Assembly: GCF_030384885.1 (NCBI RefSeq)
Contig: NZ_CP128613.1
Reading direction: 5' to 3' (one strand)
Origin: Escherichia coli
Lineage (GTDB): Bacteria > Pseudomonadota > Gammaproteobacteria > Enterobacterales > Enterobacteriaceae
DNA length: 64,000 nt
Shown: piece after piece, positions 1 to 64,000 of the stretch
Numbering within the stretch: the stretch's first letter is position 1
Layout: the number at the start of each line of letters is the position of its first letter
Made by a program: the position numbers and the translations under genes
The notes under the pieces: generated by a model
What the model was told of the DNA's origin: nothing
The model's database searches: none
Seen by the model: the letters and a program-made list of their open reading frames with translations, nothing else

Positions 1-388
1 CAACCAGCGCCACCCAACGAACTTTATTGAATGGTAATTTGTGCCCATCTCCATAAGCCAGCCCATTATTCCATACTCTGTCAATATATCCTTTTAGCAT
101 TGCTGGGAAGCTGTACCACCAGAGAGGAAAAACCACCACTAACGTGTCATGTTCAAGCAGCTCTGAATAAAGCTGATGAACCTCTGGAGAATAACGTTTA
201 TCCATATTCTTCCAGTCTGGTTCATCTTCCGGCGTCATCACCGGGTTGAAATTACGCCGATATAAATCGAGTTCCGTCACCTGTATTTTCCGCTCCATTG
301 CCCGCTGATGGATCGCATCAGCAATATGTGCGGTCAATGAATCATGACGAGGATGGGCCCATACCAAATAAATACGTTCAGACTGCAT
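1..388 (-). CDS. ycaK: Flavodoxin-like NAD(P)H-dependent oxidoreductase, 3' end truncated by window edge
   Basis: ATG at 388..386 preceded by GGAGG (revcomp of about 391..400); frame open to position 1; N-terminus MQSERIYLVWAHPRHDSL; divergent from ycaN as in K-12. Not in ORF track because it lacks an in-window stop. Confidence 0.8.
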   Translation of the reverse strand, partial: MQSERIYLVWAHPRHDSLTAHIADAIHQRAMERKIQVTELDLYRRNFNPVMTPEDEPDWKNMDKRYSPEVHQLYSELLEHDTLVVVFPLWWYSFPAMLKGYIDRVWNNGLAYGDGHKLPFNKVRWVALV

Positions 389-487
389 AATTTTACCTCC
401 ACGTTAAGTTCTGGAGCGCACTTTACGCAGGCGGCATCATCCTGTAAACGTGATGATTCAGGATGAGTTAATGAAGGATTTTCACTA

Positions 488-1396
488 ATGCGGATGAATA
501 TGTCTGACTTTGCCACTTTCTTTGCCGTGGCCCGTAATCAAAGCTTTCGCGCAGCAGGCGATGAGTTAGGCTTATCTTCGTCCGCCATTAGCCATAGTAT
601 TAAAACACTGGAACAACGTCTTAAAATTCGCTTATTCAATCGGACAACCCGAAGCGTATCGTTAACGGAAGCGGGTTCTAATCTCTATGAACGATTGCGC
701 CCAGCTTTCGACGAAATTCAGATCATGTTAGATGAGATGAATGATTTTCGTCTGACACCGACAGGTACGCTCAAAATCAATGCCGCCCGGGTAGCTGCAC
801 GTATATTTTTAATGCCTTTACTGGTTGGTTTCACACGTGAATATCCTGATATTAAAGTCGAGCTCACAACTGACGACTCTCTTGTTGATATCGTCCAGCA
901 GGGCTTTGACGCTGGCGTTCGACTTAGTGGCATCGTCGAAAAAGATATGATCAGCGTGGCGATCGGCCCGCCAGTGAAATTATGTGTAGCAGCAACGCCA
1001 GAGTACTTTGCAAGATATGGCAAACCCCGCCATCCTCATGATCTGCTTAATCATCAATGTGTTGTTTTTCGTTATCCCAGCGGCAAACCTTTCCACTGGC
1101 AATTTGCAAAGGAGCTGGAAATTGCTGTCGCAGGAAATATCATTCTGGATGATGTTGATGCTGAACTGGATGCCGTTTTGATGGGTGCTGGTATCGGGTA
1201 TCTGCTCTATGAACAGATCAAGGAGTACCTTGATACCGGTCGTTTAGAATGTGTACTGGAAGACTGGATCACAGAGCGTCCAGGCTTCCAGATCTATTAC
1301 CCAAACCGCCAGTATATGTCCTGCGGCTTGCGCGCATTTCTCGATTATGTAAAAACGGGTCAGATCTGCCAGAGTCAGCGTCACCGACCACAATAA
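488..1396 (+). CDS. ycaN: LysR-family transcriptional regulator
   Basis: ORF track 302 aa; N-terminal HTH region typical of LysR regulators; matches my recollection of K-12 YcaN length. Confidence 0.9.
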   Translation: MRMNMSDFATFFAVARNQSFRAAGDELGLSSSAISHSIKTLEQRLKIRLFNRTTRSVSLTEAGSNLYERLRPAFDEIQIMLDEMNDFRLTPTGTLKINAARVAARIFLMPLLVGFTREYPDIKVELTTDDSLVDIVQQGFDAGVRLSGIVEKDMISVAIGPPVKLCVAATPEYFARYGKPRHPHDLLNHQCVVFRYPSGKPFHWQFAKELEIAVAGNIILDDVDAELDAVLMGAGIGYLLYEQIKEYLDTGRLECVLEDWITERPGFQIYYPNRQYMSCGLRAFLDYVKTGQICQSQRHRPQ

Positions 1397-2827
1397 TTAT
1401 TTGCTATTCGCTTTACGCGCCAGCAGCGGGAATATCAGCCCTAATCCCACCAGCACAAACGGCGTTGCAACATTCAGCGCCAACTGGAATGTCCACTCTG
1501 CGGTGAAGGCTTCCATTTTCGGGAAAATACCCGTCAGGCAGGCAAAAGCGGTAAAGGCAAAACACCAAATTCCGACGGTCATTGCCAGCGGCTTATTACG
1601 AATAAAAACATATTCCGGCTTATATTTCTGCGCCAGGCGAACAACTGCAATAAATGCAACAAATACCCATAAATAACGCAGCGGCATCACTACCGAGTTA
1701 AGGTTCAACAGCCATTTATAGAGATTGTTCATATCACCGATGCCGAGAGTCGGCAGCATAATCAGGATCGCCACCAGCACCAGGGTCAGAAAATAGCCAT
1801 TAACGGGCGTACCAGATGCGTTGGTACGACATAAACTGGCAGGAATATATTTGCTGTCAGCATCGCCTAATAATACTTTAAGCGGCGCATCAATCGAGAA
1901 TACCAGCGCAGCTACTTGACCCAGAGTATTCGCAATGGCGTAAATCACCATTAAAGTATTACCCATGCTGTAATACTCGCCCAGCTTCTGGAAGGCGTAA
2001 TACTGGCCGTTGGTCATTAAGTCATCGGGAATATTGCGGGAGTCAAACATCATCCCCATTGCAAGCGATCCAAGGATCGCGCACACCGCAACCATCACCG
2101 CCAGGCATAACATCCCTTTTGGAAATTCTTTTCCTGGGTTGCGCGTTTGATTAACGTAGGGAGAAATCTTCTCTGCTCCACCAACCGCAAAGACCAGCAT
2201 TGAAATAGTGGTAATGTAGGTAAAGTCGATATGAGGAATAAACGTTTCCCAGGTAATGTTTGTGGTCGCAATATGCACTTCAGTAATCGCAGGCGCGGTT
2301 ACCGCCATCGCCACATACAGGAGCGACATAACAAACATCGCAATCCCTGCCACAGAACCGACGATTTTCAGCGATTTCATACCGCGTGAAGCAACCCACA
2401 TAAAGAAGACAAACAGCACCAGCGTTAACCCCTGTAACGCTACGACTGAATATTCTTTGATTAGCGAACCGTCGCCTTTCATCGCCCAACCGAGCGCAAT
2501 CAGTATTGCCTGGGGTTTTTGTGCCAGATAGGGAATATGCACTACCCAGTAGGTCCACGCGGCGAGGTAAGCCAGTCCGGGTCCCATCGTGTGTTTAATC
2601 CAGGTACTGACCCCGCCCTTCCCATCTTTGAAGGTCGAGCCTAACTGACCAACAATTAGCGCATAAGGTGTGAAATAGAGCGCAAAGATAAACACCCATG
2701 AAAAAACAACCACCAGCCCCTGGTTGGCGTAGTTATTAACAACGTTGCCAAAACCCCAGACAGTGATAAAAGACATCAGCGCAATGTTGTACCATCGCAG
2801 CTGTTTTTCCTGAACATTCCCAGCCAT
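1397..2827 (-). CDS. ycaM: APC-family amino acid transporter (inner membrane)
   Basis: ORF track 1397..3019 (540 aa); start trimmed to internal ATG 2827 (MAGNVQEKQ...) with AAGGA upstream, giving 476 aa; polytopic hydrophobic profile. Confidence 0.85.
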   Translation of the reverse strand: MAGNVQEKQLRWYNIALMSFITVWGFGNVVNNYANQGLVVVFSWVFIFALYFTPYALIVGQLGSTFKDGKGGVSTWIKHTMGPGLAYLAAWTYWVVHIPYLAQKPQAILIALGWAMKGDGSLIKEYSVVALQGLTLVLFVFFMWVASRGMKSLKIVGSVAGIAMFVMSLLYVAMAVTAPAITEVHIATTNITWETFIPHIDFTYITTISMLVFAVGGAEKISPYVNQTRNPGKEFPKGMLCLAVMVAVCAILGSLAMGMMFDSRNIPDDLMTNGQYYAFQKLGEYYSMGNTLMVIYAIANTLGQVAALVFSIDAPLKVLLGDADSKYIPASLCRTNASGTPVNGYFLTLVLVAILIMLPTLGIGDMNNLYKWLLNLNSVVMPLRYLWVFVAFIAVVRLAQKYKPEYVFIRNKPLAMTVGIWCFAFTAFACLTGIFPKMEAFTAEWTFQLALNVATPFVLVGLGLIFPLLARKANSK

Positions 2828-3036
2828 AGACAAATCCTTCGCCAAAATTAAAGGGGCATCTGTAAAACGAGGGATTATGCGCGGCAAATAAGAAGTGCGG
2901 AAATAGCGAAATGCAAAATTATAACCTGCTGCACATTTTATTTTGAAACGAATAAAATTTTGAAAAAAGCAAGTCAGAGAGAAGAAACAAAAAAGCAGAG
3001 TGTGAAACAGTAAGTTCACACTCTGCGTTAATTCAT

Positions 3037-4185
3037 TTACACGTGAGCAACGGGTTTCGGCGTATGACCGGCGTTGCGAAGCAGCATCAGCAAATAGATA
3101 AACGATACGCTGGCGATCATGATAAACAATAAATTATCGGAGAAATTCTGCATTAGCATGGCAGTAAATGACGGGCCAAGCAGACTTCCCACAGTATAGC
3201 TCAACAGTAAGGCCTGGTTCATCGCCACCAGTTGATGATGTTCAACTTTCTCGCAAGCCCATGCCATCGCCACCGGATATAGCGTAAAGCCAGCGGCACC
3301 GAGGATGAATAACGCTGGGGCCATCGCCGCCTGGCTAAGCATCGCGATACTGCCGAGAATGACGACAAAGACCTGAACACGCAACACCAGCAGTCGACCA
3401 AACTTATCGGCCAGACGTCCAATCGGCCATTGTCCAAGGATACCCGCACTGACCAGTACCGCCATCCAGAAACCAATGCTGGCATTGCTCACCCCTTTGT
3501 GATTGAGGTACAGCGGCATCAGGCCATATAGAGATCCCCGAACGATTCCTGAGATAATGCAGCCATTCACGCCAAGCCGCGCCTGACGGAGTTTTAGCAT
3601 TGACGTAATTGACGTCGAATCATGGTTTTCAGCCTGCTGATTCAGCACACGCGTAAACAACAGCGGTAAGATCCCTGCCAACGTCAAACCTGTAACCCAC
3701 GGCAATACGGACATCAGCTCGGTTGAAACTTTGCTGACCAGTAACTGGCCTAAAAACGTTCCCACGTAATAAACCATCATATACGCAGCAAGCAAACGAC
3801 CACGGTTACGTGACGTCCCACTGCACATCAGCGCGCTCTCAACGACCACCCAAATCATGGCACAGCCGACACCCGCTACAAAACGCCACGCCAACCAGCT
3901 CCAGAAACCAATCATCAGGCCAAGACCTGCACAGCCAGCGGCAAAAATGAAGGAGGCCAGATAATAGCTGCGGTTAAAGCCAATGCGCTTAATGACATAC
4001 CCTGTCAGCAATGTACCGACCAGGTTGCCGGTAAAATAGGATGAGCTGACAACGCCTACCTGCCATGTGGACATATGTTCCTGGGCGAGCCAAAGCGGCA
4101 CGAGTGTATTTAACACTGCGATCGCCAAAGTCAACAAAAGCAGGCCAGACAGCAAAAGCATGACAGGCCGGGTATACGTGGACAT
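3037..4185 (-). CDS. ycaD: MFS transporter
   Basis: ORF track 382 aa; multiple hydrophobic helices; length matches K-12 YcaD. Confidence 0.9.
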
Positions 4186-4499
4186 GAATTAAAACCGTGA
4201 GGAAGTTCAAATTTCATGCGCATCATGCCACCGCCAAAAACATTGTCAATGGGTGAAAATACGCGCATATCGCAGCTGAGGTATTATCGATTTATATTAC
4301 TCATTCATAACGCTAATGCTGGAGAGACGATTAATCTCATCTGATTGTTTTTATTGATCTAACACAAATTTCATACGCTTCGTTCAGTCGAAAAATTTCA
4401 TGGTCACAGCAAACTCATATTTCCCGTCTATGCTTTCAGAGCAATGCATCGCGTCTGACCGATTTCAGACGTACCGCTGACTCTCGAAAGGAGAAGAGG

Positions 4500-5126
4500 A
4501 TGACCAAACCGTATGTTCGTCTCGATAAAAATGATGCTGCCGTTTTGCTTGTTGATCACCAGGCTGGTTTACTTTCCCTTGTACGGGATATTGAACCCGA
4601 TAAGTTTAAAAATAACGTGCTGGCGCTGGGTGATCTGGCTAAGTATTTCAACTTACCTACTATTCTTACCACCAGTTTTGAAACCGGCCCTAACGGCCCA
4701 TTAGTTCCGGAACTGAAAGCACAGTTCCCTGATGCACCTTACATTGCTCGCCCGGGAAATATTAACGCCTGGGATAACGAAGATTTTGTGAAAGCGGTAA
4801 AAGCGACAGGTAAAAAACAATTGATTATCGCTGGTGTGGTAACCGAAGTTTGCGTTGCGTTCCCGGCACTTTCGGCAATTGAAGAAGGGTTTGATGTCTT
4901 TGTCGTGACTGACGCGTCAGGAACCTTTAACGAAATTACCCGGCACTCGGCGTGGGATCGAATGTCGCAAGCGGGTGCGCAATTGATGACATGGTTCGGC
5001 GTGGCGTGCGAGCTGCATCGCGACTGGCGTAATGATATTGAAGGACTGGCGACGTTGTTCTCTAACCATATTCCTGATTATCGTAATTTGATGACCAGTT
5101 ATGACACGTTAACGAAGCAGAAATAA
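4500..5126 (+). CDS. ycaC: Isochorismatase-family hydrolase
   Basis: ORF track 208 aa; matches K-12 YcaC. Confidence 0.9.
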   Translation: MTKPYVRLDKNDAAVLLVDHQAGLLSLVRDIEPDKFKNNVLALGDLAKYFNLPTILTTSFETGPNGPLVPELKAQFPDAPYIARPGNINAWDNEDFVKAVKATGKKQLIIAGVVTEVCVAFPALSAIEEGFDVFVVTDASGTFNEITRHSAWDRMSQAGAQLMTWFGVACELHRDWRNDIEGLATLFSNHIPDYRNLMTSYDTLTKQK

Positions 5127-5131
5127 AAGAG

Positions 5132-5153
5132 AACCGGGGCCGAAACCCCGGTT
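5132..5153. terminator. Bidirectional rho-independent terminator between convergent ycaC and dmsC
   Basis: Perfect hairpin AACCGGGG-ccgaaa-CCCCGGTT flanked by A/T runs, located between the two stop codons. Confidence 0.7.
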
Positions 5154-5160
5154 GTTATGA

Positions 5161-6024
5161 TTAGCTTGCGACGGCCATTCCCACGGTCATATGCAAACCA
5201 TAGAATACGCCACGACCGATTAATTCCCCTGCCAGAAGCAGAATGAATGATACGGAAAGTAGCGGAACCGCAGGCTGATAACCTTTTAGCTGTGGGGCAA
5301 TCCACAAGCACAGGGCAACAGCCAAAAGCACGATCCGCCAGGACATCAGCGCACCATAGTCCGGCACCAGCGCTGCGGCCTGCTGCACAGAGCTATGAAT
5401 AGTCGCCAGCTCTGCGCCCTGCATCACTGACACCACGCCACTCACTACCAGGGCCAGTACAGAAATAGCTGGCAGCAGACGCATCGCCCAGCCATCGACG
5501 CCAGCCAGACTCAGTAACAGGTAACCCAGTAACGGGCCGCCCATGAACATCGTCAGGAAGAAGCCCATCGGTGTCCAGATGCTGTACCAGGTGGGTACGG
5601 TATCGATGCTGTTATAGACACGCACCATCATCCAGACAAAGACTACGCCAAGAACCATCGTCACCACCAGCCACAGCGTACGCAATGCCGGTGACAGCTT
5701 TTTCAGCATTGCCAGTAACCAGCCGATGCCACCAACAGCAAAAAAGATCGAACCGCTGGCGATTTCGTTACTGAGTGCTGAAGCCCCTACCCGGTTGAGC
5801 GAGTTAAAGGCGCGCATCGGTGAACCAAGATGAAGCATAGAGGCGATAAAGCCAATCCCCATCAGCACCCATAAGCCAAACATGCAGGCGATAACACGCT
5901 GCTGGGCTTCTGCTCGCAGGTCGCCTTTGAGCAGCGCCAAAGCCAGAACGATAAAACCACCTGCTACACATTGCCCGAAGACCGTGAAGATCATCAGCGG
6001 CCATTCATGCCATCCACTTCCCAT
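5161..6024 (-). CDS. dmsC: DMSO reductase membrane anchor subunit
   Basis: ORF track 5161..6087; start set to ATG 6024 (MGSGWHEWPLMIF...) with GGAGG upstream and 4-bp overlap with dmsB stop; 287 aa. Confidence 0.9.
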   Translation of the reverse strand: MGSGWHEWPLMIFTVFGQCVAGGFIVLALALLKGDLRAEAQQRVIACMFGLWVLMGIGFIASMLHLGSPMRAFNSLNRVGASALSNEIASGSIFFAVGGIGWLLAMLKKLSPALRTLWLVVTMVLGVVFVWMMVRVYNSIDTVPTWYSIWTPMGFFLTMFMGGPLLGYLLLSLAGVDGWAMRLLPAISVLALVVSGVVSVMQGAELATIHSSVQQAAALVPDYGALMSWRIVLLAVALCLWIAPQLKGYQPAVPLLSVSFILLLAGELIGRGVFYGLHMTVGMAVAS

Positions 6025-6025
6025 C

Positions 6026-6643
6026 TCACACCTCCTTCGGGTTTGCCAGATAGCCAGTGGTATCCCCGGTCGGGCGGCTGTTGGCATTGGGTTTGATCAC
6101 AATATTCGGTTTGGTAAAGTGAGCTCGCGGCAACGGCGCAACAGCCGCCAAATCGCCATGTTTTTTACGCAGCTCGTCGATAGGGCCGAAATCCAGCGCC
6201 CGCAGCGGGCAAGATTCAACACAGATCGGCTTCTTCCCCTCCGCAACACGGTCATAACAACCATCGCATTTGGTCATATGGCCTTTCGTTTCGTTATATT
6301 GCGGTGCGCCATACGGGCAAGCCATATGGCAGTAGCGGCAGCCAATGCACACATCTTCATCGACCACAACAAAACCATCTTCACGTTTATGCATCGCACC
6401 GCTCGGGCAGACTTTAGTACAAGCCGGATCTTCGCAGTGGTTACATGAAATCGACAGATAGTAGGCAAACACGTTCTGATGCCAGACACCGTTATCTTCC
6501 TGCCAGTCACCGCCAGCATATTCATAAATGCGGCGGAAGCTGACTTCCGGCGTCAGATCTTTATAGTCTTTACAGGCCAGCTCGCAGGTTTTGCAACCGG
6601 TGCAACGGCTGGAATCAATAAAAAATCCATACTGGGTTGTCAT
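6026..6643 (-). CDS. dmsB: DMSO reductase iron-sulfur subunit (four Cys-cluster ferredoxin motifs)
   Basis: ORF track 205 aa; CxxCxxCxxxCP motifs visible in translation. Confidence 0.95.
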   Translation of the reverse strand: MTTQYGFFIDSSRCTGCKTCELACKDYKDLTPEVSFRRIYEYAGGDWQEDNGVWHQNVFAYYLSISCNHCEDPACTKVCPSGAMHKREDGFVVVDEDVCIGCRYCHMACPYGAPQYNETKGHMTKCDGCYDRVAEGKKPICVESCPLRALDFGPIDELRKKHGDLAAVAPLPRAHFTKPNIVIKPNANSRPTGDTTGYLANPKEV

Positions 6644-6653
6644 CGGTTACTCC

Positions 6654-9098
6654 TTACACCTTTTCAACCTGAACCAGGTTTGTATGTGACGGATTCCCCT
6701 TAGCGAGAGGAGACGGACGTTGAGTGGTCAGTACGTTAATACAACCGCCCTTATCGACACGTTTTGCATCCGGGTCATACCAGGCACCTTCACCCAGTGC
6801 GACCACACCCGGCATCATTCGTGGCGTCACTTTTGCCTCAATGTGAACCTCACCACGGTCGTTAAAGATCCTGACCTTATCGCCGTTGTTGATACCGCGT
6901 TTTTGTGCATCAAGCGGGTTGATCCACATTTCCTGACGGCAAGCTGCTTTCAGCACATCAACGTTGCCGTAAGTTGAGTGAACGCGAGATTTGTAGTGGA
7001 AGCCAGTAAGCTGCAGCGGATATTGTTTGTTCAGCGGATCCTGATAACTTTCAAAGCCCGGCGTGTAGATCGGCAGTGGATCGATCACGTCGCCTTCTGG
7101 CAATTCCCAGGTCGCGGCAATGTCAGCCAGCGCCTGCGAATAAATCTCAATTTTACCCGATGGCGTGGTCAGCGGATTTGCCTGCGGATCTTCACGGAAA
7201 GCTTTATAAGCAACGTGATGCCCTTGTGGGTCGCGCTTTTTAAAGATCCCCTGCTTGCGGAACTCTTCAAACGTTGGCAGTTCAGGAATCGCTTCCCGCG
7301 ACTGGGCATACAGATGCCGCATCCACTCTTCCTGTGTACGGCCTTCAGTAAACTGTTGCTCAACGCCAAGACGTTTTGCCAGTTCGCTGGTCATTTCATA
7401 GATGGTCTTACATTCAAAGCGCGGTTTAATCACCTGATCGTTGAAAATCACGTAAGACATATTCCCGCAGGATGCATCCAGTGCAAAGTCCATCTGTTCG
7501 GAAGCAGTGCAGTCAGGCAGCAGGATGTCAGCATATTTCGCCGATGAAGTCATGTGGCAGTCGATAACCACAATCAGCTCGCACTTCTTATCATCCTGAA
7601 GGATTTCATGGGTACGGTTGATTTCAGAATGCTGGTTAATCAGGCAGTTACCGGCATAGTTCCAGATCATTTTGATCGGCACATCCAGCTTATCTTTCCC
7701 GCGCACACCATCACGCAGCGCTGTCATTTCCGGGCCACGTTCAATGGCATCGGTCCACATAAACATCGAAATGCTGGTCTGGATCGGGTTTTCGAGGGTC
7801 GGCATACGGACAAAAGGTAAGCTGTATGAACCTTCACGCGCGCCGCTGTTGCCCCCGTTAATACCAACGTTACCGGTCAGAATCGCCAGCATCGAGATAG
7901 CACGGGTTGCGATTTCACCGTTAGCGTGACGCTGCGGGCCCCATCCCTGGCTGATAAACGCCGGTTTGGTACTACCGATTTCACGAGCCAATTTGATGAT
8001 TTTGTCTGCCGGAACACCGGTGATTTGCGAGGCCCATTCCGGCGTTTTAGCCACGCCATCTGGCCCTTCACCCAGAATATAAGCTTTATAGTGGCCATTT
8101 TTCGGTGCACTGGCTGGTAGGGTTTTCTCGTCGTAGCCAACGCAATATTTATCGAGGAATGCCTGATCCACCAGGTTTTCGGTGATCATGACATACGCCA
8201 GACCGTTAACCAGTGCGGCATCTGTTCCCGGACGAATAGGGATCCACTCATCTTCGCGCCCGGCACCGGTGTCAGTATAGCGCGGATCGATGATGATCAT
8301 GCGAGCATTAGATTTCTGGCGCGCCTGTTCAAGATAGTAAGTCACCCCACCGCCACTCATTCGCGTTTCGCCAGGGTTATTACCAAACAGCACTACCAGT
8401 TTACTGTTTTCGATATCCGACGGGCTGTTACCATCTGCCCAGCCGCCGTAGGTATAGTTCAAACCTTCCGCAATTTGCGCGGAAGAGTAGTCACCGTAAT
8501 GGTTCAGGTAACCGCCGCAGCAGTTCATCAGGCGAGCGACCAGGGTATTTCCCGGCGGCCAGGAGCGGGTCATGGTGCCGCCCAGCGTACCGGTACCATA
8601 GTTCAGATAGATAGACTCGTTGCCGTACTCTTTGATCAGGCGCTGCATATTGGTCGCGATGATGTCGTAGGCTTCTTCCCAGCTAATGCGCTCGAATTTG
8701 CCTTCACCGCGCGCCCCGACTCGTTTCATCGGATATTTCAGGCGGTCCGGATTGTAGACACGGCGACGCATGGAACGCCCACGCAGACAGGCGCGCACCT
8801 GGTGCAGGCCGTCATAGTTGTCATCGCCGGTATTATCCGTTTCAACATATTTAATTTCACCGTCCACAACGTGCATACGTAGCGGGCAGCGGCTACCACA
8901 GTTAACTGTACAGGCGCTCCAGATTACCTTTTCGTCTGACTTTGCCGGAAGGGCACTATCAACAGCGTGCGCAATCCGACTAAAAGGTAATGTTAATGCG
9001 CTGCTGGCCATTGCCAGGCCGCCGATCGCTGTCGTTTTTACCAAACCACGGCGACTCACCTCAGCAGCCAATACCGCATCAGGGATTTTCGTTTTCAT
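6654..9098 (-). CDS. dmsA: DMSO reductase catalytic molybdopterin subunit with twin-arginine signal
   Basis: ORF track 814 aa; N-terminal SRRGLVK Tat motif; molybdopterin oxidoreductase architecture. Confidence 0.95.
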   Translation of the reverse strand: MKTKIPDAVLAAEVSRRGLVKTTAIGGLAMASSALTLPFSRIAHAVDSALPAKSDEKVIWSACTVNCGSRCPLRMHVVDGEIKYVETDNTGDDNYDGLHQVRACLRGRSMRRRVYNPDRLKYPMKRVGARGEGKFERISWEEAYDIIATNMQRLIKEYGNESIYLNYGTGTLGGTMTRSWPPGNTLVARLMNCCGGYLNHYGDYSSAQIAEGLNYTYGGWADGNSPSDIENSKLVVLFGNNPGETRMSGGGVTYYLEQARQKSNARMIIIDPRYTDTGAGREDEWIPIRPGTDAALVNGLAYVMITENLVDQAFLDKYCVGYDEKTLPASAPKNGHYKAYILGEGPDGVAKTPEWASQITGVPADKIIKLAREIGSTKPAFISQGWGPQRHANGEIATRAISMLAILTGNVGINGGNSGAREGSYSLPFVRMPTLENPIQTSISMFMWTDAIERGPEMTALRDGVRGKDKLDVPIKMIWNYAGNCLINQHSEINRTHEILQDDKKCELIVVIDCHMTSSAKYADILLPDCTASEQMDFALDASCGNMSYVIFNDQVIKPRFECKTIYEMTSELAKRLGVEQQFTEGRTQEEWMRHLYAQSREAIPELPTFEEFRKQGIFKKRDPQGHHVAYKAFREDPQANPLTTPSGKIEIYSQALADIAATWELPEGDVIDPLPIYTPGFESYQDPLNKQYPLQLTGFHYKSRVHSTYGNVDVLKAACRQEMWINPLDAQKRGINNGDKVRIFNDRGEVHIEAKVTPRMMPGVVALGEGAWYDPDAKRVDKGGCINVLTTQRPSPLAKGNPSHTNLVQVEKV

Positions 9099-9268
9099 AA
9101 TGGCTCACTCAAGCTTGCTCACGATTGATTCCAGTAACAAACCGTATTGTGTAATTATTTCTATAGCAGTTCGCTATATAGGCTTGTATATATCGAATGA
9201 TTTGAAAATCAAAGAGATAGGTAGATTTTCACTCGAAAGTAGTATTACGTGTTAGTGAGGAGTAATTA

Positions 9269-9282
9269 TTGTTCGGTATCAA
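9269..9282 (-). promoter_or_regulatory. FNR box upstream of dmsA
   Basis: Minus-strand reading TTGATaccgAACAA matches the TTGAT-N4-ATCAA FNR consensus; position verified against the overlapping ORF-track frame. Confidence 0.7.
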
Positions 9283-9290
9283 AGGGAGAC

Positions 9291-9316
9291 AAAAAAAGCG
9301 CCCGCAGGCGCTTTTT
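9291..9316 (-). terminator. serS rho-independent terminator (bidirectional hairpin)
   Basis: A-run, GCGCC-cgca-GGCGC stem-loop, T-run immediately downstream of the serS stop. Confidence 0.7.
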
Positions 9317-9336
9317 AGATTCAGAAAAATTGGGTA

Positions 9337-10650
<1,314 letters not shown>

Positions 10651-10719
10651 TTAAATGGGAGATGTGGCCACAGCCTGCGACCACAGGGATACAGTAACAA
10701 CATTACCGCAACGATAACA

Positions 10720-12063
10720 TTAACGGTAGCGTTTTATGGGGCTATTTTGATCCTGTTCAGCCAGCCAGGCGAGCTTTTCGCCAATCTTGCCTTCAAGGCC
10801 CCTGTTTGTCGGGAAATAATAGCGTGTTTGTGCTATTTCCGGCGGGAAGTAAACCTCACCGGCAGCATAAGCGTTTGCTTCATCATGAGCATAACGATAT
10901 TCCTGACCGTAGCCCATTTCCTTCATTAATTTTGTCGGCGCATTACGCAAATGAACCGGCACGTCATAATCCGGACGTTCGCGAGCATCGGCCAGCGCGG
11001 CTTTAAATGCGGTATAGACAGCGTTACTTTTTGGCGCGCAGGCCAGGTAAACAATCGCCTGAGCAATGGCACGTTCACCTTCAGCCGGACCAACGCGAGT
11101 AAAGCAATCCCAAGCCGCAATTGCCACCTGCATCGCTCGTGGATCAGCATTACCCACATCTTCCGACGCTATCGCCAGACAGCGACGCGCGACATATAAC
11201 GGATCGCCTCCGGCGGTAATAATTCGCGCATACCAGTACAGCGCCGCATCGGGTGCGCTACCACGTACCGACTTATGCAGTGCGGAAATGAGATCGTAAA
11301 AGCGATCGCCTTTGTTATCAAAGCGGGCGCTACGTTCACCGGCGATTTCGGTCAGTAATTCAGGTTTCAGGACCCGCTTACCGCTATCATCGACTTCGGC
11401 CATATCCGCCATCATTTCCAACGTATTTAACGCCCGGCGCGCGTCGCCATTCACCAGTTCAGCAATGGCGCGTCGTGTTTCATCTGGCAGAACAATATCC
11501 TGACCACCATAGCCACGGGTTTTGTCTTCCATCGCCTGAGTCAGTACTTGCTCAATATCCTCTGTACTGAGGGATTTCAGCAGATAGACACGGGCACGGG
11601 AAAGCAGTGCCGAATTAAGCTCAAATGACGGGTTTTCAGTGGTTGCACCAATAAAAGTGATGGTACCGTCTTCAATATGTGGCAGAAATGCATCCTGCTG
11701 ACTTTTGTTGAAACGGTGAACTTCGTCAACAAAAAGAATAGTGCGGCGACCAGCATTGCGGTTTTGCCGAGCGCGCTCGATCGCCTCACGAATCTCTTTC
11801 ACGCCAGAGGTGACGGCAGAAATACGTTCCACATCAGCGTTCGCATAACGGGCTATAACTTCAGCGAGGGTTGTTTTGCCGGTACCCGGTGGCCCCCAGA
11901 GGATCATAGAATGCAAATGCCCGGCTTCGATAGCGCGCGGCAATGGCTTCCCGGCAGCCAGCAAATGTTGCTGGCCGATATACTGTGCTAAATTTTCTGG
12001 CCGCATACGCGCGGCCAGAGGTTGAAAAGTATTATCCGAAAAATCGAGCGACAGATTGCTCAC
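10720..12063 (-). CDS. rarA: Replication-associated recombination protein A (AAA+ ATPase)
   Basis: ORF track 447 aa; Walker [10 protein letters not shown] present. Confidence 0.95.
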
Positions 12064-12073
12064 TCAGGTGCCT

Positions 12074-12685
12074 CTACTTACGTTGATCATCTACCGTGAC
12101 GCCTTGCGGCGGGGTGAAGGTAAATTTCGCTGCATCCACAGCCCCATTTTGCTGGGATTTCAGCTGATAACTGCTGCGCTGATCGTCCTGCTCCACCGCG
12201 CTAAACTGATGGATTGTGCCATCACGCCCTACGTTAATGGTGAACTGCTTCAAATTGCCATTGCTGGCTTTCGGCGTCAGGACAAAGTCATCGCCATTCT
12301 GTTTGATATTGTACTGCTGCCAGTCGCTGGACTGGTTGCGGGCAATCAGCATAAACGGCGTATTACCGGTGGCATCTTTCAGCCAGGTTGCCGTAGCTTG
12401 CTCAACGAACGGGTTATAGAACCACAGTGTTTTACCGTCAGAAACCAGAATGCTTTCGTCAGGTTGAGTCATATGCCAGTTGAATAAGTTTGGACGTTTC
12501 ACCCACAGATCGCCCTGACCTTCCTGCACCGCCGCACCGCTACCGTCAGTCACTTTTTGTGTGAAGCTGGCGTGGAAGCTGCTGACTTTATCCAGACGGC
12601 TTTTCAGATCGCTTGCGGCATCAGCCCAAACGCTGCTTGCTACTAAGCTTGAGAGTAATGCACAGGTGATGGCAATTTTTTTCAT
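12074..12685 (-). CDS. lolA: Outer-membrane lipoprotein carrier protein
   Basis: ORF track 204 aa starting MMKK; second ATG chosen (203 aa) with signal peptide; first ATG equally possible. Confidence 0.9.
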
Positions 12686-12797
12686 CATTATTCCTCAAAT
12701 TACGTCACTCCCGACCGGGAGCTCCCTCTACTCTCTATTCCAGGCTAATAATCAGCTTGAGGAAAGAAGAAAATACTGAATTTTCAGTTACCAGATT

Positions 12798-12833
12798 GCC
12801 GGATGCGACGCTACCGCGCCTTATCCGGCATAC
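12798..12833. repeat. REP (repetitive extragenic palindrome) element
   Basis: GCCGGATGCG...CGCCTTATCCGGCATAC matches the REP consensus family; intergenic between lolA and ftsK. Coordinates approximate. Confidence 0.6.
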
Positions 12834-12843
12834 GATGCATTAA

Positions 12844-15800
12844 TTAGTCAAACGGCGGTGGGGCCAGCACTTCACGATTACCGTTGTGCCCCTGTTCGCT
12901 GACAATCCCTTGCGCTTCCATCTGTTCGATAATACGCGCTGCACGGTTATAACCAATGCGGAACTGACGCTGTACGCCTGAAATTGACGCTTTGCGTTTT
13001 TCAATGACAAACTGCACCGCCTGATCGAACAACGGATCCAATTCTTCAGCGCCATCGAAACCACCCGCACCACCTTCGCTTTCGCTGTCGGAGGTGATGC
13101 CGTCAACATACTGTGGGCGACCACGCGCTTTCCAGTCCTGCACCACGGCATGAACTTCCTGATCGCGAACAAAAGCACCATGAACACGTACCGGCAACGT
13201 GGAGTTCGGCCCAGAGTAAAGCATATCCCCCATACCCAGCAGTGATTCCGCGCCAGCCTGATCAAGAATGGTACGTGAGTCAATCTTACTGGATACGGTA
13301 AAGGCGATACGGGTCGGAATATTCGCTTTAATCAGACCAGTAATAACATCAACCGATGGACGCTGAGTTGCCAGTACGAGGTGGATACCCGCGGCACGGG
13401 CTTTTTGCGCCAGACGTGCTATCAGCTCTTCCACTTTTTTACCTACCGTCATCATCAGGTCGGCAAATTCGTCCACCAACACCACAATGTACGGTTCCTT
13501 TTTCAGCACCGGATGCTGCGCATCCATACTGTCACCCGGCTTCCAGTACGGGTCTGGAATCGGACGCATCATGCGATCGGCTTCAGCAATTTTTTCGTTA
13601 TAACCCGCCAGATTACGCACACCCAGTGCAGACATCAGTTTATAACGACGCTCCATCTCGTTAACACACCAGCGCAGCGCGTTGGCGGCATCTTTCATAT
13701 CGGTAACGACTTCCGTTAACAGGTGCGGAATGCCTTCATAAACCGAAAGCTCCAGCATTTTCGGGTCGATCATGATGAAACGCACATCTTCTGGCTGTGC
13801 TTTATAAAGCATGCTCAGGATCATCGCGTTCACACCGACAGACTTACCGGAACCGGTAGTCCCCGCAACCAACAAGTGCGGCATTTTCGCCAGATCGGCA
13901 ACCACCGGCTCACCGGCGATATCTTTACCCAGCACCACGGTTAATGGCGACGGATTATCGCGGAATTTGGCGTTATCCAAAACTTCGCGCAGATAAACGG
14001 TTTGTCGTTTTTTATTCGGTAACTCCAGACCTACATAGGGTTTGCCAGGAATAACTTCAACGACACGCACCGCCACCGTCGAAAGTGAACGGGCAAGGTC
14101 ACGAGACAAGTTAGAAATGCGCGCCGCTTTTACGCCCGGTGCCAGGTTTAATTCAAAGCGAGTGATAACCGGCCCCGGAGAGTAATTGACGACATCGGCT
14201 TTAATACGGAAATCAGCCAGACGCGCTTCCACCAGACGCGCCATTTGTTCAAGCGCAAAGGTATCTACCGGCTCCACTTCGCTCGGCGGCGGTGTCAGCA
14301 AATCCAGAGAAGGCAGCGGCGTCGTCGGTTTATGCAACGGACGGCTGTCGCCATTACGCATCAACAGCGGATGAAGCAGGGTATCCTGCGGCTGCGGCGC
14401 AACCGGTTGTTGTGGCTGCTGATACTGCGGCTGCGGCGCAACTGGCTGTTGCGGCTGCTGATATTGCTGCTGTGGTGCAACCGGCTGTTGCGGCTGCTGA
14501 TATTGCTGCTGCGGTGCAACCGGTTGTTGTGGCTGCTGATATTGCGGCTGCTGATATTGTTGCTGCGGTGCAATCGGTTGTTGCGGCTGCTGTACAGGTT
14601 CAACAATTGGCGTAAACAACGGTTCGTGTGGACCATCATCCAGCAACGCTTTCATTGGCGAAAATTCAAAATCATCCAGCGAGAACGGATTCGCCCCAGC
14701 CGGTTGTTCGCCCGAATAACGTTGCTGTTGAGTTTGAGCAAACTGACGAGCCAGTTCTGCCTCTGCTGCAGCATCTGTATCTTCTGCGTTGACTGGCACA
14801 TCATGTTGATACTGTTCGCCATAGCGTTGCTGCTGCGTCTGGGCGAACTGACGCGCCAGTTCATCCTGCTGCATCGCATCGATTTCATCATCGTTATACT
14901 GATCGCCGGAATCGTACTGATTGCGCTGGGCTTCACGGGCTTTTTCTTCTGCTGCACGCTGTGAGGGCAGCTTAATACCGTAAGACGCCAGTTCACGACG
15001 AGTTGGCACGCGGATGCGTTTCGGTCGTGGCAACTGCGGGCCAATCCCCTCTTTGACCTGCGGACGCGGTCCAGCGCTATTTGCCAGACTGAAAACTGGC
15101 GCGGCAACGGTTGCGGCAGCCCCCGTCGCCAGTGTCGCTTTTTTCACACCAGATGCCAGCGGAGAAACAGCGGCAGCGGCTTCTACTGGAGGTACTGCTG
15201 CAACAGAAGGTGCTTTCAGCGAAGATTTGATCGATTCCGGTTCTTTAACCGGTTCTGGAATCGGTTGATACCAGGCCGCAAGTTGTTCACGTTCACGGGC
15301 TCGCTTCTCTTCCACTTCTTCAAAATAGTAAAGCGGCGGACGCGTGGGTTTTGTCTCTTCTACAACGGGTTCAGGCTCCACAACAGGCTGCTGTTCAACG
15401 GGTTGCGGCTGTTGGTACAACGGCTCCTGAGCGGCTGGCTGCTGATAAGTTTGCTCAGTCTGGTATGTAGACTGTGGAGCAAAAGTGGATTGCTGCTCTT
15501 CGGCTTGCCAGGCGTTACCTGCCATCGATTGTTCTGGCGCAGGGGCGTAATACGGCTGTTGCGCAGACTGTTCCGCCGCAGTTGTGTAATACGGCTGCTG
15601 AACAGGTTGTTCCGCCGCAGGAGCGTAGTAAGGTTGTTGCACAGGTTGTTCCGCCGCAGGCGCATAATACGGCTGCTGTGGCTGTACAGGTTGTTGCAGC
15701 GGCTCATTATATTGCACTGCAGGCTGCGCATATTGTGGCTGCTGAGGGTAACCTTCCGGTGCAGGAGCAATAACCGGCTCTCCCGTTTGTGGCCCCGGTA

Positions 15801-16887
15801 CAGGCTGCCAGGCTACTGTAGGTTGCGCAGGTGGAACATCAACAGAGGCAACTGGCGGCGTCTGAGTCACAGGTTCAACCGGTGCAGCCCAGCTTTGTGT
15901 CGCCGTGGAAGCAGCAGCTGCTACAGCAACAGGTTCGGTAATTGGCGCACCGTTTAATAATGGATCGTATTCGTCATATTCTGGCTGCGTTGCACGATTG
16001 CCCGAAAAGAGGACGTCGTCAGGGTCGGCAGCCACACCGCGTGCAGTGTAGGTAATCTCTTCTTCATCATCCATCCGCTTACCGGAGAACAACGCAGCAT
16101 CTGTTTGCCGCCCCATCGGATTAATAAATTTTTCCGCCAACCGTTTACGACGCGCTAACGCGCCGCGAAGAATACGGGCACGGCGCGATTCATGCTGTTT
16201 GCCGTGATTTTCATCTTCATATTCTTCGTCGTCTTCATACTCATCTTCATCGACCCAGGTATCATCGCGACGGGTACGATTACTGGCGAAGGTGAGAATG
16301 TTTAAAATCCAGCCGCCAAGTTTTTCAGCAATGGTCACCCATGACCAACCGGTAAACAGTGTCAGGCCCGCCGCCCAAACGCAGAGCAGCGCAATAGTTC
16401 CCCCGCTACTGTGTAGCAGTGGTTGTAGCGTAGTGCTTAGTAAGCTGCCGATGACGCCACCGGAGGCAAAATACCAGATATCGTCAGCGTTGATTGCCGC
16501 CAGACCACAAGAGGTAAGGATGAGCGCCAAAACGCCAATGATGCGTAGCGAAACGGCAAAATAATCAATGTATTCGTCACTGGACTGATGACGCCAGGCA
16601 AACCAACAGCCGCCGACGATAATGACGGGAATGGTGTAAGCCATCACGCCAAAAATAAAGAACAGCGTATCTGCCAGCCACGCACCGGGCATCCCACCTA
16701 AATTATGGATAGGTTCATGCCAGGCCGTTTGCGACCAGCTGGGGTCCGAAGGGTTAAAGCTTAGTAAGGCAGCCATCAACCAGACGGCAAACAGGACAAT
16801 AAGGATCAGCAACGCCTCCAGAAGGCGGCGGCCGCTACTTAACTTTGTCAATGTGACTTCTTTGTCTTCAGTGTATTCCTGGCTCAA
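12844..16887 (-). CDS. ftsK: DNA translocase FtsK (N-terminal membrane domain, Pro/Gln-rich linker, C-terminal motor)
   Basis: ORF track 1347 aa; C-terminal Walker-type motor domain; linker with tandem PQ-rich repeats. Confidence 0.95.
14386..14595 (-). repeat. In-frame tandem repeats (about 36-bp unit, roughly 5 copies) in ftsK linker
   Basis: Translation shows reiterated [13 protein letters not shown] units; DNA shows near-identical reiterated units. Confidence 0.8.
15532..15681 (-). repeat. In-frame tandem repeats (about 42-bp unit, roughly 3.5 copies) in ftsK linker
   Basis: Translation shows reiterated [13 protein letters not shown] units. Confidence 0.8.
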
Positions 16888-16965
16888 GAAAGGCTCTCCA
16901 GGTTACAGGCTTTTCCTGCCCGATGCTAAAACGGACAACAGTACCAGGTTACCCCAGTACTGTTG

Positions 16966-16981
16966 CTGTATGGATTAACAG
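16966..16981. promoter_or_regulatory. LexA (SOS) box upstream of ftsK
   Basis: CTGTatggattaACAG matches CTGT-N8-ACAG, about 80 bp upstream of the ftsK start; ftsK is known to have an SOS-inducible promoter. Confidence 0.65.
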
Positions 16982-17021
16982 GAGTGTAATCAAAATACGC
17001 CGATTTTGCACCTGTTCCGTG

Positions 17022-17516
17022 TTAGCGCGTCTTAATAACCAGACGATTACTCTGCTTGACTTCTTCCATAACAACGTATGTCCGCGTGTCATTGACGCCA
17101 GGCAGACGCAGCAGGGTTTCCCCTAGCAACTTACGGTAAGCCGACATATCCGGCACGCGTGTTTTCAACAGGTAGTCGAAATCACCGGATACTAAATGAC
17201 ACTCCTGAATTTCTTCAAGTTTTTGTACAGCGGTATTGAATTGTTCAAACACATCCGGTGCGCCACGATTCAGAGTAATCTCAACGAATACCAGAAGTGA
17301 TGCATCCAGATAATGGGGGTTCAGCAGCGCTGTATAGCCCTGAATAAACCCTTGTCTTTCCAGCCGACGCACACGCTCAAGGCACGGCGTTGGGGAAAGT
17401 CCCACACGTTTAGAAAGCTCGACGTTAGAAATACGCCCATCCTTTTGCAACTCATTAAGAATGTTACGATCGATACGGTCGAGATCTTTGCCAGGGCGCT
17501 TCTTGCTATCTACCAT
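17022..17516 (-). CDS. lrp: Leucine-responsive regulatory protein
   Basis: ORF track 17022..17570; start set to ATG 17516 (MVDSKKRPGKDLDRID...), 164 aa. Confidence 0.95.
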   Translation of the reverse strand: MVDSKKRPGKDLDRIDRNILNELQKDGRISNVELSKRVGLSPTPCLERVRRLERQGFIQGYTALLNPHYLDASLLVFVEITLNRGAPDVFEQFNTAVQKLEEIQECHLVSGDFDYLLKTRVPDMSAYRKLLGETLLRLPGVNDTRTYVVMEEVKQSNRLVIKTR

Positions 17517-17943
17517 TATTATTGTCTCTCTGTATTCCTTCCCTACTCCTGTCTGACCCTGAAACATCACTGTTCAGAGTCGCTACCCGTCACGATAGAC
17601 CGAAATCATTAAGATTCACGGCGCGCAATGCCTGGTCTACGGTGAGAAGACCGTTGCCTGGTGGCAGCTATCGACATCACGAATGGCGTCTGTCCACGCC
17701 ATACGTAGATTTCACTAGCACGGTAAACATGGTATTTACATGCATGGTTATGCGCATATAAGAATACTGTTTTTTTTCTTCCTCGAATGTTTTCGCAAAA
17801 CACCAGGGGATTGTCAAAGCAAAACATCGATTTTTAGTACAACATGCCAGATATTCATTAACAGGGGCGTTTATTCATCATTTAATCGGCTTATAACGCG
17901 GGAAATTTAAGTAGCAGAGGTGATAATGCCGGAGGGAGTTTGA

Positions 17944-19026
<1,083 letters not shown>

Positions 19027-19148
19027 TTTTACAAATCAGTAACAAAAGTAAAGAAGGCGACACCATGCGACTATGGGTCGCCTTTATTTTTTCCCCGTTG
19101 TAACATTGCTCTGCAAATAATTCTGATAACTCACCTGCTAAGCGTGCA

Positions 19149-20915
19149 ATGAATAAATCCCGTCAAAAAGAGTTAACCCGCTGGTTAAAACAGCAAAGCG
19201 TCATCTCCCAACGTTGGCTGAATATTTCTCGTCTACTGGGCTTTGTGAGCGGCATATTGATCATTGCCCAAGCCTGGTTCATGGCGCGTATTCTGCAACA
19301 TATGATTATGGAGAGTATTCCCCGTGAAGCCCTGCTGCTTCCCTTTACGTTACTGGTTCTGACCTTTGTACTGCGCGCATGGGTGGTCTGGTTACGAGAA
19401 CGGGTGGGTTATCACGCCGGGCAGCATATCCGCTTTGCCATCCGACGTCAGGTTCTCGACCGTCTGCAACAAGCAGGGCCAGCGTGGATTCAGGGTAAAC
19501 CGGCGGGGAGCTGGGCGACGCTGGTACTCGAGCAAATTGACGATATGCATGATTACTATGCACGCTACCTGCCGCAAATGGCGCTGGCAGTGTCGGTGCC
19601 GTTGCTGATTGTGGTGGCGATCTTCCCCTCTAACTGGGCTGCGGCGCTCATTCTGCTGGGCACTGCTCCGTTAATTCCGTTATTTATGGCGCTGGTTGGA
19701 ATGGGGGCTGCCGATGCTAACCGACGCAACTTTCTCGCTCTTGCTCGCTTAAGTGGGCATTTTCTCGATCGCCTGCGCGGCATGGAAACATTGCGTATTT
19801 TTGGTCGTGGTGAAGCTGAAATTGAAAGTATTCGTTCTGCTTCGGAAGATTTCCGCCAACGGACAATGGAAGTGCTACGGCTGGCGTTTTTATCCTCCGG
19901 CATTCTCGAATTTTTTACCTCGCTGTCAATTGCTCTGGTCGCGGTCTACTTTGGTTTTTCCTATCTCGGTGAGCTGGATTTTGGGCACTACGATACTGGC
20001 GTGACGCTGGCTGCGGGTTTTCTGGCCCTGATCCTTGCGCCGGAGTTTTTCCAGCCATTGCGCGATCTGGGTACGTTTTATCATGCTAAAGCCCAGGCTG
20101 TTGGCGCGGCAGACAGTCTGAAAACGTTTATGGAAACCCCGCTCGCCCATCCGCAGCGCGGTGAGGCTGAATTAACGTCGGCCGATCCGGTGACCATTGA
20201 GGCCGAGGATCTGTTTATCACGTCGCCGGAAGGTAAAACGCTGGCAGGTCCGTTGAACTTTACTTTGCCAGCAGGCCAACGAGCGGTGTTGGTTGGTCGT
20301 AGCGGTTCAGGTAAAAGCTCACTACTGAATGCGCTTTCCGGTTTTCTTTCATATCAGGGATCGCTACGAATCAACGGAATAGAATTACGTGATTTATCAC
20401 CGGAATCATGGTGTAAGCATCTCTCCTGGGTTGGTCAAAATCCACAATTACCAGCAGCAACACTACGAGATAACGTACTGCTGGCACGACCTGATGCCAG
20501 CGAACAAGAGTTACAAACAGCACTGGATAACGCGTGGGTCAGTGAGTTTCTACCGCTCCTGCCACAAGGAGTTGATACGCCTGTTGGCGACCAGGCTGCC
20601 CGCCTTTCCGTAGGCCAGGCACAACGTGTGGCGGTGGCGCGTGCATTACTGAATCCCTGTTCGCTATTACTGTTGGATGAACCCGCAGCAAGCCTTGATG
20701 CTCACAGTGAACAGCGCGTAATGGAGGCGCTGAATGCCGCCTCTCTGCGCCAGACAACGTTAATGGTCACCCACCAGTTAGAAGATCTTGCGGACTGGGA
20801 TGTCATTTGGGTAATGCAGGATGGTCAGATTATCGAGCAAGGACGTTACGCGGAATTAAGCGTGGCTAACGGTCCTTTTGCCACATTGCTGGCCCATCGT
20901 CAGGAGGAGATTTAA
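19149..20915 (+). CDS. cydD: ABC transporter ATP-binding/permease subunit (cysteine/glutathione export)
   Basis: ORF track 588 aa; N-terminal TMD plus Walker A GRSGSGKSS. Confidence 0.95.
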   Translation: MNKSRQKELTRWLKQQSVISQRWLNISRLLGFVSGILIIAQAWFMARILQHMIMESIPREALLLPFTLLVLTFVLRAWVVWLRERVGYHAGQHIRFAIRRQVLDRLQQAGPAWIQGKPAGSWATLVLEQIDDMHDYYARYLPQMALAVSVPLLIVVAIFPSNWAAALILLGTAPLIPLFMALVGMGAADANRRNFLALARLSGHFLDRLRGMETLRIFGRGEAEIESIRSASEDFRQRTMEVLRLAFLSSGILEFFTSLSIALVAVYFGFSYLGELDFGHYDTGVTLAAGFLALILAPEFFQPLRDLGTFYHAKAQAVGAADSLKTFMETPLAHPQRGEAELTSADPVTIEAEDLFITSPEGKTLAGPLNFTLPAGQRAVLVGRSGSGKSSLLNALSGFLSYQGSLRINGIELRDLSPESWCKHLSWVGQNPQLPAATLRDNVLLARPDASEQELQTALDNAWVSEFLPLLPQGVDTPVGDQAARLSVGQAQRVAVARALLNPCSLLLLDEPAASLDAHSEQRVMEALNAASLRQTTLMVTHQLEDLADWDVIWVMQDGQIIEQGRYAELSVANGPFATLLAHRQEEI

Positions 20916-22637
20916 ATGCGCGCTTTGCTACCCTATCTGGCTCTGTATAAACGTCATAAATGGATGTTAAGCCTTGGCATTGTGCTGGCAATTGTCACAC
21001 TGCTCGCCAGTATCGGTCTGTTGACACTTTCCGGCTGGTTCCTCTCCGCCTCAGCGGTGGCGGGCGTTGCAGGACTGTATAGCTTCAACTATATGCTACC
21101 CGCTGCAGGCGTGCGTGGCGCAGCAATCACCCGTACCGCCGGGCGTTATTTTGAACGTCTGGTGAGCCATGACGCGACTTTCCGCGTGTTGCAGCATCTG
21201 CGCATTTACACCTTCAGCAAATTGCTCCCCCTCTCCCCTGCCGGACTGGCGCGCTATCGTCAGGGCGAATTGCTCAACCGCGTCGTGGCGGATGTTGATA
21301 CGCTCGATCATCTTTACCTGCGCGTTATCTCGCCGCTGGTGGGCGCTTTTGTGGTGATTATGGTGGTGACAATCGGGTTAAGTTTCCTTGATTTCACCCT
21401 CGCCTTTACGCTGGGCGGCATTATGTTACTGACGCTTTTGCTGATGCCACCGCTGTTTTATCGTGCGGGGAAAAGCACCGGGCAAAATCTGACTCATCTT
21501 CGCGGGCAGTATCGCCAACAACTGACAGCCTGGCTGCAAGGGCAAGCTGAGCTGACCATTTTTGGTGCCAGCGATCGTTATCGCACGCAATTAGAGAATA
21601 CTGAAATTCAGTGGCTGGAAGCGCAACGCCGTCAATCTGAACTGACAGCTTTGTCGCAAGCAATAATGCTGTTAATTGGCGCGTTAGCGGTGATCCTGAT
21701 GCTGTGGATGGCGTCTGGCGGCGTTGGTGGCAATACTCAACCAGGCGCGTTAATTGCCCTGTTTGTCTTCTGTGCGTTAGCCGCGTTTGAAGCACTGGCA
21801 CCAGTAACGGGTGCATTTCAGCATCTGGGGCAAGTCATTGCCTCTGCCGTACGGATCACCGATTTAACGGATCAAAAACCTGAAGTCACCTTCCCTGATA
21901 CCCAAACCCGTGTTGCCGATTGCGTTTCGCTGACGTTACGGGATGTTCAGTTCACTTATCCGGAGCAGTCCCAACAGGCACTTAAAGGGATTTCTCTTCA
22001 GGTAAACGCCGGAGAACATATGGCGATTCTCGGGCGAACCGGATGCGGTAAATCAACATTGTTACAACTGCTGACCCGCGCATGGGACCCGCAACAGGGC
22101 GAGATTTTAATTAACGATAGCCCCATAGCCAGCCTGAACGAAGCAACTCTACGACAGACCATCAGCGTTGTGCCACAGCGAGTGCATCTGTTTAGCGCCA
22201 CACTGCGTGATAATCTGTTACTCGCCTCGCCTGGCAGTAGTGATGAAGTTTTGGCGGAGATCTTGCGTCGAGTTGGTCTGGAGAAGCTGCTCGAGGATGC
22301 AGGTCTCAACAGTTGGTTAGGTGAAGGCGGACGCCAGCTCTCCGGTGGTGAACTGCGCCGTCTGGCTATCGCCCGTGCGCTGTTACATGATGCGCCACTG
22401 GTATTGCTGGATGAACCTACCGAAGGCTTAGATGCCACAACTGAAAGTCAGATCCTTGAATTACTTGCAGAAATGATGCGTGAGAAAACGGTGTTAATGG
22501 TCACCCATCGACTTCGCGGGCTCTCTCGTTTCCAGCAAATAATAGTGATGGACAACGGGCAAATTATTGAGCAAGGTACTCACGCAGAACTGCTTGCCCG
22601 ACAGGGGCGTTATTACCAGTTTAAGCAGGGTTTGTAA
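20916..22637 (+). CDS. cydC: ABC transporter ATP-binding/permease subunit
   Basis: ORF track 573 aa; starts immediately after cydD stop; Walker A GRTGCGKST. Confidence 0.95.
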   Translation: MRALLPYLALYKRHKWMLSLGIVLAIVTLLASIGLLTLSGWFLSASAVAGVAGLYSFNYMLPAAGVRGAAITRTAGRYFERLVSHDATFRVLQHLRIYTFSKLLPLSPAGLARYRQGELLNRVVADVDTLDHLYLRVISPLVGAFVVIMVVTIGLSFLDFTLAFTLGGIMLLTLLLMPPLFYRAGKSTGQNLTHLRGQYRQQLTAWLQGQAELTIFGASDRYRTQLENTEIQWLEAQRRQSELTALSQAIMLLIGALAVILMLWMASGGVGGNTQPGALIALFVFCALAAFEALAPVTGAFQHLGQVIASAVRITDLTDQKPEVTFPDTQTRVADCVSLTLRDVQFTYPEQSQQALKGISLQVNAGEHMAILGRTGCGKSTLLQLLTRAWDPQQGEILINDSPIASLNEATLRQTISVVPQRVHLFSATLRDNLLLASPGSSDEVLAEILRRVGLEKLLEDAGLNSWLGEGGRQLSGGELRRLAIARALLHDAPLVLLDEPTEGLDATTESQILELLAEMMREKTVLMVTHRLRGLSRFQQIIVMDNGQIIEQGTHAELLARQGRYYQFKQGL

Positions 22638-22678
22638 GCTATTATTGAACGATCCGACTTGCGTGGAGTTTTGCGGTC

Positions 22679-23383
22679 ATGCGCCTGGTTCAGCTTTCTC
22701 GCCATTCAATAGCCTTCCCTTCCCCGGAAGGCGCATTACGTGAGCCTAACGGCCTGCTGGCACTGGGGGGCGATCTTAGCCCTGCGCGCCTGTTAATGGC
22801 TTATCAGCGTGGTATTTTTCCGTGGTTTTCTCCAGGCGACCCCATCCTGTGGTGGTCGCCCGATCCCCGCGCGGTGCTATGGCCTGAATCATTACATATC
22901 AGCCGTAGTATGAAACGATTTCATAAACGCTCACCCTATCGCGTCACGATGAATTACGCCTTTGGTCAGGTCATTGAAGGCTGTGCCAGCGATCGCGAAG
23001 AAGGAACCTGGATCACGCGTGGCGTGGTCGAAGCCTACCATCGCCTTCACGAACTCGGTCATGCCCACTCCATCGAAGTCTGGTGTGAAGATGAGCTTGT
23101 TGGCGGTATGTACGGCGTGGCCCAGGGAACGCTATTTTGTGGCGAGTCCATGTTCAGCCGGATGGAAAATGCGTCTAAAACGGCGCTTCTGGTATTCTGT
23201 GAGGAATTTATTGGTCATGGCGGTAAACTTATCGACTGCCAGGTACTTAACGATCACACAGCGTCGCTTGGTGCCTGCGAAATTCTCCGCCGGGATTATC
23301 TGAATTATCTCAACCAAATGCGCCTCGGACGATTGCCGAATAATTTCTGGGTACCACGATGCTTGTTTTCACCACAAGAATGA
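22679..23383 (+). CDS. aat: Leucyl/phenylalanyl-tRNA-protein transferase
   Basis: ORF track 234 aa; matches K-12 Aat. Confidence 0.9.
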
Positions 23384-23664
23384 ATGTTTTCGGCACATTT
23401 CTCCCCAGAGTGTTATAATTGCGGTCGCAGAGTTGGTTACGCTCATTACCCCGCTGCCGATAAGGAATTTTTCGCGTCAGGTAACGCCCATCGTTTATCT
23501 CACCGCTCCCTTATACGTTGCGCTTTTGGTGCGGCTTAGCCGTGTGTTTTCGGAGTAATGTGCCGAACCTGTTTGTTGCGATTTAGCGCGCAAATCTTTA
23601 CTTATTTACAGAACTTCGGCATTATCTTGCCGGTTCAAATTACGGTAGTGATACCCCAGAGGAT

Positions 23665-23886
<222 letters not shown>

Positions 23887-24132
23887 TTGTTTTACCGCCT
23901 GATGGGCGAAGAGAAAGAACGAGTAAAAGGTCGGTTTAACCGGCCTTTTTATTTTGTACGAAGAACGTTGGAAGTATAAGTACATAACTTGTCTCGATGT
24001 AGATATACTGCACAACTTGTTTACAGTATGAGCAAACGAGAATTGTCAGTAAAATTCTTCTTGACCGTTTTACTCCAACTCCCTATAGTAGCGCCCCGTT
24101 GCCCCCCATGAGGTCAGGCAGCAAAACAATTT

Positions 24133-24220
24133 GGTGAGGTGTCCGAGTGGCTGAAGGAGCACGCCTGGAAAGTGTGTATACGGCAACGTATCCGGGGTTC
24201 GAATCCCCGCCTCACCGCCA
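24133..24220 (+). tRNA. serW: tRNA-Ser (anticodon GGA), 88 nt with long variable arm
   Basis: GGTGAGG...CCTCACCGCCA acceptor pairing, anticodon loop CUGGAAA, T-arm GGGGTTCGAATCCCC, encoded CCA; position confirmed by frame arithmetic on overlapping ORF-track entries. Confidence 0.95.
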
Positions 24221-24266
24221 TATTCAAGAAAGAGCTCGTACGAAAGTACGGGCTTTTTTTTCGCAT
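24202..24266 (+). repeat. Direct repeat copy 1 (last 19 nt of tRNA-Ser plus about 45 nt downstream)
   Basis: AATCCCCGCCTCACCGCCATATTCAAGAAAGAGCTCGTA... recurs 182 bp downstream. Confidence 0.85.
24234..24261 (+). terminator. tRNA-Ser rho-independent terminator
   Basis: GCTCGTAC-gaaa-GTACGGGC hairpin followed by T8. Confidence 0.7.
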
Positions 24267-24383
24267 GTTGCACAGTCTGGCGGGGATGAGAAGCCCGGAC
24301 CGGGGTTCGACAACTGGCGACAGCCAGTTGGACAGACCGCGAACGCAGTGAACGGGCTGCCCGCAGGGCGAGCGAAGCGAGTC

Positions 24384-24446
24384 AATCCCCGCCTCACCGC
24401 CATATTCAAGAAAGAGCTCGTAGGAAAGTACGAGCTATTTTCGCAT
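24384..24446 (+). repeat. Direct repeat copy 2 (duplicate of tRNA-Ser 3' end and flank; att-like)
   Basis: 39/39 nt identical to copy 1, then degenerate (CGAAAGTACGGGC... versus GGAAAGTACGAGC...). Confidence 0.85.
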
Positions 24447-24694
24447 TTTAGCTGCCTGTCCGGCAGTGAACTCAAATACTACACGCTTAACCCGTTGTTA
24501 ATAAAGCGAAACCATCAATATTCCCCGCTCAGACCCTTTTTTATCCCTATATCCCAGCGAATATTATTATCAATAACTTACGTCACCCCCACAAAAAAAG
24601 GTCAAATCTGCTCCACCGAAGCACAAAAAAAGCCCGTAACCCCATATTGGATTACGGACTCAGATTGTTGACAACGTGCGATTTGTTTATGTCA

Positions 24695-24789
24695 GATGCG
24701 GCGTGTTCACCTTATCCGACCTACAAAATCATGCAAATTCAACAGATTGCAGTTACCTTGTAGGCCTGATAAGCGCAGCGCATCAGGCA
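24695..24789. repeat. Pair of inverted REP elements (BIME-like) downstream of clpA
   Basis: GATGCGGCGTGTTCACCTTATCCGACCTACA and TTGTAGGCCTGATAAGCGCAGCGCATCAGGCA match the REP family. Confidence 0.7.
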
Positions 24790-24808
24790 TTTTTCCTTCG
24801 CCATCAGA

Positions 24809-27085
24809 TTAATGCGCTGCTTCCGCCTTGTGCTTTTGTGCACTCTGAAATCCGTAAGTCAGCTCATTTTTCTCTTTATCCAGCGCAACCGTCACCTGAC
24901 CGCCGTCCACCAGCGAACCAAACAACAGTTCGTTGGCGAGCGGTTTTTTCAGGTTGTCCTGGATGACACGCGCCATCGGACGTGCGCCCATCGCCCGGTC
25001 GTAACCTTTCTCGGCCAGCCAGTTACGCGCTTCCTGACTCACTTCCAGGGAAACACCTTTCTGATCCAGCTGAACCTGCAACTCGACGATGAACTTATCC
25101 ACCACCTGATGGATCACGTCGGTTGACAGATGATCGAACCAGATAATGTTGTCGAGACGGTTACGGAATTCCGGTGTAAAGATCTTCTTGATCTCTTCCA
25201 TCGCATCGGTGCTGTTATCCTGGTGGATAAGACCAATGGATTTACGCTCAGTTTCCCGTACCCCGGCATTAGTGGTCATCACCAGCACCACGTTACGGAA
25301 GTCCGCTTTGCGTCCGTTGTTATCGGTCAGCGTACCGTTGTCCATCACCTGCAACAGAATATTGAACACGTCCGGGTGCGCTTTCTCGATTTCGTCCAGC
25401 AGCAGCACCGCATGAGGATGCTTGATGACCGCATCAGTCAGCAAACCGCCCTGATCAAAACCAACGTATCCCGGAGGCGCACCAATCAGACGGCTGACGG
25501 TATGGCGTTCCATATACTCGGACATATCAAAGCGCAGAAGCTCAATGCCCAAAGCTTTCGAAAGCTGTACCGTCACCTCTGTTTTCCCGACCCCGGTAGG
25601 GCCGGCAAACAGGAACGAACCGACTGGTTTATGTTCGTGACCTAAACCTGCACGCGCCATCTTAATGGCTTCAGTCAGCGCCTCAATGGCTTTATCCTGA
25701 CCGAAGACCAGCATTTTCAGGCGATCGCTGAGGTTTTTCAGGGTATCGCGGTCACTCTGAGAAACACTCTTCTCTGGAATGCGCGCAATACGGGCCACCA
25801 CGGACTCAATATCCGCCACATTAACGGTTTTCTTGCGTTTGCTTACCGGCATCAGGCGTGCGCGAGCGCCCGCTTCGTCGATAACGTCAATGGCTTTATC
25901 CGGCAGATGACGATCGTTAATGTATTTCACCGCCAGCTCTACCGCTGCACGCACCGCTTTTGCGGTATAACGCACGTCATGGTGCGCTTCGTACTTCGGT
26001 TTCAGGCCGTTGATGATCTGTACGGTTTCTTCAATCGACGGTTCAGTAATATCAATTTTCTGGAAGCGACGCGCCAAAGCACGGTCTTTCTCGAAAATGT
26101 TGCTGAACTCCTGATAGGTTGTCGAACCAATTACGCGAATTTTACCGCTTGAGAGCAACGGTTTGATCAGGTTAGCCGCATCAACCTGACCACCAGAGGC
26201 TGCCCCCGCACCGATAATGGTGTGGATCTCATCAATAAACAGGATGCTGTTAGTGTCCTGCTCCAGCTGCTTGAGCAACGCTTTAAAACGTTTTTCAAAG
26301 TCGCCGCGATATTTTGTGCCCGCTAACAGAGAACCGATATCGAGAGAGTAAATCGTACAGTCAGCCATCACTTCCGGCACATCGCCCTGAACAATTCGCC
26401 AGGCAAGACCTTCCGCAATCGCGGTTTTGCCGACACCGGATTCCCCCACCAGCAGCGGGTTGTTTTTACGGCGACGGCAGAGAACCTGAATAGCACGCTC
26501 CAGCTCCTTCTCACGACCAATCAGTGGGTCGATTCCGCCCACACGCGCAAGCTGATTCAGGTTCGTCGTGAAATTCTCCATACGTTCCTCCCCACCAGCT
26601 TGTTCTTCGCTGTTTGGCTGGCTGCCAGGATCAGAAGACTGTGTCGGCTCGTCTTTACGCGTGCCATGAGAGATAAAGTTCACCACATCGAGACGGCTGA
26701 CTTCATGTTTGCGCAACAGATATGCCGCCTGCGACTCCTGTTCGCTAAAGATAGCGACCAGAACGTTTGCACCGGTAACCTCATTGCGACCGGAGGACTG
26801 GACATGGAAGACCGCACGTTGCAGTACACGCTGAAAACTCAGCGTTGGCTGTGTGTCGCGCTCCTCTTCACTGGCAGGCAGAACGGGTGTGGTTTGTTCA
26901 ATAAAGGCTTCCAGTTCCTGACGGAGCGCAACCAAATCCACGGAACACGCTTCCAGCGCCTCCCGGGCAGATGGGTTACTGAGCAGCGCCAGTAACAAGT
27001 GCTCGACGGTCATAAACTCATGACGGTGCTCGCGCGCTCTGGCGAAAGCCATATTTAAACTGAGTTCCAGTTCTTGATTGAGCAT
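24809..27085 (-). CDS. clpA: ATP-dependent Clp protease ATP-binding subunit ClpA
   Basis: ORF track 24809..27100; start set to ATG 27085 ([14 protein letters not shown]...), 758 aa; two AAA+ modules. Confidence 0.95.
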
Positions 27086-27115
27086 AGGCACCTCCCCCAA
27101 TTTTTATGCCTGCAT

Positions 27116-27436
27116 TCAGGCTTTTTCTAGCGTACACAGCAATGGATGCTCATTCTCCCTCGCGTACTTGTTCACCATCGCCACTTTGGTTTCTGCAACC
27201 TCGGCGGTAAAGACTCCGCAAATGGCCTTCCCCTGGTAGTGAACAGCGAGCATCAATTGCGTTGCACGTTCTACATCATAAGAAAAGAATTTTTGTAACA
27301 CGTCAATAACAAACTCCATCGGAGTGTAATCATCATTGACTAATATCACTTTATACATAGATGGCGGTTTTAGCGCGTCGCGAACTTTTTCTTCCGCCAG
27401 TTGATCAAAGTCCAGCCAGTCGTTCGTTTTACCCAT
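27116..27436 (-). CDS. clpS: ClpA adaptor protein ClpS
   Basis: ORF track 106 aa; directly upstream of clpA. Confidence 0.95.
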
Positions 27437-27758
27437 TGTCAGTTATCATCTTCGGTTACGGTTATCGGCAGAACGCCCTGCCGCTGACAAGAGCTTATTT
27501 GCCTGACCAATCTACTCCACATGATAGATAACTATCATCTATCGTTGGCATCAGCGACATCTGTCACATTCCTGTCAATAGCGTTAACTGCTTCAAATTT
27601 TTGATTCATACCTGCCCCCTGGCCCCTGTCAAATGCTTGACGGCTCGCCCTAATTCTCTAAATTGTATTTCTAGAGTTGGCGAGGTTTTGAACAGCCCCC
27701 TCTCTGACCCCGGTTTATTCCATCTTACTTGTATAAGATTTGCGAAGGATGTCGAAGC

Positions 27759-27983
27759 ATGGAAAAGGGTACTGTTAAGTGGTTCAACAATGCCAAAGGG
27801 TTTGGTTTCATCTGCCCTGAAGGCGGCGGCGAAGATATTTTCGCTCATTATTCCACCATTCAGATGGATGGTTACAGAACGCTAAAAGCTGGACAATCCG
27901 TTCAGTTTGATGTCCACCAGGGGCCAAAAGGCAATCACGCCAGTGTTATTGTGCCCGTCGAAGTAGAAGCGGCAGTCGCATAG
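27759..27983 (+). CDS. cspD: Cold-shock-domain protein CspD
   Basis: ORF track 27729..27983; start set to ATG 27759 (MEKGTVKWFNNAKGFGFI...), 74 aa. Confidence 0.93.
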   Translation: MEKGTVKWFNNAKGFGFICPEGGGEDIFAHYSTIQMDGYRTLKAGQSVQFDVHQGPKGNHASVIVPVEVEAAVA

Positions 27984-28016
27984 CTCTTCTGTCTCATTGT
28001 GTACATCCTACAGGCA

Positions 28017-28046
28017 AAATGCCAGCCCGATCGGCTGGCATTTTTA
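28017..28046. terminator. Bidirectional terminator between cspD and macB
   Basis: AAAATGCCAGCC-cgatc-GGCTGGCATTTTT palindrome. Coordinates approximate. Confidence 0.65.
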
Positions 28047-28055
28047 TCTCAAAAA

Positions 28056-30002
28056 TTACTCTCGTGCCAAAGCATCTACTGGATCCAGTCGTGCCGCATT
28101 TCGTGCGGGTAACCAGCCAAATAAAATCCCGGTGACCGTCGAGCAGAGAAACGCCAGCAGCAGCGCCAACGGTGAAAAACCGATCTCCCAACCGGGTAAG
28201 AAAAGCTGCAAGGTGAAAGCAATTAACAGTGACAGTGTTATTCCCAACGCACCGCCGACCAGACAAACCAGCACGGCTTCGATCAGAAACTGTTGCAAAA
28301 CATCGCTTGCTCGCGCACCTACAGCCATGCGAATGCCAATTTCCCGCGTCCGCTCGGTCACTGACACCAGCATAATATTCATTACACCAATACCGCCCAC
28401 CACCAGCGAAATCACCGCCACCAGCGTCAGAAACAGTTGTAAAGTACGTGTGGTCTTTTCAACGGTTTTCAAGACGCCGTCCATGTTCCAGGTAAAGAAA
28501 TCCTTCTTACCGTGGCGCAGTGAAAGTAAACGCGTGAGTTGCTGTTCCGCCTCAGCGCTGTCAAATCCTTCTTTCACCCTGACAGTAATGGAGTTCAGCC
28601 ACGACTGGCCCATAACTCGCCCGGACATCGTGCTGTAAGGTAGCCAGACACGCAGCACTTTACTGCTACCAAACATCGACTGTTTTTCTTCCGCCACACC
28701 AATGACTCTGGCGGGCATATTGCCGACCAGAATCACCTCGCCAACCACATCTGCTTTATGGGGGAAAAGCTGGCGGCGAGTATTACTGTCGAGAACCACC
28801 ACCTGCGCACGACCGTTCAGCTGCTCCTGATTAAAGGTGTTCCCTTCACTGAAGGTCATGCCATAGACATTAAAATAATCGCCGCTCACGCCATTGGCAC
28901 TGGCAGCCACATCGACATTGTTATAACGCAGGCGCAGATTTTGCGAGACGGCAGGTGTGGCTGAGGCGACCCACGGTTGTTTTTGGATGGCGATTAAGTC
29001 GTCGTACTTCAGCGCCTGCTGATATTGCGGATCGTCATCGCCAAAATCTTTCCCGGGATAGACATCAATAGTATTCGTACCAATAGAACGAATATCCGCC
29101 AGCACCATTTGTTTGGCGGCGTCGCCGACCACGACAATGGAAACCACCGACGCAATACCGATAATAATCCCCAGCATGGTCAGTAAAGTACGCATTTTAT
29201 TCGCTGCCAGCGCCCGCCACGCCATCGTCAGCGCCTCGTTAAAACCGCTGACAAACTGCCGCCAGCCAGACGCCGTATTGATAACAGGCTCCGTCCCGCC
29301 AGCAACATTCACTTTTTCAATGGCGGGAGGATTGCGCACAATTTCGCCGTCGCGAATTTCGATCACCCGCTCGGCCTGAGCAGCGACCTGCGGATCGTGG
29401 GTAACGATAATCACCGTATGCCCGCGATCGCGCAGCTGATGCAGGATCGCCATCACCTCTTCGCCAGAATGACTGTCCAGTGCGCCGGTTGGTTCATCGG
29501 CAAGAATTACCTGACCGCCGTTCATCAATGCCCGCGCGATGCTGACGCGCTGTTGCTGACCACCCGAAAGCTGTGCCGGGTAATACTCTGTACGGTCTTC
29601 CAGCCCCAGTCGTTGCAGTAACTCCTGGGCGCGAAGCAACCGCTGTTTCCGCTCAAGACCGGCATAGACGGCGGGTACTTCAACGTTCTGCTCGGCGGTT
29701 AAATGTGAAAGCAAATGGTAACGCTGGAAAATAAAGCCGAAGTGTTCGCGACGCAGTTGCGCCAGCGCATCGGCGTCCAGCATGGCAACATCCTGACCGG
29801 CGACGCGATAGGTGCCGCTGGTGGCCTTATCCAGGCAGCCGAGAATATTCATCAGGGTCGATTTACCGGAACCCGAAGCGCCGACAATCGCCACCATCTC
29901 ACCAGCATAAATATCGAGGGTGATGCCCTTCAGCACCTCAACCTGCTCATCACCGGCAGGATAGCTGCGACGAATATCCTTTAATTCGAGCAAGGGCGTC
30001 AT
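28056..30002 (-). CDS. macB: Macrolide export ABC transporter ATP-binding/permease
   Basis: ORF track 648 aa; N-terminal NBD (GASGSGKST) plus C-terminal FtsX-like permease. Confidence 0.95.
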
Positions 30003-31114
30003 TGTGCAGCTCCTGGTTTGGCCTCACCAATCACCACTTCATCGCCCGCTTCCAGCCCTTTGACAATCTCAACATCGGTATCGTTACGTGCGCCAATCGT
30101 CACTTCACGCTCGCGTGTTTCACCATTACGCAACAATTTGACTTTATAACGATTATCGCCAACCGGATCGCCTAACGCCGACAGAGGGATCGTCAGCACA
30201 TTTTTCACATCGGTGAGCTGAATATGCACTTGCGCGGTCATATCCAGCCGCAGCAAACCATTGGGGTTGGGTACTTCAAAACGGGCGTAATAGAAAATAG
30301 CGTCGTTAACCTTTTCCGGCGTCGGTAGCACATCCTTGATTTGCCCCTCATAGCGCGTCAGCGGATCGCCAAGCACCGTAAACCAGGCTTTTTGCCCCGG
30401 CTTCAGGTGGATTACATCCGCTTCAGAAACCTGCGCTTTTACCAGCATGGTGCTCATATCTGCCAGCGTCAGAATGTTCGGTGCTTGTTGTGCGGCAATC
30501 ACCGTCTGGCCTTGCAGAGTGGTGATTTGCGTGACTTCCCCGGCCATCGGGGCAACGATGCGGGTGTAATCGAGATTGGTTTTAGCCGTATCGAGTGAGG
30601 CCTGATTGCGCTTGATTTGCGCGTCAATGGTGCCAATTTGCGCCTGTTTCACAGCCATCTCCGTCGCGGCAGTATCGAGATCCTGCTGTGAAACCGCCTG
30701 CGTTTGTGCAAGACGTTGCTGACGGGAATACGTCACCCGCGCCAGTTTCAGCTCCGCTTCCGCCTGCTGCCGCTGCGCGCGTAGCTCCATCAGCGTTGCT
30801 TCCACCTCCTTGATCTGGTTTTCAGCTTGTTCAGGATCAATAACCCCTAAAAGCTGGTCTTTTTTTACTTTATCGCCAATCGCCACCGACAGCGTTTTCA
30901 ACTGACCGCTGACCTGTGCACCCACGTCAACCTTACGCAGCGCGTCCAGCTTTCCGGTCGCCAGCACGCTTTGCTGTAAATCACCGGGGCGCACAATCAG
31001 CGTCTGATAAGTCGGCACGGGTGCGTTAAGAATTCTCCATAACGCAATCAGTCCGGCAATGATTATCACCAGCGCAATAACGTAACGCTTCTTCACGGTT
31101 TTCCGCTTTTTCAT
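29999..31114 (-). CDS. macA: Macrolide export periplasmic adaptor (membrane fusion protein)
   Basis: ORF track 29999..31141; start set to ATG 31114 ([15 protein letters not shown]...), 371 aa; 4-bp overlap with macB. Confidence 0.93.
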
Positions 31115-31228
31115 AAATATTCTGAATACTCCATATGCCAATCCGGGTCATTAACTTCAACGAAATATCAACAAAACCCTAAAATTTACGTTAGTAATCA
31201 CACTATTGATGTTTGGTTAAGATACGCC

Positions 31229-32221
31229 ATGGTGAAATCGACGTTATGTATAACCATTGATTTCATGAATATGTCGCAGCTAACTGAACGGACCTTTACG
31301 CCATCTGACTCTCTCAGCAGCCTGTCACTTTTTCTTAGTCTGGCACGTGGACAGTGTCGGCCGGGTAAATTTTGGCATCGCCGTAGTTTTCGCCAGAAAT
31401 TTTTGCTGCGCTCGTTGATTATGCCGCGTTTAAGCGTTGAGTGGATGAACGAACTTTCCCACTGGCCGAATCTCCATGTGTTGTTAACGCGCCAGCCGCG
31501 ACTGCCTGTGCGTCTGCATCGCCCTTACCTTGCGGCGAATCTTAGCCGCAAGCAATTGCTGGAGGCGTTACGTTACCATTATGCATTGCTTCGTGCCTGC
31601 ATGTCGGCAGAAGAATTCAGCTTATATTTGAATACTCCCGGGCTGCAACTGGCGAAGCTGGAAGGCAAAAACGGCGAGCAGTTCACACTTGAGCTGACCA
31701 TGATGATCTCAATGGATAAAGAAGGTGACAGCACAATCCTGTTCCGCAACAGCGAAGGTATTCCTCTGGCAGAGATCACCTTTACTCTGTGTGAATACCA
31801 GGGGAAAAGAACAATGTTTATTGGCGGGCTGCAAGGTGCGAAATGGGAAATTCCACATCAGGAAATCCAGAATGCGACGAAAGCCTGCCACGGGCTATTT
31901 CCCAAACGCCTTGTGATGGAAGCGGCCTGTCTGTTTGCCCAACGTTTGCAGGTAGAGCAGATCATTGCCGTCAGCAATGAAACACATATTTACCGCAGCC
32001 TGCGTTATCGCGATAAAGAAGGCAAAATCCATGCTGATTACAACGCGTTCTGGGAGTCGGTTGGCGGCGTATGTGATGCTGAACGCCATTACCGCCTTCC
32101 GGCACAGATAGCACGAAAAGAGATTGCCGAAATCGCCAGTAAAAAACGGGCTGAATATCGTCGGCGCTATGAGATGCTCGACGCTATTCAGCCACAAATG
32201 GCCACGATGTTTCGCGGTTAA
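31229..32221 (+). CDS. ybjX: VirK/DUF535-family protein
   Basis: ORF track 330 aa; start uncertain (alternative ATG at 31271, MNMSQLTERTF). Confidence 0.85.
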   Translation: MVKSTLCITIDFMNMSQLTERTFTPSDSLSSLSLFLSLARGQCRPGKFWHRRSFRQKFLLRSLIMPRLSVEWMNELSHWPNLHVLLTRQPRLPVRLHRPYLAANLSRKQLLEALRYHYALLRACMSAEEFSLYLNTPGLQLAKLEGKNGEQFTLELTMMISMDKEGDSTILFRNSEGIPLAEITFTLCEYQGKRTMFIGGLQGAKWEIPHQEIQNATKACHGLFPKRLVMEAACLFAQRLQVEQIIAVSNETHIYRSLRYRDKEGKIHADYNAFWESVGGVCDAERHYRLPAQIARKEIAEIASKKRAEYRRRYEMLDAIQPQMATMFRG

Positions 32222-33876
32222 TCCGCGCGACCGCGCGCCAGCCACAGCACGCGTGAGAACATTTTTTTCAGCAGCGTCGGTACGGAATCCACACCACGAC
32301 GGCCGGCCTCCATTGCCACTTCAATGGCAAGATCGGGTTTGGAAGAGCGATGGATCGCTTTCGAGATAATTTTGCGCAAATTCATCGGCACATTTTCCGG
32401 GATCTGCGCCACGCGGTGGAACACATCAGAAAATCCCTGGCGATACATAAAATGTTCCATATCCAGCGCCGGTAACGCCGTTAAATGTTCTCGTTCGGCT
32501 TCCCGATCGTTATTCAACAGGCTGCGTACCGTAGCGGCATACTTCTTCCCGGCTTCATCGCCATCGACCAGCACATGCCATTCAATCCCCATTCGACGGG
32601 CGAATTTAACCAGTGGCTTTAGCCCGGACTGGGCAAACTCAATGACCTTGATCCCTTCGGCATCAAAATGATGTCCACACTGACGCGCCAGTTCATTGAT
32701 AACCCAGGTTTCCGTTTCGCCTTCCACCAGCAGCCAGCAGCGAGCAAACAGCGATGACGGACGGTTAAAACGAATGTGGAAAGAGATACGTCGGCTGTCT
32801 TCGGTACTCAAGCCACTCGGACCCAGACGCCAGGCTGCAACGCGAGAGGACTCACGTACCAGACGGCAAACATGCTCTACCGGCGTTAACGAAAGCAACT
32901 CACCCGAGTTGGTGGTGGCAATGCGCTGCAATGGCAGAAGATTCAACAGATGCCAGGCAACTGAAAGCATAATGGGGTGTAAACGGGTTTCTGGATCTTC
33001 GATCAGCAACAATGGACGGGCGTCTTTATCCAGTCGCAATGTGCCTTTTGCCTGCAATAAAGTAGCAAACAGGCCGAGCAAAATAACCCGATACGAGCGC
33101 CCTCCAGGCCGGTCAATCATCCGGTTGATGATATCCAGATAGCGCCAGCTTCGTTGCTCATTACTGGCTCGCCGCCGCATTAAACGATATCGCGCCTGTC
33201 CGGCCCCCTGCTCAGAGAAATAATGCTCAAGCAGCTGCACCATTGCGGAAAGTCCCTGACGAATCTGTCCATCAGAGAGATTTTGCGGATGTGAGGATAA
33301 TTCACGGGCGAGGAAATCGAGCTGGCGCGCGGTGACTTCCACATTAGGGACATTTGGCACCGTGCCGTTACGAATACGGCGCATAAAACGGGCATCACGC
33401 AAGCGCAACACCGGCATTAAACGCACCAGATGGCGTGCCTGATCGTTAATATCCTCGACATCAATCGGATGTCCGTCTTTATCGAGAAAACTGCGGAGTG
33501 TCATCACACTGCCATCTTCCGCACTCTCCCCTTCCAGGCGATAAAAAATTCGATGATAACCATCGGTGCATGGCGTCCAGCATGCTTCCAACGGTCGATA
33601 GCGGCGTACCCGATGACGGCCTGGCAGCGATTCGCGGAAGGTCAAAATAATATGCAGATGATGTTCCCGCCCGTTGATATCTCCCGGCGGAAACCAGAAA
33701 TCGTCGCGCTCAAAATGGTAGAGATCTGATTCTGGCGATAGCAGCAGGGTTAAGGCGTCCAGCAAGCTGGATTTACCCCACGCGTTCTCCCCAATCAGGA
33801 CGTTGTTTTGTTCCAGCATCAACGATAAACGGTTGATACCGCGAAAACCCACAATTTCAACGCGCTCAAGAATCAT
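32218..33876 (-). CDS. ybjD: OLD-family ATP-dependent endonuclease (AAA ATPase plus TOPRIM)
   Basis: ORF track 552 aa; N-terminal P-loop-like GENAWGKSSLLDAL; matches K-12 YbjD. Confidence 0.9.
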   Translation of the reverse strand: MILERVEIVGFRGINRLSLMLEQNNVLIGENAWGKSSLLDALTLLLSPESDLYHFERDDFWFPPGDINGREHHLHIILTFRESLPGRHRVRRYRPLEACWTPCTDGYHRIFYRLEGESAEDGSVMTLRSFLDKDGHPIDVEDINDQARHLVRLMPVLRLRDARFMRRIRNGTVPNVPNVEVTARQLDFLARELSSHPQNLSDGQIRQGLSAMVQLLEHYFSEQGAGQARYRLMRRRASNEQRSWRYLDIINRMIDRPGGRSYRVILLGLFATLLQAKGTLRLDKDARPLLLIEDPETRLHPIMLSVAWHLLNLLPLQRIATTNSGELLSLTPVEHVCRLVRESSRVAAWRLGPSGLSTEDSRRISFHIRFNRPSSLFARCWLLVEGETETWVINELARQCGHHFDAEGIKVIEFAQSGLKPLVKFARRMGIEWHVLVDGDEAGKKYAATVRSLLNNDREAEREHLTALPALDMEHFMYRQGFSDVFHRVAQIPENVPMNLRKIISKAIHRSSKPDLAIEVAMEAGRRGVDSVPTLLKKMFSRVLWLARGRAD

Positions 33877-34301
33877 ATCCCCTCCAGAAATATGTGACTT
33901 ATCCTTTACGCTGGCAGTATAACGGGAAAGGCCTTGCTAATACGTGATGACATCACATTTAAGCATGGCAAATGTCTGAAAAATGAGCGAATAATCGCGT
34001 TATACTCCCTCTTGCTGATAAGTCTGCAAAAACAACAAAATCAAATAATTAGCATGATAAATTATTTTTTATTACGCCTAAAGGATTAAATCTTTTGCTT
34101 GCACTACACTGTCAATCAGACAAATGACTATATGGGGCAACCCGCTGTTGCCCTAAATCAAATTTACTGGATTTATTTATCTGGTGAATGACTCGCCTTC
34201 GTTTTTAAAATAGCCGCGCATTATTTCCGTCGTCACTTTTTTACGACGACCCTATAAAACGACCATATTTTTCACAGGGTCAATTTTTAATTGAGGTGGA
34301 T

Positions 34302-34997
34302 ATGTTCAGAAAATTAGCAGCTGAATGTTTTGGTACTTTCTGGCTTGTTTTTGGTGGCTGTGGTAGTGCCGTACTGGCCGCAGGCTTCCCGGAATTAGGT
34401 ATTGGTTTTACCGGCGTGGCGCTGGCATTCGGTTTAACCGTTCTGACGATGGCCTTCGCTGTTGGTCATATTTCTGGTGGTCATTTTAACCCGGCGGTCA
34501 CTATTGGCTTATGGGCTGGCGGACGTTTTCCGGCAAAAGAAGTCGTTGGCTACGTAATTGCCCAGGTTGTCGGCGGTATTGTTGCAGCGGCGCTGCTGTA
34601 TTTAATTGCCAGTGGTAAAACGGGATTTGACGCGGTAGCCAGCGGTTTTGCTTCTAACGGTTATGGCGAGCATTCACCAGGCGGTTATTCCATGCTTTCC
34701 GCGCTGGTAGTTGAACTGGTATTGAGTGCAGGTTTCTTGCTGGTGATCCACGGCGCAACCGACAAATTCGCTCCGGCGGGTTTTGCACCAATTGCCATTG
34801 GTCTGGCATTAACGCTGATTCACTTAATCAGTATTCCGGTGACTAACACTTCCGTTAACCCGGCGCGCAGTACTGCGGTTGCCATCTTCCAGGGCGGCTG
34901 GGCGTTAGAACAACTGTGGTTCTTCTGGGTGGTGCCAATTGTCGGCGGCATTATCGGTGGTCTGATTTACCGGACTCTGCTGGAAAAACGTAATTAA
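34302..34997 (+). CDS. aqpZ: Aquaporin Z
   Basis: ORF track 34296..34997 (GTG); start set to ATG 34302 with GAGGTGG upstream; two NPA motifs; 231 aa. Confidence 0.95.
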
Positions 34998-35007
34998 TTA
35001 ACGCAGA

Positions 35008-35036
35008 AGGCCTGGCGCAATGTCAGGCCTTTTTTA
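35008..35036 (+). terminator. aqpZ rho-independent terminator
   Basis: AGGCCTG-gcgcaatgt-CAGGCCT followed by a T-run. Coordinates approximate. Confidence 0.7.
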
Positions 35037-35094
35037 AATATATTGATTCATCTTCCTGTTGCGCTCCTTGATGTGTTAAGCCACATATAGTCAC

Positions 35095-35310
35095 TGGCGC
35101 AGGGAGCGCGCAGGGGGCGGCCAATCGCCGCCGCCCCCTGCACCCCCGGGCTCTGGCGAACAAAATCGCCGCTGCGCGGTGCCCTCGACTTATCCCTTGC
35201 GGCTACCGGGTCGGGCGCGAGGTAACATCCCGGTAAAACGCGCCCTCAGCCCACATCCATGTGGGCTGCCCCGGCCTTCAGGGAACACCTCGGCGATTTT
35301 GACGCCACCA
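35095..35310. other. GC-rich structured intergenic element (perfect 11-bp GC hairpin plus long-range inverted repeat)
   Basis: CAGGGGGCGGC-caatcgcc-GCCGCCCCCTG hairpin; CAAAATCGCCG pairs with CGGCGATTTTG about 120 bp away; local GC far above neighbouring intergenic DNA. Confidence 0.5.
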
Positions 35311-35479
35311 ACACCGGTGAGGTTTGTAATTAAAGCGCAAGAATATCTTTAAATGAAAATGAATACCCTACCGATCCTTATGCATAACATTTCCTTTTAA
35401 TTGCAACTTTACTCGTCCTTCTGCTTTCAGTAGTGTGTCATCGCGCATTTCGAATCTTCTTTGCAAGGACTGGGTTTTC

Positions 35480-36379
35480 ATGTTTTCTGGGCTGTTAATC
35501 ATTCTGGTTCCCCTGATTGTGGGTTACCTCATTCCGCTTCGCCAAAAAGCTGCATTAAAGGTTATTAATCAGCTATTAAGCTGGATGGTTTACCTTATTC
35601 TCTTTTTTATGGGTATCAGTCTGGCGTTTCTCGATAACCTCGCCAGTAACCTGTTGGCGATTCTGCATTATTCCGCCGTCAGTATTACCGTTATTTTACT
35701 GTGTAATATTGCCGCCCTGATGTGGCTGGAGCGAGGCCTACCGTGGCGCAACCACCATCAGCAAGAAAAACTCCCGTCGCGTATTGCGATGGCGCTGGAG
35801 TCCCTCAAGCTCTGCGGTGTGGTGGTGATTGGCTTTGCTATTGGCCTTAGCGGATTAGGTTTCTTACAACACGCTACGGAAGCCAGCGAATACACGTTAA
35901 TTCTGCTACTTTTCCTCGTCGGTATTCAGTTGCGCAATAATGGCATGACCTTAAAGCAGATTGTCCTTAATCGCCGGGGAATGATTGTCGCCGTGGTGGT
36001 GGTTGCCAGTTCATTAATTGGTGGTTTAATTAACGCCTTTATTCTTGATCTTCCCATCAATACCGCGCTGGCAATGGCCTCCGGTTTCGGCTGGTATTCT
36101 CTTTCCGGTATTTTATTGACCGAATCTTTTGGTCCGGTAATCGGGAGCGCGGCGTTTTTTAATGATTTGGCCCGTGAGCTGATTGCTATTATGTTGATCC
36201 CTGGGCTGATTCGCCGTAGCCGCTCGACTGCACTGGGCTTATGCGGTGCGACGTCGATGGATTTCACCCTGCCCGTTCTTCAACGTACTGGCGGGCTGGA
36301 TATGGTCCCGGCGGCGATTGTTCACGGTTTTATTCTTAGCCTGTTAGTGCCGATCCTCATCGCCTTTTTCTCTGCATAA
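35480..36379 (+). CDS. lysO: Lysine exporter LysO
   Basis: ORF track 35435..36379; start set to ATG 35480 (MFSGLLIILVPLIVGYL...), 299 aa. Confidence 0.9.
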   Translation: MFSGLLIILVPLIVGYLIPLRQKAALKVINQLLSWMVYLILFFMGISLAFLDNLASNLLAILHYSAVSITVILLCNIAALMWLERGLPWRNHHQQEKLPSRIAMALESLKLCGVVVIGFAIGLSGLGFLQHATEASEYTLILLLFLVGIQLRNNGMTLKQIVLNRRGMIVAVVVVASSLIGGLINAFILDLPINTALAMASGFGWYSLSGILLTESFGPVIGSAAFFNDLARELIAIMLIPGLIRRSRSTALGLCGATSMDFTLPVLQRTGGLDMVPAAIVHGFILSLLVPILIAFFSA

Positions 36380-36412
36380 TACCTCTCTGGCGGTAGATCC
36401 CTGCCGCCAAAA

Positions 36413-36506
36413 TTGCGCTAAATCAATCTCCCTTAAAGTTGCATGAAAAATCCCTTTTATCCCCGCGTTAAGCGTCTTAACCTTAAACATGTATATTAAA
36501 TATAAC
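36413..36506 (+). promoter_or_regulatory. hcp promoter region with FNR-like box and NsrR-like inverted repeat
   Basis: TTGCGctaaATCAA (FNR-like half-sites) and AACATGTATATTAAATATAAC (resembles NsrR 11-1-11 operator) upstream of hcp; motif matches imperfect. Confidence 0.4.
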
Positions 36507-36522
36507 TTTAAAAGGTGTGATC

Positions 36523-38175
36523 ATGTTTTGTGTGCAATGTGAACAAACTATCCGTACTCCGGCAGGAAACGGCTGCTCATACGCGCAGGGGATGTGTGGT
36601 AAAACGGCGGAAACCTCTGACCTTCAGGATTTACTCATCGCGGCGCTGCAAGGGCTTTCGGCCTGGGCAGTAAAAGCGCGTGAATACGGCATCATCAACC
36701 ATGACGTTGACAGCTTCGCGCCGCGCGCATTTTTCTCAACCCTGACCAACGTTAATTTCGATTCTCCGCGTATTGTCGGCTACGCCCGTGAAGCAATTGC
36801 CCTGCGTGAGGCGCTGAAAGCACAGTGCCTGGCTGTAGATGCCAACGCCCGCGTCGATAACCCGATGGCTGACCTGCAACTGGTGAGTGACGATCTCGGC
36901 GAGCTGCAACGTCAGGCGGCGGAATTTACTCCCAATAAAGATAAAGCGGCGATTGGCGAAAACATTCTCGGCCTGCGTCTGCTCTGCCTGTATGGCCTGA
37001 AAGGTGCTGCCGCCTATATGGAACACGCGCACGTTCTCGGTCAATATGACAACGATATTTACGCCCAGTACCATAAAATCATGGCATGGCTGGGTACCTG
37101 GCCTGCCGATATGAACGCACTTCTCGAGTGCTCCATGGAAATCGGCCAGATGAACTTCAAAGTGATGAGCATTCTGGACGCAGGCGAAACCGGTAAATAC
37201 GGTCACCCGACGCCAACTCAGGTCAACGTCAAAGCGACGGCGGGTAAATGCATTCTGATTTCCGGTCACGATCTCAAAGATCTCTACAACTTGCTGGAAC
37301 AGACCGAAGGCACGGGCGTTAATGTCTACACTCACGGCGAAATGCTGCCTGCCCACGGCTACCCGGAGCTGCGTAAATTCAAGCATCTGGTCGGTAACTA
37401 CGGCAGCGGCTGGCAGAATCAGCAAGTAGAGTTCGCTCGCTTCCCTGGACCTATCGTGATGACCTCGAACTGCATCATCGACCCAACCGTAGGGGCTTAT
37501 GACGATCGTATCTGGACCCGCAGCATCGTTGGCTGGCCGGGTGTGCGTCATCTGGATGCTGATGATTTCTCAGCAGTTATTGCCCAGGCACAACAAATGG
37601 CGGGCTTCCCGTACAGCGAAATTCCGCACCTGATCACCGTGGGCTTTGGTCGTCAGACGCTGCTTGGCGCGGCGGATACGCTGATTGATCTGGTGAGCCG
37701 TGAAAAACTGCGTCATATCTTCCTGCTCGGTGGCTGTGACGGCGCACGCGGCGAGCGCCACTACTTCACCGATTTCGCCACCAGCGTGCCAGATGACTGC
37801 CTGATCCTGACTCTCGCCTGCGGTAAATATCGCTTTAACAAACTTGAGTTCGGCGATATCGAAGGTCTGCCGCGTCTGGTAGATGCTGGTCAATGTAACG
37901 ATGCTTACTCAGCGATTATTCTGGCTGTCACTTTGGCAGAAAAACTGGGCTGCGGTGTCAACGATCTGCCGTTGTCGCTGGTACTCTCCTGGTTCGAACA
38001 AAAAGCGATTGTTATTCTGCTGACGCTGCTTTCTTTGGGCGTGAAAAATATCGTTACCGGCCCGACTGCACCTGGCTTCCTGACGCCAGACCTGCTGGCG
38101 GTACTGAACGAGAAATTCGGCCTGCGTTCTATCACCACTGTTGAAGAAGACATGAAGCAACTGTTGAGCGCGTAA
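36523..38175 (+). CDS. hcp: Hybrid-cluster protein (hydroxylamine reductase / NO reductase)
   Basis: ORF track 36517..38175; start set to ATG 36523 (MFCVQCEQT...) with AAGGTG upstream; 550 aa. Confidence 0.95.
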
Positions 38176-38186
38176 GGAGTTTGTCG

Positions 38187-39155
38187 ATGACGATGCCAAC
38201 CAATCAATGCCCGTGGCGGATGCAGGTTCATCACATTACGCAAGAAACGCCGGATGTGTGGACGATTTCCCTGATTTGCCACGATTACTACCCGTATCGC
38301 GCCGGGCAATATGCGCTGGTCAGCGTGCGTAACTCAGCGGAAACGCTGCGTGCTTACACCATTTCCTCCACGCCAGGCGTGAGTGAATACATCACTCTGA
38401 CCGTGCGGCGGATTGATGACGGTGTCGGTTCCCAGTGGCTGACCCGCGATGTAAAACGCGGTGACTACCTCTGGCTTTCGGACGCGATGGGGGAATTTAC
38501 CTGCGACGATAAAGCAGAAGATAAATTCCTGTTGCTGGCGGCCGGCTGCGGTGTCACACCGATTATGTCGATGCGTCGCTGGCTGGCGAAAAATCGCCCG
38601 CAGGCTGATGTGCAGGTGATCTACAACGTGCGTACGCCGCAGGATGTTATTTTCGCCGATGAATGGCGTGACTATCCGGTGACACTGGTGGCGGAAAATA
38701 ACGTTACCGAGGGTTTCGTTGCCGGACGTCTGACACGTGAACTGCTGACAAGCGTTCCTGATTTAGCCTCTCGTACTGTGATGACCTGTGGCCCGGCTCC
38801 GTATATGGATTGGGTAGAGCAGGAAGTGAAAGCGCTCGGCGTGACGCGTTTCTTTAAAGAGAAGTTCTTTACGCCAGTGGCGGAAGCAGCAACCAGCGGT
38901 CTGAAATTCACCAAACTGCAACCGGCGCAAGAATTTTACGCACCTGTTGGCACCACACTGCTGGAGGCTTTGGAAAGCAACAAAGTTCCGGTTGTCGCCG
39001 CCTGCCGTGCAGGTGTTTGCGGCTGCTGTAAGACGAAAGTAGTTTCCGGTGAATATACGGTGAGCAGCACGATGACGCTGACCGACGCCGAAATCGCAGA
39101 AGGTTATGTACTGGCCTGCTCCTGCCATCCGCAGGGGGATTTGGTTCTCGCATAA
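38187..39155 (+). CDS. hcr: NADH oxidoreductase for Hcp (FAD/NAD and 2Fe-2S domains)
   Basis: ORF track 38181..39155 (TTG); start set to ATG 38187 with AAGGAG 7 nt upstream; 322 aa; C-terminal CxxxxCxxC ferredoxin motif. Confidence 0.93.
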   Translation: MTMPTNQCPWRMQVHHITQETPDVWTISLICHDYYPYRAGQYALVSVRNSAETLRAYTISSTPGVSEYITLTVRRIDDGVGSQWLTRDVKRGDYLWLSDAMGEFTCDDKAEDKFLLLAAGCGVTPIMSMRRWLAKNRPQADVQVIYNVRTPQDVIFADEWRDYPVTLVAENNVTEGFVAGRLTRELLTSVPDLASRTVMTCGPAPYMDWVEQEVKALGVTRFFKEKFFTPVAEAATSGLKFTKLQPAQEFYAPVGTTLLEALESNKVPVVAACRAGVCGCCKTKVVSGEYTVSSTMTLTDAEIAEGYVLACSCHPQGDLVLA

Positions 39156-39287
39156 TCGTATTATGCCCGATGATATACCTGTCATCGGGCAGTTTAACCG
39201 TTAGTGCCTCATTTTTCTCCCATCTCTTCCCCCTCCGTCAGATGAACTAAACTTGTTACCGTTATCACATTCAGGAGATGGAGAACC

Positions 39288-41006
39288 ATGAAACAAACGG
39301 TTGCAGCTTATATCGCCAAAACACTCGAATCAGCAGGGGTAAAACGCATTTGGGGAGTCACGGGCGACTCTCTGAACGGTCTTAGCGACAGTCTTAATCG
39401 CATGGGCACCATAGAGTGGATGTCCACCCGTCATGAAGAAGTGGCGGCCTTTGCCGCTGGCGCTGAAGCCCAACTTAGCGGGGAACTGGCGGTCTGCGCC
39501 GGATCATGCGGACCTGGCAACCTGCACTTAATCAACGGTTTGTTCGATTGTCACCGTAATCACGTTCCGGTACTGGCAATTGCCGCTCATATCCCTTCCA
39601 GCGAAATTGGCAGCGGCTATTTCCAGGAAACCCACCCGCAAGAGTTATTCCGTGAATGTAGCCATTATTGCGAGCTGGTTTCCAGCCCGGAGCAGATCCC
39701 ACAAGTGCTGGCGATTGCTATGCGTAAAGCGGTGCTAAACCGTGGCGTTTCGGTTGTCGTTTTACCGGGCGACGTGGCGCTAAAACCTGCACCGGAAGGG
39801 GCAACTACCCACTGGTATCACGCCCCCTTACCCGTTGTCACACCTGAAGAAGAAGAGTTACGCAAACTGGCGCAACTGCTGCGTTACTCAAGCAATATCG
39901 CCCTGATGTGCGGTAGCGGCTGCGCGGGGGCGCATAAAGAGCTCGTCGAGTTTGCCGGAAAAATTAAAGCGCCAATTGTTCATGCCCTGCGCGGTAAAGA
40001 ACATGTCGAATACGATAATCCGTATGATGTCGGAATGACGGGATTAATCGGCTTCTCGTCAGGTTTTCATACCATGATGAACGCCGACACGTTAGTGCTG
40101 CTCGGCACCCAATTCCCCTACCGTGCGTTCTACCCGACCGATGTCAAAATTATTCAGATTGATATCAACCCGGCCAGCATCGGCGCGCACAGTAAGGTGG
40201 ATATGGCACTGGTCGGTGATATCAAATCGACTCTGCGTGCATTGCTGCCTTTAGTGGAAGAAAAAACCGATCGAAAATTTCTGGATAAAGCGCTGGAAGA
40301 TTACCGCGATGCCCGCAAAGGGCTGGACGATTTAGCTAAACCGAGTGAGAAAGCCATTCACCCGCAATATCTGGCGCAGCAAATTAGCCATTTTGCTGCC
40401 GATGACGCCATTTTCACCTGTGATGTCGGCACACCAACGGTATGGGCGGCGCGTTATCTGAAAATGAACGGCAAGCGCCGCCTGTTAGGTTCGTTTAACC
40501 ACGGTTCAATGGCCAACGCCATGCCGCAGGCGCTGGGTGCTCAGGCGACAGAGCCAGAACGTCAGGTGGTCGCCATGTGCGGTGATGGTGGTTTCAGTAT
40601 GTTGATGGGCGATTTTCTCTCAGTGGTACAAATGAAGCTGCCAGTGAAAATTATCGTCTTTAACAACAGCGTGCTGGGCTTTGTAGCGATGGAGATGAAA
40701 GCCGGAGGCTACCTGACAGACGGCACCGAACTGCACGACACCAACTTTGCCCGTATCGCTGAAGCGTGCGGTATTACGGGCATCCGCGTAGAAAAAGCCG
40801 CTGAAGTCGATGAAGCCTTGCAACGCGCCTTTTCCATCGACGGCCCGGTGCTGGTGGATGTGGTAGTCGCGAAAGAAGAGTTAGCCATTCCGCCGCAGAT
40901 CAAACTCGAACAGGCCAAAGGATTTAGCCTGTATATGTTGCGCGCAATCATCAGCGGACGCGGTGACGAAGTGATCGAACTGGCGAAAACGAACTGGCTA
41001 AGGTAA
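39288..41006 (+). CDS. poxB: Pyruvate oxidase (ubiquinone-dependent, ThDP/FAD)
   Basis: ORF track 572 aa; ThDP motif GDGGF. Confidence 0.95.
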
Positions 41007-41042
41007 AAAGGGTGGCATTTCCCGTCATAATAAGGACATGCC

Positions 41043-42044
41043 ATGATTGATTTACGCAGTGATACCGTTACCCGACCGAGCCGCGCCATGCTCGAAGCAA
41101 TGATGGCCGCCCCGGTTGGGGACGACGTTTACGGAGACGACCCTACCGTTAATGCTCTGCAGGACTATGCGGCTGAGCTTTCCGGTAAAGAAGCCGCCAT
41201 TTTTCTGCCTACCGGCACCCAGGCTAACCTGGTCGCGCTGCTCAGTCACTGCGAACGCGGCGAAGAGTATATTGTCGGTCAGGCCGCGCATAACTATCTG
41301 TTTGAAGCCGGTGGCGCAGCGGTGCTGGGCAGTATTCAGCCGCAACCCATCGATGCTGACGCCGACGGTACGCTACCGCTGGATAAAGTGGCGATGAAAA
41401 TCAAACCCGACGATATCCATTTCGCCCGCACCAAATTACTCAGTCTGGAAAACACCCACAATGGAAAAGTGCTGCCGCGGGAATACCTGAAAGAAGCATG
41501 GGAATTTACTCGCGAGCGCAATCTGGCACTGCATGTTGACGGTGCGCGTATCTTTAATGCCGTGGTGGCTTACGGCTGCGAACTGAAAGAGATCACGCAA
41601 TATTGTGATTCGTTCACCATTTGTCTGTCGAAAGGTCTTGGTACGCCAGTCGGTTCATTACTGGTCGGCAATCGTGATTACATTAAACGCGCCATCCGCT
41701 GGCGGAAAATGACTGGCGGCGGGATGCGTCAATCCGGCATTCTGGCTGCCGCAGGGATGTATGCGCTGAAAAATAACGTCGCACGCTTGCAGGAAGACCA
41801 CGACAACGCAGCCTGGATGGCGGAGCAGTTGCGTGAAGCAGGCGCGGATGTGATGCGTCAGGACACCAATATGCTGTTTGTTCGCGTCGGACAAGAAAAT
41901 GCTGCCGCGTTAGGCGAATACATGAAAGCGAGAAACGTACTGATTAACGCCTCGCCGATTGTCCGCCTGGTAACCCATCTTGATGTCTCGCGTGAACAAC
42001 TGGCAGAAGTCGCAGCCCACTGGCGCGCTTTCCTGGCGCGTTAA
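41043..42044 (+). CDS. ltaE: Low-specificity L-threonine aldolase
   Basis: ORF track 333 aa. Confidence 0.93.
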
Positions 42045-42054
42045 GGAGCGAAAC

Positions 42055-43485
42055 GTGCCGCAACGCATTTTAGTTCTCGGTGCCAGTGGCTACATTGGTC
42101 AGCATCTGGTGCACGCGCTTAGCCAACAAGGGCATCAGACCCTGGCGGCGGCACGTCACGTCGACAGGCTTGAAAAGCTGCAACTGGCAAACGTCAGTTG
42201 TCATAAAGTCGATCTCAGCTGGCCGGATAACCTTCCGGCCCTGTTGCAGAATATCGATACCGTCTATTTTCTGGTGCACAGCATGGGCGAAGGCGGTGAT
42301 TTTATCGCTCAGGAACGCCAGGTAGCTCTTAACGTCCGCGATGCGCTGCGCGAAGCACCGGTTAAACAATTAATCTTTCTCAGTTCATTGCAGGCCCCGC
42401 CTCACGAGCAGTCGGACCATCTGCGCGCCCGTCAGGCTACGGCGGATATTCTTCGTGAAGCGGGTGTCCCGGTGACCGAATTGCGCGCCGGAATTATCGT
42501 TGGTGCAGGTTCAGCAGCGTTCGAAGTCATGCGCGATATGGTCTACAACCTGCCAGTGTTAACACCGCCACGCTGGGTTCGTTCACGCACCACGCCCATC
42601 GCGCTGGAAAACTTGCTGCACTATCTGGTGGCGCTGTTAGATCATCCGGCCAGCAAACACCGCATCTTCGAAGCCGCCGGACCAGAGGTGCTCAGTTATC
42701 AGCAACAGTTTGAACATTTTATGGCGGTGAGCGGTAAGCGCCGCTGGTTAATCCCCATCCCCTTTCCCACCCGCTGGATTTCGGTGTGGTTTCTTAATGT
42801 GATTACCTCCGTACCGCCCACCACCGCCAAAGCGTTGATTCAGGGGCTGAAACATGATCTGCTGGCGGATGACACCGCGCTACGTGCACTCATCCCACAA
42901 CGGCTGATCGCTTTCGATGACGCGGTACGTCGCACGTTGAAAGAAGAAGAAAAGCTGGTCAACTCCAGCGACTGGGGATACGACGCTCAGGCCTTTGCCC
43001 GCTGGCGACCGGAGTACGGTTATTTCGCCAAACAGGCGGGGTTTACCGTTAAAACGTCCGCCAGCCTTGCGGCTTTATGGCAGGTGGTGAATCAAATCGG
43101 CGGTAAAGAGCGTTATTTCTTTGGCAATATTTTGTGGCAAACCCGGGCGTTGATGGACCGCGCGATCGGTCATAAGCTGGCGAAAGGCCGCCCGGAGCGT
43201 GAATATTTGCAGACCGGAGATGCGGTGGATAGCTGGAAAGTGATTGTCGTTGAACCGGAAAAACAACTTACGCTGTTATTTGGCATGAAAGCGCCGGGGC
43301 TGGGACGACTGTGTTTTACCCTGGAAGATAAAGGTGACTATCGTACTATCGATGTTCGCGCATTCTGGCATCCGCACGGTATGCCGGGGCTGTTTTACTG
43401 GTTACTGATGATCCCCGCGCATCTGTTTATTTTTCGCGGAATGGCAAAACGAATCGCCAGACTGGCAGAACAAAGCACAGATTAA
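42055..43485 (+). CDS. ybjT: NAD(P)-binding Rossmann-fold protein with DUF2867
   Basis: ORF track 41980..43485; start set to GTG 42055 with AAGGAG upstream ([16 protein letters not shown]), 476 aa. Confidence 0.88.
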
Positions 43486-43583
43486 TCGACAAAACCTGCG
43501 TTATTCTTTCATGTTTCCCATTGCATCAAGGGGGAAATCACGGAAGAATGCGCACGTCATTTTCTCAACAACAGTGGATTGAT

Positions 43584-44597
43584 ATGAAGGTACTGGTTAC
43601 CGGCGCCACCAGCGGCTTAGGTCGAAACGCGGTAGAGTTTTTATGCCAGAAAGGCATCAGCGTGCGTGCGACCGGTCGCAACGAGGCAATGGGTAAATTG
43701 CTGGAAAAAATGGGCGCAGAGTTTGTTCCAGCGGATCTGACCGAGCTGGTCTCATCACAAGCTAAAGTGATGCTCGCAGGCATTGATACGTTGTGGCACT
43801 GCTCCAGCTTTACCTCTCCGTGGGGGACACAACAGGCTTTCGATCTGGCTAACGTTCGCGCCACTCGCCGTCTGGGTGAATGGGCTGTCGCCTGGGGAGT
43901 ACGTAACTTTATTCATATCTCTTCCCCCTCCCTGTACTTCGATTATCACCACCATCACGATATTAAAGAAGATTTTCGCCCTCACCGCTTCGCTAACGAG
44001 TTTGCCCGCAGCAAGGCGGCCAGCGAAGAAGTGATCAATATGCTTTCGCAGGCGAATCCACAAACACGCTTTACTATTTTACGCCCACAAAGTCTGTTCG
44101 GGCCGCACGATAAAGTCTTTATTCCCCGTCTGGCGCATATGATGCACCACTACGGCAGCATTCTGTTACCACACGGCGGCAGTGCGCTGGTCGATATGAC
44201 CTACTATGAAAATGCCGTGCACGCCATGTGGCTGGCAAGCCAGGAAGCCTGCGATAAGCTGCCTTCCGGGCGAGCATATAACATTACCAACGGCGAGCAT
44301 CGCACACTGCGCAGCATCGTGCAGAAGCTGATCGACGAGTTGAATATTGACTGTCGTATTCGTTCCGTCCCCTACCCGATGCTGGATATGATCGCCCGCA
44401 GCATGGAGCGTTTAGGCCGCAAGTCAGCAAAAGAGCCGCCGCTGACCCACTACGGCGTCTCCAAGTTGAATTTTGACTTTACGCTGGATATTACGCGTGC
44501 GCAGGAAGAGTTAGGTTATCAACCAGTCCTCACCCTGGATGAAGGTATCGAGAAAACTGCTGCCTGGCTGCGCGATCACGGGAAACTGCCCCGCTAA
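43584..44597 (+). CDS. ybjS: NAD-dependent epimerase/dehydratase-family protein
   Basis: ORF track 43521..44597; start set to ATG 43584 ([14 protein letters not shown]), 337 aa. Confidence 0.88.
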
Positions 44598-45424
44598 TCC
44601 TGAACGTATTTCTCCAGCAACGCTTCGGCAATCGCCTGAGTTTCTGCATCCGCTTCGCCGTTGTATAACGTCGGGCGGAAATGCATCTGGAACGCCATAA
44701 TCACGCGCCGCTGCTCGCGCGGTGTCATATCAGGTTTAACGTCATAACCGTAGCGCGCCAAAAGCTCCAGCAATGATGCGGTATCTACCGGTGTGTGCGG
44801 CGCGCGCCCGGCAAGGTAAAAGTTCACCCGTTGCGCATCCGGCCAGGCACCAATCCCCTGCTGCGCCAGTTGTTGCCAGGGGAATAACGGCCCCGGATCG
44901 TCTTTGCGCTGCGGCGCAATATCCGCATGCGCCACTACGTTTTCCGGCTTGATGTGATAACGGGCAATAATATCTTTCGCCAGCGGAATAAGCGCCTGAA
45001 TCTGTGCCTGTTCAAACGGGGCAAAATATTTCACTCCGGATGATTTTTGCCAGCCTCGGTTTTCCAGCTCAATGCCAATAGAGGTGTCGTTAAGGCGTGT
45101 TGCCCCGCGCCAGGCGCTAATCCCCGCATGCCAGGCCAGTTCCTGTTCCGGCACCAGTTGCCAGATGCGCGGTTTACCGTTGTATCGTGGTGGCACAGCA
45201 GGGACCAGATAATGCGAGCTGACCTGTTTATCGGTCAGTGTCGCCAGCGAGCTATCAAAATCATCTGCGGTGTAGTGGATCACCAGCACTTTAATGCGCG
45301 GATACGCCGCCTGCGCCTGGCGTCGGGTATCAAGCTGATATCCCTCTTTCTCAACAATGCCTTTTTCGCCTGCACACCCTGCCAGTAACAGAGCGGCGGC
45401 GACCAGCCAGAAGACTCTTCTCAT
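44594..45424 (-). CDS. amiD: N-acetylmuramoyl-L-alanine amidase lipoprotein
   Basis: ORF track 276 aa; lipobox LLAGCAG. Confidence 0.93.
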
Positions 45425-45744
45425 CGACGTGTTTTCACCGCCGTTCCGCTGACGCTAACCATCAGCATACTGCCGTTTTGCCCGACCGTTTCGTAGTCGA
45501 TATCAATACCGACTACGGCATCGGCCCCCAACGCCCGCGCCTGCTCACCAAGTTCCTCAAAGGCTATTTCCCGCGCTTTACGCAACTCTTTTTCGTAGGC
45601 ACCAGAACGTCCACCAACGATATCGCGGATACCGGCAAAGAAATCACGGAAAATATTGGCACCTAAAATCGCTTCGCCTGTCACCACACCGCAATATTCA
45701 ACGATGGTCTGGCCTTCCAGAGTTGGGGTTGTAGAAAATTGCAT
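45421..45744 (-). CDS. ybjQ: UPF0145-family protein
   Basis: ORF track 107 aa; 4-bp overlap with amiD. Confidence 0.9.
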
Positions 45745-45949
45745 GATCGATCTCCTTGTTTGCTAATCCTTCGATCTCAAAGCATTATCGGGCTGATATG
45801 CCATGTTGGGAAGAAGGTTTTGATCAGTTTAGGAAATCATCTCATTGTGTCAAAAACAAGCGCATATGCCTTTACGATTACCCGTCTCCTAACCCGATAT
45901 TGGTTTCATTATGGGATAGCGCTGACCTGCTGTATTATGTTGTACCTGC

Positions 45950-64000: not shown

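Follow-up and report, generated by a model that had tools for sequence, protein, structure and literature searches.

ftsK in the window and the domains of its product

The window, by which we mean the whole 64,000-nucleotide stretch of Escherichia coli DNA that was analysed, carries ftsK on the minus strand at 12844..16887. The coding sequence of 4044 bp starts with TTG and specifies a protein of 1347 aa; it was taken from the list of ORFs and matches an annotated gene along its whole length. This gene is the ftsK of E. coli 2013C-4282 (WP_074501054.1), a strain from human stool in the USA, to which the window copy is 100% identical. When 5,426 complete E. coli genomes were searched by megablast, ftsK turned up in 5,425 of them and a fully identical copy in this one strain. 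Among drafts, contigs that encode exactly the window's FtsK protein number in the hundreds (P0286 on 296, P0287 on 242). According to the annotation, the gene order trxB-lrp-ftsK-lolA-rarA-serS is common to 2013C-4282 and K-12 MG1655, and ORFs matching lrp-ftsK-lolA-rarA are present in the window, which places the gene at its orthologous position. Eight of the ftsK matches in the 5,426 genomes lie on records labelled as plasmids.

We considered a divergent Escherichia species as the source of the window, as a single one of the 5,426 genomes was at least 99% identical to it over ftsK. This was rejected on the grounds that, outside the repeat arrays described below, ftsK shows 97.2-98.0% identity with ordinary alleles of E. 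coli (13 alleles with a backbone of equal length). Identity over the whole gene is low because of gaps and misaligned repeat units.

Pfam searches placed four domains in the expected order, all far above the family cut-offs, identifying the product as an enterobacterial long-linker FtsK/SpoIIIE translocase. The N-terminal 4TM domain spans aa 20-191 (16315..16830, minus strand, as for all domains; PF13491, E = 5e-42). The alpha domain spans aa 858-958 (14014..14316; PF17854) and is followed by the P-loop motor at aa 966-1179 (13351..13992; PF01580, E = 9e-88) and the gamma domain at aa 1282-1342 (12862..13044; PF09397). Between the 4TM and alpha domains lies the Pro/Gln-rich linker FtsKL, aa ~192-857 (14317..16314). 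Directly after the membrane domain, an imperfect hexanucleotide repeat of TTCATC (seven copies by TRF, 16210-16251, minus strand) encodes an acidic stretch at aa 213-226. A single database record, the E. coli FtsK protein P0001 (1461 aa), has a 93-aa tandem duplication within the 4TM domain, which may stem from faulty assembly or may be real, and would then affect an essential domain.

Repeat arrays in the FtsK linker

Two arrays of 39-bp units, each unit encoding 13 aa in frame, lie within the linker. Array A (15523..15678, minus strand; aa 404-455) consists of four units. Array B (14383..14592, minus strand; aa 766-835) consists of five full units with the peptide QQPQQP[IV]APQ[QP]Q[YD] and one unit of 15 bp encoding QQPQY, which stands second; the array ends 22 aa short of the alpha domain. 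Both were delimited by TRF, by the register of the units, by a shuffle test and by the positions of published primers (ms06 for array A). TRF on the DNA returned a period of 39 for both, with 3.8 copies, 77% matches and a score of 182 for array A (15529-15675), and 4.2 copies, 90% matches and a score of 253 for array B (14387-14551, with overlapping hits extending to 14592). At a lag of 39, the self-match score was 91 in array B and 38 in array A. Three hundred codon shuffles never exceeded 33 within array B, 15 within array A or 15 across the linker as a whole. Since the observed scores lie far above those of the shuffles, both arrays are real.

An earlier note on this DNA had described two in-frame families of tandem repeats in the FtsK linker, and TRF, register and codon shuffles bear out that description. 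The unit sizes that it gave, 14 and 12 aa, were wrong: both are 13 aa, and both of the peptide strings it quoted have 13 letters. Its wording of near-identical DNA holds loosely for array B, where mean pairwise identity between units is 0.87, and overstates the likeness in array A, where it is 0.77.

The truncated unit of array B, CAGCAGCCGCAATAT, lies at 14539..14553 (minus strand). The same 15-mer was found in strains S88 and MS20655 at another position in the array, and a 15/24-bp sub-period is visible in one of the repeat families (D2). It equals a full unit from which the 24 bp between two copies of the 9-bp direct repeat CAGCCGCAA have been removed, and these direct repeats are present in units of other ftsK alleles. 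Loss of 24 bp between 9-bp direct repeats would thus account for the short unit.

A third repeat, which we call repeat C, had been overlooked in the earlier note; we present it as a new detail, together with the 24-bp deletion and the constraint on the unit peptide discussed below. It consists of two copies of a 14-aa motif, at 14821-14862 and 14716-14757 (overall 14716..14862, minus strand), placed 35 aa apart (a period of 105 bp). The two peptides are identical, and the copies differ by seven synonymous and no non-synonymous changes. The copy number varies, with four in the natural allele P0016 (1412 aa). The motif is doubled in a relative with 77% protein identity and is recognizable once in Proteus.

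The arrays are overlapped by long antisense ORFs on the plus strand, one of 239 aa at 14245..14964 over array B with a nested one of 107 aa at 14292-14615, and one of 230 aa at 15265..15957 over array A. The earlier note had taken the long antisense ORFs to be spurious, and we agree. Real antisense genes were ruled out by the Leu/Arg-rich, low-complexity translations, by the strong purifying selection on the sense frame, and by a Pfam search with the ORFs of 239, 107 and 230 aa that matched no family. Such ORFs are an expected by-product of composition, because codons for Gln, Pro and Ala reverse-complement without stops.

Repeat number across strains and published typing loci

The gene of K-12 MG1655 also starts with TTG and has 3990 bp for 1329 aa. 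It carries two array A units and six full array B units and lacks QQPQY. The window protein is longer by 18 aa, the sum of 26 aa from two additional array A units, minus 13 aa for one array B unit fewer, plus 5 aa from QQPQY. The length difference from K-12 is entirely due to repeat number. Both lengths in the earlier note, 1347 aa for the ORF and 1329 aa for K-12, were right, as was its proposal that repeat-number variation explains the difference.

Comparison of many strains showed that unit numbers differ widely. All frequencies given here come from two ranked samples of 60 matches and one of 40, out of the 5,426 genomes. Among the 39 full-length matches in the ranked sample of 40, ftsK spanned 3951, 3990, 4029, 4044, 4068, 4071, 4095, 4107 or 4146 bp. 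These lengths are reproducible by lineage in complete genomes, with 3990 bp in K-12 lineages, 4029 bp in O157:H7 and 4107 bp in ST131. In 60 ranked matches, array A with its flanks measured 433, 472 or 511 bp, corresponding to two, three and four units at roughly a third each. In the other sample of 60, array B with its flanks measured 566, 605, 644 and 683 bp (five to eight units) in 1, 24, 26 and 4 matches, the remainder being the window's own allele of 581 bp and four partial alignments. K-12 derivatives and O157:H7 strains each showed one array state in these samples, and one ftsK backbone can carry several array B states.

We then dissected 16 alleles from complete genomes, which comprise ten protein lengths from 1316 to 1381 aa. 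The sequence outside the arrays measured 3678 bp in 14 of the 16 and 3681 bp in the other two, and all 16 are intact full-length ORFs that differ by exact multiples of the unit. In a wider set of proteins, array A ranged from one to four units and array B from five to 13, with proteins of up to 1446 aa. Long alleles are over-represented in this set, and many of its members stem from short-read drafts, where an array of 270-500 bp can be assembled wrongly. Array A did not exceed four units in 130 alleles.

Mis-assembly raises the question of whether most of the differences in length come from faulty assembly of repeats, true alleles being few. Some records do point this way, and at least two classes of artefact were seen. 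In CRE10 (NZ_CP034404.1) the ftsK of 4250 bp is annotated as a frameshifted pseudogene and has a garbled duplicate of the flank inside array B; we rejected it as a large expansion or truncation, the error-ridden duplicate indicating a noisy assembly. The nearby trxB of CRE10 is likewise frameshifted. Six proteins of 1407 aa (P0011, P0029, P0038, P0047, P0073 and P0296) all have three array A and 11 array B units on five different backbones, one of them identical to that of the window, and five of these proteins lie on contigs of 4,733,682-4,733,683 bp. Convergence of these alleles was rejected, since shared array lengths on different backbones at one genome size are what reference-guided consensus genomes would give, and their repeat number was probably frozen in this way. 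As a general account of the variation, artefact is nevertheless very improbable: well-studied complete genomes differ reproducibly (K-12, O157:H7, ST131), the 16 dissected alleles are intact and exact unit multiples apart, and gel-based and capillary MLVA have sized such differences without sequencing (PMC4553163, PMC8143711).

A unit of 39 bp has been published for the MLVA loci ms06 and ms07, the latter being the same as CVN001, which belong to the schemes of Gorge et al. and Lindstedt et al. as used in PMC4553163 and PMC8143711. We mapped the published primers (ms06 and ms07 from PMC4553163, CVN001 from PMC4553163 and PMC8143711) onto the window. The forward (15769-15788) and reverse (15410-15429) primers of ms06 bracket array A without a mismatch. 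Those of ms07 map to 14833-14852, with one mismatch, and 14290-14309, and those of CVN001 match exactly at 14687-14705 and 14285-14304, in both cases on either side of array B. Array A is thus ms06 and array B is ms07/CVN001, a strain-typing feature that is already known. Both arrays have what defines a VNTR locus, namely a head-to-tail 39-bp unit, flanking published primers and a copy number that varies between strains. The ms07 forward primer has A where the window has G, four bases from its 3' end, and its site falls inside the first copy of repeat C. The CVN001 product in the window would be 421 bp, for which the published formula, (size - 250)/39, gives 4.4; this allele call is not an integer because of the 15-bp unit in array B.

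Published allele ranges, 2-4 for ms06 and 2-8 for ms07 in Shigella sonnei, are close to the ranges found here, 1-4 for array A and 5-13 full units, counted differently, for array B. We see no essential difference from the E. coli/Shigella MLVA loci, of which the window allele, with four A units and five B units plus the 15-bp unit, is a member that is rare among complete genomes. PMC4553163 and PMC8143711, the two papers used here, do not name ftsK as the host gene; the placement in ftsK comes from our mapping.

A comparable locus is known from Salmonella, where ftsK contains a 39-bp VNTR named STTR7/SENTR2 (PMC2430564), also called a variable PQ repeat region (PMC8627665). Salmonella ftsK shows a 28-aa indel at aa 757-784 (PMC6137255) and in-frame deletions of 84 and 195 bp (PMC2430564, PMC6137255, PMC8627665), and in the one direct test of tolerance to length that was found, swapping the 84-bp indel left survival in egg white unchanged (PMC6137255). 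As published, the period of 39 bp and the position of the indel agree with array B (aa 766-835), and STTR7/SENTR2 is its putative counterpart in a different genus. The same Salmonella MLVA table lists a 45-bp VNTR in tolA, SENTR1 (PMC2430564), likewise a variable-number tandem repeat in a cell-envelope gene.

Proposed unit turnover, peptide constraint and the role of the linker

We are highly confident in an explanation in which the FtsK linker carries two in-frame 39-bp minisatellites, ms06 and ms07/CVN001, whose units would be gained and lost in a linker tolerant of such changes while the unit peptide is conserved. Of this, the analysis establishes the arrays, their variation between strains, their identity with the published loci and the constraint on the peptide; slippage and tolerance to length are inferences. 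At the division septum, the disordered linker connects the DNA-translocase motor of FtsK with the membrane anchor, and it carries the two arrays and the rarer repeat with a period of 105 bp. Misalignment of units, by replication slippage or unequal exchange between sister strands, would add or remove whole units. Since 39 is 13 times 3, each such event would keep the frame and change the tether by 13 residues. If the linker can vary broadly in length without harm, many alleles could coexist in the species, with selection conserving the peptide sequence of the unit. The window strain would then have a lineage-specific allele of four A units and five B units, with one further unit shortened by an internal deletion of 24 bp.

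The patterns among alleles are compatible with this explanation. Protein P0294 (1334 aa) has the exact backbone and array B of the window and one array A unit fewer. Larger steps occur as well, as P0004 contains a block of two units repeated four times and P0006 a duplicated block of six units. Judged from sequence, the differences between alleles are whole-unit or in-frame sub-unit steps, a pattern that agrees with misalignment of direct repeats. Slippage or recombination is a plausible mechanism for the variation; allele patterns of this kind would look alike whether units change by slippage, by RecA-dependent unequal exchange or through the import of whole alleles by recombination.

Contingency loci usually build on tandem repeats within coding regions, and several array B states do occur on one backbone, so one could ask whether the arrays form a phase-variation locus that switches FtsK at high frequency. 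We find this scarcely credible. A unit of 39 bp never shifts the frame, and the 16 dissected alleles are all full-length. The identity of 77-87% between units disfavours slippage at high frequency, a single state was seen among the sampled K-12 derivatives and a single one among the O157:H7 strains, and FtsK has an essential N-terminal domain (PMC7794046).

Alleles whose combined unit number runs from 6 to 17 coexist, which under the minisatellite explanation argues that the length of the tether is loosely constrained. The peptide behaves differently. Between units of the same array, pS was 0.4-0.8 and pN 0.03-0.11, giving pN/pS of 0.05-0.17 (about 0.1). The units differ mostly at synonymous sites, and the unit peptide is therefore constrained. 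In the linker outside the arrays, pN/pS was 0.06 against K-12 and 0.06-0.10 against K-12, ST131 and O157:H7, and in the membrane and motor domains it was 0.00-0.04 in the same three comparisons.

The C-terminal linker of FtsZ is a disordered tether whose length counts for more than its sequence. The FtsK arrays may not fully fit such a description by length only, as their unit peptide appears conserved. According to reviews, the FtsK linker is unstructured, varies in length between species and is required for full activity, and it contacts FtsZ, FtsQ, FtsL and FtsI (PMC5357621, PMC7794046, PMC3870252).

Conservation of this kind could mean that the units are functional modules, each 13-aa peptide, together with the repeat C motif, binding a partner or adopting a structure, and that their number is tuned to the coupling with septum closure. 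The unit peptide is indeed kept at pN/pS of 0.05-0.17 in the face of heavily diverged synonymous sites, the copies of repeat C differ at synonymous sites alone, the linker beyond the arrays is constrained too, and reviews place divisome interaction sites in the linker. The ceiling of four array A units in 130 alleles would also suit a tuned number. On the other side, a low pN/pS could stem from selection on composition or disorder and not on a specific motif, the wider allele set is biased towards long alleles, and totals of 6 to 17 units are found in apparently healthy isolates. The closest of the FtsK representatives (P0121, 77% identity, from a related genus) has only degenerate PQ..Y repeats at both array sites, and Proteus FtsK has a polyQ tract instead at the site of array B. 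We consider functional modules unlikely overall. A more specific proposal sees conserved short linear motifs in the 13-aa units and the duplicated motif, serving for instance as docking sites for divisome proteins or as a polyproline-type spacer; it is quite doubtful.

The arrays were ruled out as a general feature of FtsK, as the 13-aa unit is absent from all 150 representative FtsK proteins (50% identity level) that were searched, only three of which have strong tandem peptide repeats. In Proteus, full-length members of one 90% cluster (P0123 and P0271-P0284) measure 1215, 1217, 1219, 1221, 1223 and 1225 aa. These protein lengths suggest a separate variation of microsatellite type at the site of array B.

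The earlier note was correct in its inference: repeat number differs between strains, and the reference protein has 1329 rather than 1347 aa. What it rediscovered are established typing markers, and the feature is real but ordinary. The practical value is small and lies in confirming two classic MLVA markers inside an essential cell-division gene. The 1329 aa of K-12 FtsK are one among many natural lengths, and where an assembly is short-read or reference-guided, its repeat numbers are not to be trusted. As a modest scientific lead, the constraint at the peptide level argues against the linker being a tether indifferent to sequence. If the units were indeed short linear motifs, their number would be a selectable dial that tunes the coupling of DNA translocation by FtsK to septum closure across E. 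coli lineages.

Follow-up and report, generated by a model that had tools for sequence, protein, structure and literature searches.

The window, a stretch of 64,000 nucleotides of Escherichia coli DNA, carries lrp and, downstream of it, ftsK on the minus strand; both genes appear in the list of open reading frames and are confirmed by the RefSeq annotation of identical E. coli genomes. The 134-bp intergenic region between them is 100% identical to that of K-12 MG1655, and the 1-kb stretch around the LexA box described below is 100% identical to E. coli strain 2013C-4282. Coordinates were converted by the relation that the K-12 coordinate equals 950,111 minus the window coordinate, and the features of the locus are collected in Table 1. 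FtsK comprises 1347 aa in the window and 1329 aa in K-12 (calculated from the K-12 coordinates), a difference in length that probably lies in the proline/glutamine-rich repeat linker.

Table 1. Features of the lrp-ftsK locus, in the order in which they are met on the minus strand
Feature	Position in window	Strand	Remarks
lrp CDS	17022..17516	-	164 aa + stop; TAA 17024-17022; ORF list and RefSeq annotation
-35 hexamer GTGCAA, ftsK P2	17006..17011	-	TGCA invariant; starts 10 nt past the lrp stop codon
Weak A/U inverted repeat CAAAAT-N6-ATTTTG	16991..17008	-	only hairpin-like feature of the segment 16966-17021
-10 hexamer TACACT, ftsK P2 (dinH)	16983..16988	-	TA.ACT invariant in the 71-sequence alignment
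LexA box, 20-mer TCCTGTTAATCCATACAGCA	16964..16983	-	identical to the published ftsK operator
LexA (SOS) box, 16-mer	16966..16981	-	CTGTTAATCCATACAG on the coding strand
ftsK P2 transcription start	16976..16977	-	K-12 933,134 or 933,135; inside the LexA box
lrp terminator hairpin, 14 bp	16935..16966	-	also +11 to +42 of the ftsK P2 transcript
Interrupted U-rich tail CCGUUUUAG	16926..16934	-	read from the sequence
Shine-Dalgarno GGAG of ftsK	16896..16899	-	8 nt before the TTG start codon
ftsK CDS	12844..16887	-	1347 aa; TTG start 16887-16885; ORF list and RefSeq annotation

The motif that the earlier note had read as an SOS box is an exact match to the pattern CTGT-N8-ACAG (CTGTATGGATTAACAG on the plus strand, window 16966-16981). 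It lies where that note had placed it: the TTG start is 79 bp away from its near edge (described there as about 80 bp upstream of ftsK), and 40 nt separate it from the TAA of lrp (described as a few tens of bp past the stop codon). An ftsK operator with the same sequence as the window's box has been published upstream of a UV-induced gene (PMC3009722).

On its own, the bare pattern is not significant, as the 64 kb contain two matches where 0.67 are expected, and at least two occur in 14 of 100 shuffles. Since this count is at chance level, we used a weight matrix instead, which was symmetrised and built from 17 published LexA operators (Table 4 of PMC3009722) with ftsK left out. The ftsK box scores 15.8-16.2 bits and is the best match in the window. 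When true LexA operators are scored in the same leave-one-out manner they span 9.2-26.9 bits, and the ftsK box falls at the weak end of this range, next to dinB. The weight-matrix score had been named in the earlier note as the check on its reading, and at about 16 bits the box is not below threshold. A score this high arises about 0.075 times per shuffled 64 kb and about 1.6e-4 times per 134-bp intergenic region; extrapolation from the 64-kb shuffles gives several chance matches at this score per 4.6-Mb genome. In addition, the published heterology index (HI) of the ftsK box is 9.2, between ydjM (9.0) and dinB (9.4) (PMC11228462), which is below the usual cut-off of 15 (PMC11002266).

Two weaker matches are found elsewhere in the window. 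The second occurrence of CTGT-N8-ACAG (window 52654-52669, 11 bits) lies inside artJ, and the next-best matrix match after the ftsK box (window 3190-3209, 12.7 bits) lies inside ycaD. Both are probably chance matches, given that they are in coding sequence and that only the weakest true operator scores lower.

The ftsK P2 promoter occupies the interval from the stop codon of lrp to the box, with a single base (C16982) left between the -10 hexamer and the LexA box. The -35 hexamer matches the consensus at three of six positions. The spacer between the hexamers is 17 bp long in all species inspected, and its sequence is variable; this combination of fixed spacing and variable spacer sequence is the signature of a sigma-70 promoter. 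Simple scans of the minus strand called neither P2 as a promoter nor the hairpin downstream of the box as a terminator; the terminator scan probably missed the hairpin because the maximal stem absorbs the first U of the tail, which brings the T count under the threshold. Both elements were consequently judged from folding, covariation, and published transcript ends.

The conversion between U00096.2 and NC_000913.3 coordinates at this locus we take to be 776-777, and the Cappable-seq and SMRT-Cappable-seq positions are offset by 776 at ftsK and by the same amount at the lrp start site. Specifically, Cappable-seq gives a start site at 932,358 (U00096.2 coordinates), and SMRT-Cappable-seq gives a start for b0890 (ftsK) at 933,134 (NC_000913.3 coordinates; PMC6131387). 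The P2 start is thus T16977 or A16976, uncertain by 1 nt; A16976 puts the -10 hexamer at the canonical -12 to -7 and the LexA box at -5 to +11. The resulting 5' UTR of ftsK is 89 nt long. In the minimum-energy fold of this leader, UCCA inside the box (16971-16974) pairs with UGGA (16897-16900), which overlaps the GGAG; the pairing is probably not conserved, as the UCCA bases vary between species.

Further upstream, a good match to a sigma-70 promoter (TTGAAG-N18-TAGTAT, window 17181-17218, minus strand) is found inside lrp, just upstream of a Cappable-seq start at 932,153 (U00096.2; approximately window 17181/2). This is probably the dispensable ftsK P1 promoter, which the literature places inside lrp. 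As far as the work of Dorazi and Dewar (2000) is relayed in PMC4080785, P2 is dinH and essential, and P1 is located inside lrp.

The earlier note had further described the box as sitting directly beside the lrp terminator. A terminator does adjoin the box; however, it is not in the segment that was flagged (16966-17021) but on the ftsK side of the box; the final G of the box doubles as the first base of the terminator hairpin. The hairpin folds with -21.9 kcal/mol (z = -5.3). Across 71 aligned sequences, 12 of the 14 pairs in the stem carry compensatory double changes, pairing holds in 90.5% of cells (31-58% when the partners are slid), and the double-change cells number 74, compared with 13.5 +/- 3.2 in shuffles. 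The tail directly after the stem (UCCGUUUUAG) is a poor U-tract, and it is poorer still in Serratia and Pectobacterium. No Rfam family matched window 16800-17900 at E-values up to 1.

Published transcript ends fall at the base of this hairpin. Term-seq reports a 3' end at K-12 933,176, which is window 16935, in at least two growth conditions (Adams et al., PMC7815308). In those data, the end is not Rho-dependent (Rho score 1.03), its intrinsic-terminator score of 1.70 is below 3.0, read coverage across it is nearly unchanged (475 vs 419), and it is entered as a 5'-UTR 3' end located 48 nt before ftsK (PMC7815308). SMRT-Cappable-seq, in turn, shows lrp transcripts that span 932,327 to 933,177; of 367 lrp reads, 147 stop at 933,177, 49 stop within the next 50 bp, and 158 continue into ftsK (median read-through 1,297 nt; PMC6131387). 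This end was labelled "novelTTS", i.e., a terminator that was uncatalogued at that time (PMC6131387). Altogether, the hairpin at 16966-16935 is a leaky lrp terminator that is about half efficient.

The Term-seq study lists two further sites nearby. A strong 3' end in the lrp 5' leader (K-12 932,430, approximately window 17681, 165 nt upstream of the lrp start codon) has an intrinsic-terminator score of 7.4, which suggests premature termination in the lrp 5' UTR or a leader-derived RNA (PMC7815308). About 350 nt into ftsK, a significant Rho-termination region is reported at K-12 933,580 (approximately window 16531; Rho score 1.6; Adams et al., PMC7815308).

To assess conservation, the lrp-ftsK region was fetched from 80 Enterobacterales species using Lrp as the anchor. 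The LexA box is present in 76 of them, where the best matrix match lies 36-53 bp after the lrp stop and scores 12.4-20.5 bits. The CTG and CAG arms are invariant across these 76 species, with TCCTG and ATACAG unchanged, and the inner bases drift from species to species (e.g., TCCTGTGTATGTATACAGTT and TCCTGTTTATGCATACAGTT). In the 71-sequence alignment, the invariant columns are exactly TGCA of the -35, TA.ACT of the -10, and CCTG and TACAG of the LexA arms. The sequence CCTGGAGAG precedes ftsK in nearly all of the 76 species. Within E. coli, the module is found in 5425 of 5426 complete genomes, and 5,385 of 5,426 records carry the 88-bp module at an identity of 99% or more. The 1-kb stretch around the box likewise matches 5,425 of 5,426 complete E. 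coli genomes, which annotate it as lrp and ftsK.

The length of the intergenic spacer takes two forms among the species, approximately 120 bp or 134 bp. In the longer form, to which E. coli belongs, the ftsK 5' UTR has one more small hairpin (GGCAGG-AAAA-GCCTG, window 16901-16920), placed between the terminator and the ribosome-binding site.

The module is lacking in three Providencia species and Moellerella, in which neither a P2 promoter nor a LexA box was found between lrp and ftsK and the hairpin still directly follows lrp. A relocated box was sought in these species, and the best matches reach only 7.9-13.7 bits at unrelated positions; the module is therefore absent rather than moved. Their ftsK genes have an unrelated upstream leader of 400-900 bp and an ATG start. 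In this lineage, ftsK may no longer belong to the SOS regulon. Since the hairpin is kept after lrp where the box and the promoter are absent, we assign the hairpin to lrp and the box to ftsK.

LexA binding at the ftsK site has reportedly been addressed by Lewis et al. (1994). ftsK is listed among the genes with a known SOS box (PMC6590174), and, as related in PMC12133099, EcoCyc has a LexA site annotated at ftsK. UV induces ftsK, and the exact box sequence was recovered as a LexA motif (PMC3009722). With AZT, ftsK is upregulated 1.5-fold and its dependence on LexA cleavage (lexA3) is 1.7-fold, both highly significant (PMC11228462); in one time course, the induction was transient (PMC11002266). 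Furthermore, a massively parallel reporter study found a repressor footprint at the ftsK promoter that vanishes with H2O2 (PMC12133099). In weighing these lines of evidence, we note that our own analysis supplies the sequence with its matrix score, the conservation across species, and the covariation of the hairpin, and that the positions of transcript starts and ends, the lexA-dependent induction, and the loss of the footprint on H2O2 come from published data.

With the operator sequence equal to the published one, a matrix score inside the range of true operators, and an HI of 9.2, the SOS-inducible ftsK promoter (dinH) proposed in the earlier note is upheld. We conclude that the motif is very probably the LexA operator of this promoter (dinH = ftsK P2), and that promoter and operator together are placed after the stop codon of lrp and ahead of its terminator.

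Other explanations of the palindrome have to be weighed against this conclusion. That it is a chance match without LexA function would agree with the chance-level count of the bare pattern and with a matrix score toward the weak end of the range; however, the fixed position in 76 of 80 species, with arms and inner bases behaving as expected of an operator, the transcription start inside the box, and the published lexA-dependent induction together with the footprint lost on H2O2 make the probability of a chance match practically negligible. Alternatively, the conservation of the block might reflect not LexA binding but the elements that it overlaps, namely, the discriminator and start site of the promoter at one end and the stem of the terminator at the other. 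The box does overlap both the start region of the promoter and the stem, and CTG is preceded by an invariant TCC where the LexA consensus has TA. Yet invariance falls exactly on the two arms, CTG and CAG, which are spaced 10 bp apart; in species outside Enterobacteriaceae, the hairpin begins about 6 nt after CAG, and CAG is still invariant; the LexA matrix gives higher scores, up to 20.5 bits, to the more distant species; and the footprint acts as an H2O2-responsive repressor site (PMC12133099). We therefore regard conservation through overlap, in place of LexA binding, as very improbable, if somewhat less so than a chance match.

Similarly, the position of the terminator and the role of the hairpin allow other readings. 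If the lrp terminator were situated between the lrp stop and the box, the downstream hairpin would merely be an element of the ftsK 5' UTR, and the small A/U inverted repeat followed by U-rich sequence in that stretch could be taken as such a terminator. That stretch (17021-16984), however, gives no sign of a terminator, since it folds no better than shuffles (-2.9 kcal/mol, z = +0.7; 151 of 200 shuffles fold as well) and its structure is not conserved. The scan called no terminator in 16982-17021, and the Term-seq data report no 3' end there (PMC7815308); the published ends of lrp transcripts are at 933,176/7, past the box. The inverted repeat sits in the variable P2 spacer and is not a terminator. 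Together with the Providencia and Moellerella sequences, in which lrp is still followed by the downstream hairpin although box and ftsK promoter are both absent, these observations render a terminator ahead of the box extremely improbable. A different question is whether the downstream hairpin also serves as an attenuator or stabiliser in the ftsK leader that sets how much SOS transcription reaches ftsK, and that may release an RNA of about 42 nt. Consistent with such a role, P2 transcription begins 10 nt ahead of the hairpin, about half of the lrp transcripts stop at the hairpin, Adams et al. count its 3' end among 5'-UTR ends (PMC7815308), and the arrangement is conserved in 76 species. On the other hand, the 3'-end data do not separate P2-derived from lrp-derived ends, coverage barely falls across the site, and the hairpin persists without the promoter. 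Since it persists where the promoter is absent, lrp termination is enough to explain its conservation, and the additional role in the ftsK leader is a tentative possibility that we consider rather unlikely. In 76 of the 80 species sampled, the SOS promoter has stayed ahead of the lrp terminator, so that every SOS-induced transcript begins 10 nt before a hairpin of roughly 50% efficiency. Less probable still, and in our view doubtful, is the stronger proposal that this arrangement is a built-in attenuator that caps FtsK induction, or that it is the source of a functional 42-nt SOS-inducible RNA (K-12 933,135-933,176).

Returning to the LexA-controlled P2 promoter, we propose the following mechanism. 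On the minus strand, the control region runs from the lrp stop through 10 nt, the -35 GTGCAA, the 17-bp spacer, the -10 TACACT, and one base to the LexA box, and continues with the 14-bp terminator hairpin (+11 to +42), the poor U-tract, the GGAG ribosome-binding site, and the TTG of ftsK. A LexA dimer on the box would lie over the start site and also over the downstream end of the -10 hexamer, so that RNA polymerase would be blocked by steric occlusion; that is, since the start site lies inside the box and the promoter abuts it, LexA would repress by blocking the start site. Upon DNA damage, RecA-stimulated self-cleavage of LexA would free P2. Since the terminator follows the box in the direction of ftsK, transcripts from the SOS promoter must cross it, and these transcripts would be partly stopped at the hairpin.

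The modest induction of ftsK can be attributed to the weak operator and to read-through from the lrp promoter and from the promoter inside lrp. More fully, the weak operator, LexA-independent read-through, and a P2 start only 10 nt before a half-efficient terminator plausibly explain the small SOS induction.

Comparison with known systems places the locus among familiar ones. The window shares with the known E. coli ftsK/dinH operator its 20-mer, the neighbouring genes, its position, and the intergenic sequence of K-12, and the operator shows no differences. The weak-end LexA operators of dinB (HI 9.4) and ydjM (HI 9.0) resemble it in their CTG-N10-CAG arms, in their comparable HI and matrix score, and in overlapping a promoter. 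dinB is nevertheless induced 5.4-fold, whereas ftsK is induced only about 1.5-fold (PMC11228462); this gap is likely due to the LexA-independent transcripts that reach ftsK from the lrp promoter and P1. The lrp hairpin, for its part, resembles the leaky intrinsic terminators between same-strand genes (the read-through or "novelTTS" class of SMRT-Cappable-seq) in having a stable GC-containing stem, a 3' end at its base, Rho independence, and partial read-through. In contrast to that class, its U-tract is interrupted and its published intrinsic score is under the threshold, and the regulated promoter of the next gene (ftsK P2) is located upstream of the terminator and fires into it.

The ftsK LexA box is therefore correctly identified and is an already known regulatory site, in line with the view of the earlier note that a LexA site at the ftsK/dinH promoter is not a novelty. 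As a sanity check the locus holds, with lrp and ftsK on the minus strand and a textbook SOS operator in the expected place. What our analysis adds is a corrected map of the 134-bp spacer, a start site inside the box, and conservation across the order. ftsK is consequently served by three kinds of transcripts, namely, those from the LexA-controlled P2, which cross the hairpin, those that read through from the lrp promoter, and those from P1 inside lrp, and these three sources help to account for the place of ftsK among the SOS genes with the weakest induction.

Follow-up and report, generated by a model that had tools for sequence, protein, structure and literature searches.

The founding member of the OLD family is P2 Old, a phage-borne, single-gene protein that cleaves tRNA and is lethal to recBC cells. 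For Class 1, the OLD protein of Thermus scotoductus (PDB 6P74) serves as the structural archetype. Class 2 includes the Gabija protein GajA, which is paired with the UvrD-type protein GajB, and Classes 3 and 4 are the retron-associated OLD proteins and PARIS, respectively. ATP has been reported to inhibit GajA (PMC13261556). A further member, the archaeal ATPase/nickase Cran1, has a role in the cell cycle (PMC12796447). In Escherichia coli K-12 the family is represented by YbjD, for which the name OldB has been proposed (PMC13261556, PMC6755086). The ybjD gene was the seed of the 2019 classification of OLD proteins (Schiltz et al. 2019, PMC6755086), and its product was characterised in a 2026 micropublication as a stand-alone "Class 1" OLD protein (Atahualpa et al. 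2026, PMC13261556). Described as an ATP-regulated OLD-family nuclease, ybjD was thus already known in print in 2026.

The gene is non-essential and belongs to the functionally uncharacterised genes of E. coli, with no phenotype reported for its deletion (PMC13261556). In this regard, the poorly defined physiological role that an earlier reading of the sequence had ascribed to it agrees with the literature. It has been observed that deletion of ybjD makes no difference against 68 BASEL phages, whereas overexpression from a plasmid, at a non-toxic inducer level, lowers the plaquing of Bas18 and Bas20 and makes the plaques of Bas64-68 smaller (PMC13261556). The anti-phage effect is independent of both the TOPRIM domain and the Walker A lysine, as it is unaltered by TOPRIM deletion and by active-site mutations; the K35A protein keeps the phenotype and is more toxic (PMC13261556). 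Overexpressed YbjD is toxic, and this toxicity, unlike that of P2 Old, does not depend on RecBC (PMC13261556).

The DNA analysed here (the window) is a stretch of 64,000 nucleotides from E. coli. It contains an open reading frame with an ATG start, present in the list of frames and in its translation, whose features are collected in Table 1. The sequence-only reading had described a 552-aa protein at exactly these coordinates and had omitted the strand, which is the minus strand. The frame corresponds to E. coli ybjD (b0876) and is a genuine, conserved gene rather than a chance occurrence: its domains, its neighbours, its identity to annotated ybjD, and its matches to published primers all agree. 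At the DNA level it matches ybjD of E. coli 2013C-4282, where the gene is annotated as "ATP-dependent endonuclease", with 100% identity, and in almost every other E. coli the nucleotide identity to this allele is 95-99%. The primers with which ybjD was cloned in PMC13261556 match both ends of the frame. Upstream lies the divergent aqpZ, and on the other side the convergent ybjX is followed by macA-macB, so that the macAB and ybjX surroundings described earlier are correct. K-12 YbjD, also of 552 aa and likewise flanked by aqpZ and ybjX, is the same gene and differs from the window allele by allelic differences only. The identity, architecture, and core-gene status of ybjD are hardly open to doubt.

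Structurally, YbjD combines an ATPase region with a C-terminal nuclease module. The first belongs to the Pfam DUF2813 subfamily (E 2e-160; 534.6 bits against a gathering cut-off of 21; model positions 1-372 of 372), with additional AAA_15/AAA_21 matches at the N-terminus. The second is recognised by Pfam OLD-like_TOPRIM (PF20469; residues 376-440, E 3.8e-16). The domain search thus finds the ATPase-plus-TOPRIM architecture of OLD proteins that had been proposed from the sequence alone, and the TOPRIM domain is present and intact. In the AF2 model (pLDDT 85.7), the ATPase region resembles those of GajA and Thermus OLD as well as SMC/Rad50/RecF heads.

Table 1. Position, strand, and basis of assignment of the features of ybjD and its flanks (window coordinates).
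Feature	Position	Strand	Basis
ybjD CDS (552 codons + TAA stop at 32218-32220)	32218..33876	-	
ABC-type ATPase region, residues 1-375 (Pfam DUF2813; AAA_15/AAA_21 N-terminal)	32752..33876	-	Pfam + AF2 model
Walker A / P-loop, G29-E-N-A-W-G-K35-S36	33769..33792	-	conservation; K35 aligns with P2 Old K37
Helical insertion within ATPase, residues ~143-277, presumed dimerisation domain	33046..33450	-	AF2 model
Walker B + D-loop, L289-L-L-I-E293-D294-P-E296-T-R-L-H300-P301	32974..33012	-	conservation + alignment
N323, ABC H-loop position, Asn for usual His	32908..32910	-	aligns with P2 Old H332, B. cereus GajA 'THS'
Basic linker helices before TOPRIM, residues 358-381 (R362, R363, H367, R369, R372, R379, W381)	32734..32805	-	
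TOPRIM core, residues 376-445	32542..32751	-	Pfam OLD-like_TOPRIM
E385-G-E-T-E389, catalytic Glu (metal A) + second Glu (metal B)	32710..32724	-	alignment + conservation
D438-G-D440, TOPRIM DxD motif (metal A)	32557..32565	-	aligns with P2 Old D453/D455
C-terminal helical domain, predicted to complete nuclease site, residues 446-552	32221..32541	-	
D472-M-E474, putative second half of metal-B site	32455..32463	-	pattern + conservation, not geometry
K513, putative catalytic-lysine counterpart of OLD nucleases	32338..32340	-	conservation; aligns with a P2 Old lysine
GGAGG ribosome-binding site	33881..33885	-	sequence reading; 5-9 nt upstream of ATG; kept in 16 Enterobacteriaceae
TATACT, likely -10 promoter element	33916..33921	-	phylogenetic footprint, 16 species
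TTAA, overlapping ybjD/ybjX stop codons (convergent genes)	32218..32221	.	sequence reading

The conservation of the catalytic residues was counted over 69 sequences of about 35% mean identity. E385, E387, E389, D440, E474, and K513 are invariant, as are G386 and P514, and D438 and D472 reach at least 97% (99% and 97%, respectively). YbjD therefore carries the catalytic Glu and the DxD motif of an OLD-type C-terminal TOPRIM. E385 and E389 align with E398/E402 of P2 Old and with E379/E383 of B. cereus GajA. The D472-M-E474 motif shares a D/S-x-E pattern with D541-x-E543 of P2 Old and S478-x-E480 of Thermus OLD, and K513 may be equivalent to K562 of the Burkholderia enzyme and K550 of P2 Old. The TOPRIM core is the most conserved segment family-wide (0.73) and has the lowest dN/dS (0.007-0.013).

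The ATPase motifs of the OLD family are also present, as G29-x4-G-K35-S and hhhh-E293-D-P-E296...H300. In the Walker A motif, G29, E30, N31, and G34 are conserved in at least 94% of sequences and K35 in 90%, a few relatives having R or S there. In the Walker B/D-loop, the values are 91% for E293, 94% for E296, and 99% for H300; E293 aligns with D299 and H300 with H306 of P2 Old, and their counterparts in Thermus OLD are E276 and H283. At the H-loop position, all 17 sequences of the gammaproteobacterial YbjD clade carry Asn, whereas P2 Old and the GajB-linked relatives have His. In the linker, R362, H367, R379, and W381 are invariant across the 69 sequences, and these helices may serve for nucleic-acid contact or for domain coupling. 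The helical insertion is the least conserved segment of YbjD; the AF2 model shows long helices at residues 180-195, 202-220, 240-255, and 260-277 and two low-confidence loops. By analogy with Thermus OLD, it probably mediates dimerisation. Some family members are as long as 1,000-1,900 aa and carry low-complexity inserts rich in Ser, Ala, and Gly. These are not heptad-like, and the idea that the long proteins are SMC-like coiled-coil forms was rejected.

Sequence comparison indicates that the nearest defence relatives of YbjD form a Gabija GajA subfamily and do not include P2 Old. The PADLOC GajA model PDLC00094 scores 267 bits (best E 7e-80; several GajA profiles match) against 84 bits for the P2-type Old model. 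PDB sequence matches give 7e-5 for GajA and 1.7e-3 for Thermus OLD. Structurally, the best matches of the YbjD model are GajA (top), Thermus OLD, retron-Eco8 OLD, and the C-terminal region of Burkholderia OLD. The closest comparison is offered by a GajA of the PDLC00094 type (Class 2 OLD) from a GajA-GajB pair in IMGVR_UViG_3300021604_000070. This protein has the same DUF2813 plus OLD-TOPRIM architecture and shares all nuclease residues with YbjD. The identity is 31% along the entire protein and about 39% within its C-terminal half, and among plasmid and defence sequences each protein is the best relative of the other. It differs in lying in a defence island with a UvrD-type GajB that overlaps it by 4 bp, whereas ybjD is not accompanied by a helicase. 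GajB-linked proteins also differ from YbjD in keeping the H-loop His, and at position 362, where the Arg invariant in stand-alone members is replaced by L or Q. The PADLOC label "GajA" was not accepted as proof of a Gabija system, since PDLC00094 scores stand-alone relatives equally well. In the tree, the YbjD clade is not nested within the GajB-linked group. As to whether YbjD is an orphaned GajA, the tree leaves gain and loss of GajB unpolarised, the node having 42% bootstrap and the outgroup a long branch.

The likeness to the other described systems is more distant. Thermus OLD is weakly related to YbjD in sequence, retains the H-loop His (H310), and has Ser (S478) at the first metal-B position where YbjD has D472. 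The ATPase and metal-A motifs of P2 Old align one to one with those of YbjD and both are single-gene proteins, but the overall identity is 28% over one third of the protein, and ybjD, in contrast to the phage gene, belongs to the chromosomal core. Cran1 resembles YbjD in being conserved, chromosomal, and apparently unrelated to defence. Cran1, however, belongs to a separate archaeal class and is essential, whereas ybjD is dispensable.

A search for a conserved partner gene was negative in E. coli, 80 other Enterobacteriaceae, Yersinia, Proteus, Aeromonas, Vibrio, and 13 distant metagenomic relatives, as expected for a standalone gene, which ybjD had been supposed to be. The neighbours vary by lineage, and those outside the usual slot of ybjD are unrelated metabolic genes. 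ybjX is missing from 17 of the 80 species loci that keep ybjD. The flanking aqpZ encodes a MIP protein and ybjX a DUF535 protein with no PADLOC match. No UvrD/PcrA-type GajB stands in tandem with ybjD in E. coli or at any orthologous locus, and tblastn with a real GajB found nothing in the window nor in 105 of the 107 fetched loci. Likewise, no adjacent reverse transcriptase or ncRNA and no split AriA/AriB is annotated at ybjD, whose domains are fused in one frame; matches to NCBIfam retron effectors and PADLOC AriA are confined to the P-loop region and fall far under the cut-offs. By context, ybjD is thus a single isolated gene of Class 1, with the ATPase-TOPRIM architecture of GajA but not its GajB, and shows the features of neither Class 3 nor Class 4. 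In sequence, YbjD is no nearer to P2 Old and Thermus OLD, the archetypes of Class 1, than to other classes, but sequence closeness is no formal class criterion, as OLD classes are based on context, with Class 2 nested inside Class 1.

Within Enterobacterales, ybjD is a core gene, inherited vertically and kept under strong constraint. A single copy occurs in each of 5424 out of 5426 complete E. coli genomes (99.96%), and the gene holds the same slot in 80 Enterobacteriaceae species and also in Yersinia and Proteus, thus in three Enterobacterales families. The earlier description of the gene as chromosomal and conserved is fully supported. Its identity drops with phylogenetic distance, and the gammaproteobacterial YbjD clade has 89% bootstrap. 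It is the sole OLD-family gene carried by nearly every E. coli, Salmonella, and Klebsiella. In a close-species comparison pooling six non-independent pairs, dN/dS was 0.015, as compared to 0.013 for clpA, 0.024 for macA, and 0.038 for aqpZ; in a wider comparison dS was saturated. Enterobacterales, Aeromonas, and Vibrio all keep an intact frame. No full-length homologue was found in 50,697 phage records, and ybjD is absent from genuine plasmids and viral contigs, the "plasmid" and "viral" matches being chromosomal DNA. An association with mobile elements was consequently rejected: the matches are P2 Old (28% identity), fragments of host DNA, mislabelled chromosomes, and one distant Gabija locus. 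The accessory, patchy distribution on mobile elements or in defence islands, which is typical but not obligatory for defence genes, is therefore not seen.

In the favoured reading, YbjD would be a stand-alone OLD enzyme of the DUF2813 subfamily, with an ABC-type ATPase head fused to a TOPRIM-plus-helical nuclease module. Metal A would be held by E385, D438, and D440 and metal B by E389, D472, and E474, with K513 as the catalytic lysine. ATP binding would be mainly a regulatory switch that restrains the enzyme and not its fuel, because the H-loop His is replaced by Asn, K35 varies more than the nuclease residues do, and the K35A protein is more toxic. That YbjD is an ATP-gated two-metal nuclease appears likely. 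The selected activity would be the cleavage of nucleic acid by the TOPRIM site, and DNA nicking would be the likeliest chemistry given that, by analogy, GajA proteins are the closest relatives. Such cleavage would contribute to a conserved task of the cell, probably nucleic-acid processing, rather than to dedicated phage defence, and the weak anti-phage effect of overexpression would be a side-effect of the ATPase region. A primarily cellular rather than defensive role is considered slightly short of an even prospect. The statement as a whole, an ATP-gated TOPRIM nuclease with a cellular role, is regarded as evenly poised. Cran1 supports it as a precedent for an OLD protein outside defence. 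More tentatively, YbjD may be the bacterial counterpart of Cran1, an OLD nuclease of GajA-lineage ancestry, without GajB, recruited to a cellular function on the host's own DNA, such as nicking or resolving chromosomal structures, where the H-loop Asn would make ATP binding the gate of the nuclease and hydrolysis not its driver. Against the favoured reading stand the dispensability of the gene, the absence of any effect of TOPRIM deletion and active-site mutations in the sole assay (PMC13261556), the only experimental phenotype of ybjD, which is anti-phage, the role in defence of all biochemically characterised bacterial relatives, and the lack of a regulatory clue, with neither a LexA box nor a conserved operator upstream.

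The best surviving alternative, though an unlikely one, is that YbjD is a genuine single-gene anti-phage protein (Class 1 OLD, "OldB"), expressed at a low level and activated by phages or conditions not yet sampled. The lowered plaquing and smaller plaques at a non-toxic inducer level (PMC13261556) favour it, as do its closest identifiable relatives of known system context, the Gabija GajA proteins. Moreover, the characterised bacterial members of the family (P2 Old, Vc OLD, GajA, retron Eco8, and PARIS) are defence proteins, and core-genome conservation is compatible with an immune role. However, the deletion has no effect with 68 phages (PMC13261556), and overexpression bypasses the TOPRIM domain and the Walker A lysine, which are nevertheless the conserved parts of the protein, the TOPRIM being the most constrained. 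A gene that is found almost everywhere in a fixed position, evolves under clpA-like purifying selection, and is missing from phages, plasmids, and defence islands does not behave like a typical defence gene. The suggestion of the sequence-only reading that ybjD is a plausible standalone defence gene is hence weakly supported by the overexpression effect and opposed by the null deletion and by core-gene evolution.

It is improbable that YbjD cleaves RNA and not DNA, in tRNA or rRNA processing or in stress-induced tRNA cleavage. In favour of it, tRNA is cleaved by AriB of PARIS and, at the anticodon arm, by P2 Old; the active site of the OLD TOPRIM parallels that of RNase M5, and the toxicity of overexpressed YbjD (PMC13261556) would suit such an activity. 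Conversely, the GajA-type profiles outscore the P2-type Old profile, DNA is the substrate of GajA, Vc OLD, Thermus OLD, and Cran1, the ATPase head resembles DNA-binding SMC/Rad50/RecF heads, and the toxicity, being RecBC-independent (PMC13261556), is not of the P2 Old kind. A decaying, functionless Gabija remnant left after loss of GajB, to which the best PADLOC match, the 31-39% identical bona fide GajA with its overlapping GajB, and the lack of a GajB near ybjD might point, is effectively refuted by the selection data (the low dN/dS, invariant catalytic residues, and intact frames), and the transcript detected in K-12 (PMC13261556) and the position of the YbjD clade in the tree also speak against it.

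The analysis adds to a known gene its core status, its clpA-like constraint with the TOPRIM as the most constrained part, its GajA-type kinship, and the H-loop Asn. The defence reading of ybjD in the sole experimental study rests on an overexpression phenotype that does not need the nuclease. Selection preserves the nuclease site, and experiments should therefore aim at a native, TOPRIM-dependent function. If the role of YbjD is cellular, bacteria, like archaea, would have turned OLD/Gabija-type enzymes to housekeeping, and genome surveys should be wary of scoring orphan OLD/GajA homologues as immune genes. If it is defensive, ybjD would be a rare core-genome, single-gene immune nuclease. A housekeeping pathway, which had been named as a possible objection to a defence role, could not be assigned to ybjD, and neither could a substrate or a cellular phenotype. 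In the DNA-repair literature, the gene is named solely because the aqpZ-ybjD intergenic region serves as a neutral integration site.

As to expression, a ybjD transcript has been detected in K-12 (PMC13261556). Footprinting of the upstream region in 16 species revealed only the -10 element and the ribosome-binding site, and no conserved operator. The -35 region in E. coli is poor, and a consensus promoter scan called no promoter upstream of ybjD. SOS regulation was rejected, as no LexA-box-like site was found in the ybjD-aqpZ intergenic region and the 20 such sites window-wide are at chance level (17.5 expected). At the other end of the gene, no terminator-like site was found between ybjD and ybjX. 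The pair has been catalogued as a convergent excludon (PMC12288877); the overlap of the two stop codons is not conserved and is replaced in Yersinia by a gap of 137 bp.

The gene ybjD (b0876) is an intact, stand-alone ATPase-TOPRIM gene of the OLD family, within the DUF2813 subfamily. Its inheritance is vertical: the gene belongs to the core genome of the Enterobacterales and has relatives in Aeromonas and Vibrio. Purifying selection on it matches that on clpA in strength and peaks at the nuclease site. A sequence-only reading had already placed an OLD-type frame here, near macAB and ybjX; both the frame, by ORF listing and Pfam, and the neighbours were confirmed, the minus strand being the only item left out. 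The DNA of ybjD is 100% identical to that of E. coli 2013C-4282. Upstream lies aqpZ in divergent orientation, and on the other side ybjX is convergent with ybjD and is followed by macA-macB, cspD and clpS-clpA.

Features of the ybjD locus and of a distant Gabija locus (L102, IMGVR_UViG_3300021604_000070)
Feature	Sequence	Position	Strand	Basis
ybjD ORF, 552 codons, ATG start	window	32218-33876	minus	ORF listing and translation
ybjX (VirK/DUF535)	window	31229-32221	plus	window neighbour of ybjD
HmaC-like HEPN_Swt1+DUF499 ATPase	L102	135-3497		
DUF2813-type GajA	L102	3503-5215		
GajB	L102	5212-7131		
N6/Eco57I-type methylase	L102	7890-10163	minus	

Both domain types anticipated for YbjD were found by Pfam, namely AAA_15/AAA_21 P-loop matches at the N-terminus and an OLD-like TOPRIM domain at residues 376-440 (E 3.8e-16); DUF2813 spans residues 1-375 (E 2e-160). 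AlphaFold2, run on an alignment of 71 sequences, gave a confident model (pLDDT 85.7, pTM 0.85), in which low confidence is limited to two loops in the helical insertion at about residues 143-277. In alignment, the motifs pair one to one with those of P2 Old: Walker A (K35 with K37), Walker B (E293 with D299), D-loop (H300 with H306), TOPRIM glutamates (E385/E389 with E398/E402) and DxD (D438/D440 with D453/D455). These residues have been reported to be catalytic in Thermus OLD and P2 OLD. By conservation and pattern rather than geometry, D472-x-E474 and K513 fit as putative second metal-B ligands and putative catalytic lysine, respectively.

An exhaustive search over 1.84 billion representatives returned 1979 clusters of relatives at E < 1e-3 and 335 at E < 1e-30. 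DUF2813 and OLD-TOPRIM occur together in all full-length relatives examined (30-54% identity to YbjD), which come from Vibrio, Tatumella, Motilimonas, a Binatia MAG and metagenomes. Across 69 sequences with a mean identity of about 35%, the invariant residues are E30, R362, H367, R379, W381, E385, G386, E387, E389, F414, G418, D440, G443, E474, G481, K513 and P514. Conservation peaks in the TOPRIM core, with a mean top-residue frequency of 0.73 versus 0.31 for the helical insert. The Walker A lysine K35 is conserved at 90% only, some relatives having R or S there; four such proteins (P0158, P0133, P0220 and P0263) keep all nuclease residues, and some branches of the family may do without ATP binding.

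Some DUF2813 members (P0149, P0163, P0165, P0175 and about 10 more; loci L098/L099 among them) reach 1,000-1,900 aa, with a low-complexity Ser/Ala/Gly-rich insert of about 500 aa after the Walker A motif and an extended C-terminus lacking a Pfam match; a DNA polymerase I gene is found close to one of them. A stand-alone member on Binatia-like metagenome contigs (P0184, 832-2532 on L088-L090) is encoded immediately downstream of a PhdYeFM-PIN toxin-antitoxin pair and 47 bp ahead of a family-B DNA polymerase gene in the same orientation, a neighbourhood that could reflect a replication or repair association.

In complete E. coli genomes, ybjD is single-copy in 5424 of 5426; among these 5,424, identity is at least 99% in 2013C-4282 only and 95-99% in 5,412, which places the origin of the window in 2013C-4282 or in a closely related, uncommon lineage. 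Sampling one genome for each species yielded 166 relatives, of which the 80 retained are all from Enterobacteriaceae (80-99% identity). In every one of the 80 loci ybjD lies between aqpZ/lysO/hcp-hcr and (ybjX)/macAB-clpSA. The slot is retained in Yersinia and Proteus, and two Vibrio species share another one (terC-ushA-[gene]). Identity to YbjD falls as phylogenetic distance grows, from 90% in Salmonella and Citrobacter and 86% in Klebsiella to 64% in Yersinia and Serratia, 56% in Proteus, 45% in Aeromonas and 43% in Vibrio, and the gammaproteobacterial YbjD clade has 89% bootstrap in a neighbour-joining tree. One assembly labelled ‘Chryseobacterium sp. 18061’ (L040, CACSKA010000002.1) shows the Enterobacteriaceae-type order hcp-lysO-aqpZ-ybjD-ybjX-macAB at 86% identity, which probably reflects contamination or mislabelling.

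Against six close Escherichia relatives, where dS is about 0.4 and unsaturated, dN/dS of ybjD is 0.015, compared with 0.013 for clpA, 0.017 for hcp, 0.018 for poxB, 0.024 for macA, 0.032 for macB, 0.038 for aqpZ and 0.066 for ybjX. For the TOPRIM core it is 0.007 (3 nonsynonymous versus 94 synonymous differences). The ranking is unchanged in a 14-species comparison in which dS is saturated. The adjoining ybjX evolves much faster than its neighbours (dN/dS 0.066-0.118). It can be ruled out as a partner of ybjD because it is far more variable (46-100% amino acid identity) and is missing from 17 of the 80 loci (Klebsiella, Raoultella, Superficieibacter and others), where ybjD and macAB are still present.

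No full-length homologue was found in 50,697 phage records, the sole real match there being P2 old (28% identical across 34% of the protein). A 2,060-bp record named ‘Escherichia phage ECO95 1-6-1’ (OR845570.1) is host ybjD DNA filed as phage. Full-length ‘plasmid’ matches are chromosome-sized or chromosomal-fragment records with ybjX still adjoining. Several PLSDB ‘plasmids’ (for example NZ_OL790696.1, NZ_CP141089.1, NZ_OL790812.1, NZ_AP026896.1) are 4-5 Mb long with chromosomal core loci and are therefore chromosomes labelled as plasmids, which raises the apparent plasmid carriage of ybjD. Among 2.9 million viral contigs there are two matches: E. coli chromosomal DNA with aqpZ-ybjD-ybjX-macA filed as viral (IMGVR_UViG_2534681697_000018), and L102.

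The best PADLOC match of YbjD is the GajA model PDLC00094 (E 7e-80, 267 bits), with 84 bits for the P2-type Old model. This label alone proves nothing about Gabija, because stand-alone relatives score equally well (262-378 bits). Genuine Gabija genes are present on L102: the 570-aa GajA gives a full-length match to DUF2813 and 757 bits on PDLC00094, and the UvrD-type GajB (882 bits) overlaps the GajA gene by 4 bp. Positions 1-10203 of this contig form a compact defence island. Identity between L102 GajA and YbjD is 31% overall, rising to about 39% in the C-terminal half; with this GajA as query, chromosomal YbjD orthologues outranked plasmid-borne GajA-like ATPases among plasmid-labelled records. 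P0264, a 57%-identical relative, is also accompanied by GajB, the two GajBs being 65% identical, and relatives at 38-40% identity lack it. No GajB-like sequence was found in the window or in the other 105 fetched loci. The tree puts the GajB-linked pair (98% support) at the base of the family; bootstrap at the separating node is only 42% and the outgroup sits on a long branch, so that either loss or gain of GajB is compatible with the tree. This is in line with a statement in the literature that Class 2 nests inside Class 1. One position follows the GajB split, the ABC H-loop residue: P2 Old, Thermus OLD, B. cereus GajA and the GajB-linked DUF2813 GajAs have His there, and Asn is present in 17/17 members of the gammaproteobacterial YbjD clade and in 15/16 of the members known as stand-alone.

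YbjD was the query that defined the two original classes of the OLD family, and E. coli ybjD was listed under Class 1, that is, as a single isolated gene (Schiltz et al. 2019, PMC6755086). A 2026 micropublication devoted to ybjD (PMC13261556), later than which our literature searches found no work on the gene, reported that the transcript is present and that deletion leaves plating of 68 BASEL phages unaltered. Arabinose induction decreased plaquing of Bas18/Bas20 and gave smaller plaques of Bas64-68. The effect was kept after whole-TOPRIM deletion and in the K35A Walker A mutant, and was lost on deleting the ATPase region. K35A was more toxic than wild-type YbjD, and the toxicity was independent of RecBC, in contrast to that of P2 Old. 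The authors proposed the name oldB and left the physiological role for definition. Since these two papers cover YbjD, the interpretation in the sequence-only reading repeats published knowledge; its observation is real and ordinary.

Native YbjD function would depend on nucleic-acid cleavage, because selection preserves the TOPRIM site; for the same reason, the TOPRIM- and Walker-A-independent overexpression phenotype is probably not a readout of the selected function. The useful residue is this sharpened, testable contrast between an assay that needs the ATPase region and an evolution that keeps the nuclease, along with the kinship to Gabija and the substituted H-loop residue. Three features, an H-loop Asn, a less strictly conserved K35 and a K35A mutant more toxic than wild type, suggest that bound ATP holds YbjD back rather than powering it, as described for GajA (PMC13261556). 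The suggestion of a standalone defence gene holds in its first half, there being neither GajB nor a partner in ybjX. As to defence, a conserved cellular role appears more likely than dedicated phage defence, and Cran1, an archaeal OLD-family ATPase/nickase, is a precedent (PMC12796447); a core-genome immune role is nevertheless a serious rival. Because YbjD is close to GajA and has an SMC/Rad50-like head, its substrate is more likely DNA, tRNA cleavage as in P2 Old being a lesser possibility.

A TATACT conserved 40-45 nt upstream of the ybjD ATG is accompanied by a GGAGG ribosome-binding site, read from the sequence; neither a conserved operator-like block nor a LexA box was found in this upstream region. 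Because no terminator-like structure was found between the convergent ybjD and ybjX and their stop codons overlap within TTAA (window 32218-32221), the two transcripts must overlap, and the pair has been listed as an excludon (PMC12288877). The overlap is not conserved, as Yersinia has a 137-bp gap. In Kluyvera and a related genome (L067, L071, L072, L073, L080), the two genes lie about 1.1 kb further apart than in other genera, which suggests an inserted gene.

Follow-up and report, generated by a model that had tools for sequence, protein, structure and literature searches.

The closest described relatives of the element considered here are known under two names. TRIP1 (Rudd, 1999; Li et al., 2024, PMC10888264) is a repeat with five loci in Escherichia coli, all of them 38-96 bp past a stop codon. 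The copy called TRIP1a, with a length of 266 bp, is found 70 bp past the aqpZ stop and 158 bp ahead of the ybjE/lysO start; TRIP1c follows yohI/dusC, TRIP1d sits in the alx-sstT spacer and TRIP1b follows putP and is without an internal 125 bp (PMC10888264). A 222-bp core has been described separately as RRS-lysO, with RRS-dusC as its partner (Pham et al., 2023, PMC10287960; 2024, PMC11194060), and a 20-nt G-quadruplex-forming sequence, GGGGGTGCAGGGGGCGGCGG, has been published for it (PMC11194060). Each RRS marks the start of a stretch of about 2 kb of lagging-strand ssDNA that is loaded with RecA and SSB. Deletion of an RRS abolishes this peak, an ectopic RRS gives rise to a new one where the G-rich strand is the lagging template, and the RRS blocks polymerases in vitro (PMC10287960; PMC11194060). 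According to the same papers, deletion of both copies is tolerated only with compensating amplification, and deleting or inverting both alters supercoiling genome-wide. In single-molecule assays nearly every replisome passage left a gap when the orientation was native, and gaps were also triggered by the complementary strand, in ~66% of encounters (Kusi-Appauh et al., 2026, preprint).

The RRS is one of only two described bacterial sequences that program a replication gap: in its authors' account, the pilE G4 of Neisseria gonorrhoeae is the only other folded G-rich bacterial sequence that programs a replication-associated gap or nick. The pilE G4 is unrelated in sequence to TRIP1 and has its role in pilin antigenic variation. 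It needs transcription of an sRNA. Other intergenic repeats (REP/BIME, ERIC/IRU, Box C and RSA) share several traits with TRIP1: a high G+C content (REP, Box C) or a palindromic sequence, a place downstream of genes and the potential to form stem-loops; TRIP1 is longer and far lower in copy number. A further point of comparison is TwoAYGGAY (RF01731; Weinberg et al., 2010), in which a long stem (P1) closes a pair of adjacent hairpins with AYGGAY in their loops, and which has been filed as an RNA since 2010, as an orphan motif. Its original alignment is multi-copy in Psychromonas ingrahamii.

Here we describe a GC-rich block between aqpZ and lysO in a 64-kb stretch of E. coli DNA (the window), first picked out in an earlier note made from the raw sequence. 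The block is TRIP1a/RRS-lysO, an E. coli repeat already described, so the finding itself is not new. What the analysis contributes is a set of side results for work on the RRS: the conservation of its hairpins, natural inverted and disrupted alleles, a dozen Klebsiella copies and a tie to TwoAYGGAY. The hairpin-centred conservation, the natural alleles and the TwoAYGGAY tie are modest additions to a known element.

Identity of the element

The spacer between aqpZ (34296-34997, plus strand) and lysO (ATG at 35481, plus strand) is 483 bp long. The earlier note had remarked on 216 bp within it (35095-35310) as richer in G+C than its surroundings, and this is borne out: the block has 69.4% G+C, against 40% and 36% in the remaining intergenic flanks and 50.6% in the 64-kb window. 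It nearly coincides with the 222-bp RRS core, the whole repeat unit being somewhat larger (Table 1). The ends of the unit, GTTGCGCTCC and ACGCCACCAACACCGGTG, were set by alignment with K-12 TRIP1a, TRIP1c, TRIP1b and TRIP1d and with other Escherichia copies, and the position that results, relative to the aqpZ end and the lysO ATG, is that published for TRIP1a.

Over 314 nt the window copy shares 94.6% identity with the K-12 aqpZ-lysO copy (the differences lie mostly in the left arm and the flanks), and its identity to the K-12 dusC copy is 93.9%. Against the K-12 short form at putP (TRIP1b) it aligns in two pieces that skip the inner 125 bp. The published RRS 20-mer matches exactly and occurs once in the window, and none of 100 shuffles contains it. 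Set beside the published TRIP1 (PMC10888264), the window copy has the same locus, length (~266 bp) and G+C (62-65% reported, 66% here) and the same paralogues at dusC, putP and alx-sstT, and nothing essential sets it apart; with RRS-lysO it has in common the 222-bp core and the exact G4 20-mer (PMC10287960; PMC11194060; Kusi-Appauh et al., 2026, preprint). A scan of raw sequence had thus picked up a real functional DNA structure.

The note's remark that the block does not match the REP consensus also stands, as the REP-derived Rfam families naRNA4 and ES036 match elsewhere in the window and the other loci and are absent from 34950-35520 even at E <= 10. RSA (BEE95, 152 bp) was suspected on account of the ~153-bp span of the closing repeat and was set aside in favour of TRIP1, the name under which the element appears in the literature.

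Table 1. Features of the element between aqpZ and lysO, in window coordinates.
Feature	Position	Strand	Basis or remark
Full TRIP1a repeat unit, about 266 bp	~35058-35322	- (the G-rich "RRS-G4" strand)	Alignment with paralogues
RRS-lysO core, 222 bp	~35092-35313	-	High-identity block between K-12 TRIP1a (L001) and TRIP1c (L004)
Left-arm fold-back, GCGCTCCTTG / CAGGGAGCGC, enclosing a small ATGTG/CACAT hairpin	35061-35109		Inverted repeat and DNA folds
Tandem 11-nt direct repeat, GCGCAGGGAGC / GCGCAGGGGGC	35097-35118		One unit absent in the L027 and pZ1323 copies
Hairpin A, GCAGGGGGCGGC / GCCGCCCCCTGC, 12-bp perfect GC stem, 8-nt loop	35110-35121 / 35130-35141		Overlaps the G4 20-mer
Published RRS G-quadruplex 20-mer, GGGGGTGCAGGGGGCGGCGG	35128-35147	-	Exact match; G4Hunter 1.84 on the minus strand
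Inner ~125-bp segment, flanked by imperfect direct repeat CCCCGGGCTCTGGCGAACA / CCCCGGCCTTCAGGGAACA	35146-35270		Absent from short forms
TwoAYGGAY-like module: closing stem and two adjacent hairpins with A-N-GGA-Y loops	35152-35309	-	Sub-threshold RF01731 match
P1 arms overall	35155-35171 (5', plus numbering) / 35291-35307 (3')		Extended by GGCG (35155-35158) / CGCC (35304-35307)
Closing stem P1 of the inner module, CAAAATCGCCG / CGGCGATTTTG, 11 bp perfect, 119 nt apart	35161-35171 / 35291-35301		
Small hairpin CCGC-TGC-GCGG	35169-35179		Helix 6: 100% paired, double changes in 3/4 pairs
Hairpin B, GGGCGCG ... CGCGCCC	35213-35245	-	Minus-strand loop ACCGGGAUGU here, ACAGGGAUGU in K-12
Hairpin C, CAGCCCACAT / ATGTGGGCTG, 10 bp perfect, 2-nt loop	35247-35256 / 35259-35268	-	Minus-strand loop region AUGGAU

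Conservation of the fold

The secondary structures that the earlier note had read from the sequence are all present, two of them longer than it had counted: the perfect GC hairpin (hairpin A) has 12 bp rather than 11, and CCCACAT/ATGTGGG belongs to a stem of 10 bp rather than 7 (hairpin C). Its interrupted long inverted repeat is the P1 stem, 11 perfect base pairs with the GGCG/CGCC extension. A perfect hairpin of 12 bp was reached in 0 of 500 dinucleotide-preserving shuffles (maximum 10 bp), and the single-stranded DNA fold of the 265-nt element is more stable than that of shuffles on either strand (z = -5.6 for minus, -5.1 for plus). The G4 20-mer shares one arm of hairpin A, and the hairpin would be expected to compete with quadruplex formation.

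The alignment comprised 25 long-form copies, taken from Escherichia spp., Pseudocitrobacter, Klebsiella pneumoniae, K. aerogenes, K. variicola and Citrobacter freundii; for the last two genera the source was chromosomes that PLSDB lists as plasmids. RNAalifold predicted 64 pairs in 13 helices: besides the GC hairpin and a long closing stem there are a small hairpin, an extended helix of irregular build and two terminal hairpins next to each other. In the covariation analysis that the earlier note had proposed, the fold is kept across the four genera, with 97.6% of cells paired, and 26 of the 64 pairs have changed on both sides, compared with 10.2 +/- 1.7 in column shuffles (0 of 500 as high) and 2-7 in slid-partner controls, although template switching inside palindromes can also produce such paired changes without selection. 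Hairpin A is paired in 99% of cells and shows compensatory double changes in 7 of its 12 pairs; helices 4 and 5, which make up P1, are 94-99% paired, with double changes in 4 of their pairs. In hairpin B an inner pair has gone from A-T to G-C in 12 of the 25 copies. Hairpin C (helix 13) has double changes in 5 of 9 pairs, for example CCCAC/GTGGG to CGCGC/GCGCG in TRIP1d, where CCCACAT/ATGTGGG as a whole has become CGCGCAT/ATGCGCG. A further compensatory example is the replacement of GGGGGCGGC/GCCGCCCCC by GGGGGAGGA/TCCTCCCCC in Escherichia sp. E1V33.

The kind of pairing is informative as well. Of about 1,600 cells, G-T wobbles make up 10 for the plus strand and 14 for the minus strand, with no strand bias. 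A selected RNA usually tolerates G-U pairs on its own strand, and both the wobble and the bias are absent here; near-pure Watson-Crick pairing of this kind is in keeping with a structure whose importance lies in the DNA, on both strands alike. The finding that either RRS strand can trigger gaps in single-molecule assays agrees with this wobble-poor pairing.

The G-quadruplex is less constant than the hairpin. G4Hunter scores on the minus strand are 1.76-1.84 in most copies and fall to ~1.0 or less in several K. aerogenes, K. variicola and Citrobacter copies, which nevertheless retain hairpin A through compensatory substitution. One natural change that breaks the G-tract and preserves the stem is GAGGG/CCCTC in the K. 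aerogenes copy L040. Because hairpin A is kept by compensation while G4Hunter drops, the conserved feature is the hairpin and not the G-tracts. The RRS papers stress the G-quadruplex and "two" elements, whereas in the comparison made here it is hairpins, on both strands, that are conserved and co-vary.

Copy number, spread and natural alleles

Among the possibilities raised in the earlier note was membership of another intergenic repeat family, and the copy-number check that it recommended upholds this one. Of 5,426 complete E. coli genomes, 5,425 matched a 251-nt element query, at 17,762 places in total and 1-8 per genome (median 3); greater search sensitivity brought the maximum to 9. Taken separately, both the left and the right part of the element are multi-copy in E. 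coli. Copies occur in unrelated intergenic regions (dusC-yohP, putP-efeU, alx-sstT and many Klebsiella loci); the alx-sstT paralogue of strain JL05 is similar across about 270 bp, and one K. pneumoniae chromosome holds 13 element places. A scan of genome contigs with the right-end 19-mer GCRATTTTRACGCCACCAA gave only Escherichia and Pseudocitrobacter, besides chance or contaminant matches, this pattern being too strict to pick up the Klebsiella and Citrobacter copies.

At aqpZ-lysO itself, a 681-nt query spanning aqpZ, TRIP1a and lysO was collinear in 4,028 of the 5,426 complete genomes. The remaining ~26%, in most of which only the flanks of the query align, agree in proportion with the TRIP1a copies that Li et al. 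(2024; PMC10888264) scored as "reverse" (1,255 of 4,703). Three of the non-collinear genomes were inspected. In O157:H7 the element is of the long form, in the opposite orientation and with other immediate flanks, and there is no separate aqpZ terminator hairpin. UPEC132 has an inverted short form. Short forms, which also include TRIP1b at putP, are without the inner ~125 bp, as seen both in our alignment and by Li et al. (PMC10888264). In EC17GD31 a 1.4-kb IS110-family element interrupts hairpin B (its transposase matches NF033542 at 358 bits), and the same IS110 junction within the element is found in 174 genomes, including SMS-3-5, IAI39 and CE10. These inverted, shortened and IS-disrupted alleles could serve as ready-made mutants for RRS work.

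This distribution bears on two other readings of the block. One takes it for a structured leader at the 5' end of lysO, or a riboswitch of that gene, or else for the msr-msd of a retron. The element does lie upstream of lysO on the same strand, and its long-range inverted repeat recalls the a1/a2 repeats of retrons, a resemblance that the earlier note had itself doubted. The element is also present at unrelated loci, is inverted or shortened relative to lysO in non-collinear genomes that we inspected, is interrupted in another and stops 158 bp short of the start codon. Rfam gave no match to any riboswitch, leader or retron family, and there is no reverse transcriptase ORF nearby, the neighbours being ybjD, aqpZ, lysO and hcp. 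The multi-locus distribution and variable orientation rule out the lysO leader, and taken together these two possibilities are barely tenable. A literature search yielded nothing usable on where the transcription start of lysO, or an ArgP site, lies with respect to the element. The earlier note had named identity with a known multi-copy intergenic repeat as the outcome that would count against it; the element is such a repeat, which refutes both the leader and the ncRNA readings, and the repeat has a documented function at the DNA level.

The other reading is of a selfish, MITE-like intergenic repeat, mobilised by some unknown machinery that recognises its folded ends or hairpins and having no effect, or an incidental one, on the host at aqpZ-lysO. 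The many dispersed Klebsiella copies make the family resemble a spreading repeat more than a two-copy chromosomal landmark. Its five loci and 1-9 copies per genome in E. coli, the coexistence of long and short forms and the occurrence of both orientations at aqpZ-lysO with different immediate flanks all point the same way, as do two related elements that stand side by side in Pseudocitrobacter and the multiple copies of the relative TwoAYGGAY in Psychromonas. However, the element ends, as set by alignment of copies, show neither terminal inverted repeats nor clear target-site duplications, no transposase is associated with the copies and no copy was found in the phage sequences searched. Within E. 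coli every copy stays at one locus in thousands of genomes, and recent mobility is accordingly low; a role in the host is favoured by the symmetric position about dif and by the phenotypes published for deletion, which a purely selfish repeat would leave unexplained. We regard purely selfish behaviour as rather unlikely for the aqpZ-lysO copy, although it is compatible with the RRS mechanism and may describe how the family originated.

Replication geometry and probable mechanism

In K-12 the two copies lie at 915,013-915,281 (lysO) and 2,229,122-2,229,376 (dusC), mutually inverted, and dif is at 1,590,750-1,590,777, which places them 675 kb and 638 kb away on opposite sides. K-12 therefore has the arrangement described for the RRS pair, an inverted copy with each member about 650 kb from dif; the window spans just 64 kb. 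Its plus-strand GC skew is -0.037 (se 0.006) over the 64 kb and negative throughout, and a negative skew on the plus strand implies that the G-rich minus strand is the lagging-strand template, an assignment that for this strain comes from the skew and not from known ori and dif positions. By this measure the window copy agrees with the RRS papers, in which the G4 strand is the lagging-strand template. For the dispersed copies the local GC skew of the 3-14-kb flanks was of mixed sign, with large errors.

TRIP1a/RRS-lysO very probably is a replication risk sequence that acts at the DNA level through a gap mechanism. Our own computations establish what the element is, how many copies there are, how it folds, the selection on that fold and its orientation relative to replication; the gaps and the effects on topology are taken from the literature. 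When the fork unwinds the element, the exposed lagging-strand template would fold into a very stable multi-hairpin structure, and the G-rich strand could possibly form a G-quadruplex as well. The lagging-strand polymerase would halt at this fold and resume from a new primer further downstream, and the gap left behind, transient and no longer than about 2 kb, would be filled by SSB and RecA. The partner copy near dusC lies across dif in inverted orientation; a published proposal sees the pair as topological relief valves flanking the Ter domain. By analogy, the copy in this strain presumably behaves like that of K-12.

Several of our observations do not sit easily with the RRS as it has been presented. 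First, in contrast to the "two"-element picture, Klebsiella has the element in many copies, and another allele occupies aqpZ-lysO in roughly a quarter of E. coli genomes. Second, in the inverted alleles the G-rich strand would be the leading-strand template, and such alleles fit poorly with an RRS function that strictly requires one orientation. The IS110 insertion within the element in 174 genomes, and the copies that retain hairpin A at a low G4Hunter score, count on the same side.

A probable link to TwoAYGGAY

No Rfam family matched the element at its gathering score. In a permissive scan, however, the minus strand at 35161-35307 gave a full-length match to RF01731 at 27.7 bits, under the gathering score of 43, and other copies likewise fell below it (30.9 bits for TRIP1c, 31.0 for the Pseudocitrobacter copy and 36.6 for TRIP1d). 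Weak matches to cow-rumen-3, mir-207, isrB and others in the region were far under their thresholds and were taken as noise. The architecture of TRIP1 is that of TwoAYGGAY: in E. coli the two adjacent hairpins and a co-varying P1 are present, with one loop, that of hairpin B, departing from strict AYGGAY. Hairpin C has AUGGAU, and hairpin B has CGGGAU in the window and AGGGAU in K-12; in Klebsiella the minus-strand loop of hairpin B is often ACGGAC or AUGGAC, which are strict AYGGAY. Residues at the junctions are conserved too (AG between the hairpins, CGR after hairpin 2).

Pseudocitrobacter offers a more direct comparison. About 70 nt from its TRIP1 copy, in the opposite orientation, lies a second, different element (E2) that scores 49.2 bits on RF01731, above the gathering score. 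E2 aligns with TRIP1 collinearly over its full length (score 57, against 8.5 +/- 3.9 for shuffles), and a covariance model (R1) built from TRIP1 inner modules alone (alignment A3) finds E2 at 65.7 bits, E = 1.3e-13. The inner module of TRIP1/RRS, some 150 nt, is therefore likely, on sequence and structural similarity, to be homologous to TwoAYGGAY, as a diverged structure of that type. TRIP1 adds an outer module (the left-arm fold-back and the GC hairpin with the G4) that lies outside RF01731. The TRIP1 paper (PMC10888264) and the 2024 RRS paper (PMC11194060) make no mention of Rfam, AYGGAY, CsrA or hairpins, and the TwoAYGGAY literature that we found, with incomplete coverage, has nothing on RRS or TRIP1; the link is apparently unreported.

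Given this resemblance, a role at the RNA level has to be weighed: a TwoAYGGAY-type RNA from the minus strand, with loops that could bind CsrA, or else a 3'-UTR stabiliser or terminator of the upstream gene. All copies tested match RF01731 over its full length, albeit below threshold, the junction residues and the AUGGAU loop are conserved, and the TRIP1 model finds a bona fide TwoAYGGAY. The SELEX consensus for CsrA is RUACARGGAUGU, and the K-12 loop UUACAGGGAUGU fits 11 of its 12 positions. TwoAYGGAY hairpins have been proposed as CsrA sites (PMC4333381), and the position of all five E. coli loci shortly past a stop codon would suit a 3'-UTR function. Against this, covariation is almost purely Watson-Crick, with wobbles in under 1% of cells on either strand, which is unusual for a selected RNA. 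Since aqpZ and lysO are both on the plus strand, the TwoAYGGAY sense is antisense to all local transcription; aqpZ has its own terminator hairpin (35007-35031) ahead of the element; and the orientation relative to neighbouring genes varies between loci and strains. A promoter and terminator scan of 34950-35520 returned nothing, no promoter-like site included, though even the terminator hairpin of aqpZ escaped it, having a 9-nt loop, longer than the scan allows. We judge an RNA-level role quite improbable, and the ncRNA suggested in the earlier note does not hold as the main reading: what is left of it is the sub-threshold TwoAYGGAY resemblance of the inner module.

TwoAYGGAY has been filed as an RNA, whereas TRIP1/RRS has a demonstrated effect at the DNA level. 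Should the inner module indeed be a diverged member of that motif, it is conceivable, if on the doubtful side, that TwoAYGGAY elements in gut Clostridia and gamma-proteobacteria are DNA-level fold-back repeats that stall lagging-strand synthesis and program gaps, or that spread as ssDNA hairpins. If so, the RRS would be a domesticated pair from the TwoAYGGAY family and not a unique enterobacterial invention. TwoAYGGAY and TRIP1 are alike in being multi-copy, intergenic and present in gamma-proteobacteria.

Probable relationship of the TRIP1/RRS inner module to TwoAYGGAY

Covariance models point to a link between the inner module of TRIP1 (an E. coli intergenic repeat family whose aqpZ-lysO copy, TRIP1a, is the replication risk sequence RRS-lysO) and TwoAYGGAY (RF01731), an orphan Rfam motif in which a closing stem encloses two hairpins with AYGGAY loops. 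The Rfam model gives matches below threshold in every TRIP1 copy tested, and a model built from TRIP1 picks out, with a score of 65.7 bits, a genuine member of TwoAYGGAY. Judged from these sequence models, the TRIP1/RRS inner module appears to be a diverged relative of TwoAYGGAY, a kinship unmentioned in the RRS and TRIP1 papers (PMC11194060, PMC10888264). Pseudocitrobacter also carries a second repeat family about 70 nt from its TRIP1 copy. It shares the overall plan of TRIP1: a GC hairpin (AAGGGGGGCGCGGTTGCCCCCCTT), closing-stem arms GGAAATCGG/CCGATTTCC and two AYGGAY hairpins.

Positions of TRIP1-related and other features
Feature	Location	Strand or orientation	Equivalent position or basis
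TRIP1 inner module/TwoAYGGAY kinship (probable)	window 35152-35309	minus	RF01731 and TRIP1-derived covariance model
TRIP1/TwoAYGGAY kinship (probable), further loci (Pseudocitrobacter)	L009 2179-2336; L033 5631-5788		
Second repeat family, Pseudocitrobacter	L009 ~2140-2430; L033 ~5600-5840	opposite to TRIP1 copy	
IS110-family insertion, EC17GD31	L052 1859/3244		window ~35228
Variant aqpZ-lysO alleles	L050 (O157:H7), L051 (UPEC132), L003 (pZ1323HEC0475-2)		window 34998-35440
Imperfect direct repeat around TRIP1a	window 34990-35009 and 35326-35341		
yohP-TRIP1c-dusC region in K-12	L004 2983-3439		
STnc130 sRNA	window 9189-9323	+	Rfam
ES036/CssrF	window 52985-53027	-	Rfam
Low-G+C segment	window 44001-48000		

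Variation at aqpZ-lysO

About 26% of complete E. coli genomes align with the aqpZ-lysO query in its flanks only; in those inspected the TRIP1a element is inverted, in a long or a short form, its immediate flanks differ and there is no separate aqpZ terminator hairpin. In strain EC17GD31, an element of about 1.4 kb encoding an IS110-family (RNA-guided) transposase lies within hairpin B of TRIP1a, one of the inner-module hairpins. The same junction occurs in 174 genomes out of 5,426, those of SMS-3-5, IAI39 and CE10 among them; these insertions are natural disruptions of RRS-lysO. The aqpZ terminator and the entire TRIP1a are flanked by an imperfect direct repeat (GTAATTAATTAACGCAGAAG / GTAATTAAAGCGCAAG), which could be an insertion remnant or a recombination site.

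Genomic setting and distribution of TRIP1

The K-12 dusC copy, TRIP1c, is flanked by yohP and dusC, which are convergent. In E. coli, each of the five TRIP1 loci lies 38-96 bp downstream of a stop codon, which suggests that the element either inserts preferentially at the 3′ ends of genes or has a secondary role resembling that of a terminator. Outside E. coli, TRIP1 matches 13 places in one K. pneumoniae chromosome (CP125156.1), in unrelated intergenic regions. Many TRIP1-bearing PLSDB “plasmids” are misfiled chromosomes or chromosome fragments. TRIP1 sequence is also present on a 432-nt contig of Pseudobutyrivibrio xylanivorans and a 583-nt contig of Bacillus sp.; both contigs are very short and of low coverage, belong to assemblies of non-enterobacteria, and most likely represent E. 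coli contamination.

Other features of the window

Two Rfam matches at gathering level, to the STnc130 sRNA (139.5 bits) and the REP-related ES036/CssrF (38.8 bits), are unconnected with TRIP1a. One segment is low in G+C (42% versus about 51% window-wide) and may be horizontally acquired DNA.
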